From: Mycoplasmatales bacterium | Lineage (GTDB): Bacteria > Bacillota_I > Bacilli_A > CBDATW01 | Reading direction: 5' to 3' | DNA: 64,000 bases | Assembly: GCA_965226165.1 (NCBI GenBank) | Contig: OZ245334.1 | Location: 629,947 to 693,946, forward strand | Shown here: piece after piece, positions 1-64,000 of the stretch | How the letters are laid out: every line of letters begins with the position of its first letter | How positions within the stretch are numbered: position 1 is the stretch's first letter | Translations under genes and position numbers: made by a program | Notes under the pieces: model-generated | The model's database searches: none | Told to the model about the DNA's origin: nothing | What the model saw: only the letters and a program-made list of their open reading frames with translations

Positions 1-748
1 CAAAATATTTTTCCATACCTTTAGTAAAAGCTAATTGCAACTCTGTATTAACATTAATTTTTGCAACTCCTAAAGATATAGCTTTTTTAACTTGCTCATC
101 AGGAATTCCTGAACCACCATGTAAAACAAAAGGCATTTGATTATTAGTTGCTTTTTGTAATTTTTCTAAAACTTCAAAATTTAATGACTTTCAACCTTTA
201 GGATAAGGGCCATGAATATTTCCAATTCCAGCCGCAAGAAAATCAACCCCAATTTTTGCCATTTCTTTGCATTCTTCAGGGTCTGCTAGTTCGCCTGCAT
301 CACCAACAATGCCATCTTCTTCACCACCAATTGCTCCAACTTCACACTCTACTGAAATATTTAATTTTTTAGCTTCATTTACTCAATGTTTGCTTCTTTC
401 TAGGTTTTTAGTAAATGATAAATGTGAGCCATCAAACATAATTGAAGTAAAATTATTATCAATTCCTTCTTGGCACTCTTGGTCATGACCATGATCAATA
501 TGCAAAGCAACAGGAATTGAGATGTTTAAATCTTTTACTAATCCTGAAACCATTTTTGATACTGCTAAAAATCCTCCCATATATTTAGATGCTCCACCTG
601 ATACTCCTAAAATTACTGGTGATTTTTGTTCTTGGCAAGTTTCTAGAATAACTTTTGTTCATTCTAAATTGTTAATATTGAATTGAGGCACAGCATATTT
701 GTTAGCATGTGCTTTTTTGACCATTTCCTTGGCGTTAACTAAAGGCAT
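1..748 (-). CDS. fba: fructose-bisphosphate aldolase class II (3' end beyond window)
   Basis: Minus-strand ATG at 748 gives MPLVNAKEMVKKAHANKYAVPQFNINNLEW... Track ORF 383..580 (HIDHGHD metal site) is in the same frame when TGA=Trp. Confidence 0.85.
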
Positions 749-777
749 TTTTGCTCCTTTTAAAATTTATTTTAGTT

Positions 778-1059
778 CTATTTTTTTTCATTTTGCTTAT
801 TTTCAATTAAAATATCAAATTGTATATCTTTATATCTTCTACTAGCATTACTTCATTTAATTGCATAAACAATTCAAGTAACTAAGACAATTGGTGTTAT
901 AAAATCAACAACATCTATAACATAATACCCTGATTGAAACCTATATGTGTTGTATATAAAGCAGAAAAATCAAGCAATAAAGAAACCTCAAAACATTCCT
1001 TTACAATACCTAATTCTTGCTCGAATTTTTTCTAATTTTATTTTTATATATTCATCCAT
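778..1059 (-). CDS. hypothetical small membrane protein (93 aa)
   Basis: Hand translation (TGA=W): MDEYIKIKLEKIRARIRYCKGMFWGFFIAWFFCFIY... It has hydrophobic stretches. No family recognised. Confidence 0.35.
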
Positions 1060-1160
1060 TTTTTAAAAATTAAGCTTTTTTAATTTTATATTTTTTGCAT
1101 TTTTTAAACCAATTAGGTCATTAATGCTATATTTAAAATACTAAAAAATTATATCATATT

Positions 1161-2786
1161 TTATACTTTGACATTATCTCTTTTTGCAATTGCTGCTTTA
1201 ATTAAACCAAAAAATAATGGTGCTGGTCTAGTAAAGTTAGATAAGAATTCAGGATGGAATTGGCACCCCATAAAGAAGGGGTGGTTTTTCATTTCAATAA
1301 TTTCAATTAGGGTAAATTCAAAGGAATTAGAAACTCCTGAATAAACAATATCAGAATTTTGGAAATACTCATCATAAGTTTTAGTAGTGAATTCATATTT
1401 ATGACGATGTCTTTCATGAATTAAATCTTTTTTATATAAATCATAGGCCTTAGTCTTTTTACTAATATTACAAGAATTTTTTCCAAGTCTTAAAATCCCT
1501 GCTTTTGTTTCAATTGTTTTTGAAGAAATAATATCAATAATTGGGTATTTGGTTTCAGGATTAATTTCCGTAGTATGAGCCCCTTTTAAATTTAAAACAT
1601 TTCTGGCATATTCAATTAAACTAAGTTGCATTCCATAACATATCCCTAAAAGGGGGATCTTGTTTTCTCTAGCATATTGGATTGCTAAAATTTTTCCATC
1701 AACCCCAGTTGTTCCAAAACCGCCTGGAATTAAAATAGCATCAAAATTTTTAAGTTTGTTTTTATAATTTTGTTTTGTTAATTCTTTTGAATAAATTAAG
1801 TGATAATTTAAATTGGTTCCTAATTTATAACAAGCTGATTTTAAGGCTTCAATAACTGATAAATAAGCATCTTTAAAATTATATTTACCAGCAATAACAA
1901 CTTTGACCTCACCTTTTAAATTTTTAACTTCATTAATTAAATTATTTCATTTTGTTTTATTTGGTTTATCATTTACTAAATTTAAACCTTTGCAAATTAT
2001 TTCATCAATATTTTGTTTATAAAAATCATTAACTAGTTCAAAAATAATTTCTTGATCTTTGGCTTCAATAACACGCTCTTTTTTAACATTGGTAAAAAGG
2101 GCAATCTTTTCTTTAACATCATTTGGAATTTCATCTTTTGAACGAGCAATGATAATATCTGGTTGAATCCCCATTCCATTTAAAACTGAAACTGAATTTT
2201 GGGTTGGTTTAGTTTTGTATTCTTTTGAACTTTCTAAAAAGGGAAGATATGTACATTGAATAAATAAAACACTATTAGGATCTAGTTCATTTTTGATTTG
2301 TCTAATAGCTTCATAAAAAGGTTGTGATTCAATATCGCCAACAACTCCCCCAATTTCCACAATACTAACATCAACATTTGATTCATCAAAAAGACTATAA
2401 ATCTTGCTTTTAATTTCATCAATAATGTGGGGCACCACCTGGATTGTACTCCCCTGATATCTACCATTACGTTCTTTTTCAATAACACTACGATAAATTC
2501 TTCCTGTTGTAATTGAAGATTTATTACTTAATTCTTGTTCAGTATATCTTTCATAATGCCCTAAATCTAAATCGCTTTCATAACCATCATTAGTTACAAA
2601 AACTTCTCCATGTTCTTTAGGATTAATTAAACCAGCATCAACATTAATATAAGGATCTAGTTTTTGCATTGTTACTTTTAAGTTTTTTTGCTTAATAATT
2701 CTAGCAATACTTGAGCCACTAATTCCTTTGCCAACTCCAGAAATTACCCCTCCAGTAATAAATATAAATTTTCTTTTTTTTATCAT
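1161..2786 (-). CDS. pyrG: CTP synthase
   Basis: Track ORFs 1947..2786 (synthetase domain, GGVISGVGKG) and 1161..1631 (amidotransferase, GCQFHPEF) share one frame. The span is 1626 nt, joined through TGA codons. Confidence 0.9.
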
Positions 2787-2819
2787 TAATTAACACTCCT
2801 TAAAAAATAGTTATGACAA

Positions 2820-3083
2820 TTATTTTTTATCTTCAACATAAATTTTGTTAGTTGCTAGCATCACTTCACTATGTTTGTGGTTTGCTCTTAAACTAAAAAC
2901 ATTATTTCCCAAATTAATAAAAAGTTTATTAGTACTAATTTCTAAATAAGCTCTTGATTTATCATTAAAATTTAATTCACCAAATTTTTCTTCGCCCTTA
3001 ATAACTTCTCACAAGTCATCAAAAGCCATTTGCTCTTTTGCTTCTAAATTTTTAATAATAATTTCTAAGATTTCTTTATTCAC
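2820..3083 (-). CDS. rpoE: RNA polymerase delta-subunit-like protein, N-terminal domain only (87 aa, GTG start)
   Basis: Translation: VNKEILEIIIKNLEAKEQMAFDDLWEVIKG...LFINLGNNVFSLRANH. This resembles the RpoE N-terminal fold pattern. It sits directly upstream of pyrG, as in Firmicutes. No acidic tail is present. Confidence 0.45.
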
Positions 3084-3094
3084 TACTCTCTCCT

Positions 3095-4747
3095 TTAGAT
3101 TTCATCCAAAACTTTAATTCCTAACAAACTTAAACCTTCTTCAATAACTTCTTTAACCCTCAAAACAACATATAATCTTGAAAAATAAGATTCATCCTTG
3201 TTTTCTAAAAATCGCACCTGACCATATCAAGTATTAAACATTGAAGCAAGTTTAAACAAATAATTTGCTATGTAATGAGGCTCTGAATTTTCTCATGCCT
3301 TCCTTAATATTTTAACATAATCATAAAGAAAAATGACGATTTCCCTTTCAACCCCTGCTTTAATAATGATATTTTTTTGATCAATTTTATTTTTAACTTT
3401 TTTTAACAAAGAAGTTATTCTTGAATAGGTGTATTGAATATACAAAGAGCTATTACCTTTAAAATTCATTGCTTTTTCCCAAGAAAAAATAATTGAACTA
3501 TTACGCTGGTGCATAAAATCAAAATATTTAATTGCTCCAATAGAAATCACATTAGCAATTTTGTTTTTTGATGCTTCATCAAGATGTGGTTTTTTTTCTT
3601 CAATAATTTTTCTAGCTTTTTTAAAACCTTCATCCAAAAGATCTTCTAAATTAATCACATTACCATCTCTTGTAGAAATTTTTTCATTTTCAAGACTCAT
3701 AATCCCAAAAGCAATAAATTTTAAATCTTGGTTATTTTGATTCATTTTAGCAATCTTAAATAATTGGTGAAAATGATTTTTTTGACGATTGTCCACCACA
3801 TATAAAGCACTATCATTTTTAAATTCTTTTTGACGATACTTAATAGTAGCTAAATCTGAAGTTAAATATAAAAAGCTGGAATCTTGTTTTTGAATAATGG
3901 CTGGAGGCAAATTATCTTTTTCATCAAAAAAGACCACAATTGCTCCATCATCTTTTTTAGCAATTTTTCGTTCAACAAGTTCTTTAACAACACCTGGCAT
4001 CATCTCATTATAAAATGACTCCCCAATTTGGTGATCAAAACCAATTTCTAAACGTTCATAAATTTTTTGATATTCTTGTAAAGAAATTTTTGTAAATTCT
4101 TGTCATATTTTATAAACTCTTGGTTCTTTGCTTTGAATTTTTAAAAGATTTTCTCTTGCTTCTTTTAAAAGTGTTTCATTTTCTTCATTATGAAACTTAA
4201 CATATAGTCTTTGCAATTCTTTTAAGGGGTCTTGTTGGTATTTTTTTTGGTCTAATCATTTTTCATAAGCAACAATTAATTTTCCAAATTGAGTCCCCCA
4301 ATCCCCAATATGAGAATCAGTAACAACCTTTTGCTTAAAGTGTTTATTAATTAAAGCTAGAGAATGACCAATCACGGTTGAGCGTAAATGGCCAATATGC
4401 ATTTTTTTAGCAATGTTAGGACTAGAAAAATCAATAACAACAGTTTTTTTACTTTTTACTTCTATGTCTTTAATTTGTGGTAAAAATTCCCCTAATTTAT
4501 CATCATAAATTTTAATATTAATAAATCCGGGTTTAGTGATTGAAACTTTTTCTACAAAGTCATTTTCTGCTAATTTTTCACTAGCTTGTTTTAACACTTC
4601 TTCAACTTTTAAATTTAAAACTTTAGCATTTTTTAAAGCAAAAGATGTTGAAAAATCAAATTCTTTTAAAGTTGATTTATTTCAAAAAAATTCAATATTT
4701 TGATTATTAAAAATATCCTTGATTAATTGGTTTAAAAATTTATACAT
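3095..4747 (-). CDS. argS: arginyl-tRNA synthetase
   Basis: Track ORFs 3293..4003 and 4256..4597 ([15 protein letters not shown]) are in frame with the ATG at 4747 and the TAA at 3095 (1653 nt). Confidence 0.9.
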
Positions 4748-4765
4748 CCCTTTTCCCCTTTGCTT

Positions 4766-5164
4766 TTAAAATAATGAAATTTTAATCTGATTAACAACAT
4801 TAGCATTAGGTTCTTTACTATCTAACACATCATACTTTATCATAATATTATTTTCTTCTTTTATCAATTCTTGAAGCTTAGTATAGTAACTAAAATCACC
4901 AATAACTGATAAGAATAAATTTTTAGTTATTTTCTTTTTGTCTAAAAAAATGTTTCAATCTTCTCTTTCGATATGAACTTTATTTTTATTATTAAAAAAT
5001 TTAATTCTTACTTTACTTAAAGAATCCTTTTTTGTTGAGCTTTTAATTCTGAAGTTTCAAATATCATTAAGAAAAGAAACTTTAACTTTATCATTGTATA
5101 TATCAATAAAGTTATTAGTTTCTTCATTAAAGTGTTGTATTTTAAAAGTCTTAGTTTTGACCAC
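4766..5164 (-). CDS. hypothetical protein (132 aa, GTG start after AAGGAG)
   Basis: An AAGGAG lies 7 nt upstream of the GTG. Translation: VVKTKTFKIQHFNEETNNFIDIYNDKVKVSF... Two TGA=W codons. No family recognised. Confidence 0.4.
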
Positions 5165-5231
5165 TTTTTTGCTCCTTGCTAAAAATGTATTTAGGGTAAA
5201 TTAGTAAATGTACATTATAACTAACATTTTT

Positions 5232-6368
5232 TCATTTTTGTAAAAAAGATGACTTTTCACAAATTGAACTAATCTCCTTTTTACCATTATTTTCTTTACT
5301 AGCCACCAAGATTTCACCATTAACATCTGGATTATATAAATATTTTTTAATTTTAACTTCTCTTAAAAAGTAACGAGGATCTAGTTTTTTTTCCTTTAGT
5401 TTTTTTAAGATGTCTTTTTTTAAATTATATGAATAATTATATGCTTTAAAAAATTGACGATTTCTAATTCCATATGCTAGTTCCTTAATTATGGGATCAG
5501 AGGTTTCACTTAGATTTTCAATAAACACACCAAAACTTTCATCATCAAATTTAATAAACTCTTTAATGGTGATTTTATTTTCTAAAAGTTTGCCAATTTT
5601 ATTTCAATGCTTTTGATATTGTGCATCATTTTTTAAATCTTTTAATCTTGCAAATAAAAGGGTGTACATTTCTTGATAAATAATTGTCGTGCGATGCAAA
5701 TAAATTGTTTTAAATGATTGAAAACGTGATCATAAAAATGATTCAATAGCTGGAATTGCTGATGATTTAAAAATTAATTTATTTTGATTTAAAATCATTG
5801 ATGAAATAATTTTGTTTTTGTCATGTTTTCCATATTGTGTCCCTGTATGGTGGGCATCACGAAGTAAATAATCCATTCGATCAACATCAACTGTTGATGA
5901 TAGAAGTGAACTTTTTAATGGGTGTTTTTGTGGAGAAAATAAATCAACTATATTTTGGGGATTAAAATTATTTTTAAGCAAAACTTTATTTACTTCAGAA
6001 TTTTTATCCAAAAGAATCTTTTTTCCCATTTCTTCATGATCTAATTTGTGATTAGAAATCACTTCTAAAGAATGGGACAAAGGCCCATGTCCTAAGTCAT
6101 GAAGTAATCCCGCAATAAAGATTTCATTTCATTCCTTTTCACTAAACTTATGGGTTAAGTTTTTTTGCTTTATTTCTGTTAAATTAGCATAAACCCCAAT
6201 TGAATGTTGAAATCTAGTGTGGTTTGCTCCAATAAAAACAAGAGAAGCTCCTCCTAATTGCTTAATTCTTCTTAATCTTTGAAATTCTTTTGTGTCAATT
6301 AATTCTAAAATAAATGGTGGCACATTCACTAATCCCAAAACTTCATCAATAATATTTTTCATTTTCAC
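5232..6368 (-). CDS. HD-domain phosphohydrolase (dNTP triphosphohydrolase-like)
   Basis: Three track ORFs (5232.., 5730.., 6129..) share one frame (1137 nt). Motifs seen: HTRFQHSIGV and DRMDYLLRDAHHTG. Confidence 0.75.
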
Positions 6369-6376
6369 TCCTCTTT

Positions 6377-8759
<2,383 letters not shown>

Positions 8760-8795
8760 ATTAATTTCCTATAATCATTATTATTTTATCATATA

Positions 8796-9626
8796 TTAAT
8801 AATTATTTTTTAATGTTTTGCATTCAAAAATTTTGACATTAAATTGCTTTTTTAAAAGATTTTTTTCTTTTCTTGAAAAACTATTAAGCATAAAGTAACT
8901 TGGGCCTTTCCCAGTTAAAAAAACTTGTTTATTAAATTTGCTTTTAACAAATTCTTTTAATTTCAATCAATTATTATTGGTTTCATTTATGTTATTAAAA
9001 TCATTATGTAAAAATTTAGTGTTTTTGCTTTTGATAAAGTTTTTACAATAATTGATTTTTTGTTTTACTTTTTTATAGTTATTTAAAAGTTGATATCTTT
9101 TTTTAGTTATAAATTTAAAATCAAAAATAATTATTGATAAGGGGTAATCAACATCAAAATTTAAAGGTGTGATTAAATTTCCTTTGCCTTCAACTAACAT
9201 TAAATTAGCATCATTTAAAAAAATATTAATATCACTACTAATATTTAAAAGCATTTTTAAAATCATATTGTCTAGTTTTAATTGATACTTTTTTATAAAC
9301 CATTTAATAACAAAAGCAGCATTAGATGAGCCCCCACCAAACCCTGCTCCAAGGGGAATATTTTTAGTTATTTTAATAATAAAAAAATCATCAATTTTAA
9401 AATAACTTTTTAAAGCATCCAAAACTTGAATCATTAAGTTGTTTTCATCTAAAGGAATTTGAAGTCCTTTAACTTTTATTAAATGCATTTTTAAATTATG
9501 GGTTTTAACATCAATTTCATCATATCAATTAATTTTGCTAACAATTGATCTAATATTGTGATAATTATCACTTCTTTTGTTTAAAACTTCTAATATTAAA
9601 TTAATCTTTGCATATGATTTGTTCAT
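8796..9626 (-). CDS. ispE: GHMP kinase, IspE (CDP-ME kinase) homolog
   Basis: Track ORF 8967..9488 (PLGAGFGGGSSNAA) extends through TGA codons on both sides. The N-terminus is MNKSYAKINLILEVLNKRSDNYHNI. It overlaps the rsmA 3' end by 26 nt. Confidence 0.75.
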
Positions 9627-10437
9627 AAATAGCCTCATAATCTTTTAAAGTTAAATTTTGGGGTCTTAAATTAGGTTTAATTTTTACTTTTTCAAATATT
9701 ATTAAAGCTTGGTTTTTATCATCTAAATATGTTGCTAAATTATTTAAGATTGTTTTTCTTCGATTTAGGAAAAGCTTTTTAATAAAGGCAAATAATTTTT
9801 CTTTTGCCTTAAAGTTGGTGTTTTTCAATTTTAATTCAATAACACTACTTGTTACTTTAGGCCTTGGTATAAAACATTTATTACTAACATCAAAACAAAC
9901 TTTTATATCTGCTAAATAATTAATCATAATAGTAAAGGTGTTATATTTTTTTTCATTAACCTTAGCCATTAGTCTTATTGCCATTTCCTTTTGCACCATT
10001 AAAATAATTTTTTTAAACTTTATATTAGCTTGTAGAATTTTTAAAATAATTAAACTTGAAACTGAATATGGTAAATTAGCCACAATTTTTAATGAGGGGT
10101 ACTCTTGGTTTAGAGTTTTCAAGTCTACTTTTAAAAAATCTTGATTAATAACTTTTAAATTTTGGTAATTTTTAGTTTCTTGTTTTAAGATATTGCAAAC
10201 TTTTTTATCAAGTTCAAAAGCAATTACTTTGTTGCTATTTATAACTAAATCTTGGGTTAGTGACCCTAATCCTGGACCAATTTCAATAATGGTATCTTTT
10301 TGTGTAATATCGCTTACTTCAATAATTTTATTAACAATGTTTTGGTCAATTAAAAAATTTTGACCCTTGTTTTTATTTAAAAAAATATTATTAGCTTTAA
10401 TTAAAAAGTTAATTTTTGAATGCAAAGTCTTATCCAT
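9601..10437 (-). CDS. rsmA: 16S rRNA (adenine1518/1519-N6)-dimethyltransferase
   Basis: Intact 278-aa ORF with GQNFLID, EIGPGLGSLT and NLPYS motifs. Confidence 0.9.
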   Translation of the reverse strand: MDKTLHSKINFLIKANNIFLNKNKGQNFLIDQNIVNKIIEVSDITQKDTIIEIGPGLGSLTQDLVINSNKVIAFELDKKVCNILKQETKNYQNLKVINQDFLKVDLKTLNQEYPSLKIVANLPYSVSSLIILKILQANIKFKKIILMVQKEMAIRLMAKVNEKKYNTFTIMINYLADIKVCFDVSNKCFIPRPKVTSSVIELKLKNTNFKAKEKLFAFIKKLFLNRRKTILNNLATYLDDKNQALIIFEKVKIKPNLRPQNLTLKDYEAIYEQIICKD

Positions 10438-10538
10438 ATTAGTATTGTCATTTTATCATAAAAAGTTTAAAAAGTAGTTGCATAAAAATAAAAAATATGT
10501 ATTATACTTTGAAACAAAAAACTAGTCCGGAGTGTATC

Positions 10539-11516
10539 ATGAACAAAATTAAAAGTGGGGTTATTGCTGTTTCCACATTTTCTTCAATATTTGGAGCATT
10601 AACAATTTTTAATAATCCTAATCAAGACCTAAACCAAAAAGGTCAAAAGCAAGAAGTAGAAAAACAACTAGAAGAAAATACTTTTACTAATAATAGAGGT
10701 TCTTCTTCAAGTTATTCTTCATCTTCACAAAGTGCTGCCCCAAGATCAGATGTTATTAACCCAGTTGATCCTGATGGCCTAAAAGCATCATTTGGTTTAA
10801 AAATGCTAGATGCTTTTAAAACCTTGGGAGAGCAAAAATGAAAGCAAACTTATGTCCAACCAATTTTTATTAGAAAAAATGATCAAAGAATTGACTTTGT
10901 TATTCAAAGATTAAAAAATGTTGGTGGATTTAAAATTGCTAAGCAACTAAAAGGTGAGGAAATTAAATTATTTTATCATCAACTTTTACCAATATTGCGC
11001 GGAAAATATTTAGCTGCTGATTTTAAATATCTTGGAAAAGATGAATGAATTAAAAGATATGTTGCTTCTAGTGAGCATGAAAATAACTTTTTAAATTCAA
11101 AACTAGATGAATCGCTAGAAGACATCCAAAAAGATGTTTTAAGTGCATGACAAGGCATTAAGTGAGAACTATGAATCAAAGAGTTTTATAAGCGTGAATT
11201 GCTATGAAAGATTGAAAATGAAACTCTAGAAGATGCTAAAGCATTTATTAATTATTTACATCCCTTCAATCCAGTAAATATGTGATTAAGATGAAAGAAA
11301 AATTATTATCTAAATGATGCGATTAGAGTTTGAAGTGAATCTTATCTTTATGGATCTTATGATCAAAAACAAATTAATGAGTGATTAAATAAAATTGCTA
11401 GCCAATCATTAAATAAAGATAAACAAATTGCTTATATTAAAATGCATAATTTCTTAGCTAAAAGAAAATGAAATAAATATAAACTTTATGGTGGTCTAGC
11501 TGATCATGTCAAATAA
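10539..11516 (+). CDS. Trp-rich secreted/membrane-anchored hypothetical protein (paralog A)
   Basis: GGAG lies 9 nt upstream of the ATG. The N-terminal hydrophobic segment is MNKIKSGVIAVSTFSSIFGALTIF. Hand translation is continuous through 13 in-frame TGA codons to the TAA at 11514. Confidence 0.6.
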
Positions 11517-11600
11517 ATAATTGCCACAAAACCCTTTAAATTTTAAATTATTTAGTATAATATAATATATTCAAAAAAGTTTGATTTGGATTAAAAGAGT

Positions 11601-12620
11601 ATGAAAAAAATATTATGACAAGCTCCTCTAGCTTTAATTGTAGGTATTTCTATTGGTAGTGCTTATCGTCAGCATAATGAATATTTAGAGATTCAACCTA
11701 ACAAAAGTGAAATTCAAGTAAAAGAAAAATCTTTTAATATTTATAGCGATGGTTATGCCAAATTAAAAATGCTTGCAAAGCAAAATTCATTCACCGTTAC
11801 TAATAATGATGACTTTTGAAAAATCTTATTAGTTGACTTTAAAAATATGGTGGAGAAACCCTGAAGATCTAAATTAAAAAAACAAAATTTAAAACCTAAT
11901 GATTATGAAGCATTAGAACTTTTAAAACAAGAACAATTAAAATATAGTCAAAAATATATTAAAAAAGAATTTTATGAAGCAAGGGATTGAAGAAGAGTCA
12001 TTTGACCTTTTGCTAATATTGTTGAAGATGATGCCAATCTTTATGAATATAAAAATGAAGTTCAAGGTTTTTATCAAACTATTTTCAGGTTTTTAAAACC
12101 TGAAATTATTATTGATGAATACAAAAGAGTTGGTAAAAAAAGATTTATTAAAGAATTTTTTGAATACACTTTTCATTCTAATGAAACCTTACATAAACAT
12201 TTAAATGAAATTTCCCAAGACCTATACCGAGGATATAACATTTTAAAAATTCAGGAAAAATATGAAATGTTTAATGAAACATTCCTGCAAAATAAATGAT
12301 ATAATAGTCCAACTTATATGATGAAACGCTTTCAATTTAGCATCCCAATTGAACACTTAAGAAACCTTGATCACACTAGAGCTTTTAATTTATTAGTTAA
12401 ACTAGTGGGGATTAATAAAGCTAAAGAAGAATGAAAAATAATTTATATTAAACATAATTATAGACAATATATGAGTGATTATAAACTTAATGAATGATTA
12501 AATAAATTATATGCTGAGCGAGATTTAGCTAAACAAGATTTAATTATGAAAGAATTCTTTATCAAACTTAATTATTATAATATAAGTTACTTTAAATATA
12601 GTGGTGGATATGCCTTATAA
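11601..12620 (+). CDS. Trp-rich secreted/membrane-anchored hypothetical protein (paralog B)
   Basis: Starts MKKILWQAPLALIVGISIGSAY... and is continuous through many TGA=W codons. It shares a NEWLNK.. C-terminal motif and a ...GG.. end with paralog A. Confidence 0.6.
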
Positions 12621-12674
12621 AAATAATGTTATAATTTAATAAAAAAGTATATTAAACAAAATAAGGGATATAAG

Positions 12675-12923
12675 ATGGATAAAGATAAGCAGTTATATGA
12701 ATTGATGAATAAAGACAATGAAAGACTTTATAAAGCATTTAAAAAACAAACAAGGTTGTTTTTTACTTGAATTGGAATATCAATTTCAATGCCTTTTTTA
12801 GTTCATTTTAGTCTTGGGGGAATTTGAACTTGAATTGTGGCGATTTTATCAGTTTTTGTTGCTGCAATGTTAACCAGAATTTATTATGTAGTTAAAAAAT
12901 ATGAAAAGTTGAAAAATAGTTAA
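12675..12923 (+). CDS. hypothetical small membrane protein (82 aa)
   Basis: Translation: MDKDKQLYELMNKDNERLYKAFKKQTRLFFTWIGISISMPFLVHFSLGGIWTWIVAILSVFVAAML... Two hydrophobic helices. Confidence 0.3.
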
Positions 12924-12936
12924 TAAGGAATAAAAT

Positions 12937-13098
12937 ATGAATGATGATAATAAAAAAAGAATAGATCAACTTAAAAAAAGAATTGATGAATTCGAGCAAA
13001 AACAAAAATTAATGGTTGAGGTTGTTGAAGAACTTGTGCTTAGGGGGCTTATCAAGGAGGAATTTTCTTTAGGTCTGAAAGAACTGATGAACAATTAA
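12937..13098 (+). CDS. hypothetical small coiled-coil protein (53 aa)
   Basis: An AAGGAA lies upstream. Translation: MNDDNKKRIDQLKKRIDEFEQKQKLMVEVVEELVLRGL... Weak call. Confidence 0.2.
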   Translation: MNDDNKKRIDQLKKRIDEFEQKQKLMVEVVEELVLRGLIKEEFSLGLKELMNN

Positions 13099-13264
13099 AT
13101 TCTATTTTAAAGAAACTAAAAAAATTATAGCTAAGTTTTTTATAATAGTTTTTGATAATATTTTTTTTATAGTTAAATATAAATTAATTTTAAAATTATA
13201 AGGTTTGTTTTTATGAGTGCATTAAATTAATTTAAAAATTTTTAATTTTATACTTAGTAATTTT

Positions 13265-14281
13265 TTATTTTAGTATTCATGAATAATTTATATTTTTTAT
13301 AAATCTTTCCATAAAATTAAAATCAATCTTATTGTTTTTTATAGGTAATTTAATTTTTGCTTGTTTTAGCCTATCTAAACTAATCTTTCTTCCATAACTA
13401 TATTTATTTTTTTCTAGCTCAAGCAATAATTTAAAAAATATTCCTATGAATATATTCAATTTGAAATCTTTTGGTTTTAAAACTTGGATATCTGCAGATG
13501 CAAGAAAATCATTGTTTTGAAAAAAAACTACACCTACTTTTCCGTTTCTTGTAATTGTTAATTTGTTTCCTTTTATAATATTTGTTTTTATTGATGTAGA
13601 AAAAGTTACACCATTATTAAATTCACTAGCAGAAATAAAAGGTGTTGAACCGGGAAAATCTTCAATTTCTTTTATTAAAAATGGTTTGTGTTTTTCAAAA
13701 ATAAATAGGTCTAAAATGCTAAATCATTTCCAATCTTTTGTGTTTAAATTTAATGGTTGTCTTTTAAATTTTTGTTTTTCTTTGTTGATGAAATTTAAAA
13801 TATATGAATATTTTAAGTTCTTTATAAATTCTTCCATAAAATTAAAGTTGATTTGATTATTCTTTACAGGCAATTTAATTTTTGTTTTTTTAATGTTCTT
13901 TAAATTAAATGCTCTATTATAACTATATTTTATTTTTTCTAAATCAATAATCATTTTGAAAAAAAGGCCTCTCCATAAATTAATGTGCAAAAATTTTTTA
14001 GGAATGAGTTTTGTGATATTGTTGCCAGTTATGTAATCTTTTGTTTGAAAAAAACAAGTTGCATTCTCGCCACCAATTGTTAACGTGTTTTTTTTGTTTA
14101 TAAAACTGTTTGGATAATTTGTTGATGTTTTTATGACACACCCATCATTATAATTTGATCTAGTAATGTAATTTAATTCTTTTCCAGGCTCAACATTACT
14201 TGCTTTGACATTTTTTGTTGTTTTAATATCAAACAAATCATTTAAATTAAATCATTTTCATTTACTTGTCTCTATTTTCAT
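13265..14281 (-). CDS. restriction-modification specificity subunit with two target-recognition domains (BcgIB/HsdS-like, 338 aa)
   Basis: Track ORFs 13724..14236 and 13277..13459 share a frame and are joined by hand translation. Each TRD is followed by the conserved block ..FFK..LE..KYSY.R......K.KLP.KNN.I.FNFME.FIKN..YS. Confidence 0.8.
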
Positions 14282-16049
14282 ATTCAAAAAAACTTTCTTT
14301 TTTTATTTCATCAATAATACCTTTTTTAAAAAGCTCAATAGCTTTATTCTTTATATAATCTCATTCTTCCATCTGTTCAAGTGCCTTATAATTTGTTTCA
14401 ATATAAGCACTTGGGTGTCATTCCATTTTGTAATCTACTTCTTGTAAAAAACTAAAACCTTCTTCATATTTTAAGTATTTTAAATTATATAGTCATTTTT
14501 CTATAATCTTAGTAGTTTTGTTTGTTTTCATTCTCCCTATATGCTTTAGTACTTTAAAACCATCATCATCATAATTGCCAAAATAAGTTTTACCTTTGTG
14601 TGGTGAATGGGCCTTGAATATTAAGATAATTGTTTCAACTCCAACATCTTTAAATAAATTTTTAGGCATTTTTAAACTTGCTAGTAAGGTGTGACTTTTC
14701 AATACTTTTTCTTTTTTTAAAATATATTCTTTTTTTGAATTAACTCCAACACTAGAAGAAACTATTGCAGCAACTTTACCCCCTACTTCTATTTGATCTA
14801 AAGTGTTTTTTATAAAATCTAATTGATCTTCAGGCCCTCCATCATATGGAGGATTTAACAAGCCGTGTGTTGGTTTTTTTAACATAATTTCATTTTTAAC
14901 TTGCTTTGAAAAACAATCTCCATTAATTAAATTGCTTTTGCCATCTCCATGAATTACCATATTTATTGCTACTGCTGTAAACATTGTGTTTCTTATTTCA
15001 ACACCTATAAGTTGAGTTTTTTTAATTTTGTCTTTTTCTTTAAAGTTAGTTGTGTTTGTTAGCATTTGATTCATAGCAGCGACTAAAAAAGCCCCTGTTC
15101 CACAACAAGGATCTAAAACAACACTGTTTTTATTAATTTCAATTGCTTCAACCATAAATTTTGCTATATGAGGCGGTGTTAAAACTAAGCCTTTTTTTTG
15201 ATCACCTCTTGCATATCTTATAAATTCATTGTAAAACTCTGCCAGAACATCAAAATAATTATTTTGAAAATATGGTTTTACTTCGTCATTAATTCTAATT
15301 AGAAAATCTTTTAAAATATTATTAGGTACTTCTTTTTCTTTATTTTTTTTATCAACTCTAGTTTCTTTAGTAAAAATTTTTTTTTCAATATTTTTTAAAC
15401 TTTTTAAAATTTCTTTAATATTTTTTTCTTCTATTTCACTTTTTTTTAATTGTTGCTTACAACTAGTTAATACATTTTCAACAAGTCCTTCATTATTTTG
15501 CGGAATATGATCTTTTAAAGTGTTTGCAAATGATTCTACTTGTAAAGAAAGGATAGCCGCGCTAATTAAAGATAACCTTTCGCTTTCATCAATAGAAAAA
15601 TTTTGCAAATAATTATTTATTTCTTTTGCTACCTTTTTTAATGATTTGATGTCTGGTTTAGGTAAAAAATAATTATTAATTTCTTTTTCAGAAGGCATTT
15701 CTTCAAATACAATTTTGTTTTGTATAATTGTTTTAGAAATGAAATTATTTTCTTGTCCTGCAATTGCAATTGCAACAATTTGATTATATTTAGAATTTAA
15801 GTGTTGGGAATAATTTTGAACTTCTTTTATTGCTTTTTGTATTTTTTTAGCTAAGTTTTTACATTCAATAACTATTATTCTATTAGGCTTATTTATAAAT
15901 TTAATTAAATAATCTGGCCTCCCTATATTGCCGGGTATATTTTTACTTGCTCCTTTGATTTTGGGATGCCTAAGAATTTCAATTTGATCTATTTTAAAAT
16001 TTTTTTTCAAGTAGTCTTCTACTATTTGTTCTGTATTTCTTTCATTCAT
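14262..16049 (-). CDS. fused PD-ExK endonuclease / gamma-class N6-adenine DNA methyltransferase (BcgIA-like type IIB R-M subunit, 595 aa)
   Basis: The N-terminus has GRPDYLIKF...RIIVIECK (PD..ExK). Methyltransferase motif I is VLDPCCGTGAFL and motif IV is LLNPPYDGG. The track ORF ends at a TGA. Read as Trp, it adds 76 more codons, and the extended ORF overlaps the S-gene start by 20 nt. Confidence 0.8.
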
Positions 16050-16073
16050 TTATATAACACACTATTAAAAAGC

Positions 16074-16104
16074 ATTATATATATATATATATATTGAATG
16101 TCAA
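16074..16104 (-). promoter_or_regulatory. sigma-70-type promoter of the R-M operon with a (TA)9 spacer
   Basis: On the minus strand: TTGACA (16099..16104), a 19-nt spacer made of ttcaa plus most of (TA)9, then TATAAT (16074..16079). This lies 24 nt upstream of the ATG at 16049. Confidence 0.55.
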
Positions 16105-16140
16105 TTTTAAATAAGTAGAATTTTTAAAATATCTATATTT

Positions 16141-16981
16141 TTAATTTTTTATTAATTTATTTTTTTCTTCAATGAAATAAAAAATTTCATCATTATATTT
16201 ATCGTCAGATAATATTTTCAAGTTCTTGTCACTTAATTTTTCTATTTTGTTTTTTGATATATTATGAAATTTATTATATCCTCTTATAACTTTTAAACAT
16301 TTTCAAATTCCTGGTTCTTCAAATGTAATATAATTTAATTCAAATAATTTATCATGTAAGATACACAAGACTAAACCATTGTTTGGGCTTGTTTTTTCTT
16401 TGCCCTCGCTTTTAGATCAAGGTAAAATGTGTGAAGCTATTAATAATCTCTTCTCTTCTTCTTTTCTCCCAATTCCACAAACTGCACATATTTTATGTTT
16501 ATCTTTCAGTCTTTTAGCTCATTTTGTGTGGTTTCTTCTTGTTTTTACATAACTTGAAACCCATCTACCTTCATCAACTGGCTTGTTGTCTTCATCATTT
16601 TTAAAGTTTTTTTCAGTTTCCTTGTTTATTTCTTCAAATGTTTTTTTAGAATCACTATTTCTTAAAGGATGTTTTTTTAAAAATTGTTTATACTTTAAAA
16701 CATTAATGTGTTGTTTGTAATTTTTAAATAACGTATATACCCCCCCCCTGATAATTAAATAAATAAATTCCTTTGTGTGATTTAATATTTCCTTTTTGTC
16801 TTTTTGAATAAATTAAGAGAACATTACAATCAACACTTCATTTTGGTGTTTTTGTTTTTAAATTTAATTGATTATATCTTTGAGATGCTTTTTGAATTAA
16901 AATATCTTTGGTCAATTGTTGTCTATTTTCTAAAATTTGAACAACATTAAAAACTTCTTTTGCTTTTATTAATTTTTTCAT
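16141..16981 (-). pseudogene. HNH (HNH_2-type) endonuclease, reading frame broken at a poly(G)9 tract (phase-OFF or pseudogene)
   Basis: The N-terminal 85 codons (MKKLIKAKEVFNVVQILENRQQL...) end just after the G9 run. The rest lies in the next frame and includes KICAVCGI...LLIASHILPWS...NNGLVLCILHDKLFE. Total length is 841 nt, so 8 or 11 G would restore the frame. Confidence 0.65.
16740..16748. repeat. homopolymeric C9 (G9 on the coding strand) tract
   Basis: The run is ...tatatac ccccccccc tgataatt. It is the only long G/C run I saw in this very AT-rich window. Confidence 0.8.
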
Positions 16982-16983
16982 TT

Positions 16984-17763
16984 TTAAATATTAAAAACCT
17001 TTCTTACATTTTTTAAAACTTGTTTAGTTATTTTTTTATTTCTTATTTCTTCAAGTTTATTATATGTGTGAACTATGTGGTGGGGGTAGTTTATTTTACC
17101 TCTAAAAGGTTCAGGAGTTAATAAAGGTCCATCTGTTTCACACAATAATCTATTTAAAGGAGTAATTTTTGCTGCTTCTTTTATATCTTCTACTTTCTTT
17201 TTAAAAGTAATAATTCCTGAAAATGATAAATAACAATTTAATGCTAAAAATGCTTTAGCTATTTTAGCATTATAAGTAAAACAATGAATTATTACTTTTG
17301 GAGGATTATATTGTTTAATAATATCTATAGTTTCTTGAGCAGCATTACGAGAATGAACTATTAATGTTAAGTTATATTTAATAGCTAACTCTACTTGTTT
17401 AATAAATCATTTAGTTTGAACTTCTTTACTAGGATTGTTTTCATAATAAAAATCTAATCCACATTCACCAATAGCTTTAATTTTATTTAAACCATCTTTT
17501 TTTTGATCATTAATAATTAGTTCTTCTAGTTTATTGATGTCTTCATCTTTCATTTTATTTACTTCTGATGGATGGACACCAATTGCTGCATACATAAAAT
17601 CATATTTATATGTTTGTTTAACTACTTCGCTAGCTTCAAAATGTGATGCTGAAACATTAATAATTCCAACCACATTAGCATCTTTTGCTTTTTGAATTAT
17701 TAAGTCATGATTTTCATCTTTATATTGTGAGTCATTTAAATGAAAGTGGGTGTCAAAATACAT
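16984..17763 (-). CDS. tatD: TatD-family metal-dependent DNase/hydrolase
   Basis: Starts MYFDTHFHLND.... Track ORF 17407..17763 extends in frame through TGA to the TAA at 16984 (780 nt). Confidence 0.85.
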
Positions 17764-17962
17764 TATTTTGCTCCTTTAAATATTTTTTATTTAGTTTTAT
17801 TGTTTGTTTTTTTTATCATTGTTCTACTATATTTATCTTTACCTTTAATTTTTAATTTTGTTTTTTAACCTTTTATGATTTTTATTATATCTTTTTTTGT
17901 TTTTGATTTTATCTAATAACATTTTTTGCCTGGTTGTTGTGGTCAAAACTGGTTGGTGCTTA

Positions 17963-18250
17963 TTAAATGTTTGTTTTTTTACAAAGCAAAACAAAAGAAT
18001 AATGAGGTTTGTAATAGCCACTGCCAGCAGAACTTTGGAAATGCGTAACAATACAATTGTAGTTTTGGGTTATATATTTAATCTCAATATTTGCTTCTTT
18101 AATGCTTAAAAACTCAAACACAAGGTTATGATAAAAGTCACCCTCATCAACAACATCTTTATAATTTAATTGGGTAGATATTTTTGGGTTTGTTTGTGTT
18201 TTATTACAACCACTTAATAAAATAGTTGAAATAAATAATATTTTTTTCAT
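17963..18250 (-). CDS. putative lipoprotein (95 aa)
   Basis: MKKILFISTILLSGCNK carries a lipobox (LLSGC). It ends at a genuine TAA stop. Confidence 0.55.
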   Translation of the reverse strand: MKKILFISTILLSGCNKTQTNPKISTQLNYKDVVDEGDFYHNLVFEFLSIKEANIEIKYITQNYNCIVTHFQSSAGSGYYKPHYSFVLLCKKTNI

Positions 18251-18277
18251 TTGTTCTCCTTAAAATTTTTTATTTTG

Positions 18278-18541
18278 TTATCCAGAGCCTGATTTTGTTA
18301 CTTTTCAAATAAACAATAATGCACCCAAAGTTAAATAAAGAAAATTGTTTATAATTAACAATTTAATAATTCAAATTTTAAAATTGTTTTTGTTGACAAA
18401 AGTATTTTTAAAAAGAATGTAAAAGAAAAAACTTAAAAAAATTAAAAATATATTTAAAAATAATAAGGTACCTAATAAAATTTCAAGCCTAATATATGGT
18501 GTGCTGATGTAATCTAGATCATTTAAAAAAATGTTTTCCAT
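18278..18541 (-). CDS. hypothetical small membrane protein (87 aa)
   Basis: Hand translation: MENIFLNDLDYISTPYIRLEILLGTLLFLNIFLIFLSFFFYILF... with two TGA=W codons. Confidence 0.35.
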
Positions 18542-18555
18542 TATTTTTTCCTAAA

Positions 18556-19473
18556 TTACTTTCTAAAAGGTTTGTTGACCTCTTTTTGTTTCTTTTCTTG
18601 ATAAACAATGTATTTATGCAAAACTACTGATTGCAAGATTGTAAAAATTGGTGAAACAGTAAAATAAACTAAAATTGAGATTGGTGAACTATAAGCAATA
18701 AAAAACATCATTACTGGAAAAATATAAGCTAGGGTATCAGCTGGATTTTTTCCTTGAATTGCTCGATTACCTTTTTTACTACGCTTATTAGAAAGTCACA
18801 TTGGCATTTTAATTGAAACAAATTGAGTAATTACAAGCAAAGCAACAGCAATGATAATTGCTGTATTAAATCCAGCTTGACTAGTAATTGATCCAGCATT
18901 AACTCCTAATAAATCAAATTGTTTAATATAAGTATTATCTTTTACCGCTGCATATATTCCCATAAAAAGTGGTAATGAAACTAAAAGGGTTGAAAACAAA
19001 GCAAAAGGATTAATTTGGTGTTTTTTAAAGACTTTTTGAATTTCTTGTTGTTTAGCAAACATTGAAAGGCGATCTTTTTTTTGGGCATATTTAGCATTAA
19101 TTGCCGTTAATAAGGGTTGAATTTCTTTCATCTTTTCCCCTTCAATGGTCGCTTTAAAAGAAAATAAAAAACCAACAATCCGGTTAATTACAGTAATTGA
19201 AACAATAGCAATTAAAGTTGAACTAGTTAATTGGTGAACTAAAATAATCGCTCTTGACATTGGATAAACAAATAACCCATGAAATAAAGAAATCTTATTT
19301 AGATCACTAAAAGTGGATGTGTCAGTAATAGCTATATCCTTATTATTTAATTGAAAACATCCAGTAAAAAAGATAATAGTTAGGGTTAAATAAAAAATTG
19401 TTTTTAATCTTTTTAAGATACTAACAGGTTTTGGTTGGTTTTCATTACTATCTAAAGATTCATATGGATTCAT
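18556..19473 (-). CDS. yidC: membrane protein insertase YidC/Oxa1 family
   Basis: Track ORF 18796..19473 extends through TGA to the TAA at 18556. Its position after rnpA-rpmH is typical. Confidence 0.85.
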
Positions 19474-19477
19474 AAAT

Positions 19478-19810
19478 TTATTTCCTTTCTAGGGTTTTAA
19501 TTAGTGTTTGTAACTTTTGATGATTATTTCAAAACTTTTTGTTTTCATAATGTAGTGTTGGAATAATTACTAGATCATAATTAAAATTAGTAAAGTCAAT
19601 TAAAAGATGCATTGTTGCTTTGATTTGTCTTTTAATATAGTTTCTAATTACTGCATTACCTCTTTTTTTACTAACGGAAATGCCAATGCGACAAAATTTT
19701 TCTTGTTTGCTTTGATAATAAATTCGAAATTCTTTATTACTAATCTTTAATCCTTCTTTCATTATCTTATGAAATTCAACATTTTTTAAAAGGCGGTATT
19801 TTTTTTTCAT
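19478..19810 (-). CDS. rnpA: ribonuclease P protein component
   Basis: Starts MKKKYRLLKNVEFHKIMKEG.... It extends through one TGA to the TAA at 19478 and lies downstream of rpmH. Confidence 0.85.
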
Positions 19811-19827
19811 TATCTAAATAATAAAAA

Positions 19828-19962
19828 TTATGGAGTTAATCTTTTTCGACCCTTTAAGCGGCGATTTGATAAAATCTTTTGTCCACTTTTACTACTCATC
19901 CTTGCTCTGAAACCATGAGTTTTTTTAGTTTTGCTTTTATTGGGTTGAAACGTTCGCTTCAT
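19828..19962 (-). CDS. rpmH: 50S ribosomal protein L34
   Basis: Hand translation: [44 protein letters not shown]. Confidence 0.9.
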
Positions 19963-20095
19963 AACACAAGACCTCCTTAACAAAGTTTATTATATATTAT
20001 TCCCTATTCTTATACAATTTATTGAAAAAAAATATTTTTTTACCTAAAAAAGTTTTTAACATATTTTGGTCTTTTTTATAATGGCTTTATAAAAG

Positions 20096-20205
20096 TTTTC
20101 CACATTTTTCCCCACTATTTTTTATAATATTTTTTTTATATGTTAATATAGTGTGGAAAACTTGTTAATATATTATTGAATAAAGACATTTATATATGTG
20201 GAAAA
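20096..20205. promoter_or_regulatory. oriC-type DnaA-box cluster upstream of dnaA
   Basis: TTTTCCACA occurs at 20096..20104. Its reverse complement TGTGGAAAA occurs at 20152..20160 and 20197..20205. All lie in the AT-rich rpmH-dnaA spacer. Confidence 0.6.
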
Positions 20206-20292
20206 CTTAAAACACAAGAAAAAAAGTTGTTGTTTTTTTATTATTAAATGGGTAATATAAGTGTTGAAAATAAGAAAAAGGATAAGACTATA

Positions 20293-21657
20293 ATGAATAT
20301 AGCAAATCAGACTTTTTGGGAAAGTTTAAAAAATGATGTTATAAAAGAATTTGGCGAAGAAATTTATGACACTTTTTTTATGAATTCTAAATTTGACAGT
20401 CTTGATAATGATAAATATAGTGTAGTTGTAAAAAATCAGTCAGTAAGAGTTGTTTTTAATGATCATTTTAAATTAAAAATTGAAAACATCATCTTTAATA
20501 AATCAAAACAAAAAGTAAATTTTGAACCTTTTTGTGTTGAAGGAGAGAGTCCAGAAAAAATTAAAGCCTTAAGGCAACAGAGTTGGTATGAAGATTATAA
20601 ACCATTAAAAAATTATCTTTTTGATAACTTTGTTCCTGGTGATTCTAATCTTAAAGCTTTAAAATCAGCACAATTAATGACTTCAAATCCTTCTTTAAAT
20701 ATTAATCCTTTATTTATATATGGGGATTCAGGTCTTGGAAAAACCCATTTATTAAATGCAATTGGTAATGACTTTTTAAAACAAAACCCAAATTTAAAAG
20801 TGGTTTATATTTCTGCTTATGATTTTATTAATGGATATATTTCAGCACTAGGACACATTAATTGGCGTAATCAATCATCATTAAATGATTTTACAACCAA
20901 CTTTTTAGAAGCTGATGTTTTATTGCTTGATGATGTCCAAAGTTTTAATTCTAAAGTTGAAACTTCAGAAACATTTTTTAATATTTTTAATCATTTAGTT
21001 AATCATAACAAAAAAATCATTATTGCCGCTGATAAAGCACCTCACCAATTAAAAGGAATTGAAGAACGTTTAATTACAAGATTTAATCAGGGATTAAGTG
21101 TTCCTGTCTTAAAACCAGGTAACGCCCTAGCAAAAGCTTTTTTAAATAAGCGTTTAGAAATTTGTTTTAAGGATAGTCCAGAATTAATCATTACTGATGA
21201 AGTGATTGATGTTTTTGCCACTAATTTTGGAACAGACTTTCGTACCTTAACTGAAGTCATAAATAGTTTATCTTTACAGGTAACAATTTTTCCTACGCAA
21301 AAAATTGATTTAGACTACATTAAAGAACATTTAAATGACAAGATTCAAAACAAGACTAAAAAGTCATCAAGAGACATTCTTGAATATGTTAGTGAATATT
21401 TTCAAATTAGTGATTATAATCTAATTACAGGATCAGGAAGAAAAAAAGAACTAGTTTTGGCAAGAAATTGTGCGGTTTGATTAATTAGAACTTATACTCC
21501 TCATAATTCATATAAACAAATCGGGAATATTTTTAATGGTCGAGATCACACCACAATCATGCACTCATATAAAAAAATAAAAAAGGAACTAGAAAATAAT
21601 AAGGAAATGAAAAAAATTATTAATGATATTGAAAAGAAGGCAATGTTGAAAACTTAG
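20293..21657 (+). CDS. dnaA: chromosomal replication initiator DnaA
   Basis: Contains GDSGLGKTHLL (Walker A). The C-terminal DNA-binding part follows one TGA (..RDHTTIMHSYKKI..). An alternative upstream ATG lies at 20248. Confidence 0.9.
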
Positions 21658-21664
21658 GAAAACT

Positions 21665-21673
21665 TGTGGATAA
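21665..21673. promoter_or_regulatory. consensus DnaA box (TTATCCACA, reverse orientation) between dnaA and dnaN
   Basis: The sequence is tgtggataa, immediately after the dnaA stop. Confidence 0.5.
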
Positions 21674-21772
21674 AAAAAGCCTATTTTGTCAGTCTCATAA
21701 AGACAACTTAAAAGTTATTCCCTATTATCCCCAAGATAATAATAATAATCAAAATAAAAAAAGGAAAATAAG

Positions 21773-22894
21773 ATGAAAATAAAAATTAAAAGAAAAGAAT
21801 TAGAAAAAAAGATTACTAAAATCAATTACCTTATCACTTCTTCAAATACCATTACTTTACCAATTTTAAAAAACATTAAAATGGAAGTATTACCAGAAAA
21901 AATTATCTTATATGGATCTAATAGTTTTAGTTCAATTAAAGTTGAAATGAAACAAGATGCTAATGTTTTAGAAATTGAAAAAACGGGTTCAATTCTTTTA
22001 CCACTAAAATATATTGTTGAGTTAGTGAGGAAGATTGATGGAGAATTTATTTTTATTGAAAAAAAGGAAAACCAAACTTTAGAAATTAGGGATTCTAAAT
22101 CAGAATTTATTATCAATACATGGGATGAAGTAGCTTATCCGAGTTTAATTTTTGATATTAAGGGAACAGAAATGACTTTTGATCCCCAAATTGTTGAAGC
22201 GATTAATAATGAAGTAGTTTTTGCAGCTGATAATGATTTATACCAACAAAATGAAACTTTAAGAGGGATCAATTTTATTTCTGATAAAAAAAAGATGCGC
22301 TTTACGGCGACAAATAGTCATCGTTTAGCAATGAGGACAATTGCCCAAAGTGATAAAGAAATTAATGTCACCTTACAGCCCCAAGTTTTTAAAGTGTTTA
22401 ATAAAATTTTTGATCATAAAAACCCAATTAAAGCTTTTATTTCAGAAAATAAAATAATTTTTAAAGAAAAAGAAGATGTTATTCAATTTCAAAACAAACA
22501 AGGACAATATCCTGATGTTTTAAAAATTGTTCCAGAAAGTGCAATTATTTCTCTTATCATCAATCGTCAGGAATTAATCAAAGCACTAGAACGAATTAAT
22601 TTAATTTTGGAAAGTAGTGATAAAAAAGTGAAGATGACAATTGAAGACAACAAAGTTCAATTAGCTACAACGCAAAACCAATCAGGTTCAGTTTTAGAAC
22701 CAATTGAAAACTTTACAAAAAAAGGTCAAGATATTGAATTTATTTGTTCAACAAATTACCTTTTAGATAGTTTAAGATCATTTAAAACTCCAGAAGTTAA
22801 ATTTGAAATTAATACTAGTACTAAACCAGTTTTAATTTCAAATAATAAAGATAAAGAATTAATTCATTTAATAATGCCAATTAGAAGCATTTAA
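21773..22894 (+). CDS. dnaN: DNA polymerase III beta sliding clamp
   Basis: Intact 373-aa ORF directly after dnaA. It ends ..LIMPIRS. Confidence 0.9.
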   Translation: MKIKIKRKELEKKITKINYLITSSNTITLPILKNIKMEVLPEKIILYGSNSFSSIKVEMKQDANVLEIEKTGSILLPLKYIVELVRKIDGEFIFIEKKENQTLEIRDSKSEFIINTWDEVAYPSLIFDIKGTEMTFDPQIVEAINNEVVFAADNDLYQQNETLRGINFISDKKKMRFTATNSHRLAMRTIAQSDKEINVTLQPQVFKVFNKIFDHKNPIKAFISENKIIFKEKEDVIQFQNKQGQYPDVLKIVPESAIISLIINRQELIKALERINLILESSDKKVKMTIEDNKVQLATTQNQSGSVLEPIENFTKKGQDIEFICSTNYLLDSLRSFKTPEVKFEINTSTKPVLISNNKDKELIHLIMPIRSI

Positions 22895-22974
22895 ATAATG
22901 ATTTTTTGGTTGAAATTTAAGGCCTTTTAGTGTAAAATTATTTTTAGTTTATAAATAATAAAGGGAACTTTTAT

Positions 22975-24912
<1,938 letters not shown>

Positions 24913-24923
24913 GGAAATTTAAA

Positions 24924-27407
24924 ATGGATATAAATGATAGATTAAAAAATATTGATATTGTTGATGAAATGGAGAACTCATTTCTTGATTATGCAATGTC
25001 AGTTATTGTTTCAAGAGCGTTGCCTGATGTTAGAGATGGTTTAAAACCAGTGCATCGTCGCATTTTGTTTGCTATGAACCAAATTTCTAATCATAGTGAT
25101 AAACCTTATCAAAAATCAGCAAGAACAGTGGGAGAAGTTATTGGTAAATATCACCCCCATGGTGATTCATCAGTTTATGATGCAATGGTAAGAATGGCTC
25201 AAGATTTTTCTTATCGATATGAACTTGTTGATGGTCATGGTAACTTTGGTTCAGTTGATGGAGATCGTGCTGCTGCAATGCGTTATACTGAAGCAAGAAT
25301 GTCAAAACTAGCAATGTTTTTAGTTTCAGACATTAATAAAAAAACTGTTGATTTCCAGGATAATTATGATGGTAAGGAACAAGAACCAAGTGTTATGCCT
25401 GCTAAATTTCCTAATCTTTTAGTTAATGGAGGAACAGGGATTGCCGTTGGAATGGCAACCAATATTGCTCCTCATAACTTAGGAGAAGTAATTGATGCTC
25501 TGTTACACTTAATTGATAATCCAGAAATGACTCTTGAAGAAATCATGGAACATATTAAAGGGCCAGATTTTCCTACAGGAGGAATAACTCTTGGAATTGG
25601 TGGCATTAAAAAAGCTTATGAAACTGGTAAAGGATCAATTATTACCAAAGCCAAAGCAGAAGTAATTACTAATAAAAATAATCGATCAAGCATTATTATT
25701 ACTGAGATTCCTTTTCAAGTTAATAAAGCTAAAACTTTAGAAAAAATTGCTCAACTGGTAAGAGAGAAACTAATTTTAGGGATCTCAGAAATTAGAGACG
25801 AATCTAATCATGAAGGTTTAAGAATTGTTTTAGAAATTAAAAGAGATTATATTCCAGAAATCATTTTAAATAAACTTTATAAGCACACCAATTTGCAAGC
25901 TTCTTTTTCTTTTAATAATGTTGTTTTAGTTCATGGTGAACCAAAAAGAATAAATCTTAAAGATACTTTATCTCTTTATTTAAAGCACCAAGTAGAAGTT
26001 ATTACCAGAAGAACAAAATTTGATTTAGATAAAGCTAATAAAAGAATTCATATTTTAGAAGGTTTAGCAATTGCCACAGCTAATATTGATAAAGTAGTAG
26101 CAATTATTAAAGAATCTAAAGATCCCCAAGTAGCAAGAATAAACTTAATTAATGAATTTAATTTAAGTGAAATTCAAGCTAAAGCAATTTTAGAAATGAA
26201 ATTAGCAAGATTAACGGGACTAGAAAGACAAAAACTTTTGGATGAAATTAAGAGTTTAGAAGCAGAAATAGCCAAATATAAGGCAATTTTAGATGATAAG
26301 GTTAAATTACACCAAATTATTAAAAATGAGTTAATAATGATTAAAGATAAGTTTGGTGATAAGAGAAGAACAAAAATTGATATTCATGCTTCCCTTTCAA
26401 TTGATGATGAAGACTTAATTCCTAAAGAAAAAATTATTATTACCCTTTCTAAAGAAGGATATGTAAAAAGATTAGTTGCTAATACTTATAAATCCCAAAA
26501 TCGTGGTGGTAAAGGCATTAAAGGTCAGGATATTGTTGAAGAAGATAGTGTTTACAAGATGCTTGTAACTAACACTCATAGTGATTTATTGTTCTTTAGT
26601 GATAAAGGAAAAACTTATCGCATTAGAGCTCATAAAATACCAGTTTATTCAAGACAAGGAAAAGGAATGCCCATTATTAATCTTTTAGAAATTGAAAAGG
26701 GTGAAAAAATTAAAGCCCTACTTTCTTTAAATGAATATAGCGATCAAACTTATTTCTTCTTTGCAACTGAAAAAGGCTTAGTTAAAAAAACAAAGTCTTC
26801 TCTTTACCAAAGAGTTTCAAGAAAAGGGAAAATTGCTATTGCATTAAGGGATGATGATAATTTATTAAATGTTAAATTAACTAATGGCAATGATAATATT
26901 TTAATTGGTAATTCTAATGGAAAAGTGATTCATTTTAATGAAAAAGATGTTAGAGCATCAGGTAGAAAAGCTTATGGTGTTAAAGGGATGAATATTGATG
27001 GTGGTAAAATCATTGCCTTTGTTAAAACTAATCCTGACTTATCAGGTTATTTGTTATCAGTTTCATCAAAAGGAACTGGGAAACTAACCAAAATTAGTGA
27101 ATATCGTAAGATTAAGCGTGGTGGTAAAGGGGTTAAAAGTCTTAAGATCACTAATAAAACAGGGCAACTTGTGGGAATTTTAGGACTTAATGGTGATGAA
27201 GAATTGCTTTTAATGTCAAGTAAAGGAATTATTATTAGAGTTAGAGCTAGTGAAATAAGTCGAATTTCAAGAAACACCCAAGGGGTTAAATTAATGAATT
27301 TGCAACCTGGTGAAGTTGTTAAAAATGTAGTTGTTGTTAATAAACCAGAGCAAGAACAAGAAGAAAACAAAGAAAAAAATATTGATAACACTCATAATAT
27401 GAATTAG
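24924..27407 (+). CDS. gyrA: DNA gyrase subunit A
   Basis: Intact 827-aa ORF with AMRYTEARM (active-site Tyr region). Confidence 0.95.
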
Positions 27408-27418
27408 GAGTTGAAAGT

Positions 27419-28684
27419 ATGATAGATATTAAACTTTTAAAAAGTAATTTTAAAGAAATTAAAGCAAAATTAGAATCTAGAAATGATGATTTTACATTTT
27501 TAGATGATCTTTTAAAGCATGAAAACAGACGAGTAGAAATTATTCAAATCGTGGAAGATAAAAAAGCTTTGCGCAATCAGCAATCAAAACAAATTGCAGT
27601 TCTTAAAAAAAAGAACCAACCAGTTGATCAAGTTTTAAAAAAACTAGAAACCTTAAAAAAAGAAATTATAAAACTTGATCAACAACTTTTAGAGTGCCGT
27701 AATAAGATTAAAGAATATCTTTTGCAAATTCCTAATGTTCCACGTGGAACATGTCCTATTGGTAAAGATGAAAATGATAATGTTGAATTAAGAAAATGAG
27801 GTCAAATGCCTTCTTTTAGCAAATATAAAGCTTTGGATCATCAAACTTTAGGAGAAAAGTTAAACATTTTAGATTTTGTTAGTGCTGCTAAAGTTTCAGG
27901 CTCTAGGTTTGCTATTTATAAAAATGATGGTGCCAAGTTGCACCGAGCCTTAACCCAATTTTTATTAGACTTTCAAACCCAAAAAAATCAGTTTATAGAA
28001 ATTATTACACCTTATATTGTTAATCACAATTCAATGCAAAATACTGGACAATTACCAAAGTTTGCTAATGATCTTTTTAAAACTGATAATAATATGTTTT
28101 TAATTCCTACAGCCGAAGTTTCTTTAACAAATATTTTAAAAGATGAAATTATTAATGTTGATAAAACTATTAAATATTGTTCATTTAGTCCATGTTTTCG
28201 CTTAGAGGCTGGTTCGGCCGGAAAAGATGTAAGGGGTTTAATTAGACAACACCAGTTTCACAAAGTAGAAATGGTGATGTTTTCTCATCCTGATAAATCA
28301 TTACAAGACTTAGAAATTATGACTAATTATGCCGAAGATATTTTAAAAGCTTTAAAGTTACCATATCGTGTAATTGAGCTTTGTACTGGTGATTTAGGTT
28401 TTTCTTCATCTAAAACTTATGATATTGAAGTGTGGTTACCATCATATAATGCTTATAAAGAAATATCTTCATGTTCTAATATGTCTGATTTTCAAGCTAG
28501 AAGGGCTAATATTAGATATCGTAATAAAGAAAAAACTTTAAGTTTTGCTCACACCCTTAATGGTTCGGGTTTACCCATTGGTCGAACAATTGCTGCAATT
28601 TTAGAAAACAACCAACAAGAAGATGGATCAATTAAGGTTCCAGAAGTCTTAATATCTTATTTTGGTAAAAAATATATTAAATAA
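27419..28684 (+). CDS. serS: seryl-tRNA synthetase
   Basis: Track ORFs 27419.. and 27806.. are in frame and joined by one TGA (1266 nt). It has the coiled-coil N-terminus and a class II core. Confidence 0.9.
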
Positions 28685-28692
28685 CATCTAGC

Positions 28693-28712
28693 AATGTTCC
28701 ACGTGGAACATT
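28693..28712 (+). terminator. perfect 20-bp palindrome after the serS stop (possible hairpin terminator)
   Basis: The sequence is aatgttccac/gtggaacatt followed by tt. A 19-nt copy also occurs inside serS at 27734..27752. Confidence 0.35.
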
Positions 28713-28748
28713 TTAAAGATATAAAATATTGTATGATATAATACTAAT

Positions 28749-28820
28749 GTCACAATAGTAACCTAAGAACCTGGTCAGATTAGAAATAAAGCAGCCATAA
28801 TTAGAAGTGCTATGTGTGAC
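28749..28820 (+). ncRNA. ffs: signal recognition particle RNA (small 4.5S/scRNA type)
   Basis: The domain IV motif CCTGGTCAG...AGCAGCCATAA is present. The ends pair (GTCACAATAG / CTATGTGTGAC) and a T-run follows. Its position upstream of tadA/dnaX resembles Bacillus scr. Confidence 0.7.
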
Positions 28821-28886
28821 TTTTTTATATATAATAATTTAATTAACAATAAATTCTATATATAAAAAATATAAAATGGTTTTAAG

Positions 28887-29291
28887 ATGAAAGAAAATAT
28901 TATTTTTAAAGAGCTTATTAAATTAGCTAAAAAAAGTTTAACTAAGGATGAAGTGCCAATTGGCGCTTTAATTGTTGATAATAATCAACAAATAGTGGCA
29001 AGAGGTTTTAATAATAAGGAAACTAACAATAATGTTTTAGATCATGCTGAAATTATTGCTATTAAAAAATTAGCCAAAAAAATTAAATCTTGAAAATTAA
29101 ATGATTATATTTTGTACACAACTTTAGAACCCTGTGATTTATGCAAAGAAGTTATCAAGGTTTCTCGAATTAAAAAAGTGATTTATTTTGCAAAACAAAA
29201 CAAAAAAATTAACTATAAAACTAAGTGGGAATTTAACAAGAAGAACGAGGCCTCATCATTAATAACAAAATACTTTAAAACAAAAAAATAA
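28887..29291 (+). CDS. tadA: tRNA-specific adenosine deaminase
   Basis: HAEIIAIKK is followed, after one TGA, by TLEPCDLC (zinc-binding deaminase motifs). Confidence 0.85.
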
Positions 29292-29370
29292 CACTTATAG
29301 TGTGAATTGATTGAAATATATATATATATGATATAGTTTTAAAAAGATTTTAGAAAGTAGCACTAGAAAT

Positions 29371-29580
29371 ATGGATTTTAAAAAAAATAGTTCAATAGCC
29401 AAATATTCGTTTTGATTTTGTATAGCAATTCAAGTTATTCTTGGAATTATTTATTATGTAGACAAAAAATTAACGCAAAATTTGCTTCATGATGTCATAA
29501 ATTGAGGATCAGTAATAGGAATTTCTTTTTCTGCATATTTGTGATGGTCTTATGCTAAAAAAGCAAAACAAAAACAATAA
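29371..29580 (+). CDS. hypothetical small membrane protein (69 aa)
   Basis: Translation: MDFKKNSSIAKYSFWFCIAIQVILGIIYYV...VINWGSVIGISFSAYLWWSY... Four TGA=W codons. Confidence 0.3.
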
Positions 29581-29623
29581 AAAAATTTATAATATATAAT
29601 TATAGTGTAGTTGGAGGTCTAAA

Positions 29624-29665
29624 ATGGCAAAAAATTGTTGCTTAGATGGAGCTTGCAATTGCTAA
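29624..29665 (+). CDS. micro-ORF encoding a 13-aa Cys-rich peptide MAKNCCLDGACNC
   Basis: GGAGG lies 7 nt upstream of the ATG and a TATAAT lies further upstream. A hairpin plus T8 terminator follows. Confidence 0.3.
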   Translation: MAKNCCLDGACNC

Positions 29666-29693
29666 TTGCAATTAAATTATATAATTAATAATT

Positions 29694-29730
29694 ACCACAT
29701 ATTCTTAATCGGATTTGTGGTATTTTTTTT
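29694..29730 (+). terminator. rho-independent terminator-like hairpin
   Basis: ACCACA...TGTGGT stem followed by a T8 run. Confidence 0.5.
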
Positions 29731-29847
29731 AAATAATGAGTTTCATTCAATTTATTTCACTTTTTTATCTAATAAATTATTTTAGTGTTTAAAAAAATAA
29801 GGATTTGTTTATAATTATATATAATAAGGAAATTATTAAAGATAATT

Positions 29848-31818
29848 ATGGAACAAATACATAAATCACTTTATCGAGTTTATCGTCCCAAGGTTTTTGA
29901 TGAAGTTTTAGGCCAAAAATTAATAGCAACAGCATTAAAAAATGCTATTAATGAAAACAAAATAGCTCATGCTTATTTATTTGCTGGAAGTTCAGGTGTA
30001 GGAAAAACATCGCTTGCTAAAATATTTGCTAAGGCAGTTAATTGCATTAAGGAAAATAAACCTTGTTTAGAATGTGATATTTGTCAATTAATTCATAATA
30101 ACAAAACTACTGATGTTATTGAAATGGATGCTGCTTCAAATAATGGAATTGATGAAATTAAAAATTTGATAGAAAACGTTAAATACCCACCACTTGAGTG
30201 TGAATATAAAGTTTATATTATTGATGAAGTTCATATGCTTTCCAGTTCAGCTTTTAATGCTTTATTAAAAACTCTTGAAGAACCACCTGCTAAAACCATT
30301 TTTATTTTAGCAACAACCGAAGAACACAAGGTGCCAGAAACAATTTTAACAAGATGTCAAAAATTTTACTTTTTAAAAGTAGCTGATCAAGAAATTGTTA
30401 AACTTTTAGAAGACATTGCTAAACAAGAAAACAAAGAATATGATAAGCAAGCTTTAGAATTAATTGCTGAAATGGCCAACGGGGGAGTGAGGTTAGCAAT
30501 TTCTATTTTTGAAAAATGTATTAGTCTTCCTGAAAAGTTAACTATTAATGTTGTGAATAAAACTTATGGTTTATTATCTAAAGAAGAAGTAAAAGAACTT
30601 TGTGAAGCAATTTATAAGAAAGATCAACAAGCAATTTTTGTTATGTTTGATAAAATTAACAATCTTTCTTCTAATTATTTGAGAATCACAGAAGAAATTT
30701 TATCATTTTTAAAAGAAGTTTTAATTTCAAGCATTAATCAGGACTATAATTTTAAATTTATTAATAAAAATGATGATATTTTACTAGATGAAAAATTTAT
30801 TTATGATTTTATTAATTTAATTAAAAATAGTATGCAAGAAATGAGGTTTGCTAATAGCCCTAAATTGTTATTTGAAATCTTAATTTTAGAAGCTTTAAAA
30901 TTTAATGAAGAAATGAAACCAAGCAAGGTAAAAAAAATTGGTAAAAACCAAGAAGAAAAAACATCTATAGTTGAAAAAAATTTAGAAGTTAATAAAACAA
31001 AAGAAAAACCCCAAAAAATTGAAAAAATCCCAACCCAAACGGGTTCTTTATTTGCTAGTGATAACAATGTTGATGAAGTAAGCGAAGTCAAAAAAGATGA
31101 AAAACAAGCAAAGGAAATAAAGGAAAGCAAAGATGAGAAGATACAAGAAAAGATCACCACTAAAGACATACCTGAAAATGAGCAACCCAAGGAAGAACAA
31201 GACAAGCATATTGAAGATGATATTCTCTCTGAAATCAAATCAGAAAAAGAAGCCTTAATTGAAGATATCAATAAACAACCAATTGAAGAAGAACCCCAAG
31301 AACAAAGTAAAGAAAAAAAAGAAGAAATAGCAAGTGAACATATTAAGCTTGAAAATGAAATTATTAATGTTTTATTAAAAGCTGAACGAAAATATAAAGA
31401 GTTTTTTAAAACAAAATGAGAAAATTTAGATAAGTATTTAGATATTCCAGAAAATGCTAGATGAATTAATATGATTCATAATTCTAAAATAGCTGCTGCC
31501 ACAGATAATGTAATTATTTTATTATTTGAATATGAACCAAGTGCCAATATTTTAAATGATGAAAATAAAAATCAAAAATTTTTAAATTTAATGTATCAAA
31601 TTTTTGAAAAAGATGTTTTGTTTTTAGGAATATGAGTTGAATTATGAGAAAAAATTAAAAGTGATTTTGTTTATAAGAAAAATAATAATAAATTACCAAA
31701 ATATGTGGAAATTTTTGTTCCTAAAACCAAGCTTAAGGTTAATAAAAAAGATATGGATCAAGATTTAAAAAACATTAATGATCTTTTTGGTGAAGATGTT
31801 GTTAAAGAGGTTGAATAA
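29848..31818 (+). CDS. dnaX: DNA polymerase III subunit gamma/tau
   Basis: Contains HAYLFAGSSGVGKTS and a Zn module (CLECDIC). A K/E-rich linker follows. The C-terminal domain continues through several TGA codons to 31818. Confidence 0.9.
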
Positions 31819-31820
31819 TC

Positions 31821-32393
31821 ATGGAAAAACAAATTTTAGAATTAATTAATGGTTTTAGTAAACTTCCTGGTGTAGGACAAAAATTAGCTGAAAAAATAGT
31901 TTGTTATAGTAATAAAGAAATGATTAACAATTTAAAAAAAATGTTGGAAGTTTTTGACAAAATGCAAAATTGTCAAAAATGCAATGGTTTTACACAGAAT
32001 AAAGTTTGTGATGTTTGTTTAGACAAAAATAGAAATAACTACCAAATATGTGTGGTTTCTTCAATTGTTGATTTTTTTCAACTTGAAGAAAAAAACTTTT
32101 TTAAAGGAAAATATTATATTTTAAATCAAGAAATTAATCCCAAAAAAGGAATTGCTCCCCAGGATTTAAATTTAGATAAACTTAAAAAACAAGTTAATGA
32201 AAAAACTGAGCTAATGATTGCCACAAATTTTACTATTGAAGGGGAATTAACTGCTAAATACATTGTTAGTTATTTTAAAGATAAGGTCAAAAAGATTTTT
32301 CGCCCTTCCACTGGAATTCCGGTTGGTTCAAAAATTTCTTATGTTGATAATGAAACATTAAAAGCATCATTTAATAATAAAAAAGAGGTTTAG
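31821..32393 (+). CDS. recR: recombination protein RecR
   Basis: 190-aa ORF with LPGVGQKLAEK (HhH), a C4 zinc finger (CQKCNG...CDVC) and a Toprim part. Confidence 0.9.
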   Translation: MEKQILELINGFSKLPGVGQKLAEKIVCYSNKEMINNLKKMLEVFDKMQNCQKCNGFTQNKVCDVCLDKNRNNYQICVVSSIVDFFQLEEKNFFKGKYYILNQEINPKKGIAPQDLNLDKLKKQVNEKTELMIATNFTIEGELTAKYIVSYFKDKVKKIFRPSTGIPVGSKISYVDNETLKASFNNKKEV

Positions 32394-32395
32394 TT

Positions 32396-33034
32396 ATGTT
32401 TAAAAAGAAAAAAGGAATATTTATCACAATTGAAGGCACTGATGGTGCTGGCAAAACTACTTGCTTAAGCAAGGTTTATGATTTTTTAAAACAAAAAAAT
32501 ATTCAAGTAGAACAAACTAGGGAGCCAGGAGGAACTAAATTTGCTGAAGGAGTGAGAGATTTATTGTTAAATGAAGAAATTGATGCTGTCACAGAAGCGC
32601 TGGCTTTTGCAGCAGCAAGAAGAGATCATATTAAAAAATTTATTGAGCCTAACCTAAAAGCAAATAAAATAGTTTTATGTGATCGTTTTGTTGATTCTTC
32701 TTTTATTTACCAAACTTTTTCTAAAAAATTAAAAATTAATGATGTTATTACCATTAACCGCTTTGCTATTGAAAAACTATTCCCCGATTTAACCATTATT
32801 TTATTAGTAGAACCTAAAATTGCTTTACAAAGAAATGCTGATGATTTTAACAAAGAACTTAATCGCTTAGATAAAAGAGATGAATCTTTTTATCAAGCGA
32901 TTAATAATAGTTTTAAACAACTTGGTAAGGTGTTTAAAAAAAGAATAGTTTATATTGATGCTGATAATTTAACCATCAAAGAAATTACTAACCAAATCCT
33001 TGAAAAGATTAATCAACGTTTTAAGTTGTGGTAA
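32396..33034 (+). CDS. tmk: thymidylate kinase
   Basis: Contains FITIEGTDGAGKTT and DRFVDSS motifs. Confidence 0.9.
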   Translation: MFKKKKGIFITIEGTDGAGKTTCLSKVYDFLKQKNIQVEQTREPGGTKFAEGVRDLLLNEEIDAVTEALAFAAARRDHIKKFIEPNLKANKIVLCDRFVDSSFIYQTFSKKLKINDVITINRFAIEKLFPDLTIILLVEPKIALQRNADDFNKELNRLDKRDESFYQAINNSFKQLGKVFKKRIVYIDADNLTIKEITNQILEKINQRFKLW

Positions 33035-33063
33035 AATAAAAGAAAGAAAAAGAGGTGTTTAAG

Positions 33064-33489
33064 ATGTTTTTTAATTATTTTTATAACCATCATCATTGGG
33101 GTTGATCTTTTTTACCTTGACCATTTTTTGTTTTTATTATTTTATTTAAAATTGTTTTAATAGTAACAGTTATATCAATTATTATTATAGTTGTTAAAAA
33201 CTATAATATTAAAAATGCTAAAAATATGCAGTTATTAGAAGAGGAAATAAAAGAGGTTAAAGTGAAAACTAAAACTAAAAAAGAATATGAGATTCAAGTT
33301 CAAATTATAAGGCTTGTTAACAAAAGAAATAAAAAGATTATTTGGGGAGCAGTTAATGTTATTATCTTTTGATGACTATTATTTATTCCTTTAGTTATAG
33401 GAATTATGCAATTAAGTGAAATTCCTGATATTAATTCAGAAATTGAAATCTTAAAATTAAAAGCTGCTACATATAATAAGGAAAAATAA
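33064..33489 (+). CDS. hypothetical membrane protein (141 aa)
   Basis: Starts MFFNYFYNHHHWGWSFLPWPFFVFIILFKIVLIV.... Hand-translated through TGA codons. Confidence 0.4.
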
Positions 33490-33499
33490 ATAAATCATA

Positions 33500-34192
33500 A
33501 TGACAAAATTAATTCATGCTTATATTATTGAAAACCAAACAATAGCTAAATTAAAAGTTTTAACAAAAAACTTTGTTAAAACACTAATTTGTGATGATTT
33601 AAGTGATAAATGCTTAAAATGTTTAGCAATTGAAAATGAGCAAAATAGTAATGTTTTATATTTTGATGGTTTTAGTGAAAAAATTAAAAACCAAGATATT
33701 AAACTTGCTAAGGAATTTACTAGTTATAAAAATGATAGTCAAGAAATTAAAATAGTGGTTTTACATGGGTTTGAATATGCCACCAAAAAAGCAGCAAATA
33801 GCTTTTTAAAATATTTAGAAGACCCTTATGAACAAACCATTTTTATTATCACTACTGCTAATAAAAATTTGGTGCTACCCACTATTGTTTCTCGTTGTGT
33901 TGATGTTACTAATAAAAAAGAAGATATTAAAGTAGAAACTAAATACCAAGAAGAAATTAATCTTATTAAAGCAAAACAATATTGAGACATTAATTGAGCC
34001 AGTTTTAATAAAAATAATATTTTAGATTTTTTAATAACTTTATCTAATAATATTGATGTTAAAACTAATCCTTTATTTGTTAAAGGGATATTACAAATTA
34101 TTGATCAAGTTAAATCAAATGTTACTTATGATTTAGTATTAGCACAAATTTTAAAATTATGTGAAGAGATTAGTGATGGAAAAAGTAATTAA
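33500..34192 (+). CDS. holB: DNA polymerase III delta' subunit
   Basis: Starts MTKLIHAYIIEN.. and contains ANSFLKYLEDP and TIVSRC motifs. It extends through two TGA codons. Its position after tmk matches M. genitalium-type order. Confidence 0.75.
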
Positions 34193-34874
34193 TCATAACA
34201 ACTTCCCTAATTTATATCTTCTAGCGACTCCAATTGGAAATTTAAAAGATGTTTCAATTCGGTTAATTGAAACATTAGAATTAATTACTATTTTGCTTTG
34301 TGAAGATACAAGAAAAACAGGCCTATTATTACAAAAGTTAAATATTAAAAATAAACCTAAACTAATTAGATATGATGTTACTAATGAAAATAAAATAACT
34401 AGTAAAATAATTAACCTCTTTAAAGAACATCAAAACATAGGTTTATGTAGTAATGCAGGCACACCATTAATTTGTGATCCTGGCTTTCCTTTGGTAAGAG
34501 ACATTCAAAAATTAGATATTAATGTTGTTTCTATTCCTGGTCCAAATGCTTATTTAAATGCTTTAGTTGTTAGTGGTTTTCCAACTAATCATGTGTTTTT
34601 AGGTTTTATTAAAAATAAAGAATCACAGATTATTAAACAATTAAATGAGGCAAAGCAATATAAATTATCAATTGTTTTTTATGTCTCATGTTATAAGTTA
34701 TTAAAAACTTTAAAAATAGCTAATGATATTTTTAAAGATAAAGAAATTTTTATTGCTAAAGAATTAACCAAATTATATGAAACCCATTATCAAGGTGAAA
34801 TTAATGATGTTATAAAAAAATTACCACAAACTCTAAAAGGAGAATATGTGGTAATCATTAATAATGCAGGTTAG
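34176..34874 (+). CDS. rsmI: 16S rRNA 2'-O-ribose C1402 methyltransferase
   Basis: Contains LYLLATPIGNLKDVSIR..LCEDTR (tetrapyrrole-methylase fold). An alternative GTG start lies at 34161. Confidence 0.85.
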   Translation: MEKVINHNNFPNLYLLATPIGNLKDVSIRLIETLELITILLCEDTRKTGLLLQKLNIKNKPKLIRYDVTNENKITSKIINLFKEHQNIGLCSNAGTPLICDPGFPLVRDIQKLDINVVSIPGPNAYLNALVVSGFPTNHVFLGFIKNKESQIIKQLNEAKQYKLSIVFYVSCYKLLKTLKIANDIFKDKEIFIAKELTKLYETHYQGEINDVIKKLPQTLKGEYVVIINNAG

Positions 34875-34930
34875 TTATTGTTGTCTTTAAAAAGTGTATA
34901 ATAAAATTATGAAAGTCATAGGTAAAAATT

Positions 34931-35131
34931 ATGAAGAGAATTGCAAAAACAAAAACATATGAATTGAAAAGAATAAGTGATATAGACATTATTATTGAAA
35001 AACAAAAACCAAATAACTTTAAAGTCAAAAGTTTAGGAATAAATAAAAGGCAAAGTGCCTTTCGAGAAGTGGGGAAAGACAGATTTATATTGGATTATAT
35101 TCACATACTTGTGTGTATTTGATATGAATAA
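34931..35131 (+). CDS. hypothetical protein (66 aa)
   Basis: This is the track ORF plus WYE after one TGA. No motif recognised. It sits at the left edge of the defence island. Confidence 0.25.
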
Positions 35132-35149
35132 AAAATAGCAATAAAGACT

Positions 35150-35644
35150 TTAAAATAAATCAATAAAGGGATTTTCTATTTTCCTGTGTTTTAACAAATA
35201 TCGAAAGACCCGATTAGGGTTTATAGGTTTATTATAATACGTCTCAGGTAATTTAATTTTTTTTAATTTTTCATTTTTAAATAAATATGAATATGATTGA
35301 TTTTTGAAATTATAAATCTTTTCAATACAATCCAAATAACCATTTTTATTAAATGAAACATACCCATATTCAAATATTAGATCACACGATCCGCACAAAA
35401 TTAAAAAGTTATCCCAATCTCTCATTTCATATTTATTGCAAACACTATATTGCTTTATATGTGAAGCTCTTAAAAATTTTTTGTTAGAAAGACCACATAT
35501 CGCGCACTTCTTATGCAATTGTTTTAAATCATTAGCAGTTTTTGTGTGACCCTTTCTATAACTTGATAAATATTCTACTTTTTCTCCCAACTCTATTCTT
35601 CTTTTAGCTTCATTGCTTTCTTTATGAAACTTATATTTAATCAT
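35150..35644 (-). CDS. HNH (HNH_2-type) nuclease, third gene of the GHKL/Z1 operon
   Basis: Contains KCAICGLSNKKFLRASHIKQYS....WDNFLILCGSCDLIFEYGYVSF. Its start lies 21 nt after the Z1 stop. Confidence 0.7.
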   Translation of the reverse strand: MIKYKFHKESNEAKRRIELGEKVEYLSSYRKGHTKTANDLKQLHKKCAICGLSNKKFLRASHIKQYSVCNKYEMRDWDNFLILCGSCDLIFEYGYVSFNKNGYLDCIEKIYNFKNQSYSYLFKNEKLKKIKLPETYYNKPINPNRVFRYLLKHRKIENPFIDLF

Positions 35645-35665
35645 CTTTTCTTTGTCTCTAAAAGA

Positions 35666-37249
35666 TCATATTGTTTTATTTTGTATGATTTTTTGTTCCA
35701 CAAATTTTGCCTCATAATTTTTATTTTTATTTTTCAAACTATAATTATTTATTACATTTTCTATATTTGAAAATTCTTCTGTGTTTTTTGAAGAAACTTT
35801 ATCTATTAAATCATCTTTAATAATCCCAAACTTTTTATTTTTCAATAATTCTTCTGTTACTTTAATAATTTCATTTTCTTGCTTTTCTTTTTTTTTCAAA
35901 ATTTTGTCATTAAACAAATTTTTATATTTAGATTTATTCATATTGTAAAAATTAATAATTTCATCAATGTTGTTTCTTTCACAAACATTCTTTAATTCTT
36001 TATTTATTATTTTTATTTCTTTGTATTTCTTAATTAATTCTAATTCTAAATAAACATTTGGTTCTTCTTTTCTATAACCTAAAAATCTAGCATTTTGCAT
36101 TAATATATCATAATTAGTGTTTTTATTTTTTGAAATAATAATATCAGTTAATCCCTCAAATGTGTTTCCTCTAGAAAAGCAAAAACCTCCAATTAATATT
36201 TTCTTTTCGTTCTTTATAGTTTTAAAACTATTATGCTTGTCGTGCTTGTTTGAATTTATAATTAAAATATTGCTTTTTCTTAAATGCCATCATTTTGTTA
36301 ATTCTAATAACTGGTTTTTATTAATATTTAATGTTTCTTTATTTTTTTTTCTATTTGGAGTGTTATCATCTATGTATTTAACAAAAAAAAGCACTATCAA
36401 TTTTTTTATTTGCTTATGAAATTTTTGCTCAGTTTTTACATTTATCAAAAATTCATTGTCTTTTTTATTATCAAGTAGCCACTTAATCAAAACACTTATT
36501 ATTTTATTGCACTCTTTAATAGGCAATTGAATACCCAAATCTTCTATTTCTTTTTTAGAAAAAAATTCTTTTATTTGTATTTGGTTATAGTTGTCAAAAT
36601 TATGAAAACCCAAATATTTTTGGCCATATTCCAAAACACAAACCCCTTGTATATTTATATATTTTTGTGCATATTTAGAAAAAATATTTCAAAAAGGAGT
36701 TGCCGAAACACCAATATATTTTGAACCTTCATAATCAAACAAAGTGTTTAAGCCATAATCTATTAAATTATCTTTGCTTCAATAATCACATTCATCATCA
36801 AACACAACAATTTTTTTGTTTAATTCTTTAGCTTTTTTAACAATTCTTTTAAGGTCGTTTGTTTGTTTTTTTAAAAATATAATTTGTTTGTATTTCCTTC
36901 TATTAATAAAAATATCAATTTCCTCATTAATATAGCAATAGATATTATAATCATTATTATTGTAAGCTTTTTTAAATCTTGAAAATGTTTGATCATTCAG
37001 GGAATTTCTATCGCCTGTTAAAACAATTATTCATGAATAATTTTGTTCAAAAAATCAACCAGATAAATAAATCATATTGTTTGTTTTACCAGACTGGACA
37101 TCACCATATAAAACAATTCTGTTATTTTTATTAATTTCTTTTATAATTTTATTCAAATTTTTATCAAGAATTTTTTCAAAGTTTTCTTTTTGAATAGGAT
37201 CTTCAATTTTCTTTGATAGATTAAGCTTTAAGCTATTTAATATTTTCAT
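35666..37249 (-). CDS. Z1-domain P-loop/helicase-like protein (527 aa)
   Basis: Three track ORFs share one frame (1584 nt). Motifs: GDVQSGKTNN (Walker A), VFDDECDYW, GVSATPF, GGFCFSRGNTFEGLT and ARFLGYR (Z1 signature). Confidence 0.8.
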
Positions 37250-37262
37250 TTATTCAATTTTT

Positions 37263-39170
37263 TCATTCTTCTTCATTCTTGACTCTTTTACCTTCAAACA
37301 AAAGAACAATTATAAATGCAAGTACTGAGGCATTATAAAGTTTTTCTTTTCTATTTTCTGTTTGATCTTCATTGATTTCATCAAATGTAATATTTTTATG
37401 TGCATTAAATCTATATAATTTAACCTGTCTATCTCCAACTATATCTTTAAAATTTTTATTCAATTCATCTCTTTGTTCCTGACTAAAAGTTCCAGGGTTT
37501 TCTTCATAAAAAGTTTGTACAAACTTGTTTGGTTCATCAAAATTTTGTATTGTTAGGGTAGGCAAGGTTTCATCAATAAATTTTACACTTAATAAAATTG
37601 ACTTTTCTTCATCTTCATCAGCCATAGAAAAAAGTCATTCCTTAGGGGTTATATTAATTCTTGGAACCTCATTCATTTCACTTAAAGATCATTTTATTTT
37701 GCTATCATTAAAAAAAACTTTTGACCCATCATCATTTGAAAAATTGTCATTTCATTTTGTTAAATAAGCATTTGCAAAAAGAACAACATAATAAAGTTTC
37801 ATTTTTTTAAAAACTTCTTTATAAAAACAATCTTTTATTCTTTTAATTAATTCTTTGTCAAAATTTATTTTATTTTTTTCTGTCCTTATTTTATCATTTA
37901 TTGGTAAAATAATTTCTAAATCAAAATGTTCTAATTTTACTACCCCAGAACCACCCCTTTTTCCAACAAGGTTTTTAATTCACGATTTTTGAGGTATAGA
38001 TTTCTCCATAACATGAGGGCCCCTGTCATGTTGATATAATCTTATTCCTAAATTTTTCTTTCCCAAACTATTACTATTTTTTATTTCAATAGTTTTTCTT
38101 TTTGATGAAGAGTGTGGTATTCCAAATATTATTTTGAATGAATCTTCTTCATTCAAAAAACCATCTAAATCTGATATTCAATTAAAAGCTCATTTTAATT
38201 CTTCTCCTTTTTCAGAAGGAAGACTTAATAATTTTTTTCACATTAAGTTTAAATCATATTTTCTTCCATCAATTTGCCTTATATTATTGAATGTTGTATT
38301 ATCTTTTCACTCCAAAAATGATTCAAAAGTTTCAACAAATGATGTTTTTATCCAACCCACATTGTTCAAATATTCAAATTTTCTTTTAAGAATAGTTTCT
38401 CAATCTTCTTCATCACCAATTTTACAAAAAATATCAAGATTTTGTATAACAAAAAAATCTCTAGGAATCTTTTTTTCAATTATTCATTCATAATCAATAG
38501 TTTCAGTATTTTCAAATATATTTATTTTTATTTTTATTGCTTTGTTTGTTAAAAAATTTTTATAATACCTAATAGCCACAAAGTAACAAAATAATTGAAA
38601 ATTATCAATTTTAAAAATTTTATCTTTATCTTTTCTTTCATCATAAAAATCAAAAATTCTAATAAGCGTGCCTGTTGTTTCAAAATCACTTGTTATTCCT
38701 TTTATTTTTGAATGTTCAATTTCTCTAAACTTAATAATTCCTGAATAATCTTTCCATGTAGTGTCTGAATCATCTTTTGAATAATGAGCATTAACACACA
38801 ATGCCTTTTTAAAAATTTTGTTATTTTTATTAAAAGAAGAACTAAAAATTTGGCCTTGATATCCAAAAAATTGAATAGCATCTTTCATCCCCACATTATA
38901 TTCAGATTTAGTGTCTTTTAAGTTTTCTGAATATCTTGTTATTGCGGAATCTCATATTTCTTCCTTAATTCCTTCACCATTATCTTTTACTCATAAATGA
39001 TCTTCGTTTCAAAAAATTTCAATAATTAAATCTTTATTTTGTTGTTGATATTCTAAAGAATTGTCAATTAATTCACAAATAAAATATTTTCAAGGAATTT
39101 TACTTTTTTCTCCCTCGCTTCTCCATCTTGCTTTTTGATCAATTATAGCTTTATGCAGATCTCCTATCAT
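37263..39170 (-). CDS. GHKL-family (HATPase_c_3-like) ATPase (635 aa)
   Basis: The N-terminus MIGDLHKAIIDQKARW...FICELIDNSLEY...LWVKDNGEGI carries the Bergerat N and G1 boxes. I translated 37626..38483 codon by codon and found no TAA or TAG. Confidence 0.8.
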
Positions 39171-39491
39171 ACAAACCCCTTAAATATATTAATTATATCA
39201 ATACTATCACACCAGAATCTCCAACACAATATTTTTGAAAACATTTTCAATAATTTAAATAAAGTGTTAAAATAAAAATGTAGTTATGAGATAGAATTTA
39301 GTTATTAAATGTATATTAATAGTCATAGACTACATCAATTTAAAGTTTTAAATCTTTTTTTCAAATATTTTTTGTTATTAAGTTTTTATTTTTGTTTTTT
39401 CTTTTGAGAAGCTTTGAAGTTTTCATTTTTAGACTCCTTTTTTAAAAGTAAATGTTTTTGTTAATTTTAAATTAAAACTTAAATTGAACTC

Positions 39492-39525
39492 AAAAATAAC
39501 TTATTTTAATTAATAAGTTATTTTT
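39492..39525. repeat. perfect 14-bp-stem inverted repeat
   Basis: aaaaataacttatt / ttaatt / aataagttattttt, in the divergent spacer upstream of the GHKL operon. Confidence 0.6.
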
Positions 39526-39579
39526 TAATATATATAACTAAATTAAAGGGATTTTATATTAATGTATAATTAAGTTATT

Positions 39580-39795
39580 ATGAAGCGTCGACCTAGCGAT
39601 TATATTATTATTATATTTGTCATCATGTTTTTTGCAGTTGCTGCTTTTTACATCTTAGTTCCTTCTGGCCAAGATGGCATTTCTTTAATTGTGCAAAATA
39701 CAGTTAGAAGATATTTTTTTAATAATTTATGAGCTTGAATATTTGCTTTCTTTATTCTAGGAGGAATTATTTTAGTATCAATTCTTTTTTATTAA
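39580..39795 (+). CDS. hypothetical small membrane protein (71 aa)
   Basis: Translation: MKRRPSDYIIIIFVIMFFAVAAFYILVP...LWAWIFAFFILGGIILVSILFY. A TATAAT lies upstream. Confidence 0.3.
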
Positions 39796-39825
39796 AAAAG
39801 AAAAAGATAATGTTATAATTGCTTT

Positions 39826-39972
39826 ATGATTGGTCTTGGTGAAGTTTGAATTAGCTTTCTTGTATTTTGTTTTTTGGCCATTGTTTCCTGACCCTTTACT
39901 GAAAATACAATCATTACTATTTTAATTTCTTTTTTGTTAGCATCTTGATTCTTATTTTCTTCTGGAAAATAA
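39826..39972 (+). CDS. hypothetical small membrane protein (48 aa)
   Basis: Translation: MIGLGEVWISFLVFCFLAIVSWPFTENTIITILISFLLASWFLFSSGK. Weak call. Confidence 0.2.
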
Positions 39973-39979
39973 AAACAAT

Positions 39980-42138
39980 TTATTTTAAACCAACAATTTT
40001 TCTATATTGCATAATCTTGTGAAGAGGCATTTCTATCATAGGTGCTCATCTTAGATTGTTTATATGATTTACAAAATTAAGCCTATTATAAATATTTTTT
40101 CACTCTTCCTCTATTTCCAATTTTTCTTTTTCTATAATATTCATTAAGCCTTTAAATTTACCATTATTTCATTCATTTATTTTGTTTTCACTTAAACTCA
40201 ATATTACTTTTTTTTCAATTTGAAATCGTATTTGCATTGTCAACATATATTTATTTAAAACATAGTCAAAAAAACTTTCAATTTCATTTTTTGATTTATG
40301 TTTATAATTCAGAATGAAATCACTCACCGTTTTTTCCTTAATTGATTTATTTTTAAATAAAAAGTTCAAAGGACTATTGTTTTCTTGGAGCAAGTTAATT
40401 AGTTGCATAGGAGCGATTTCTTTAATTTCTTTTACAAGAACAAAGAACGACTTACTATTCGACCTTCAATGTCTATAGTTTTGGTCAATAAAATCTTTTA
40501 ATTTTTCTAAATCTTTTTTTTCTTCTTTGCTTTTTGCATTTAAAAAATAATTACTTGTAATTTCCCTCAATATTGTTGCAAACATCAATACAGTTTCTTT
40601 ACTACATTTGTCAAGGTTTTTGTCTTTCTTAAAATTAGTTGTCAACCATTTAGACATTTTTTTTAAAACATTAATATTAATTTCTTTTACAATAATGTCT
40701 GCTTGACTATATGAGTCCATAAAAAAGAATTTAGTATTATCATTATTTTTTGCAATTGCAAAATTACTTAACAAGTGATAATTATGAGTTAGTATTAAAA
40801 TGTTTTTGTTTTTATCAAAATTATTTATTATTTCAATAAAGATATTAATATTATCCAAATCCAAAGAGGAAACAGGATCATCAATTACTATGAAATCTTT
40901 TTCTTTTGCTTCAATTAAAGCAATTATTAAATACAAAATTTTTCTTTGCCCATTTGACCCGTACTCATTAAGTTCATCTTTTGAAATTGTTTTTGAATTA
41001 TTCTTATTTTCAAAAACAATATTAGTCTCTTCATAATAATTTTTAATTTCTTTAATCTTAATTGTTCACATTAAAGCATTTATTTTTAAACTTTCCTCAT
41101 TAATTTCTTTAGCAATTTCATTATAATTTTTAACAAAATTTTTATTTTCATTTATAATTTTTTTATGTTCAATTTGAAGCTGATCTTGATATTTTTTAAA
41201 TTCTCCTATTATAAGGCTATCCCACATTTCAATTAAAAAATTTTCTGCAATCTTTAATTCTGCTATTCCCCTCGTGGATAACTTTTCTATTTCCTTGTGA
41301 TTGCCTTTTAAATATCGCAACGCTAAATAAGCATCCCTATTAAGTTTACTAATTCCGTTTTCATTAAATTTTTCTTTAAGGTTCTCTTCAGCATTCTTTA
41401 TGTCGATTCAATGATTTTCATATTTATATTGAAAGTTTAGAGAACCAGACTCATTTATGTTTTTGATTAGTGGAAAATCTCTGTCAAGATTTTTGTTAAA
41501 ATATTTTCCAACCTTATCATCTAACTTGTTAAATTTTATCCTTTTATCAACCTTAGTAGCTTTTTTAATTGCATCTATTTTGTTTTTATATAATTTAATC
41601 TTATCAAAAAGATCTTTATCAATGTGCTTGGGGCTTTTTAGTAAAATTTTATTTTCAATATCCTTTATTTCCTCTATGTTTTTATTAGGATTATTAACTA
41701 TTTTTTTAATTATCTTAGATATTTCGCTTTGATTGTCAATTTCTTTATTATCAAAAAAAATTGAATACTTAATTTTTAACTCTTTAAAAACTTTTTCAAT
41801 AATTTTAAAATATCCTACATGTAAATCACTATTTATAGAAAATATTATTTTTTTGTTAACTTGATTTTTGATTAAATCACTATTTTCGCTATTTTTAATT
41901 TCATCAAGAAAATTTTCATCTATTATAAATATTTGATTACTTTTTATATCAATTTGAATAAAATCTTTATTAACCGTTCCTTCTAATGAAGTTTTAAAAA
42001 TTTTTTCTTTCAAACCTTTGAAACCTTTTGTTATGCTTGTTTTTCCAACCCCATTTGGTGCAAATATTATATTTTTTCACTTAAGTCAAAATTTATTTCA
42101 TCTTTTAGACCATAAAGATTTTTTATTTTCAATTTCAT
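39980..42138 (-). pseudogene. AAA_13/ABC-type (PrrC/RloC-like architecture) ATPase, N-terminal 23 codons out of frame at an A6 tract
   Basis: MKLKIKNLYGLKDEINFDLSEKI-stop is in one frame. NIIFAPNGVGKTS (Walker A) is in the next. Track ORFs 41408, 41066, 40466 and 40169 share that second frame through TGA. Signature and Walker B read GSNGQRKILYLIIAL...FIVIDDPVSSLD. The 3' end near 39980 was derived by hand. Confidence 0.6.
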
Positions 42139-42270
42139 TATAACTTCTTTTTTTTATTTCCAATCTTATGAATGCCCTTCTTAAATTATAAAAAAAATGT
42201 TTAAAAACTTCATTTAAAAATTGAAAATTTCTTAAAAATTTGTTTTAATTAATTAAGGAACGCTAGACTC

Positions 42271-42849
42271 ATGGAACGAAAATTAAAAGATATGATTTCT
42301 CAAGAAATGGTTTTATGAAGAGATCAATCAAGGAGACACAACTTTTCACCAAAAGGGTGAATAATATCAGAAATAGTAAAAAATTATTATAAAGATTTTT
42401 TCAAAAATAAAGAAGAGTTTAATATTAAAGAATTTTGTAAAAAGTTAGAATTAGAAGTAGAAAAAATAGATTTAAATTTTAACAGTCTAGACAAAAATAT
42501 TTGAGGAATGCTGGATCGAAAAAACAAAAAAATTTATATTTCTGAACATTTGAAAAATGAACAAACCATAAGATTTACAATAGCACATGAATTAGCTCAT
42601 TTTTTAATAGACCAAAATGAAACCAATGATATATATTATAGAGATAGAATTAATATTGGTAAAGAAGTAATATATAATGATTTTGCTGCAAGTTTTTTAG
42701 TTGATATCAAACAAATTCAAGATTATATAGACAATAAAAAATTAACTTTTCGAGAATTATCAAAAAATTATAAAGTTCATTATGAAACAATCGGCATTTT
42801 AATTGACCAAGAGTTAAGAAAAAGAAAAAAAATAAATCAAATTAAGTAA
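42271..42849 (+). CDS. ImmA/IrrE-family (COG2856-like) zinc metallopeptidase, no HTH domain (192 aa)
   Basis: Contains ..KKIYISEHLKNEQTIRFTIAHELAHFLIDQ (HEXXH). The ATG at 42271 is in frame with track ORF 42508 through three TGA codons. Confidence 0.75.
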
Positions 42850-42851
42850 TT

Positions 42852-43421
42852 ATGGCATTATCTAAGAAAGAATTAAACAAAATTAAAGAATTAGAAGATG
42901 AAATAAAAAGACTTGATTGAAGATTAAGAAGACAAGAGAAAATTTTATATGATAAAAATACTGAAATTAATGAATATCTTTCTAAATATAACTCATTTCA
43001 ACAAAAAATTGAATCAGAATTTACTATTCTTAAAAACTCTAAAGAAATTGAATCGAAATTTCTATATGAAAACTCAAGATCAAATTTGCACACAATTACT
43101 ATTTTTTCATTTATTTTAATTCTGTCATTAACTATTTTGAATTCTATAATAATAAACAGGCTTGATAAATTTCAAATTAAAATTAAAGATGGAAAAGAAA
43201 TTATTGAAAAAACATATGATGGAAATGCAATAAATACAATAATTTCATTTTCATATGCATATGCTCTTCTTGGTTTTTTCACAATCTTCATTGTTTCAAA
43301 GCTATTTGATAGCTTGTGAAAATTTAAAGACAAAAAAATTTTAACAACAATAACCATAATATTTGTGAATTTATCAATAATTTGAATAGCAATTTTGTTA
43401 TATTTACTTTTTATTAAATAA
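42852..43421 (+). CDS. coiled-coil plus three-TM membrane protein (189 aa)
   Basis: It starts 3 nt after the peptidase stop. MALSKKELNKIKELEDEIKRLDWRLRRQEKILYD... is followed by three hydrophobic helices (ITIFSFILILSLTILNSIII, ISFSYAYALLGFFTIFIV, IIFVNLSIIWIAILLYLLFI). Confidence 0.55.
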
Positions 43422-43523
43422 AAATTAAATTTCTATAATAAATAATACAAAAAACATAATATAATAAAAAATATTTATATTTAATATATATTTTTAGTAT
43501 AATATTTACAAATGAGGTGTAAA

Positions 43524-44819
43524 ATGAATAAAAATAACAAAGCAAACAAAATAATTTCTTTGAAAGCAAAAAATGTTTTTTCGTTTTATGATGAAACGAA
43601 AATATCTTTTTTGGGAAAGACAAGAAAAAAAGATAAAAAAAGTTTTTATCAATTTTTAAACAAAAAAAATCAAGTGAACATTTCTAACATAAATGGTATT
43701 TTTGGAATTAATTCATCAGGTAAAACAAACCTAATAGTTAAAACAATTCAAAAACTTAAAAACATAATAAAATCAAAAAGTGTTGAAAAAGAGTTGTTAG
43801 ATGTACCCTTTTTTAATTCGAGTAATAAAGAATCAACCATAGCTTTAGAATTTCTAACATCAGCAAAATTTTATTATTTTGAAATCAAATTTAAAAATAA
43901 CAAAATCACACATGAAAAACTTTCTTTTAAAGAAAAAAAAGTTAATAAATACCAAAATATTTACAAAGTAGAAAATAATAAGTTTTATTTAAAAAACAAA
44001 TTTATTAACAAAATAGAATTAAAAGATGAAACAATAATTGGCAATACAAGTTTATTTAATATGTTTTTGTATAAAGAAAAGATTGAAGCATCAACAAAAA
44101 GAAAACATATTGAATTAGTAAAAGACTTTGTTATAAATAAAATTCATTTATTAACGCCAGAAACAATTAGTTTTGAAGAAACATTATCAAAACTAGCAAA
44201 TAAATCTTATGTATTTCAAAAATTTAATAACATCGCTAAAGAAATAAATTTAGGTTTTGAAAAAATTGAATGCGAATTAAATGAGGTTATAACTAAGGAT
44301 TTTAAAATGGAGCAAAAAGAAAATGGTTTTTCTTTCTTTTCTGCAAAAGACAAAGTCGTTAAAAAAATTTCTCCTAAATTTTATAGATCAATAGATACTG
44401 ATAAATACGAATTAATTCCTAAACTTGCAAACACCTTATCTAGTGGAACTATTCAATTTATTGAAACTATAGTATTTTTACTAGATGCTGTTGAAAGCAA
44501 TCATATTTTAATTTGAGATGAATTTGGCAGTTTTCTTGATGATGAATTAATAGAAGCTATATTTGAAATCATTGCTAATAATGACTCAGTACAATTAATT
44601 TTTAATTCTAATAAAAAATCAATTATTTCAAAGCTAGATTGAAACCAAATTTTTATTGTTAAGTTAAATAGGCATTGAGAATCTAGTTTAATAGAAAGAA
44701 ACTATTCAAGAATTCAACAAGTGGAAATAGAAAAGAAATATCGAAACAATTACTTTGGCAATCTTAATAATTTTAATGTGATAAGTATTCTCAAACATTT
44801 TGATAAAGCATTTGGTTAG
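43524..44819 (+). CDS. soluble ABC-type ATPase (AAA_15/AAA_21-like, 431 aa)
   Basis: GAGGTG RBS and an upstream TATAAT. Motifs: GINSSGKTN (Walker A), LSSGTIQF (signature) and HILIWDEFGSFLD (Walker B, after a TGA). Confidence 0.8.
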
Positions 44820-44824
44820 CTTTT

Positions 44825-45406
44825 ATGAAAAAAGTAAAAAGTAAAATTGATATTTCATTTTATGTTGAGGGACAAGTTGAACAATGATTAATAAATTTTA
44901 TTAATGAAGAGTTTTCATTCCATAAAATTTGCAATATAAAAAATCCTGAAGTTACTAAATATAAAAAAAATATTGAATATATAATTCAAAAAGTTTATAA
45001 ATTAGAAAAATTTAATGAAAACAAACACTTAAAACCAATAGTTATTTTAATTTATGATAACGAAGTAAAGGTTTCAAAAATATACAAAAATATACACCAC
45101 ATTCATATTAACAAACCATCAATTGATTATCCAATTGCATTATCATTAGGAATAAAAGCTAACAAAAATGATCAAGTTAGAAAAATAAAATCAAAAATAA
45201 AGATAAAATATAAAACTACAAAACAAAACTATTTAAGAGAAAAAAGATTAAAAGATGATATTAACTATAATATTTTGTTTAATCATTTAGGAAAATTAGG
45301 TTTGTTTTTCAAACATTTAATTAATATTTTAAATAAAAATAAAAATGCTAACCAAAGCAAAGTGAATGAAACAATAAAAAAAATAGCACTTAAAGTGTTT
45401 AAATAA
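44825..45406 (+). CDS. small DUF4276/RloB/Toprim-like partner protein (193 aa)
   Basis: It starts 5 nt after the ATPase stop and is absent from the track (TGA at codon 21, no later ATG). MKKVKSKIDISFYVEGQVEQWLINFI resembles the DUF4276 N-terminal VEGxTE motif. A later IVILIYDNE acidic patch is present. Confidence 0.5.
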
Positions 45407-45464
45407 ATCTATTATTTTTTATTTAAAAATGAAATAATATTTATAGGTGATAAAGGAGATATAT

Positions 45465-46472
45465 ATGAGTGTAAAAATTAATATATATGATAGCAAAAAA
45501 CATGATGTAAAATTTTTTACTAAATATAATAAAGATAATTATCAATTAAATTTTTTAGAATATAAAATATCTAAAAATATGAACCTAAATCAATTCAAAA
45601 AAGATTTAAAAGATGTAGACATTATTGTTGTTTTTGTTAATGATGATGTTTCTAAAGAAACAATTCAAGTTTTAAAAGAAACAAATGTTAAATTGATTGC
45701 TACAAGATCAGCTGGATTTAATCATATTGATTTAGATGCAGCAAAAGCAAATGATATTAAAGTGGTAAGAGTGCCAGAATATTCACCCCACTCAATTGCA
45801 GAACATGCTATTGCCTTGCTTTTAACAATTAATCGTAAAACCCATCGGGCTTATTTAAAATCAAAAATGAATGATTTTACTTTAGATGGTTTAATTGGTT
45901 GGGATTTATATGGCCAAACTATTGGAGTATTTGGCTATGGGAAAATTGGTAAAATTTTTGCTAACATTATGAAAAGCTTTGGTTGTAAAGTCATAGTTAA
46001 CTCTTTACCAAGTGATAAGGAGGCAATTATTAAAGACGGGCATCAATTTGTTGATTTAAAAACCTTGTTTGCAAAATCAGACATCTTATCTCTTCATTCA
46101 CCATTAACTCCTGACACTAAGGAAATTATTAATAAAAAAACCATATCCTATATGAAAAAAGGCATAGTTTTAATTAATACTAGTCGAGGAGGTTTAATTA
46201 ATTCTAATGATTTAATTGATGGTTTAAGAAAAAACATTATTTCTTTTGTTGGTCTTGATGTTTATAGTAATGAAGCCAATTATTTTTTTGAAGATAAATC
46301 AAAAGATAATATTAATGATCCAATTTTAATGCAATTATTACAATCTAATAAAGTTTTAATTACACCTCATTCAGCCTTTTTTACTAATAATGCATTAACC
46401 CAAATTGCCAAAGTTACGCTTTTTAATATCAAGCAGTTTTTAAACAAACAAAAATTAGATAATCAACTATAA
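45465..46472 (+). CDS. D-isomer-specific 2-hydroxyacid (D-lactate) dehydrogenase
   Basis: AAGGAG RBS. Contains GVFGYGKIGKIF (NAD fold) and NTSRGGLI motifs. Confidence 0.85.
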   Translation: MSVKINIYDSKKHDVKFFTKYNKDNYQLNFLEYKISKNMNLNQFKKDLKDVDIIVVFVNDDVSKETIQVLKETNVKLIATRSAGFNHIDLDAAKANDIKVVRVPEYSPHSIAEHAIALLLTINRKTHRAYLKSKMNDFTLDGLIGWDLYGQTIGVFGYGKIGKIFANIMKSFGCKVIVNSLPSDKEAIIKDGHQFVDLKTLFAKSDILSLHSPLTPDTKEIINKKTISYMKKGIVLINTSRGGLINSNDLIDGLRKNIISFVGLDVYSNEANYFFEDKSKDNINDPILMQLLQSNKVLITPHSAFFTNNALTQIAKVTLFNIKQFLNKQKLDNQL

Positions 46473-46530
46473 AACATTTCTTTTATTTTTAAAAAATGTA
46501 AAATAAATATCATATAAAGGTTATATATTT

Positions 46531-47088
46531 ATGAACAAAGATATAAAAATTGATAAAAGAATAAAAGAAGTTTTATTTTGAGAAGATGAAATCATCACTA
46601 AAATTAGAAGTTATGGAAAAGTAATTGATGATTATTATAAAGATAAAGAAGCACCAATATTTTTAGGAATTTTAAAAGGATGTGTCTTATTTTATACCCA
46701 CCTAATAACAGCAACAACTATTGAATCAGAAACAGAGTTTATTAAGGTTTCAAGTTATAAAAAAACTAAAATTAAAAGCAATATTAATATTCAATGAGAT
46801 TTATCAACTCCAATAATGGGAAGAAATATTTTAATTATTGAAGATGTTGTTGATAGTGGAAAAACCTTAATGAAACTATCTGCACTTTTAAAACTCCATG
46901 GGGCTAAGGATATTAAAATCATTACTCTTTTAGATAAACCTAAGGGTCGCAAAGTTGATTTAAAAGTTGATTGAGCACTTTTTACCTTAACTAATGTTGA
47001 TCAATTTGTTGTGGGATGAGGTTTTGACCTTGATGAAAAAATGCGCAATCTCCCTTATATTGGTCTTTTAAAAGAAGAATATGAGTAA
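46531..47088 (+). CDS. hpt: hypoxanthine phosphoribosyltransferase
   Basis: Hand translation through four TGA codons gives ILIIEDVVDSGKTL (PRPP motif) and ..VVGWGFDLDEKMRNLPYIG. Confidence 0.85.
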
Positions 47089-47719
47089 TCAAAAGTTATT
47101 AGAAAAATATTGTGATTTAATTTTAAAATATAACAAAATTCATATGTTGACAGGTTTTAAAAATAAAGAAAATGTTTTTAATTATTTATTTTTAGACTCA
47201 ATTAAAAGCTTTGAAAATATTGATTTAACAAATAAAAAACTTTTAGATGTAGGAACAGGGGCAGGAATTCCTGGAGTAGTTTTAAAAATAAATAATCCTG
47301 ATGTTGATTTGACTGTGATTGAAAGTTTAAATAAAAGGGTAAAATTTTTAGAATCATTAAATTTTGCTGATTTTAAAATTTATAATCAAAGAGCAGAAAT
47401 AGTTAAAGATAGTTTAATTGAGCAATTTGATATTGTTACCACAAGAGCTTTTTATAATTTAGCAATGAGTTTAGAAATTTTAGCAAAATATTGCAAGGTT
47501 AATGGTTTAATAGTTTTAATTAAAGGAAAATCAGTCGATTTAGAAATAAAGAAAAGTAGTGAAATAGTTAAAAAATTACACCTTAAATTAATTAAAACTA
47601 CTAGTCATAAAATTAATGATTTAACAACCAAGGTTTTAATTTATCAAAAATTAAAAGCAACGCCAACAATCTATCCAAGAAGTTTTGCTAAATTAAAAAG
47701 ATTAAGGAATAATCACTAA
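47081..47719 (+). CDS. rsmG: 16S rRNA m7G527 methyltransferase
   Basis: 212-aa ORF with LLDVGTGAGIPG. Confidence 0.85.
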   Translation: MSNQKLLEKYCDLILKYNKIHMLTGFKNKENVFNYLFLDSIKSFENIDLTNKKLLDVGTGAGIPGVVLKINNPDVDLTVIESLNKRVKFLESLNFADFKIYNQRAEIVKDSLIEQFDIVTTRAFYNLAMSLEILAKYCKVNGLIVLIKGKSVDLEIKKSSEIVKKLHLKLIKTTSHKINDLTTKVLIYQKLKATPTIYPRSFAKLKRLRNNH

Positions 47720-47775
47720 TTTATAGTTTTAATGATAAAATAATAAGGAAATTTAATATTAAGTAGGAATAATAG

Positions 47776-48543
47776 ATGGGAAAAGTTATTGCAATTTCAA
47801 ACCAAAAAGGGGGAGTTGGCAAAACGACAACAGCAATTAATTTGGCTGTTGCATTGTCAAGAAAAAAGAAAAAAGTTTTATTAATTGACCTTGATGCTCA
47901 ATGCAATGCCACCACTGGTTTAGGGCTTGATCCTTTAAAAAATAGTAACCTATTAAAAGTTTTGCAAGGTGAAAAAATTATTAATGAAATTATTCATCAT
48001 AAGATTTTAAAAAACTTGGATTTTATTGAAAGTTCTCAAGAAGTTGCTAGTCTTGATTTAACAATGGCTCAAGAAGAAAAACCTCAACTTTACTTGAAAA
48101 GTATTTTAGCACCCATTAAAGATAAGTATGATTTTATTATCTTAGATTGTCCACCTTCGCTAGGAATTTTAAATGCTATGGCATTAACTGCATCTGATTC
48201 AGTTTTAATCCCTATTCAAACAGAGCATTTTGCCTTAGAGGGGATTCAACAATTATTTTCAACAATAAGGTTAGTCCAAAGGTTATTTAATAAAAACTTA
48301 GGTATTGAAGGCATCTTAATTACAATGTATGATGCTAGAACTAATTTATCAAAAGAAATTAAAGACATTATTTATAGTACTTTTGACTCTAAAGTTTTTA
48401 AAACTTTTATTCCTCGTAATATTAAACTTGCAGAAGCTCCCTCATTTGGTAAAAGCATTTTTGATCATGATAAAAACTCCCAAGGAGCTAAATGTTATTT
48501 TCGTTTGGGACTAGAAATTATAAAAAATAATAAAAAAAGGTAA
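47776..48543 (+). CDS. parA: chromosome partitioning ATPase ParA/Soj
   Basis: Contains KVIAISNQKGGVGKTTTAINLA (deviant Walker A). Confidence 0.9.
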   Translation: MGKVIAISNQKGGVGKTTTAINLAVALSRKKKKVLLIDLDAQCNATTGLGLDPLKNSNLLKVLQGEKIINEIIHHKILKNLDFIESSQEVASLDLTMAQEEKPQLYLKSILAPIKDKYDFIILDCPPSLGILNAMALTASDSVLIPIQTEHFALEGIQQLFSTIRLVQRLFNKNLGIEGILITMYDARTNLSKEIKDIIYSTFDSKVFKTFIPRNIKLAEAPSFGKSIFDHDKNSQGAKCYFRLGLEIIKNNKKR

Positions 48544-48548
48544 TTAAA

Positions 48549-48866
48549 ATGATTTATAAAGACAAGCTGCCAAAGCCAACTAAAGAAGAGAAAAAATATT
48601 ATAAAACAATGCATTCTTATCACATCACTGTTAAGGGAAGCATTTTTATGGGACTTTTAATTTTTCCCATTGTTTTTTTCACAATCACCCTTCCTCCAGA
48701 AGAAAAACCAAATATTGGATGAGTTTATGTTATTTGGGGCGTTTCTTTTGCTATCAATTTAATTACCATGTGGGTTTTGCACAAAAGAGTTAAAAAAATG
48801 GAAAAAGAAATTGATTTTTATGTTATTAAAAGAAAACCTAATAAAAATGATGATGATAAAAAATAG
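48549..48866 (+). CDS. hypothetical membrane protein between parA and parB (105 aa)
   Basis: Translation: MIYKDKLPKPTKEEKKYYKT...GLLIFPIVFFTITLPP...WVYVIWGVSFAINLITMWVL. Confidence 0.4.
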
Positions 48867-48919
48867 CATTAAAATTAAAAAAAGAGTAAAATTAATGAAA
48901 AGAATAAAGGATTATAATA

Positions 48920-49780
48920 ATGACTAAATTTGATCGTTCTGGTCTTGAAGCAATTTTTGGTAAGGGTTTAAAAGAAGCAATGCAAGACATTGAAAATTAC
49001 CAAAAAAAATCAAGTGCCAACAAACCAACCCTAATTCCTATTAAGTTAATTAGAACCAATCCTTATCAACCTAGAAAGTTTTTTGATAAAGAAAAAATTG
49101 CCAAATTAGCCCAATCAATTAAAGCAAATGGTTTAATTCAACCAATTTTAGTTATTAAAGATGTTAAGGGTTATATTCTAGTAGTTGGGGAAAGAAGACT
49201 TCGCGCCCATCAATTAAACAAACAAAAAGAAATTTTAGCAATAGTTGCCAGTATTAAACAAAAACAACTGCAAAGTTTAGCTTTAATTGAAAATATTCAA
49301 AGAGAAGATTTAAATCCGATTGAAGAAGCGGTGGCCTTAAAAGAAATTTTAAATACCCAAAAAATTACTCAAGAAAAATTGGGATTAGAAATTGGAAAAT
49401 CTCGCTCTTATATTACTAATAGTTTAAGATTATTAACTCTTCCAAAAGAAGTGCAAAAATTGGTTATTAATAATGACTTAAGTGTTGGCCATGTTAAAGT
49501 TTTACTTGGTTTAGATGATGAATTTCAAATTATGGAACTTGCTAAAAAAATTATTTATGATGAATTAAGTGTAAGAGATTTAGAAAAACTAATTGTTACA
49601 ATTAATAAAAAATCATTACCAAGAAAAACTTATAAAAATAATGAACTTGAATATGTTGAAGATATTTTAAGAGATAAACTTGATACAAAAATTATTGTTT
49701 CAAAAAATAATATTAATATCAGATTTAATAATTACCAGGATTTAAATCGAATTTTAAAATTATTAAAAATTATTAAATAA
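48920..49780 (+). CDS. parB: chromosome partitioning protein ParB/Spo0J
   Basis: Contains IRTNPYQPRKFF, LVVGERRLRA and IENIQREDLNPIEEA motifs. Confidence 0.85.
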   Translation: MTKFDRSGLEAIFGKGLKEAMQDIENYQKKSSANKPTLIPIKLIRTNPYQPRKFFDKEKIAKLAQSIKANGLIQPILVIKDVKGYILVVGERRLRAHQLNKQKEILAIVASIKQKQLQSLALIENIQREDLNPIEEAVALKEILNTQKITQEKLGLEIGKSRSYITNSLRLLTLPKEVQKLVINNDLSVGHVKVLLGLDDEFQIMELAKKIIYDELSVRDLEKLIVTINKKSLPRKTYKNNELEYVEDILRDKLDTKIIVSKNNINIRFNNYQDLNRILKLLKIIK

Positions 49781-49791
49781 AAAGGAGTAAA

Positions 49792-50895
49792 ATGGCACTA
49801 TCAGCAGGCATTGTTGGTTTACCAAATGTGGGGAAATCAACCTTATTTAATGCCATAACTAAATCCCAAGTTGAGGCAGCAAATTATCCTTTTGCTACTA
49901 TTAAACCAAATGTTGGAGTAATTAATGTTGTTGATTCAAGATTAGATCAATTATCAACTTTATTTAATAGCCAAGAAACCATTTATGCTACGTTCCAATT
50001 TATTGATATTGCCGGCCTTGTTAAGGGTGCTTCTGCTGGTGAAGGCTTAGGGAATGAGTTTTTAGAAAACATTAAAAATGTTGATGCAATTTGTCATGTA
50101 GTGCGTTGTTTTGAAGATGATAAAATCACCCATGTAGAATCAAGAATTGATCCAATAGAAGATATTAAAATTATTAATTTAGAATTAATTTTAAAGGATT
50201 TACAAATGGTAGAAAAAGCTTTGTTTAGGATTAATAAAAAAGTTTTAGTCACCAAAGAAAAAACTTTACTTGCTAAATTTGAACTTTATAAGTTATTAAA
50301 GCAAACCTTAAATGAAGAAAAACTATTATCAACTCTAAATTTAGATGAAAACCAATTAGAATTAATTAAAGATTTAAATTTAATTACAACTAAAAAAGTC
50401 ATTTATGTTGCTAATATTAGTGAAGATGATATTAATAATCCTGAAAATAATCCTCATTTTTTAAAAGTTAAAGAATATGCTACAACTCACAATTCTTGGT
50501 ATCTACCAATATCAGCAAAAATTGAACAAGAATTATCTTTATTAAAAGATGACGAAAAAAATCTATTTATGCAAGAGTTAGGCATTAAAACTTCTGGATT
50601 AAATCAGTTAGTTAAAAAAAGTTATGATATTTTAATGCAACAAACTTTTTTCACAGTTGGACCAAAAGAAGCAAGGGCATGAACTTTTACAAAAGGTGAT
50701 GATGCAGTGAAATGTGCTGCAATTATCCACAATGATTTTGCTAAAGGTTTTATTAGGGCAGAAGTAATGGCATATAATGATTTATTAAAATATAAAAGTG
50801 AAATTAAAGTTAAAGAAGCTGGCAAATGGCATTCTGAAGGAAAAAATTATTTAGTCCAAGATGGTGATGTTATTTTGTTTAGATTTAATGTTTAA
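49792..50895 (+). CDS. ychF: ribosome-binding ATPase YchF
   Basis: Contains [16 protein letters not shown]. Track ORFs 49792.. and 50707.. are in frame (1104 nt). Confidence 0.9.
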
Positions 50896-50910
50896 AGAAG
50901 GAAAATATAA

Positions 50911-51378
50911 ATGTATTTAATAGGGCAATCAATAGATTTTCACCAAATAGAAAAAGCAAAACCATTAATTTTAGGAGGACTAAAATTAAAAGATAATAAT
51001 GGGTTAAAAGCTTATTCTGATGGCGATATTATTTTACATGTTATTGCTGAAGCAATTCTTGGTTCAATACAAAAAGGTGATTTAGGAGATCACTTCCCAA
51101 GTAGTGATTTAAAGCATAAAAATATATCATCAATTAAGATTTTAAACCATAGTTTAAAGCTTTTAAAAAATGAAGGTTATAAAATCCAAAATATTGATTT
51201 AACTTTTATTAGTGATGATATTATGATTAGTCAATATAGGGACAAAATTCTTAATCACTTAAAGGAATTGATAAATTGTGATAAAATTAATTTAAAAGGA
51301 ACAACAAGTGACAATATTTTGTATGCACAAAAAAAATATGTAATTTGCCAATGTGTAATTTTGGTTTGAAAGGTTTAA
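50911..51378 (+). CDS. ispF: IspF (MECDP synthase) homolog
   Basis: IGQSIDFHQ....LILGG........AYSDGDIILHVIAEAILGS...GDLGDHFP aligns by eye with the IspF metal and substrate motifs. Confidence 0.7.
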
Positions 51379-51389
51379 AGAAAAAATAA

Positions 51390-53105
51390 ATGAATTATAA
51401 ACAGAATTTAGACATTTGATTGAATTCATCAATTGATGAAAGTCATAAAAAAGAAATCAATAAATTAAGTGAAAAAGAAAAAAAAGAAGCATTTTATGAA
51501 AACTTATCTTTTGGAACAGCAGGGATAAGAGGAATTAGAGGAATTGGAAGCAATCGAATAAATATATATAACATTCGAATGTATTCTTATGCTTTTGGAA
51601 AGTTTTTGGTTGAAAATTCCCATGTTTTAAAATCAGGAGTAGCAATTGCTTATGATAATCGCTTTTTATCAAAAGAATTTTCCTTAGAATCAGCTAAAGT
51701 TTTTGGAACATTTGGAATAAAAACTTATCTTTTTGCAAAAGAAAGACCAACGCCTCAATTATCATGAACCATCCGTAATTTAAAACTAGCAGGAGGTTTA
51801 GTTTTAACTGCTTCCCATAATCCTAAAGAATATAATGGTTATAAAATGTATGATGAGAGTGGTGGTCAAATTGTTCAAGATAAAATGGATAAATATTTAC
51901 ATTATCTAGAAAAAGAAATGAATAATTTTGACATCCCAACACTTTCATTAAAAGAATTAGAAGAACAAAAACTTTTAGAATACTTAGATGAAGATTATGA
52001 TCAGGGTTTTATTAAAGATTTAACAAAACTTCCAATTAATCCTGTTAAAAAACAAACTATTAAAGTTGCTTATTCAGCGCAAAATGGAGCTTCTAATGCA
52101 ATAACTATGAAACTTTTTGAAAAATTAGGATTAGAAGTTTATAGTGAAATGTCTCAAGCTCAACCAGACCCTAATTTTACAAATTCACCAATGCCCAATC
52201 CAGAAGAAGAAAAAGCTTTTGATAAATTAAAGGAACTAGGACACAAGATTAATGCTGATTTATTACTTTCAACTGACCCTGATGGTGATCGTTTTGGAAT
52301 TTGTGTTCTTCACAATAACAAATATGTTTTTTTAAATGGAAATCAAATGGCAGCTCTACTTTTAGATTATATTATTTCTCAAAAGATTGAAAAAAATATA
52401 TTAGGAAAAGATCCTTATGTTGTTAACTCTTATGTAACTTCTTCACTTGGAAGATTAATTTGTGAAAAATATGGAGTTAAACTAATAAAAACTTTAACTG
52501 GTTTTAAATGAATTGGTGGTTACACCGAAATGGAAATTGCTAAAGGTTTTGAAAATATTATTTGTGCTTATGAAGAATCAAGTGGTTTTATGTTTAGTGG
52601 TATGGCCAGGGAAAAAGATTCATTACAGGCTTGCTTAATGATGATTGAAATGAGTCAATTTTACAAAAACAAAAACAAAACACTAATTGATCGTCTAGAG
52701 GAACTAGGGCAAGAATTTGGTTATCATAAGCAATTTGTTAAGGCATTAGTTTTAAAAGGAATTGAAGGAATAGAAAAAATAAGAGGGTGTATTAAATTTT
52801 TACAAGAATCAAAATTTGAGGATTTCTTAAGCTTAGGTTTTGTTCGTTATGATAATTATGAAAAAGCTATTTCTTTTACAAAAGACAATCAAAAATTAAT
52901 TGAATTGCCAACTTCAAAAGCTTTTAAATTTTACTTTAATGATTATGATTGAATTACGATTAGACCATCAGGAACAGAACCAAAAATTAAAGCTTATTTT
53001 TGCCTAAAAGCAAAAACTAAAGAAGAATTGGAAGAAAAATATAAAAAAGCTGAAAAACAAGTTAAAGCATTATTTAAAAAAGGAGGAATTGACCAGTGAA
53101 ACTAA
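51390..53105 (+). CDS. phosphohexomutase (phosphoglucomutase/phosphomannomutase)
   Basis: Four fragments share one frame. Motifs: GTAGIRG, TASHNPKEYNGYK and DPDGDR. Confidence 0.85.
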
Positions 53106-53644
53106 TTGTTGCTCTTGGCAATCCTGGAAAAAACTTTGAAAAAACTAGGCATAATGTAGGGTTTTTAGCATTAGATTATTTTATTAAATCAAAAAAACTA
53201 AAAGAATTAACGCCTTTTAAAAAAGCTGATTGCCTTTTTTATAAAGATAAAAACTTTATCTTAATAAAACCGCTTTCTTTTATGAATAATTCAGGAATTC
53301 CTACTTATAAAATTATTAAATTTTTTAAAATAAAACTGGAAAATGTTTTAGTTATTTATGATGATATTAATTTACCAATTGGTAAATTAAGAAGTCGTGT
53401 AAAAGGTTCTAATGGTGGCCATAACGGAATTAAAAATATTATTAAAAATCTTGGTAGTGAAAAAATTAAAAGAATTAGAATTGGGGTTGATAATGATATG
53501 GATATGCCCCTTTCAAAATGAGTTTTAAGTCCTTTTGAAAAAGAAGAATTAATTGAATTAGAAGGTGTTTTTAAAAAAACTGAAGATGTGATTGACCTTT
53601 TTTTAAAGGGAGATTTTTATTCAGGAATGAATAAATATAACTAA
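53096..53644 (+). CDS. pth: peptidyl-tRNA hydrolase (GTG start)
   Basis: Contains KLIVALGNPG..YEKTRHNVGF and GHNGIKN motifs. It extends through one TGA. Confidence 0.9.
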
Positions 53645-54594
53645 TGATTCAAAAAATTATTAATAAAAAAATTGCTAATTTAAATCAAAAATTTATCATC
53701 GGGGTTTCTGGTGGAGTTGATTCAATGGTTTTATTAGATGTTGTTAATAAACTTCATCCTGATTTATTAGTTGTTTGTCATGTTAATTACAATCTTCGTA
53801 AAAACTCTAATAAAGAAATGTTAATGGTCAAAAGGTTTTGTTTAAAAAATACTATTCCTTTTCATGTTTTGAGTGTTAAAAAAAAGTTAAAGTCAAACAT
53901 TCAGGAGCAAGCGAGAATTATTCGATTTAATTTTTTTAATAAAATTGCTAATAAATATAAAATAAAAAATATTTTAATAGGTCATAATTTTGAAGATCAT
54001 CTTGAAACTTATTTATTGCAAAAGAAGCGCAATATTATTACGCCTTTTTGAGGCATTAAAGATGTCTCGCTATGACAGAATTTAACAATAATTCGCCCAA
54101 TGTTAAAGATTTTTAAAAAACAAATTTATGATTATGCTAAAAATTATAAGGTTGATTTTATTGAGGATTTATCTAATCAAAAAAAGTTTTATAAAAGGAA
54201 TGAAATTCGTATAGATAAAATTCAAAATCTTTCTTTATTTCAAAAAAAAATAATGGCTTTTAAAATTTCTTTAAAAAACCTAAAAAATAAACAACTATTT
54301 AAAAAAATTGCTATAATGAAAAAGGAAATAATAGTTAGAAATAAGTTTCATAAATCAATATTTAAGCACAAATACAAACATATTTTTATCACTCTTTATT
54401 ATTTTTTAAAGGACTTATCTTATCCAGTAAAAAGAATAAATAAAAAGATTATTAATGAAATTATTTCGTTTCATAAAAAATCAATTCATAATAAAGTTAA
54501 ATTAAAAATGTGTCAAGATTTTTACCTCCAAAAAGATGGGGATTGATACAAACTATTGAAGGGGACAGATTATGAGTCAAAAAATGCCTAATAA
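53644..54594 (+). CDS. tilS: tRNA(Ile)-lysidine synthase
   Basis: Contains IGVSGGVDSMVL (PP-loop). Fragments 53644.. and 54100.. are in frame. It overlaps the ftsH start. Confidence 0.8.
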
Positions 54595-56572
54595 CAAACA
54601 AATAAATAAAAATGTTAGAAAAAATTCAATTTTTCCATTTCTTTTTATGGCCATCTTAATTTCTTCAATAGTTTTTTTGTTTAGGAATCCTTTAACTAAA
54701 ATTCATACTAACACTGAATTTCAAAAAATTTTAGTTGATGATAGTTACCAATTTGAAAGCGTTAATATTTTTCCTTCAGAAAAAACAATGCAAGTTAAAG
54801 GGATTTATTATAAAGATGATAAAAAGTATGAGTTTGAAACCATTTATCCCAATACTGAGAAAAATTATAACTATATAGTTGAAACAATTAATCAAAAAAT
54901 TAAAGATCCTACAAAAGGATTAACAATTGTTAAACCATCTAACTTTTCAATTTGGAATTTACTTTGAAATATTCTTATTTTTGTAGTTCCATTTATGTTA
55001 ATCTTTTGACTACTTTCTAAATCAGGCCCAAGCAAGGGAATAGAATTTGGAAAATCAAGAGCTAAATTAAACAAATTAAACACTATCACCTTTAAAGATG
55101 TGGCAGGAGCAAAAGAAGAAAAAGAAGAACTTAGTGAAATTGTTGATTTCTTAAAAAAACCTAACGAATATGTTTCACTAGGAGCAAGAGTTCCTAAGGG
55201 GGTAATTTTAGTTGGGCCACCTGGAACTGGTAAAACTTTACTTGCAAAAGCAGTTGCTGGGGAAGCCAAGGTGCCTTTTTACACAATTTCTGGTTCTGAT
55301 TTTATTGAAATGTTTGTTGGGGTTGGTGCCTCAAGAGTAAGAAGTATGTTTAAGGAAGCCAAAAAAAATGCCCCTTGCATCATTTTTATTGATGAAATTG
55401 ATGCAGTAGGAAGAAATCGTGGACCTGGTTCAATGGGGGGACATGATGAAAGAGAACAAACCCTTAATCAGTTACTAGTAGAAATGGATGGGTTTGGTAC
55501 TAATGCAGGAATTATTATAATCGCCGCTACTAACCGTGAAGATGTTTTAGATAAGGCCTTGCTTCGTCCTGGAAGATTTGATCGTCGCATTTCAGTTCAT
55601 TTACCAGATGTTTATGCCCGAATTGAAATTTTAAAAGTTCATGCTCGTAATAAAAAATATGCTAAGGGAATTGATTTTGAAAAATTAGCATATCGAACAC
55701 CTGGATTTACTGGAGCTCAACTGGAAAATGTTTTAAATGAAGCAACCCTTCTTTCAATTCGAGATGACAGTAAAAAAGTAACAATGCTTCATCTTGATGA
55801 GGCAGTTGATCGAGTAATTGGTGGACCAGCCAAATATTCAAAAAAGAAAAATGCTGAAGAACGAAAACTAGTTGCCTTCCATGAAGCGGGTCATGCTGTC
55901 ATTGGGTTAAAATTAGCAGATGCAGAAATTGTGCAAAAAGTAACAATTATTCCTCGTGGGGCAGCTGGTGGTTATGTTTTGATGACTCCAAAAAAAGAAT
56001 CATTTATTTTAACTAAAACCCAAATGTTTCATAAAATTGTTTCATATATGGGGGGGAGGGTTTCTGAAAAACTTCATTTTGGAAAAGAAAATATTACAAC
56101 AGGATCATCTGATGATATGAAAAAAGCAACAAGTTTAGCAAGAGCAATGGTAACGCGCTTTGGAATGTCTGATGAAATTGGTCCAATTTCTCTTGAACCA
56201 AGCAACCAAAATGCTTTTGGACCTTCGTCAATACTTAATCCAGCCAAAGAATATGGAGAACAAGTTAATTCTCAAATTGATAGTGAAATTAAAAAAATTA
56301 TTCTTAATGCTGAGAAAAAAGCTCATGAAATTATTAGTAAACATTTACCAAAAGTGAAACTTATTGCTGAAATGTTACTTAAGCATGAAACTTTAACAGC
56401 AGAAATGATTGAAAACATTGATAAATATAATGATGTATCAAAACCAATTGAAAAAAAAGAAGATAAAAAAGAAAAAGTAAAAAAAGAAGAAAAACAAAAG
56501 GATTTAAAACCAAAAGAAAAAACTAAGAAATCTTTAAAACAAGAGTCACTAGATTTTAATAATAAAAAATAA
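54572..56572 (+). CDS. ftsH: ATP-dependent zinc metalloprotease FtsH
   Basis: Contains [13 protein letters not shown] and HEAGHA. Both fragments share one frame (2001 nt). It has a K/E-rich tail. Confidence 0.95.
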
Positions 56573-56578
56573 TTCTAA

Positions 56579-59500
56579 TTATGAATTTGCTTCTTTGTAT
56601 TTGGAAAAAAGTGATTGAGCTCTAGGAGTATTTTGGAATATTCTTTTTGTTTTTTCAAATGAACTTTCAACCCAAGATTGAATATCATTATAAACTTGTT
56701 TACTGGCTAAATAATCACCAATTTTTGGATTTAAACCAACTTCTTCTCAATATTCTTGCCATTTTTTTGAACTTCAATTTTTATAAATATTTTCAACAAA
56801 TAAAGAATTTATAAAAATATCCTTAATTAAAGTCTTTTGATTTGCTGTAACAAAAGTATTTAATGATGCTTTAAATTGAGTAGTTTGTTTAAATTTTTCT
56901 TCGGTTCTAACATTAGGATCAATTCAACTTTGATAAGCTTTTTCTGTTTCATTCTCATCTTTAAAAAATGCTTTAGTGTTGTCATAGTTATTAATTCAAT
57001 TTTTTCAATGTTGTTGATATTCATGACTATTTAAAAAATCAGCATTTGTAAATACTTTTTCATTTTTAAAGTTATCATAATCATTTTTTTTAGCACTCTT
57101 TGAATAATCATCATAGCCTTTTTTAAATCCTAAATCTTCTTTTAAATAATATTCAACAAAATCATCTTTATAAAAATCACTATTTAATTCATAATCTCTT
57201 CTTGTTCTTATTAATGGGTCTTCTCAATTTTTATAATCATTTAAAGCTTGTTTTGAATTATGATAAATTTTCACATCATTTTTTGAAAGAAAATTGTTAT
57301 ATGCAGTTTCATAAGCTTTTTCTTTTTGAAAGTTTTCATTTGTTAAGTTTGGTTGTTCTCATTTTTGATAATCACTTAAAGCTTCTTTTTTATAAATTTC
57401 TAAAGCATTTGCTTTGGTTGCCCACTTTTTCAAATCAAGATTAAATTGATTAGATTTTAAATATTTATTTTTTAATCAAGTGTTAAAAACATTAATGTTT
57501 TCTTCATCTTTTTTAAACAAAGCAACACTTTCAACTTTTAAATTAATTCAATTATTAAAATAAGAATCTTTATCATCACTTGCTTGGAATTTTAATTCAT
57601 TATCTTTTTGCAATTTAGCATTGTAAGCATTATATTTTTGTATTGTGTCTTTATCTTGTAAAAATAAGTCCCCAAGATTCTCACTATTTGTTCATTTATA
57701 TAAGTCTTGTAAAAAACGATTATTATTATTTGTTTTATTATAGTCAGCTTTGGTTCTAACCAAAGGATCTATTCAATTATTGTAATCAACTTTAGCTTCA
57801 TCACTTAATAAATATCATTTTTTTCCTTTTGCTAAAATTCAAGCACTCAAAGCATCTTCATATGCTTTTAAGCCTTTTTCAAAATCACTTGCTTGGTGTT
57901 TTTCAGGATCATTTCATTGATTATAATCTTGATTTGATTGATCATCACTTTTATAAAGGTTAAAAACAAAATCATTATTTTCATTGATCCATTTATCTAA
58001 ATCATTTTTATATGCTTCTTTTAAATAATAGTTTTTATATCAATTTAAATAAATGTTTGTTTTACTTTGATCATTAATCATTTGGTCAATAAATTTTTTG
58101 TGCTTTCTTTGCATTTTTAATTCTTGATTAACAATTTCATTTCAGTAATTATTGTAATCTAAATTATATTGTTCATTTAAATATTTTTGATCATATTGTT
58201 TTAAAATATTATCATTATGTTCCTTAAATTTTGTTTTAAAAAAGGAACTATCTTCAAAGATATCTGGCAAAATATTTGCTTTTATTTTTGACCAAGTATC
58301 TAAATCATTTCATTTTTGAAGATTGTTATATTTATCAGTCCATTTAGTTTTTTCAAGAATTTCTTCTTCAAAATATTTTATACCACCAGTTGCATCATTA
58401 ACCCAAGAATTAAAATCATTGTTTCAGTTGCTTTGTTTTGCCAAATATTTTTCTTTATTTTGTTTGGCAATTTCTTTTTTTCCAACATCTAATTTTAGCC
58501 ATTGTTTAAAAGCTAAATTTTGATCATTTTTTCATTGGTTGAATGCAATGTTATGACTATTATCTTTTTCAAAATCACTTTTTGTAATTTTTTTAGCAAC
58601 TTTTCAATGTTCATAATCCCTAACAATTGCTAGATCATCTTTTTTATATAAATCTTTTAAAAAGTTATTGTGAATATCAACCTGTGCATCAATTCATGAA
58701 TTGAAAGGTTTATTTGTCTTAAATCATTTGCTAAATCAATCCTGATAAGGTTTAAAATTATTAAAATAACCAGTTTTTGTTTTGTCTTTAGATAATTTTT
58801 TTAATTCAAAAAGTTCTTTTTTCCATTGCTCATTTTTGAAAAACTCTTCATTAGCATAATAAGAATTTTTAAAATAATTTTCTTTATTTTGGGAATCTAA
58901 TCACTTTTTAAAGTTGCTATTAAAATCATTAGAATAATAATAACTTTGCAGGGCAATTTGTTTGTTTGATAAATTATTATATTTATTATTTAATTGATTA
59001 ATTTGATTTAAACTCAATTTAAAATCATCAATAACAGCAATTTTATTTTCACTTCTCCCACCGTCATTACTTCTTCTTGCTTGAGAAAGCCACTTATTTT
59101 CAAAATATTTTACAAATAGTTTATTTAATTCATCATGTTCATAAAGATTATAAAATTTATCATATTGCAATTTTACTTTTCGAAGACTATAAGCATTTGG
59201 ATTGTTATTTTTTCAATTTTTGAAAGCTAAAGATTTTTCAAATTCATCAATAGCATTATAATTAATCATCAATATTTGATTATCTTTAATTTTTGTTTTT
59301 GAAAGTAAACTAATGCTTCCATAATCACTATCCACCTCTGCTTCTTCTCTATATATTTGGTGATCATTTGTGCTTGAAATTTCTTTTAATTTTTCCTTAA
59401 AACTATTAAACATTCCTTCAATCACCGAGTCTAATCAAGCCTGATCATCTTCACCTCTAAGTCTCATTGTGCGCATTCAATTCATTATGTAGCGATCTCG

Positions 59501-62500
59501 ATTTTCAATGTAATACCTAAATTTTTTTAAATCCATCATTGACAATATTTCTAACATTTTATCCTGATCTTGATGGGCTTCAATCAATTCTTTTCAACTA
59601 TATTTGTCTTCTCTAAAAGAAAATTCTTGATTTATACCATGAAGATTATCAAAAGCATAGGGCGTATAACCTTCTGGGAAAAAAAGACCATCACCAGTGG
59701 GATATTTGTATCCCCATAGTTTTTTACTAGAAATAAAATTAGCATCAATATGATTAAAATAAGTTATTTTTTGATTAACAATGGCATTTTTATTTGTTGT
59801 TTTAACATCTAATTGATCAAGAATTTTTAAAGGATCATATTCTCTATTTTTTCACAAAGTATAAACTTTTTTTCAAAATGTACTTTTAATTCGGTTTTTT
59901 CACAAACTATAGCGCTCACTCATTAGGTTGCTATGATAAGAATAAGTTCTTAAAAAAGGATTAATAACATATTTAACATAGCTTAAAAAGTTTTTAACAA
60001 ACGCCTTTGGTTGAATAAATGTTTTATCTTCTTTTTCACCAAAACGATAAAAAATTTCTTCTAGTCAAGATCAGTCAGGCTTCTTTATTCGATAATGGCT
60101 AAGAGCACCATTTTTATGTTCTGGAATATATGAATTATAAGATAAATACCTAGTGTTATGGCCTCACTCAATTTTTGTTTGCATATTTTGTCAATTGAAA
60201 TATTCATAAGGATTATTAATACTTTGATCAAAGTTCTTATATAGTTCACTTAAAAAACTTTTACCCCAGTTTTGTGAACTACTAAATGATTTTGCAAAAT
60301 CATTTTGATTAACCATTGATTCATCTTTAATACTAATGATTTGGGGTATTAACCAAGCATAAAACTCTCTCTTATATTGGGGATTATCTGATAATAACAC
60401 ATCCCCACTTCCACCAATTCATTTAGCAATTTCTTTTCTTAATTCACCATGCTTTCGCTTTTGTTCAAAGCTTGTTGGTGAATTAAATTTAGTTTGCCAA
60501 TTTGTTAAATCATCTTGATAAGAGCTTGAATTTTGGTATTCATTTTTCAAATATTTTAATGATGTTTTTTCTCAATCTTGATAATATTTGTCATAATTTG
60601 AAAAAGATTTAATATCATTTAATCAATCGCTTTTAGTTAGTGTTGCTTTAAAATTAGCAAAAGCCTTTTTATAAGAATTAGCAAACTCAATATTTTTGTA
60701 TTTTTTTTCCAATAATGATTTCTTATAAACATTTTCTAAAATATATAAATTATTAGATTCTTGTTTTCAATTATCAAAATATTGGTTTAAAAATATTGAA
60801 TCTTTTCATTGGTCTTTGGTTAAAAATGAATTAGCATTTTTATAATCTTCATATGCTTTTGCATATTGGGGAGAATTTCTTCAAAGAGTCTTTAATTCTT
60901 CTTCATTTTCTTGGCTCCACTTTAAAAATTCAGCATTTGAATAATCAATATTTTTTTGATTTGAGATTCACCGATTCATTTGGGTTTGAAAAATAGGTTC
61001 ACTTTCCCATTTAGCTTTTAATAAATTAAAATTCTTTGCTTTTCAAATACTAAAATCAAAATCACTAACACCACTTTTTGCAACAATATAATCTTGCAAT
61101 TTTTGGTCATAACCATTGTTTGAAGAATCCTTTTTTCAAAGATTAAAACGCAGATTACGACTATTATTAAATTCTTGATGTTTAGTTCAATCCAAAAAAG
61201 CTTGATTAGAAACATTTTGGTTAGACCATTGCTCTTTTGACAAAGTAGGAACATTTTGTTTTTGCAATCATTTGTTTTTAAAATCACTTAATTGATTATT
61301 ATCAAAATCACTTTTTAATAAATTATTTCCCTCTTGATTCATTCACTTTTTAAACTCTTCATTAAAAGAATGGTCATTTCTAATTTGACCATCTTGGTGA
61401 TTGCTATTTTGAAACCAATAATTAAGATTAGTTTTATTCTTTGTTTTATCATCTATTCATTTTTCCTGAGAATTTTGAAAATTAAAATCTCCTTTGTTAG
61501 TTTTTTTTCATTCATTTTTAATTTTAATATGAGAATTATTTTTTCAACTATTGTAATAACTATTAACAAAAGGAGAGGCTAGTCATTGGGTCTTGGTTCT
61601 TTTGCCTTTAGCATTCAATCAACTATTTTTTTTACTTAAATAATCATTGTCAAAATTTGATTCTCATTTGTTTTTTAAAAAACTATAATGATTAGTAGTT
61701 TTTCAATTTTCATATTCCTGATTTCAAAAAACTTCATTATTTTTTCAATTAGCAAAACTTTGTTTTTTTGGCCCTTCATTAATTCAAGCACCAACCCTTG
61801 CTTCATAATCATCTTTACCATCACTTTTTCATAGATGGACTAATTGGTTTTTTAAAGAAGGTCTTTTAACTCAAGTTTGAAAATGACTTTGACCATCCAA
61901 AGTATTTAATCATTGCTTTTTTGAAATTGATTCAAAAGTTTTATCGTTAGATTCAATTCATGTTTTTAAACTATTTTGATAATGGTTGGTGTTTTTATAT
62001 CAATGATTTAAAATAGATAACTTTTTAGTATTGACTCATTTTTGAAATTGAGTCCTTCCTTCACTAATCTCTACTCAATCTTTTACCTTATGGTTTTGAG
62101 AATTAATTCAATTAGTTTTTGCATCTAAAAAATTATTAGCACCACTTGTTGTTTTTTTGAAACCATAATTTTCATCATCACTAACTTTTTTTAAATTTTG
62201 TGCTTCCTTAATTCAATTATTATAAAACGAGTTACTATAATCATTGCTTAACCAATTTTCATAACTCATTTTATTAACTTTTTTTCAATTATTAAATTTT
62301 TGTTGATAATCATCACTTTTTATAAAAAGGTTTTTTCCATCACTTTTAAAAGCAGCACTAGTTTTATAACTTTTAAAATTTTCTAGCCAAAAACTTTGAT
62401 CTTTTTTTCAATGATCAAAAGTTCTTTTGCTTTGGTGCTTACCCTTTTTTAAAAAAACATTAACTTTAGTTTCATAATCTTGGGTATTTTTTCAGTTATT

Positions 62501-63289
62501 AAGTAAATCTTGATTATCTACTTGTTTTAAAAGTCATTTATTGTAACTTTTCTTTCCATAAATTTCTTCTCATTTTTCCATTGTTGGTTTTTGATTTTTT
62601 TTTGTCACCCATTTTTTTTGTTCTTGACTAAAAGCATCACTTTTTTTTCAAGCATTTAACAATAAAAGATTTTTTTCAGGTTTTAAAATCCATTCCTTGT
62701 GTAAATCTTTAGCATCCTTTGTGTCAATTCAAAAGTCTTTTGTTCTTTTTTTTGGGCCACTAGATATTCAATTATTCATTGTGCTTAAAATTGGTAGATT
62801 TTCTTGCCTTGCTTTTTGCAAGTAATGAGCTCCCAAAGGTTTTTGCCCTTCAGGTAAATTTTTTCAAGAAGCAAAATACTGAGTCGTTTTATCTTTTTTT
62901 AGCATCCACTTTCTTCAACTTTGAATGCTATCTTTTTGACTTTTGGCTCATCTATTTAAATACTCATCAAATCGATCATCCTTTTGAAACTCAGCAGTCA
63001 AAACCTTTAAGGCTTCAGGAGATTTTTTCCATGTCTCAAAAGCTTTTGTTGCCTCACTAGTTTGAAATCATTGGTCAAAAGTTATATTTCTATTATTAAA
63101 ACTCGAAGTAATTTTATCGACTAAAGATTGTGGTTTTTTAGTTTCTTGAATTTTAGAATCTTTTTTTTCATTATCTATTTTTTGTTCTTGTAAACCCAAA
63201 AAAAGTGAATTATCCATAAGATAAAAAGAACTTATCCCCATTGTTAAAAATGTCACCATTCCTAGGTTATTTTTATTGTTTCTTCTCAT
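56579..63289 (-). CDS. giant Trp-rich secreted/surface protein (~2,236 codons)
   Basis: Track fragments 63068.., 60191.., 59213.. and 58901.. all share the frame of the ATG at 63289 and the TAA at 56579 (6711 nt). I translated 63289..60360 codon by codon. It was open except for one doubtful 60-nt stretch (62101..62160). 60360..56579 was translated only quickly. The N-terminal anchor is LGMVTFLTMGISSFYL. Confidence 0.6.
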
Positions 63290-63390
63290 TAATAATAATT
63301 TTTTTACACTTCACCTTCAAAATCTTATCTAATAGATTATATTATCATTTTTGTGGTTTTTTACAAGACAAAAAAACTGATAAAACAATT

Positions 63391-64000
63391 TTATTTTGTT
63401 TCAATTAAAGCATATTTTTCAAAATTTATTTTTTCATTTTTTGTTGCCAAATATGCTTCTTCTTTAATTAAATCAATCACAATTGCATCATTTTTTAAAA
63501 TAATGCTTTCTTTTAAAACTGTTATTACATAATCTAAAAATTGATAACTTAAAGGATTTTTGGAAATAAATGTTGGTTGATAATCATGGTTTTTTAAACA
63601 CTGTAATGATTTTTTAATATGCAAAGGGCGCAATTTATTATTTTCTAAACAATTAAAGTCATAAAAACAATAAGTAATATCTGATGGTTGTTGGATTTCT
63701 AAAATTTTTGAGTTTTGTCCAACGCTATGAATTAAACCAGCTGGAACATTAATAACATCATTAACCTTAGGAACAATTTTTATTAATAAATCTTCAATTT
63801 TATTTGCTTTAATCTTTTCTAAAATTTTTTGATGATCATAAGTCTTGATCCCAACCACAAATTCACTATTTTTTTAGCTTCTAAAATAAATCATGATTCA
63901 CTTTTTCTATTTTATTCTTTTTCTAATTTTCAAGCCAACTTATCATCAGGGTGAACCTGGATAGAAAGAGGATTTTTAACATAAATAATTTTAACTAAAG
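63391..64000 (-). pseudogene. manA: class I mannose-6-phosphate isomerase, disrupted (5' end beyond window)
   Basis: LSIQVHPDDKLAWKLEKE is followed by an in-frame TAA (63912..63914), then NRKSESWFILEAKK. A frame change at an A7 run (63869..63875) leads into track ORF 63391..63858 (..VPAGLIHSVG..). Confidence 0.55.

What the first reader, a model, noticed from the sequence alone, without database searches (positions are those of the whole stretch)
56579..63289. Apparent single 6.7-kb gene for a ~2,236-aa Trp-rich surface protein
Only four short fragments appear in the track, yet all share one frame with an ATG at 63289 and a TAA at 56579. In my codon-by-codon reading of the first ~975 codons I counted about 43 in-frame TGA codons and about 10 TGG. 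Trp recurs in [FY]xxW-like contexts (for example FNNWKK, YENWLS, FQKWVN, FQTWVK, YENWKT). The protein has an N-terminal signal anchor and no lipobox. One caveat applies. In the 60-nt stretch 62101..62160 my reading gave an in-frame TAG (62126..62128), with a more natural reading in the adjacent frame on both sides. That would mean two compensating 1-nt shifts, so it is either my misreading or a real local lesion.
Basis: seen in the sequence. Interest (0 to 1): 0.7.

Follow-up and report, generated by a model that had tools for sequence, protein, structure and literature searches.

The report
Giant tryptophan-repeat protein of a mollicute
The region is one intact 6.7-kb gene, readable only with the mycoplasma genetic code, for a 2,236-residue probably exported protein built from short helices that each carry one tryptophan; it belongs to an undescribed protein family found so far in only a few uncultured mycoplasma-like bacteria, and its function is unknown.

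Summary
Window 56579-63289 (-) is one uninterrupted table-4 ORF of 2,236 codons. It has 78 TGA and 24 TGG codons, giving 4.56% Trp against 0.92% in the other window genes.

The gene is under purifying selection (dN/dS 0.17). Full-length colinear orthologues sit at the same locus, convergent with ftsH, in three other metagenomic genomes. Trp is the best-conserved residue.

The protein has these parts:
- a basic N-terminus followed by a hydrophobic segment, with no Cys and so no lipobox;
- about 16 degenerate ~53-aa units, each with four Trp spaced 13-14 residues apart;
- a unique ~470-aa centre;
- DYxxWxDP repeats;
- a conserved ~230-aa tail.

Paralogues share the head and tail but differ in repeat number. 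One of 3,695 aa lies elsewhere in the window's own genome, and three lie in tandem in a related genome.

AlphaFold2 on the regular repeats of the 3,695-aa paralogue gave pLDDT 83. It predicts one short helix plus three helices of 9-14 residues per unit, with every Trp in a helix.

Pfam, NCBIfam, PDB sequence searches and Foldseek all found nothing. No relatives turned up in the GTDB representative genomes or the JGI metagenomes.

The best reading is an exported helical-repeat fibril, adhesin-like, from a new lineage-specific family. Function and cell-surface location are inferred, not shown.

The parts
56579..63289 (-). Complete coding sequence in table 4: 2,236 codons plus a TAA stop. The product is 270.7 kDa with pI 9.2, no Cys and 102 Trp.
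   Evidence: dN/dS is 0.17 against the orthologue in L002.
63336..63347 (-). Conserved upstream TGATAATATAAT, an extended -10-like element (TGnTAWTAT) about 50 nt before the ATG. It is followed by the conserved leader TAAGATTTTGA.
   Evidence: The element is nearly identical in L002, and it is recognisable as TGCTATTATAAC...ATAAGATTTTGA in the 44%-identical orthologue's locus L001. The generic promoter scan is uninformative in this AT-rich DNA. Function is inferred.
63191..63265 (-). N-terminal hydrophobic segment, residues 9-33 (LGMVTFLTMGISSFYLMDNSLFLGL), preceded by the basic MRRNNKNN. It is a putative Sec signal or signal-anchor.
   Evidence: This is the only hydrophobic stretch in the protein. 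TFLT.GISSFYLMD is invariant in the orthologues. An equivalent basic-plus-hydrophobic segment ending in G-x-Y-Y is present in all paralogues.
62999..63136 (-). Family 'head', residues 52-97: K-P-x-S-L-[IV]-D ... T-F-x-Q-W..T.EA..A[FY]E.W[KR].S.
   Evidence: The head aligns across the window protein, P0001, P0002, P0008, P0009, P0010, P0012 and the downstream gene of L084.
60497..63073 (-). N-terminal repeat region, residues 73-931. It holds about 16 degenerate ~53-aa units, each made of four ~13-14-aa segments that end in Trp (motif [FYL]-x-x-W-[KIL]).
   Evidence: Trp autocorrelation at lag 13 has z = 6.3. Internal profile matches link 187-359, 405-582 and 679-845. The iterated unit HMM finds 16 units. 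An HMM built only from P0009 hits the orthologue's N-terminal region at 2e-10 to 5e-16.
59000..60412 (-). Unique central region, residues 960-1430. It is non-repetitive and specific to the ftsH-linked orthologue group. It carries the indels between orthologues and conserved blocks such as YRFGE.ED and LWKN.EYDP.
   Evidence: It has no internal homology to the repeats. The only unit-HMM hit here is one sub-threshold 14-residue match at 1355-1368 (E 0.32). Pfam finds nothing at E<=10 for the window protein's centre, and only a sub-threshold IgD2_Trs65 hit (E 0.048) for P0002's. Alignment.
56852..58999 (-). C-terminal repeat region, residues 1431-2146. It contains the repeats D-Y-x-x-W-x-D-P-x-x-R-T-x-x-D-[YF], and a ~180-aa module is duplicated (1808-1954 matches 1991-2138).
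   Evidence: The double-motif DNA pattern hits the window once, with 0 expected by chance.
56582..57271 (-). Family 'tail', residues 2007-2236, conserved in all full-length family members and ending ...W.....F.....A..L[FY]..YK.
   Evidence: Alignment of 11 family tails. BLASTP against the same-genome paralogue P0009 over the last ~600 aa gives E 4e-32.

Best explanation
This is a functional gene of a code-4 (TGA = Trp), 25% GC, mycoplasma-like bacterium. It encodes a 271-kDa basic, cysteine-free, all-helical protein.

Shown:
- The ORF is intact and under purifying selection along its whole length.
- It has full-length orthologues at a conserved locus in three other genomes.
- It is modular: head, about 16 four-Trp ~53-aa units, a unique centre, DYxxWxDP repeats and a tail.
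- It belongs to a small multigene family. The members share the head and tail but carry very different numbers of repeats.

Predicted:
- Each ~13-aa segment forms one short helix with its Trp in the last turns.
- A unit is therefore one short helix plus three helices of 9-14 residues, probably a small Trp-cored helical bundle.
- The array is probably an elongated chain or rod of such bundles.

Inferred:
- The basic-plus-hydrophobic N-terminus sends the protein through the Sec pathway.
- The protein stays tethered by the N-terminus or is released.
- The long repeat array projects from the wall-less cell as a fibril.
- The many regularly spaced Lys/Arg-plus-aromatic surfaces bind a polymeric ligand on a host or partner surface multivalently, so the protein is adhesin-like.

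My confidence by step: about 0.97 for a real functional gene, about 0.9 for a new family, about 0.7 for export, and about 0.35-0.4 for adhesin-type binding.
For: The ORF is intact. dN/dS is 0.17 overall and 0.11-0.25 in every 200-codon block, while the protein is 85% identical and the neighbouring FtsH is 97% identical. Trp is conserved at 89% against 45% overall in the distant orthologue. The order hsp33 - 2 hypothetical genes - this gene, convergent with ftsH-tilS-pth-pgm-ispF, is kept in all four genomes. An upstream -10-like element and leader are conserved. The hydrophobic segment is the only one in the protein and is conserved across the family, and there is no Cys. Two other unannotated window proteins (10497-11516 and 11601-12620) start with similar basic-plus-hydrophobic N-termini, which suggests a common export signal style in this organism. 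P0009, a 3,695-aa paralogue on the same 753,368-bp contig as the window protein, matches at BLASTP E 1e-50 (head and N-terminal repeats) and 4e-32 (tail). Three giant paralogues lie in tandem in L084. Repeat number ranges widely across the family (1,252-3,695 aa), as in variable surface proteins. For structure, AlphaFold2 on P0009 610-933 gave mean pLDDT 83.4, four helices per 53-aa unit and all 24 Trp in helices. The window orthologue's N-terminal half was also predicted all-helical, but at low confidence. The pI is 9.2, and 9.5 in the N-terminal repeat region.
Against: Nothing direct shows export, surface exposure or any ligand. The hydrophobic segment is only moderately hydrophobic (maximum 1.09), and no signal-peptide or topology predictor was available. 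The window protein itself modelled poorly (pLDDT 35 with a 2-sequence alignment), so the structural picture is borrowed from a paralogue with only 29% identity. That model's pTM is 0.30, so the packing between units is not defined. I could not inspect coordinates to verify that the Trp are buried. The ftsH-linked orthologue is single-copy, colinear and of nearly constant length (2,236-2,248 aa) across species. That looks more like a conserved structural component than a variable adhesin. The organism and its habitat or host are unidentified.
Confidence: 0.5

Rival explanations
1. It is a structural surface component rather than an adhesin. The protein would form a conserved spacer, coat or scaffold on the wall-less cell, for example for mechanical or osmotic protection, for keeping distance from the host, or for organising other surface proteins. 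The Trp-cored helical units would act only as rigid building blocks.
For: The ftsH-linked copy is single, syntenic and nearly constant in length and register in four genomes. It is under uniform purifying selection with no hypervariable block. No phase-variation features were found: homopolymer runs occur at the background rate.
Against: The paralogues vary strongly in repeat number and occur in tandem arrays, which is more typical of interaction or variation proteins. There is no evidence for self-assembly.
Confidence: 0.2
2. It is a cytoplasmic, membrane-tethered cytoskeletal or scaffold protein. The N-terminal hydrophobic segment would anchor the protein on the inner face of the membrane, and the helical repeat rod would act inside the cell, as the large helical cytoskeletal proteins of some mycoplasmas do.
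For: The segment is only moderately hydrophobic. The protein is very large, Lys-rich and all-helical. The locus is conserved among housekeeping genes.
Against: The positive charges (MRRNNKNN) precede the hydrophobic segment. By the positive-inside rule (established knowledge) this places the bulk of the protein outside. The layout of a basic stretch, a 15-17-residue hydrophobic stretch and then polar sequence looks like a signal peptide, and it recurs in all paralogues. Family expansion with variable repeat numbers is unusual for cytoskeletal proteins.
Confidence: 0.1
3. It is an exported multivalent binder of anionic polymers such as extracellular nucleic acid, used for nutrient capture. Each ~53-aa unit would act as a basic three-helix mini-domain with a Trp core. 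This is analogous in principle to Myb/SANT repeats, which have three regularly spaced Trp per ~52 aa. The protein would hold DNA or RNA at the surface of a nucleotide-auxotrophic cell.
For: The predicted unit is 53 aa with a short helix plus three helices of 9-14 residues, and one Trp per helix. Each unit starts with a basic cluster, KR-x-K-x-x-W. The pI of the repeat region is 9.5.
Against: No Pfam Myb/SANT or other nucleic-acid-binding hit appears even at E<=10. The Trp spacing is 13-14, not 18-19. The resemblance comes from my own knowledge and is only architectural. No nuclease or transporter gene is linked to the locus.
Confidence: 0.1
4. It is a decayed gene or several genes: the long frame is an artefact or a pseudogene.
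For: Under table 11 the frame contains 78 internal TGA codons that read as stops, plus the terminal TAA. One related low-coverage contig (L083) shows the gene in fragments.
Against: There is no TAA or TAG in 2,236 codons, with a chance probability of about e^-162. TGA is demonstrably Trp. dN/dS is 0.17. Four full-length colinear orthologues exist. In L083, ftsH, hsp33 and gpsA are fragmented as well, and the contig has 1.79x coverage, so those breaks are assembly errors.
Confidence: 0.01

Closest known systems
Giant repetitive surface proteins of mollicutes, for example Mycoplasma mobile Gli349 and the Mycoplasma hominis Lmp proteins (from my own knowledge; not compared by sequence here)
   Same: The proteins are very large (over 2,000 aa), lineage-specific and built from internal repeats. 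They have a hydrophobic N-terminal segment as the only membrane-type feature. They are encoded with many TGA-Trp codons. They occur in wall-less bacteria, where such proteins form the interface with the host.
   Different: No homology is detectable to anything named. Pfam and NCBIfam give 0 hits. Only 6 relatives, all unnamed, exist among 1.84 billion cluster representatives. The repeat here is a 53-aa four-Trp helical unit, which to my knowledge has not been described for those proteins.
Myb/SANT tryptophan repeats
   Same: The units are about 52-53 aa and are predicted to contain three main helices. Regularly spaced Trp are the most conserved residues, and the composition is basic.
   Different: The Trp spacing is 13-14 with four Trp per unit, not 18-19 with three. 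There is no Pfam PF00249 match, even for isolated units at E<=10. The context is bacterial and probably exported, with dozens of tandem units.
Three-helix-bundle rod adhesins of Gram-positive cocci (FIVAR/GA-module arrays such as Staphylococcus Ebh) and spectrin repeats
   Same: The concept is the same: a very long fibre made of many tandem small helical bundles, each with conserved aromatic core residues.
   Different: There is no sequence match. There is no structural match either: Foldseek against PDB gives a best E of 4.3. There is no cell-wall anchor, and the Trp density is far higher.
Plasmodium tryptophan-rich antigens (a helical, Trp-rich exported family; see PMC13091410 for the family's role in host-cell binding)
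   Same: These are exported, helical proteins with unusually high and positionally conserved Trp content, used at a host interface.
   Different: They are eukaryotic, much smaller and not tandem 53-aa arrays. No Pfam hit to that family's domain was found. The resemblance lies only in composition.

Membership tests
The new family itself (giant Trp-repeat proteins of this mollicute clade) | An N-terminal basic-plus-hydrophobic segment followed by the head motif K-x-S-L-[IV]-D ... TF.QW..T.EA..A[FY]E.W[KR].S | tested here: met
   Alignment of 8 full-length members. BLASTP of the window protein against P0009 gives E 1e-50 from residue 2.
The new family itself (giant Trp-repeat proteins of this mollicute clade) | Tandem ~53-aa units with Trp every 13-14 residues | tested here: met
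   Lag-13 z = 6.3. The unit HMM finds 16 units at residues 73-931. An HMM built only from P0009 hits the orthologue P0001 at up to 5e-16.
The new family itself (giant Trp-repeat proteins of this mollicute clade) | C-terminal DYxxWxDP repeats and the conserved ~230-aa tail | tested here: met
   (E 4e-32 over the C-terminal 600 aa).
Bacterial lipoprotein | A lipobox with an invariant Cys at the end of the signal peptide | tested here: not met
   The protein contains no Cys at all.
Any curated protein family (Pfam-A, NCBIfam) | A score above the family's gathering threshold | tested here: not met
   The whole protein gives 0 families at E<=1. The six relatives give none above threshold. The isolated centre, tail and repeat units give only sub-threshold noise.
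Myb/SANT repeat | Three Trp spaced 18-19 residues apart in a ~52-aa helix-turn-helix unit, and a match to PF00249 | tested here: not met
   The spacing is 13-14 with four Trp per unit. There is no Pfam match.
Choline-binding and other cell-wall-binding aromatic repeats | ~20-aa beta-hairpin repeats matching the Pfam CW_binding models | tested here: not met
   There is no Pfam match. The predicted secondary structure is entirely helical.
Known helical-bundle repeat folds (spectrin, FIVAR/GA, TPR/HEAT-type solenoids) | Structural superposition of a multi-unit model on a solved structure | tested here: inconclusive
   Foldseek of the 324-aa, pLDDT-83 model gave no match at E<=0.001 in PDB or BFVD. 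However, pTM is 0.30, so the arrangement between units is unreliable.
Sec-exported, signal-anchored surface protein | An N-terminal signal peptide or anchor recognised by a dedicated predictor, or experimental surface exposure | not testable with these tools
   Only a hydropathy scan and the conservation of the segment are available. No SignalP, TMHMM or proteomics was available.
Mycoplasma gliding or adhesion proteins (Gli349, P1/MgPa and others) | Sequence homology to a characterised member | tested here: not met
   Cultivated mollicute proteomes should be part of the searched collections, although this was not checked. The word-indexed search of 5.8 billion clusters returned only two unnamed relatives. 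The exhaustive HMMER search of 1.84 billion representatives with the centre and C-terminal profile returned only six unnamed metagenomic or uncultured-genome proteins. The N-terminal repeats were not searched exhaustively.

The most novel reading that the evidence does not exclude
The ~53-aa unit (four Trp at 13-14-residue spacing, one Trp per short helix) is a previously undescribed protein repeat or fold. The family it defines, with one syntenic core copy plus expandable paralogues of up to 3,695 aa, is the principal host-interface or fibril system of an uncharacterised clade of code-4 mollicutes. On this reading the tryptophans form a continuous aromatic spine that gives a long, thin helical rod its rigidity.
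Probability: 0.3. Interest if true: 0.55.

Novelty: new variant of a known kind. Interest (0 to 1): 0.4.

Why it matters
Wall-less mollicutes meet their hosts through a few very large, lineage-specific surface proteins, and most such proteins in uncultured lineages have no annotation. This one is a clean case. It is a conserved 271-kDa protein invisible to standard-code gene callers, because 78 in-frame TGA codons cut it into pieces too short to be called. That probably explains why relatives are so scarce in protein databases. It shows a simple, regular sequence rule (one Trp per ~13-residue helix, four per 53-aa unit) that matches no curated family or solved structure. If the unit proves to be a new Trp-cored helical repeat, it would interest repeat-protein structural biologists and protein designers. 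It would also give a marker family for this mollicute clade. It does not bear on any long-standing open question, and the function is unproven, so the interest is moderate.

Tried and rejected
1. Organism identification failed.
- An exact 59-mer from the gene is absent from the GTDB representative genomes.
- The search for related loci with P0001 and with GyrB found nothing. The patterns chosen for P0001 mostly contained Trp. I assume these were back-translated as TGG only, which would miss TGA-encoded Trp.
- A conserved GyrB fragment returned only distant bacteria at 65-73% identity, which was uninformative.
- A Trp-masked alignment of the four orthologues found nothing in the GTDB representatives or in the JGI metagenomes.
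- A TGR-aware double-motif DNA pattern hits every family locus in hand but found nothing in the JGI metagenomes.

2. AlphaFold2 on the orthologue's first 1,000 residues with a 2-sequence alignment failed (pLDDT 35). I did not use that model for fold search.

The first representative job also failed because the profile had more than 1,200 positions. I therefore used pieces of the orthologues.

4. The search for homologous proteins with the repeat alignment A7 collected 8,000 candidates, probably its cap, and returned nothing, not even known members. It is uninformative.

5. The fragmented copies P0003, P0004, P0005 and P0007 looked like a pseudogenised allele. They sit on a 1.79x-coverage contig on which housekeeping genes are broken too, so I rejected them as assembly errors.

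6. I looked for phase-variation signals. Homopolymer runs of 8 or more occur at the background rate. Only an A7 versus A9 difference in the 5' leader separates the two strains, and I rejected this as weak.

7. The generic promoter and terminator scan is at noise level in this AT-rich DNA.

8. Catalytic or sorting motifs (HExxH, GxSxG, RGD, LPxTG) are all absent.

9. Literature searches for Trp-rich mollicute proteins and for the sample accessions found nothing relevant.

10. Sub-threshold Pfam hits are treated as noise. For P0009 these were BTRD1 and DUF7204. For the tail they were Com_YlbF and DUF7658.
Full report
**The observation**

I translated the reverse complement of window 56579-63289 with genetic code 4. 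It reads as one open frame of 2,236 sense codons, from the ATG at 63289 to a single TAA at 56579-56581. There is no internal TAA and no TAG, and there are 78 TGA and 24 TGG codons.

The first 975 codons contain 43 TGA and 11 TGG, and the five quoted motifs are all present.

The suspected in-frame TAG at 62126-62128 does not exist. The in-frame codons there are AAT AAT TTT TTA GAT, and the TAG sits out of frame inside a run of six T.

Under the standard bacterial code, only four in-frame pieces of at least 60 aa survive.

With 25% GC, TAA and TAG together are expected in about 7% of codons. An open frame of this length therefore has a chance probability of about e^-162.

**TGA encodes Trp in this organism**

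- The universally conserved Trp of GyrB (QLWETTM) is encoded by TGA.
- TGA and TGG replace each other at 27 aligned positions between this gene and its closest orthologue.
- TGA accounts for 76% of Trp codons in this gene and 81% in the other window genes.

So the codon usage is ordinary and the Trp content is what stands out: 4.56% against 0.92% in the other 48 window genes, binomial P about 3e-38.

**The genome**

The window looks like a mollicute genome. It has 25% GC, uses code 4, and carries dnaA-dnaN-gyrB-gyrA at 20-27 kb. The identical protein (P0006) lies on a 753,368-bp contig.

**The gene is real and under selection**

Searches of 5.8 billion protein clusters, first with the sequence and then with a profile, found only two relatives. 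P0001 is 85% identical and 2,236 aa long. P0002 is 44% identical and 2,248 aa long. Both align from end to end. An exhaustive HMMER search added a further orthologue, P0008, of 2,240 aa.

In all four genomes the gene sits at the same place. It follows hsp33 and two hypothetical genes, and it is convergent with ftsH-tilS-pth-pgm-ispF.

Against the 85% orthologue, dN/dS is 0.17, and it lies between 0.11 and 0.25 in every 200-codon block. The neighbouring FtsH is 97% identical. The protein therefore evolves faster than housekeeping proteins but is constrained along its whole length.

Trp is the best-conserved residue between the window protein and the 44% orthologue: 89% conserved, against 45% overall.

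A -10-like element, TGATAATATAAT, and a short leader upstream of the ATG are conserved even in the distant orthologue's locus.

A set of short cluster members looked like a broken allele. They come from a 1.79x-coverage contig on which ftsH, hsp33 and gpsA are broken too, so those breaks are assembly errors.

**Anatomy of the protein**

The protein is 270.7 kDa with pI 9.2. It contains no Cys and is rich in Lys, Asn and aromatic residues.

- *N-terminus.* Residues 1-8 are basic. Residues 9-33 are the only hydrophobic stretch in the protein, with a Kyte-Doolittle maximum of 1.09.
- *N-terminal half.* Trp recur with a 13-residue period (autocorrelation z = 6.3, with further peaks at lags 27, 40-42 and 55). 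The motif is [FYL]-x-x-W-[KIL].
- *Larger duplications.* Profile-profile comparison of segments shows large internal duplications. Residues 187-359, 405-582 and 679-845 match one another, and so do 1808-1954 and 1991-2138. Residues 960-1460 are unrelated to either repeat region.
- *C-terminal third.* It carries repeats of the form D-Y-x-x-W-x-D-P-x-x-R-T-x-x-D-[YF].

**The family**

I ran an exhaustive HMMER search of 1.84 billion cluster representatives with a profile of the centre and C-terminal region. It returned only six proteins. Besides the orthologue P0008 they are:

- P0009, 3,695 aa, E 6e-68
- P0010, 1,630 aa
- P0012, 1,252 aa
- two fragments

P0009 lies on the same 753,368-bp contig as the window protein, so it is a paralogue elsewhere in the window's own genome. 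Direct BLASTP of the two gives E 1e-50 over the head and N-terminal repeats and 4e-32 over the last 600 residues.

P0010 lies on the same 788-kb contig as P0008. It is flanked in tandem by two more giant paralogues, of 3,438 and 2,096 aa.

The full-length members, including the partially read upstream gene of L084, have 4.1-5.3% Trp and at most one Cys. The two fragments have 2.8-3.4% Trp. The full-length members share three features:

- the same basic-plus-hydrophobic N-terminus;
- the same head motif (K-x-S-L-[IV]-D ... TF.QW..T.EA..A[FY]E.W[KR].S);
- the same ~230-aa tail.

They differ mainly in the number of repeats.

**The repeat unit**

In P0009 the N-terminal repeat is nearly perfect and exactly 53 aa long. 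Its consensus is KRdKDtW-lnLADATSKYNTW-KaTsAarNALKgnW-ytTNdYqsKkDaW, so each unit has four Trp at 13-14-residue spacing.

An HMM built only from P0009 repeats hits the N-terminal region of the window protein's orthologue at 2e-10 to 5e-16. An iterated unit HMM delineates 16 units in window residues 73-931. It finds only one sub-threshold 14-residue match in residues 960-1430. It finds weaker units across 1431-2146, including the DYxxWxDP repeats. The last result could partly reflect profile drift.

**Structure**

AlphaFold2 on the orthologue's first 1,000 residues with two sequences gave an all-helical but unreliable model, with pLDDT 35.

I then modelled a 324-residue stretch of P0009 (six units). 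The alignment had 16 rows of in-register segments from paralogues and orthologues. The model has mean pLDDT 83.4 and pTM 0.30.

Each 53-aa unit is predicted as one short helix (KDTW) followed by three helices of 9-14 residues. All 24 Trp lie in helices, and nearly all lie within the last two turns.

The low pTM means that the packing between units is undefined. I could not inspect coordinates, so calling the unit a 'Trp-cored three-helix bundle' is an inference.

Foldseek found no match at E<=0.001 in PDB (best E 4.3) or in BFVD.

**Comparison with what is known**

- Pfam and NCBIfam give no hit for the protein, for its relatives, or for its isolated modules.
- PDB sequence searches with the full-length and repeat profiles give nothing.
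- No relatives were found in 185,579 GTDB representative genomes or in the JGI metagenomes, even with Trp-masked or TGR-aware queries.
- Literature searches found nothing on this family.

One caveat matters. A pipeline that calls genes with the standard code would cut such a gene roughly every 28 codons. Protein databases therefore probably under-represent the family.

**Interpretation**

Two things are established. This is a real, selected gene, and it belongs to a new, narrowly distributed multigene family with a new Trp-periodic helical repeat.

My best-supported functional reading is an exported protein, either anchored by its N-terminus or released, whose repeat array forms a long fibril on the wall-less cell. 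The fibril would bind a polymeric ligand multivalently through regularly spaced basic and aromatic surfaces. The protein would then be adhesin-like, in the manner of other giant repetitive mollicute surface proteins.

The support is indirect:

- the conserved signal-like N-terminus;
- the absence of any other hydrophobic segment;
- the basic, repeat-rich composition;
- the expansion and repeat-number variation of the paralogues;
- the intermediate evolutionary rate.

The ftsH-linked copy studied here is single-copy and constant in length. This gives real weight to a purely structural role as a coat or spacer. A cytoplasmic scaffold, or an anionic-polymer (nucleic-acid) binder with Myb-like units, cannot be excluded.

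**Verdict**

The finding is a new variant of a known kind of thing, a giant repetitive protein of a mollicute that is probably on the cell surface. Its repeat is undescribed and rather elegant. Interest is moderate at 0.4, because function, location and even the organism remain unknown. Lineage-specific giant orphan proteins are common in mollicutes.

Noticed in passing
window 63391-64000 (-), and L002 9000-9900: Directly upstream of the giant gene lies a decayed mannose-6-phosphate-isomerase-like gene (IQVHPDD motif). In the window it is interrupted by a stop and a frameshift. In the 85%-identical strain it is broken at different positions. It looks like a pseudogene that is being lost next to a PTS EIICB gene.
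   Followed up: partly
outside the window, on the same 753,368-bp contig (protein P0009); also locus L084 1-19268: The window's genome encodes a second, larger family member of 3,695 aa with near-perfect 53-aa repeats. A related 788-kb genome has three giant paralogues (3,438, 1,630 and 2,096 aa) in tandem next to enolase, in addition to its ftsH-linked orthologue.
   Followed up: partly
[not shown]
   Followed up: partly
window 13265-16049 (-): There is a type I restriction-modification specificity subunit (Methylase_S, two target-recognition halves) overlapping an N6_Mtase subunit. No adjacent restriction (HsdR) ORF of at least 100 aa was seen.
   Followed up: no
window 10497-11516 and 11601-12620 (+): Two adjacent 339-aa proteins have no Pfam hit. 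Both have basic-plus-hydrophobic N-termini and raised Trp content (3.2% and 2.4%), and both carry a shared ...NEWLNK... motif near the C-terminus. They may be a second small family of exported proteins. BLASTP shows no similarity to the giant protein.
   Followed up: partly
window 63290-63312 (-) versus L002 9975-10000: The A-run in the 5' leader between the GAAGGT element and the ATG is A7 in the window and A9 in the 85%-identical strain. Homopolymer runs inside the gene occur at the background rate.
   Followed up: partly
window 28739-28833 (+): A bacterial small SRP RNA is the only Rfam match in the window. ARAGORN found no tRNA genes in the 64 kb.
   Followed up: no
window 56572-56582: The giant gene and ftsH converge with only 6 bp between their stop codons. 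No terminator-like hairpin lies between them.
   Followed up: no
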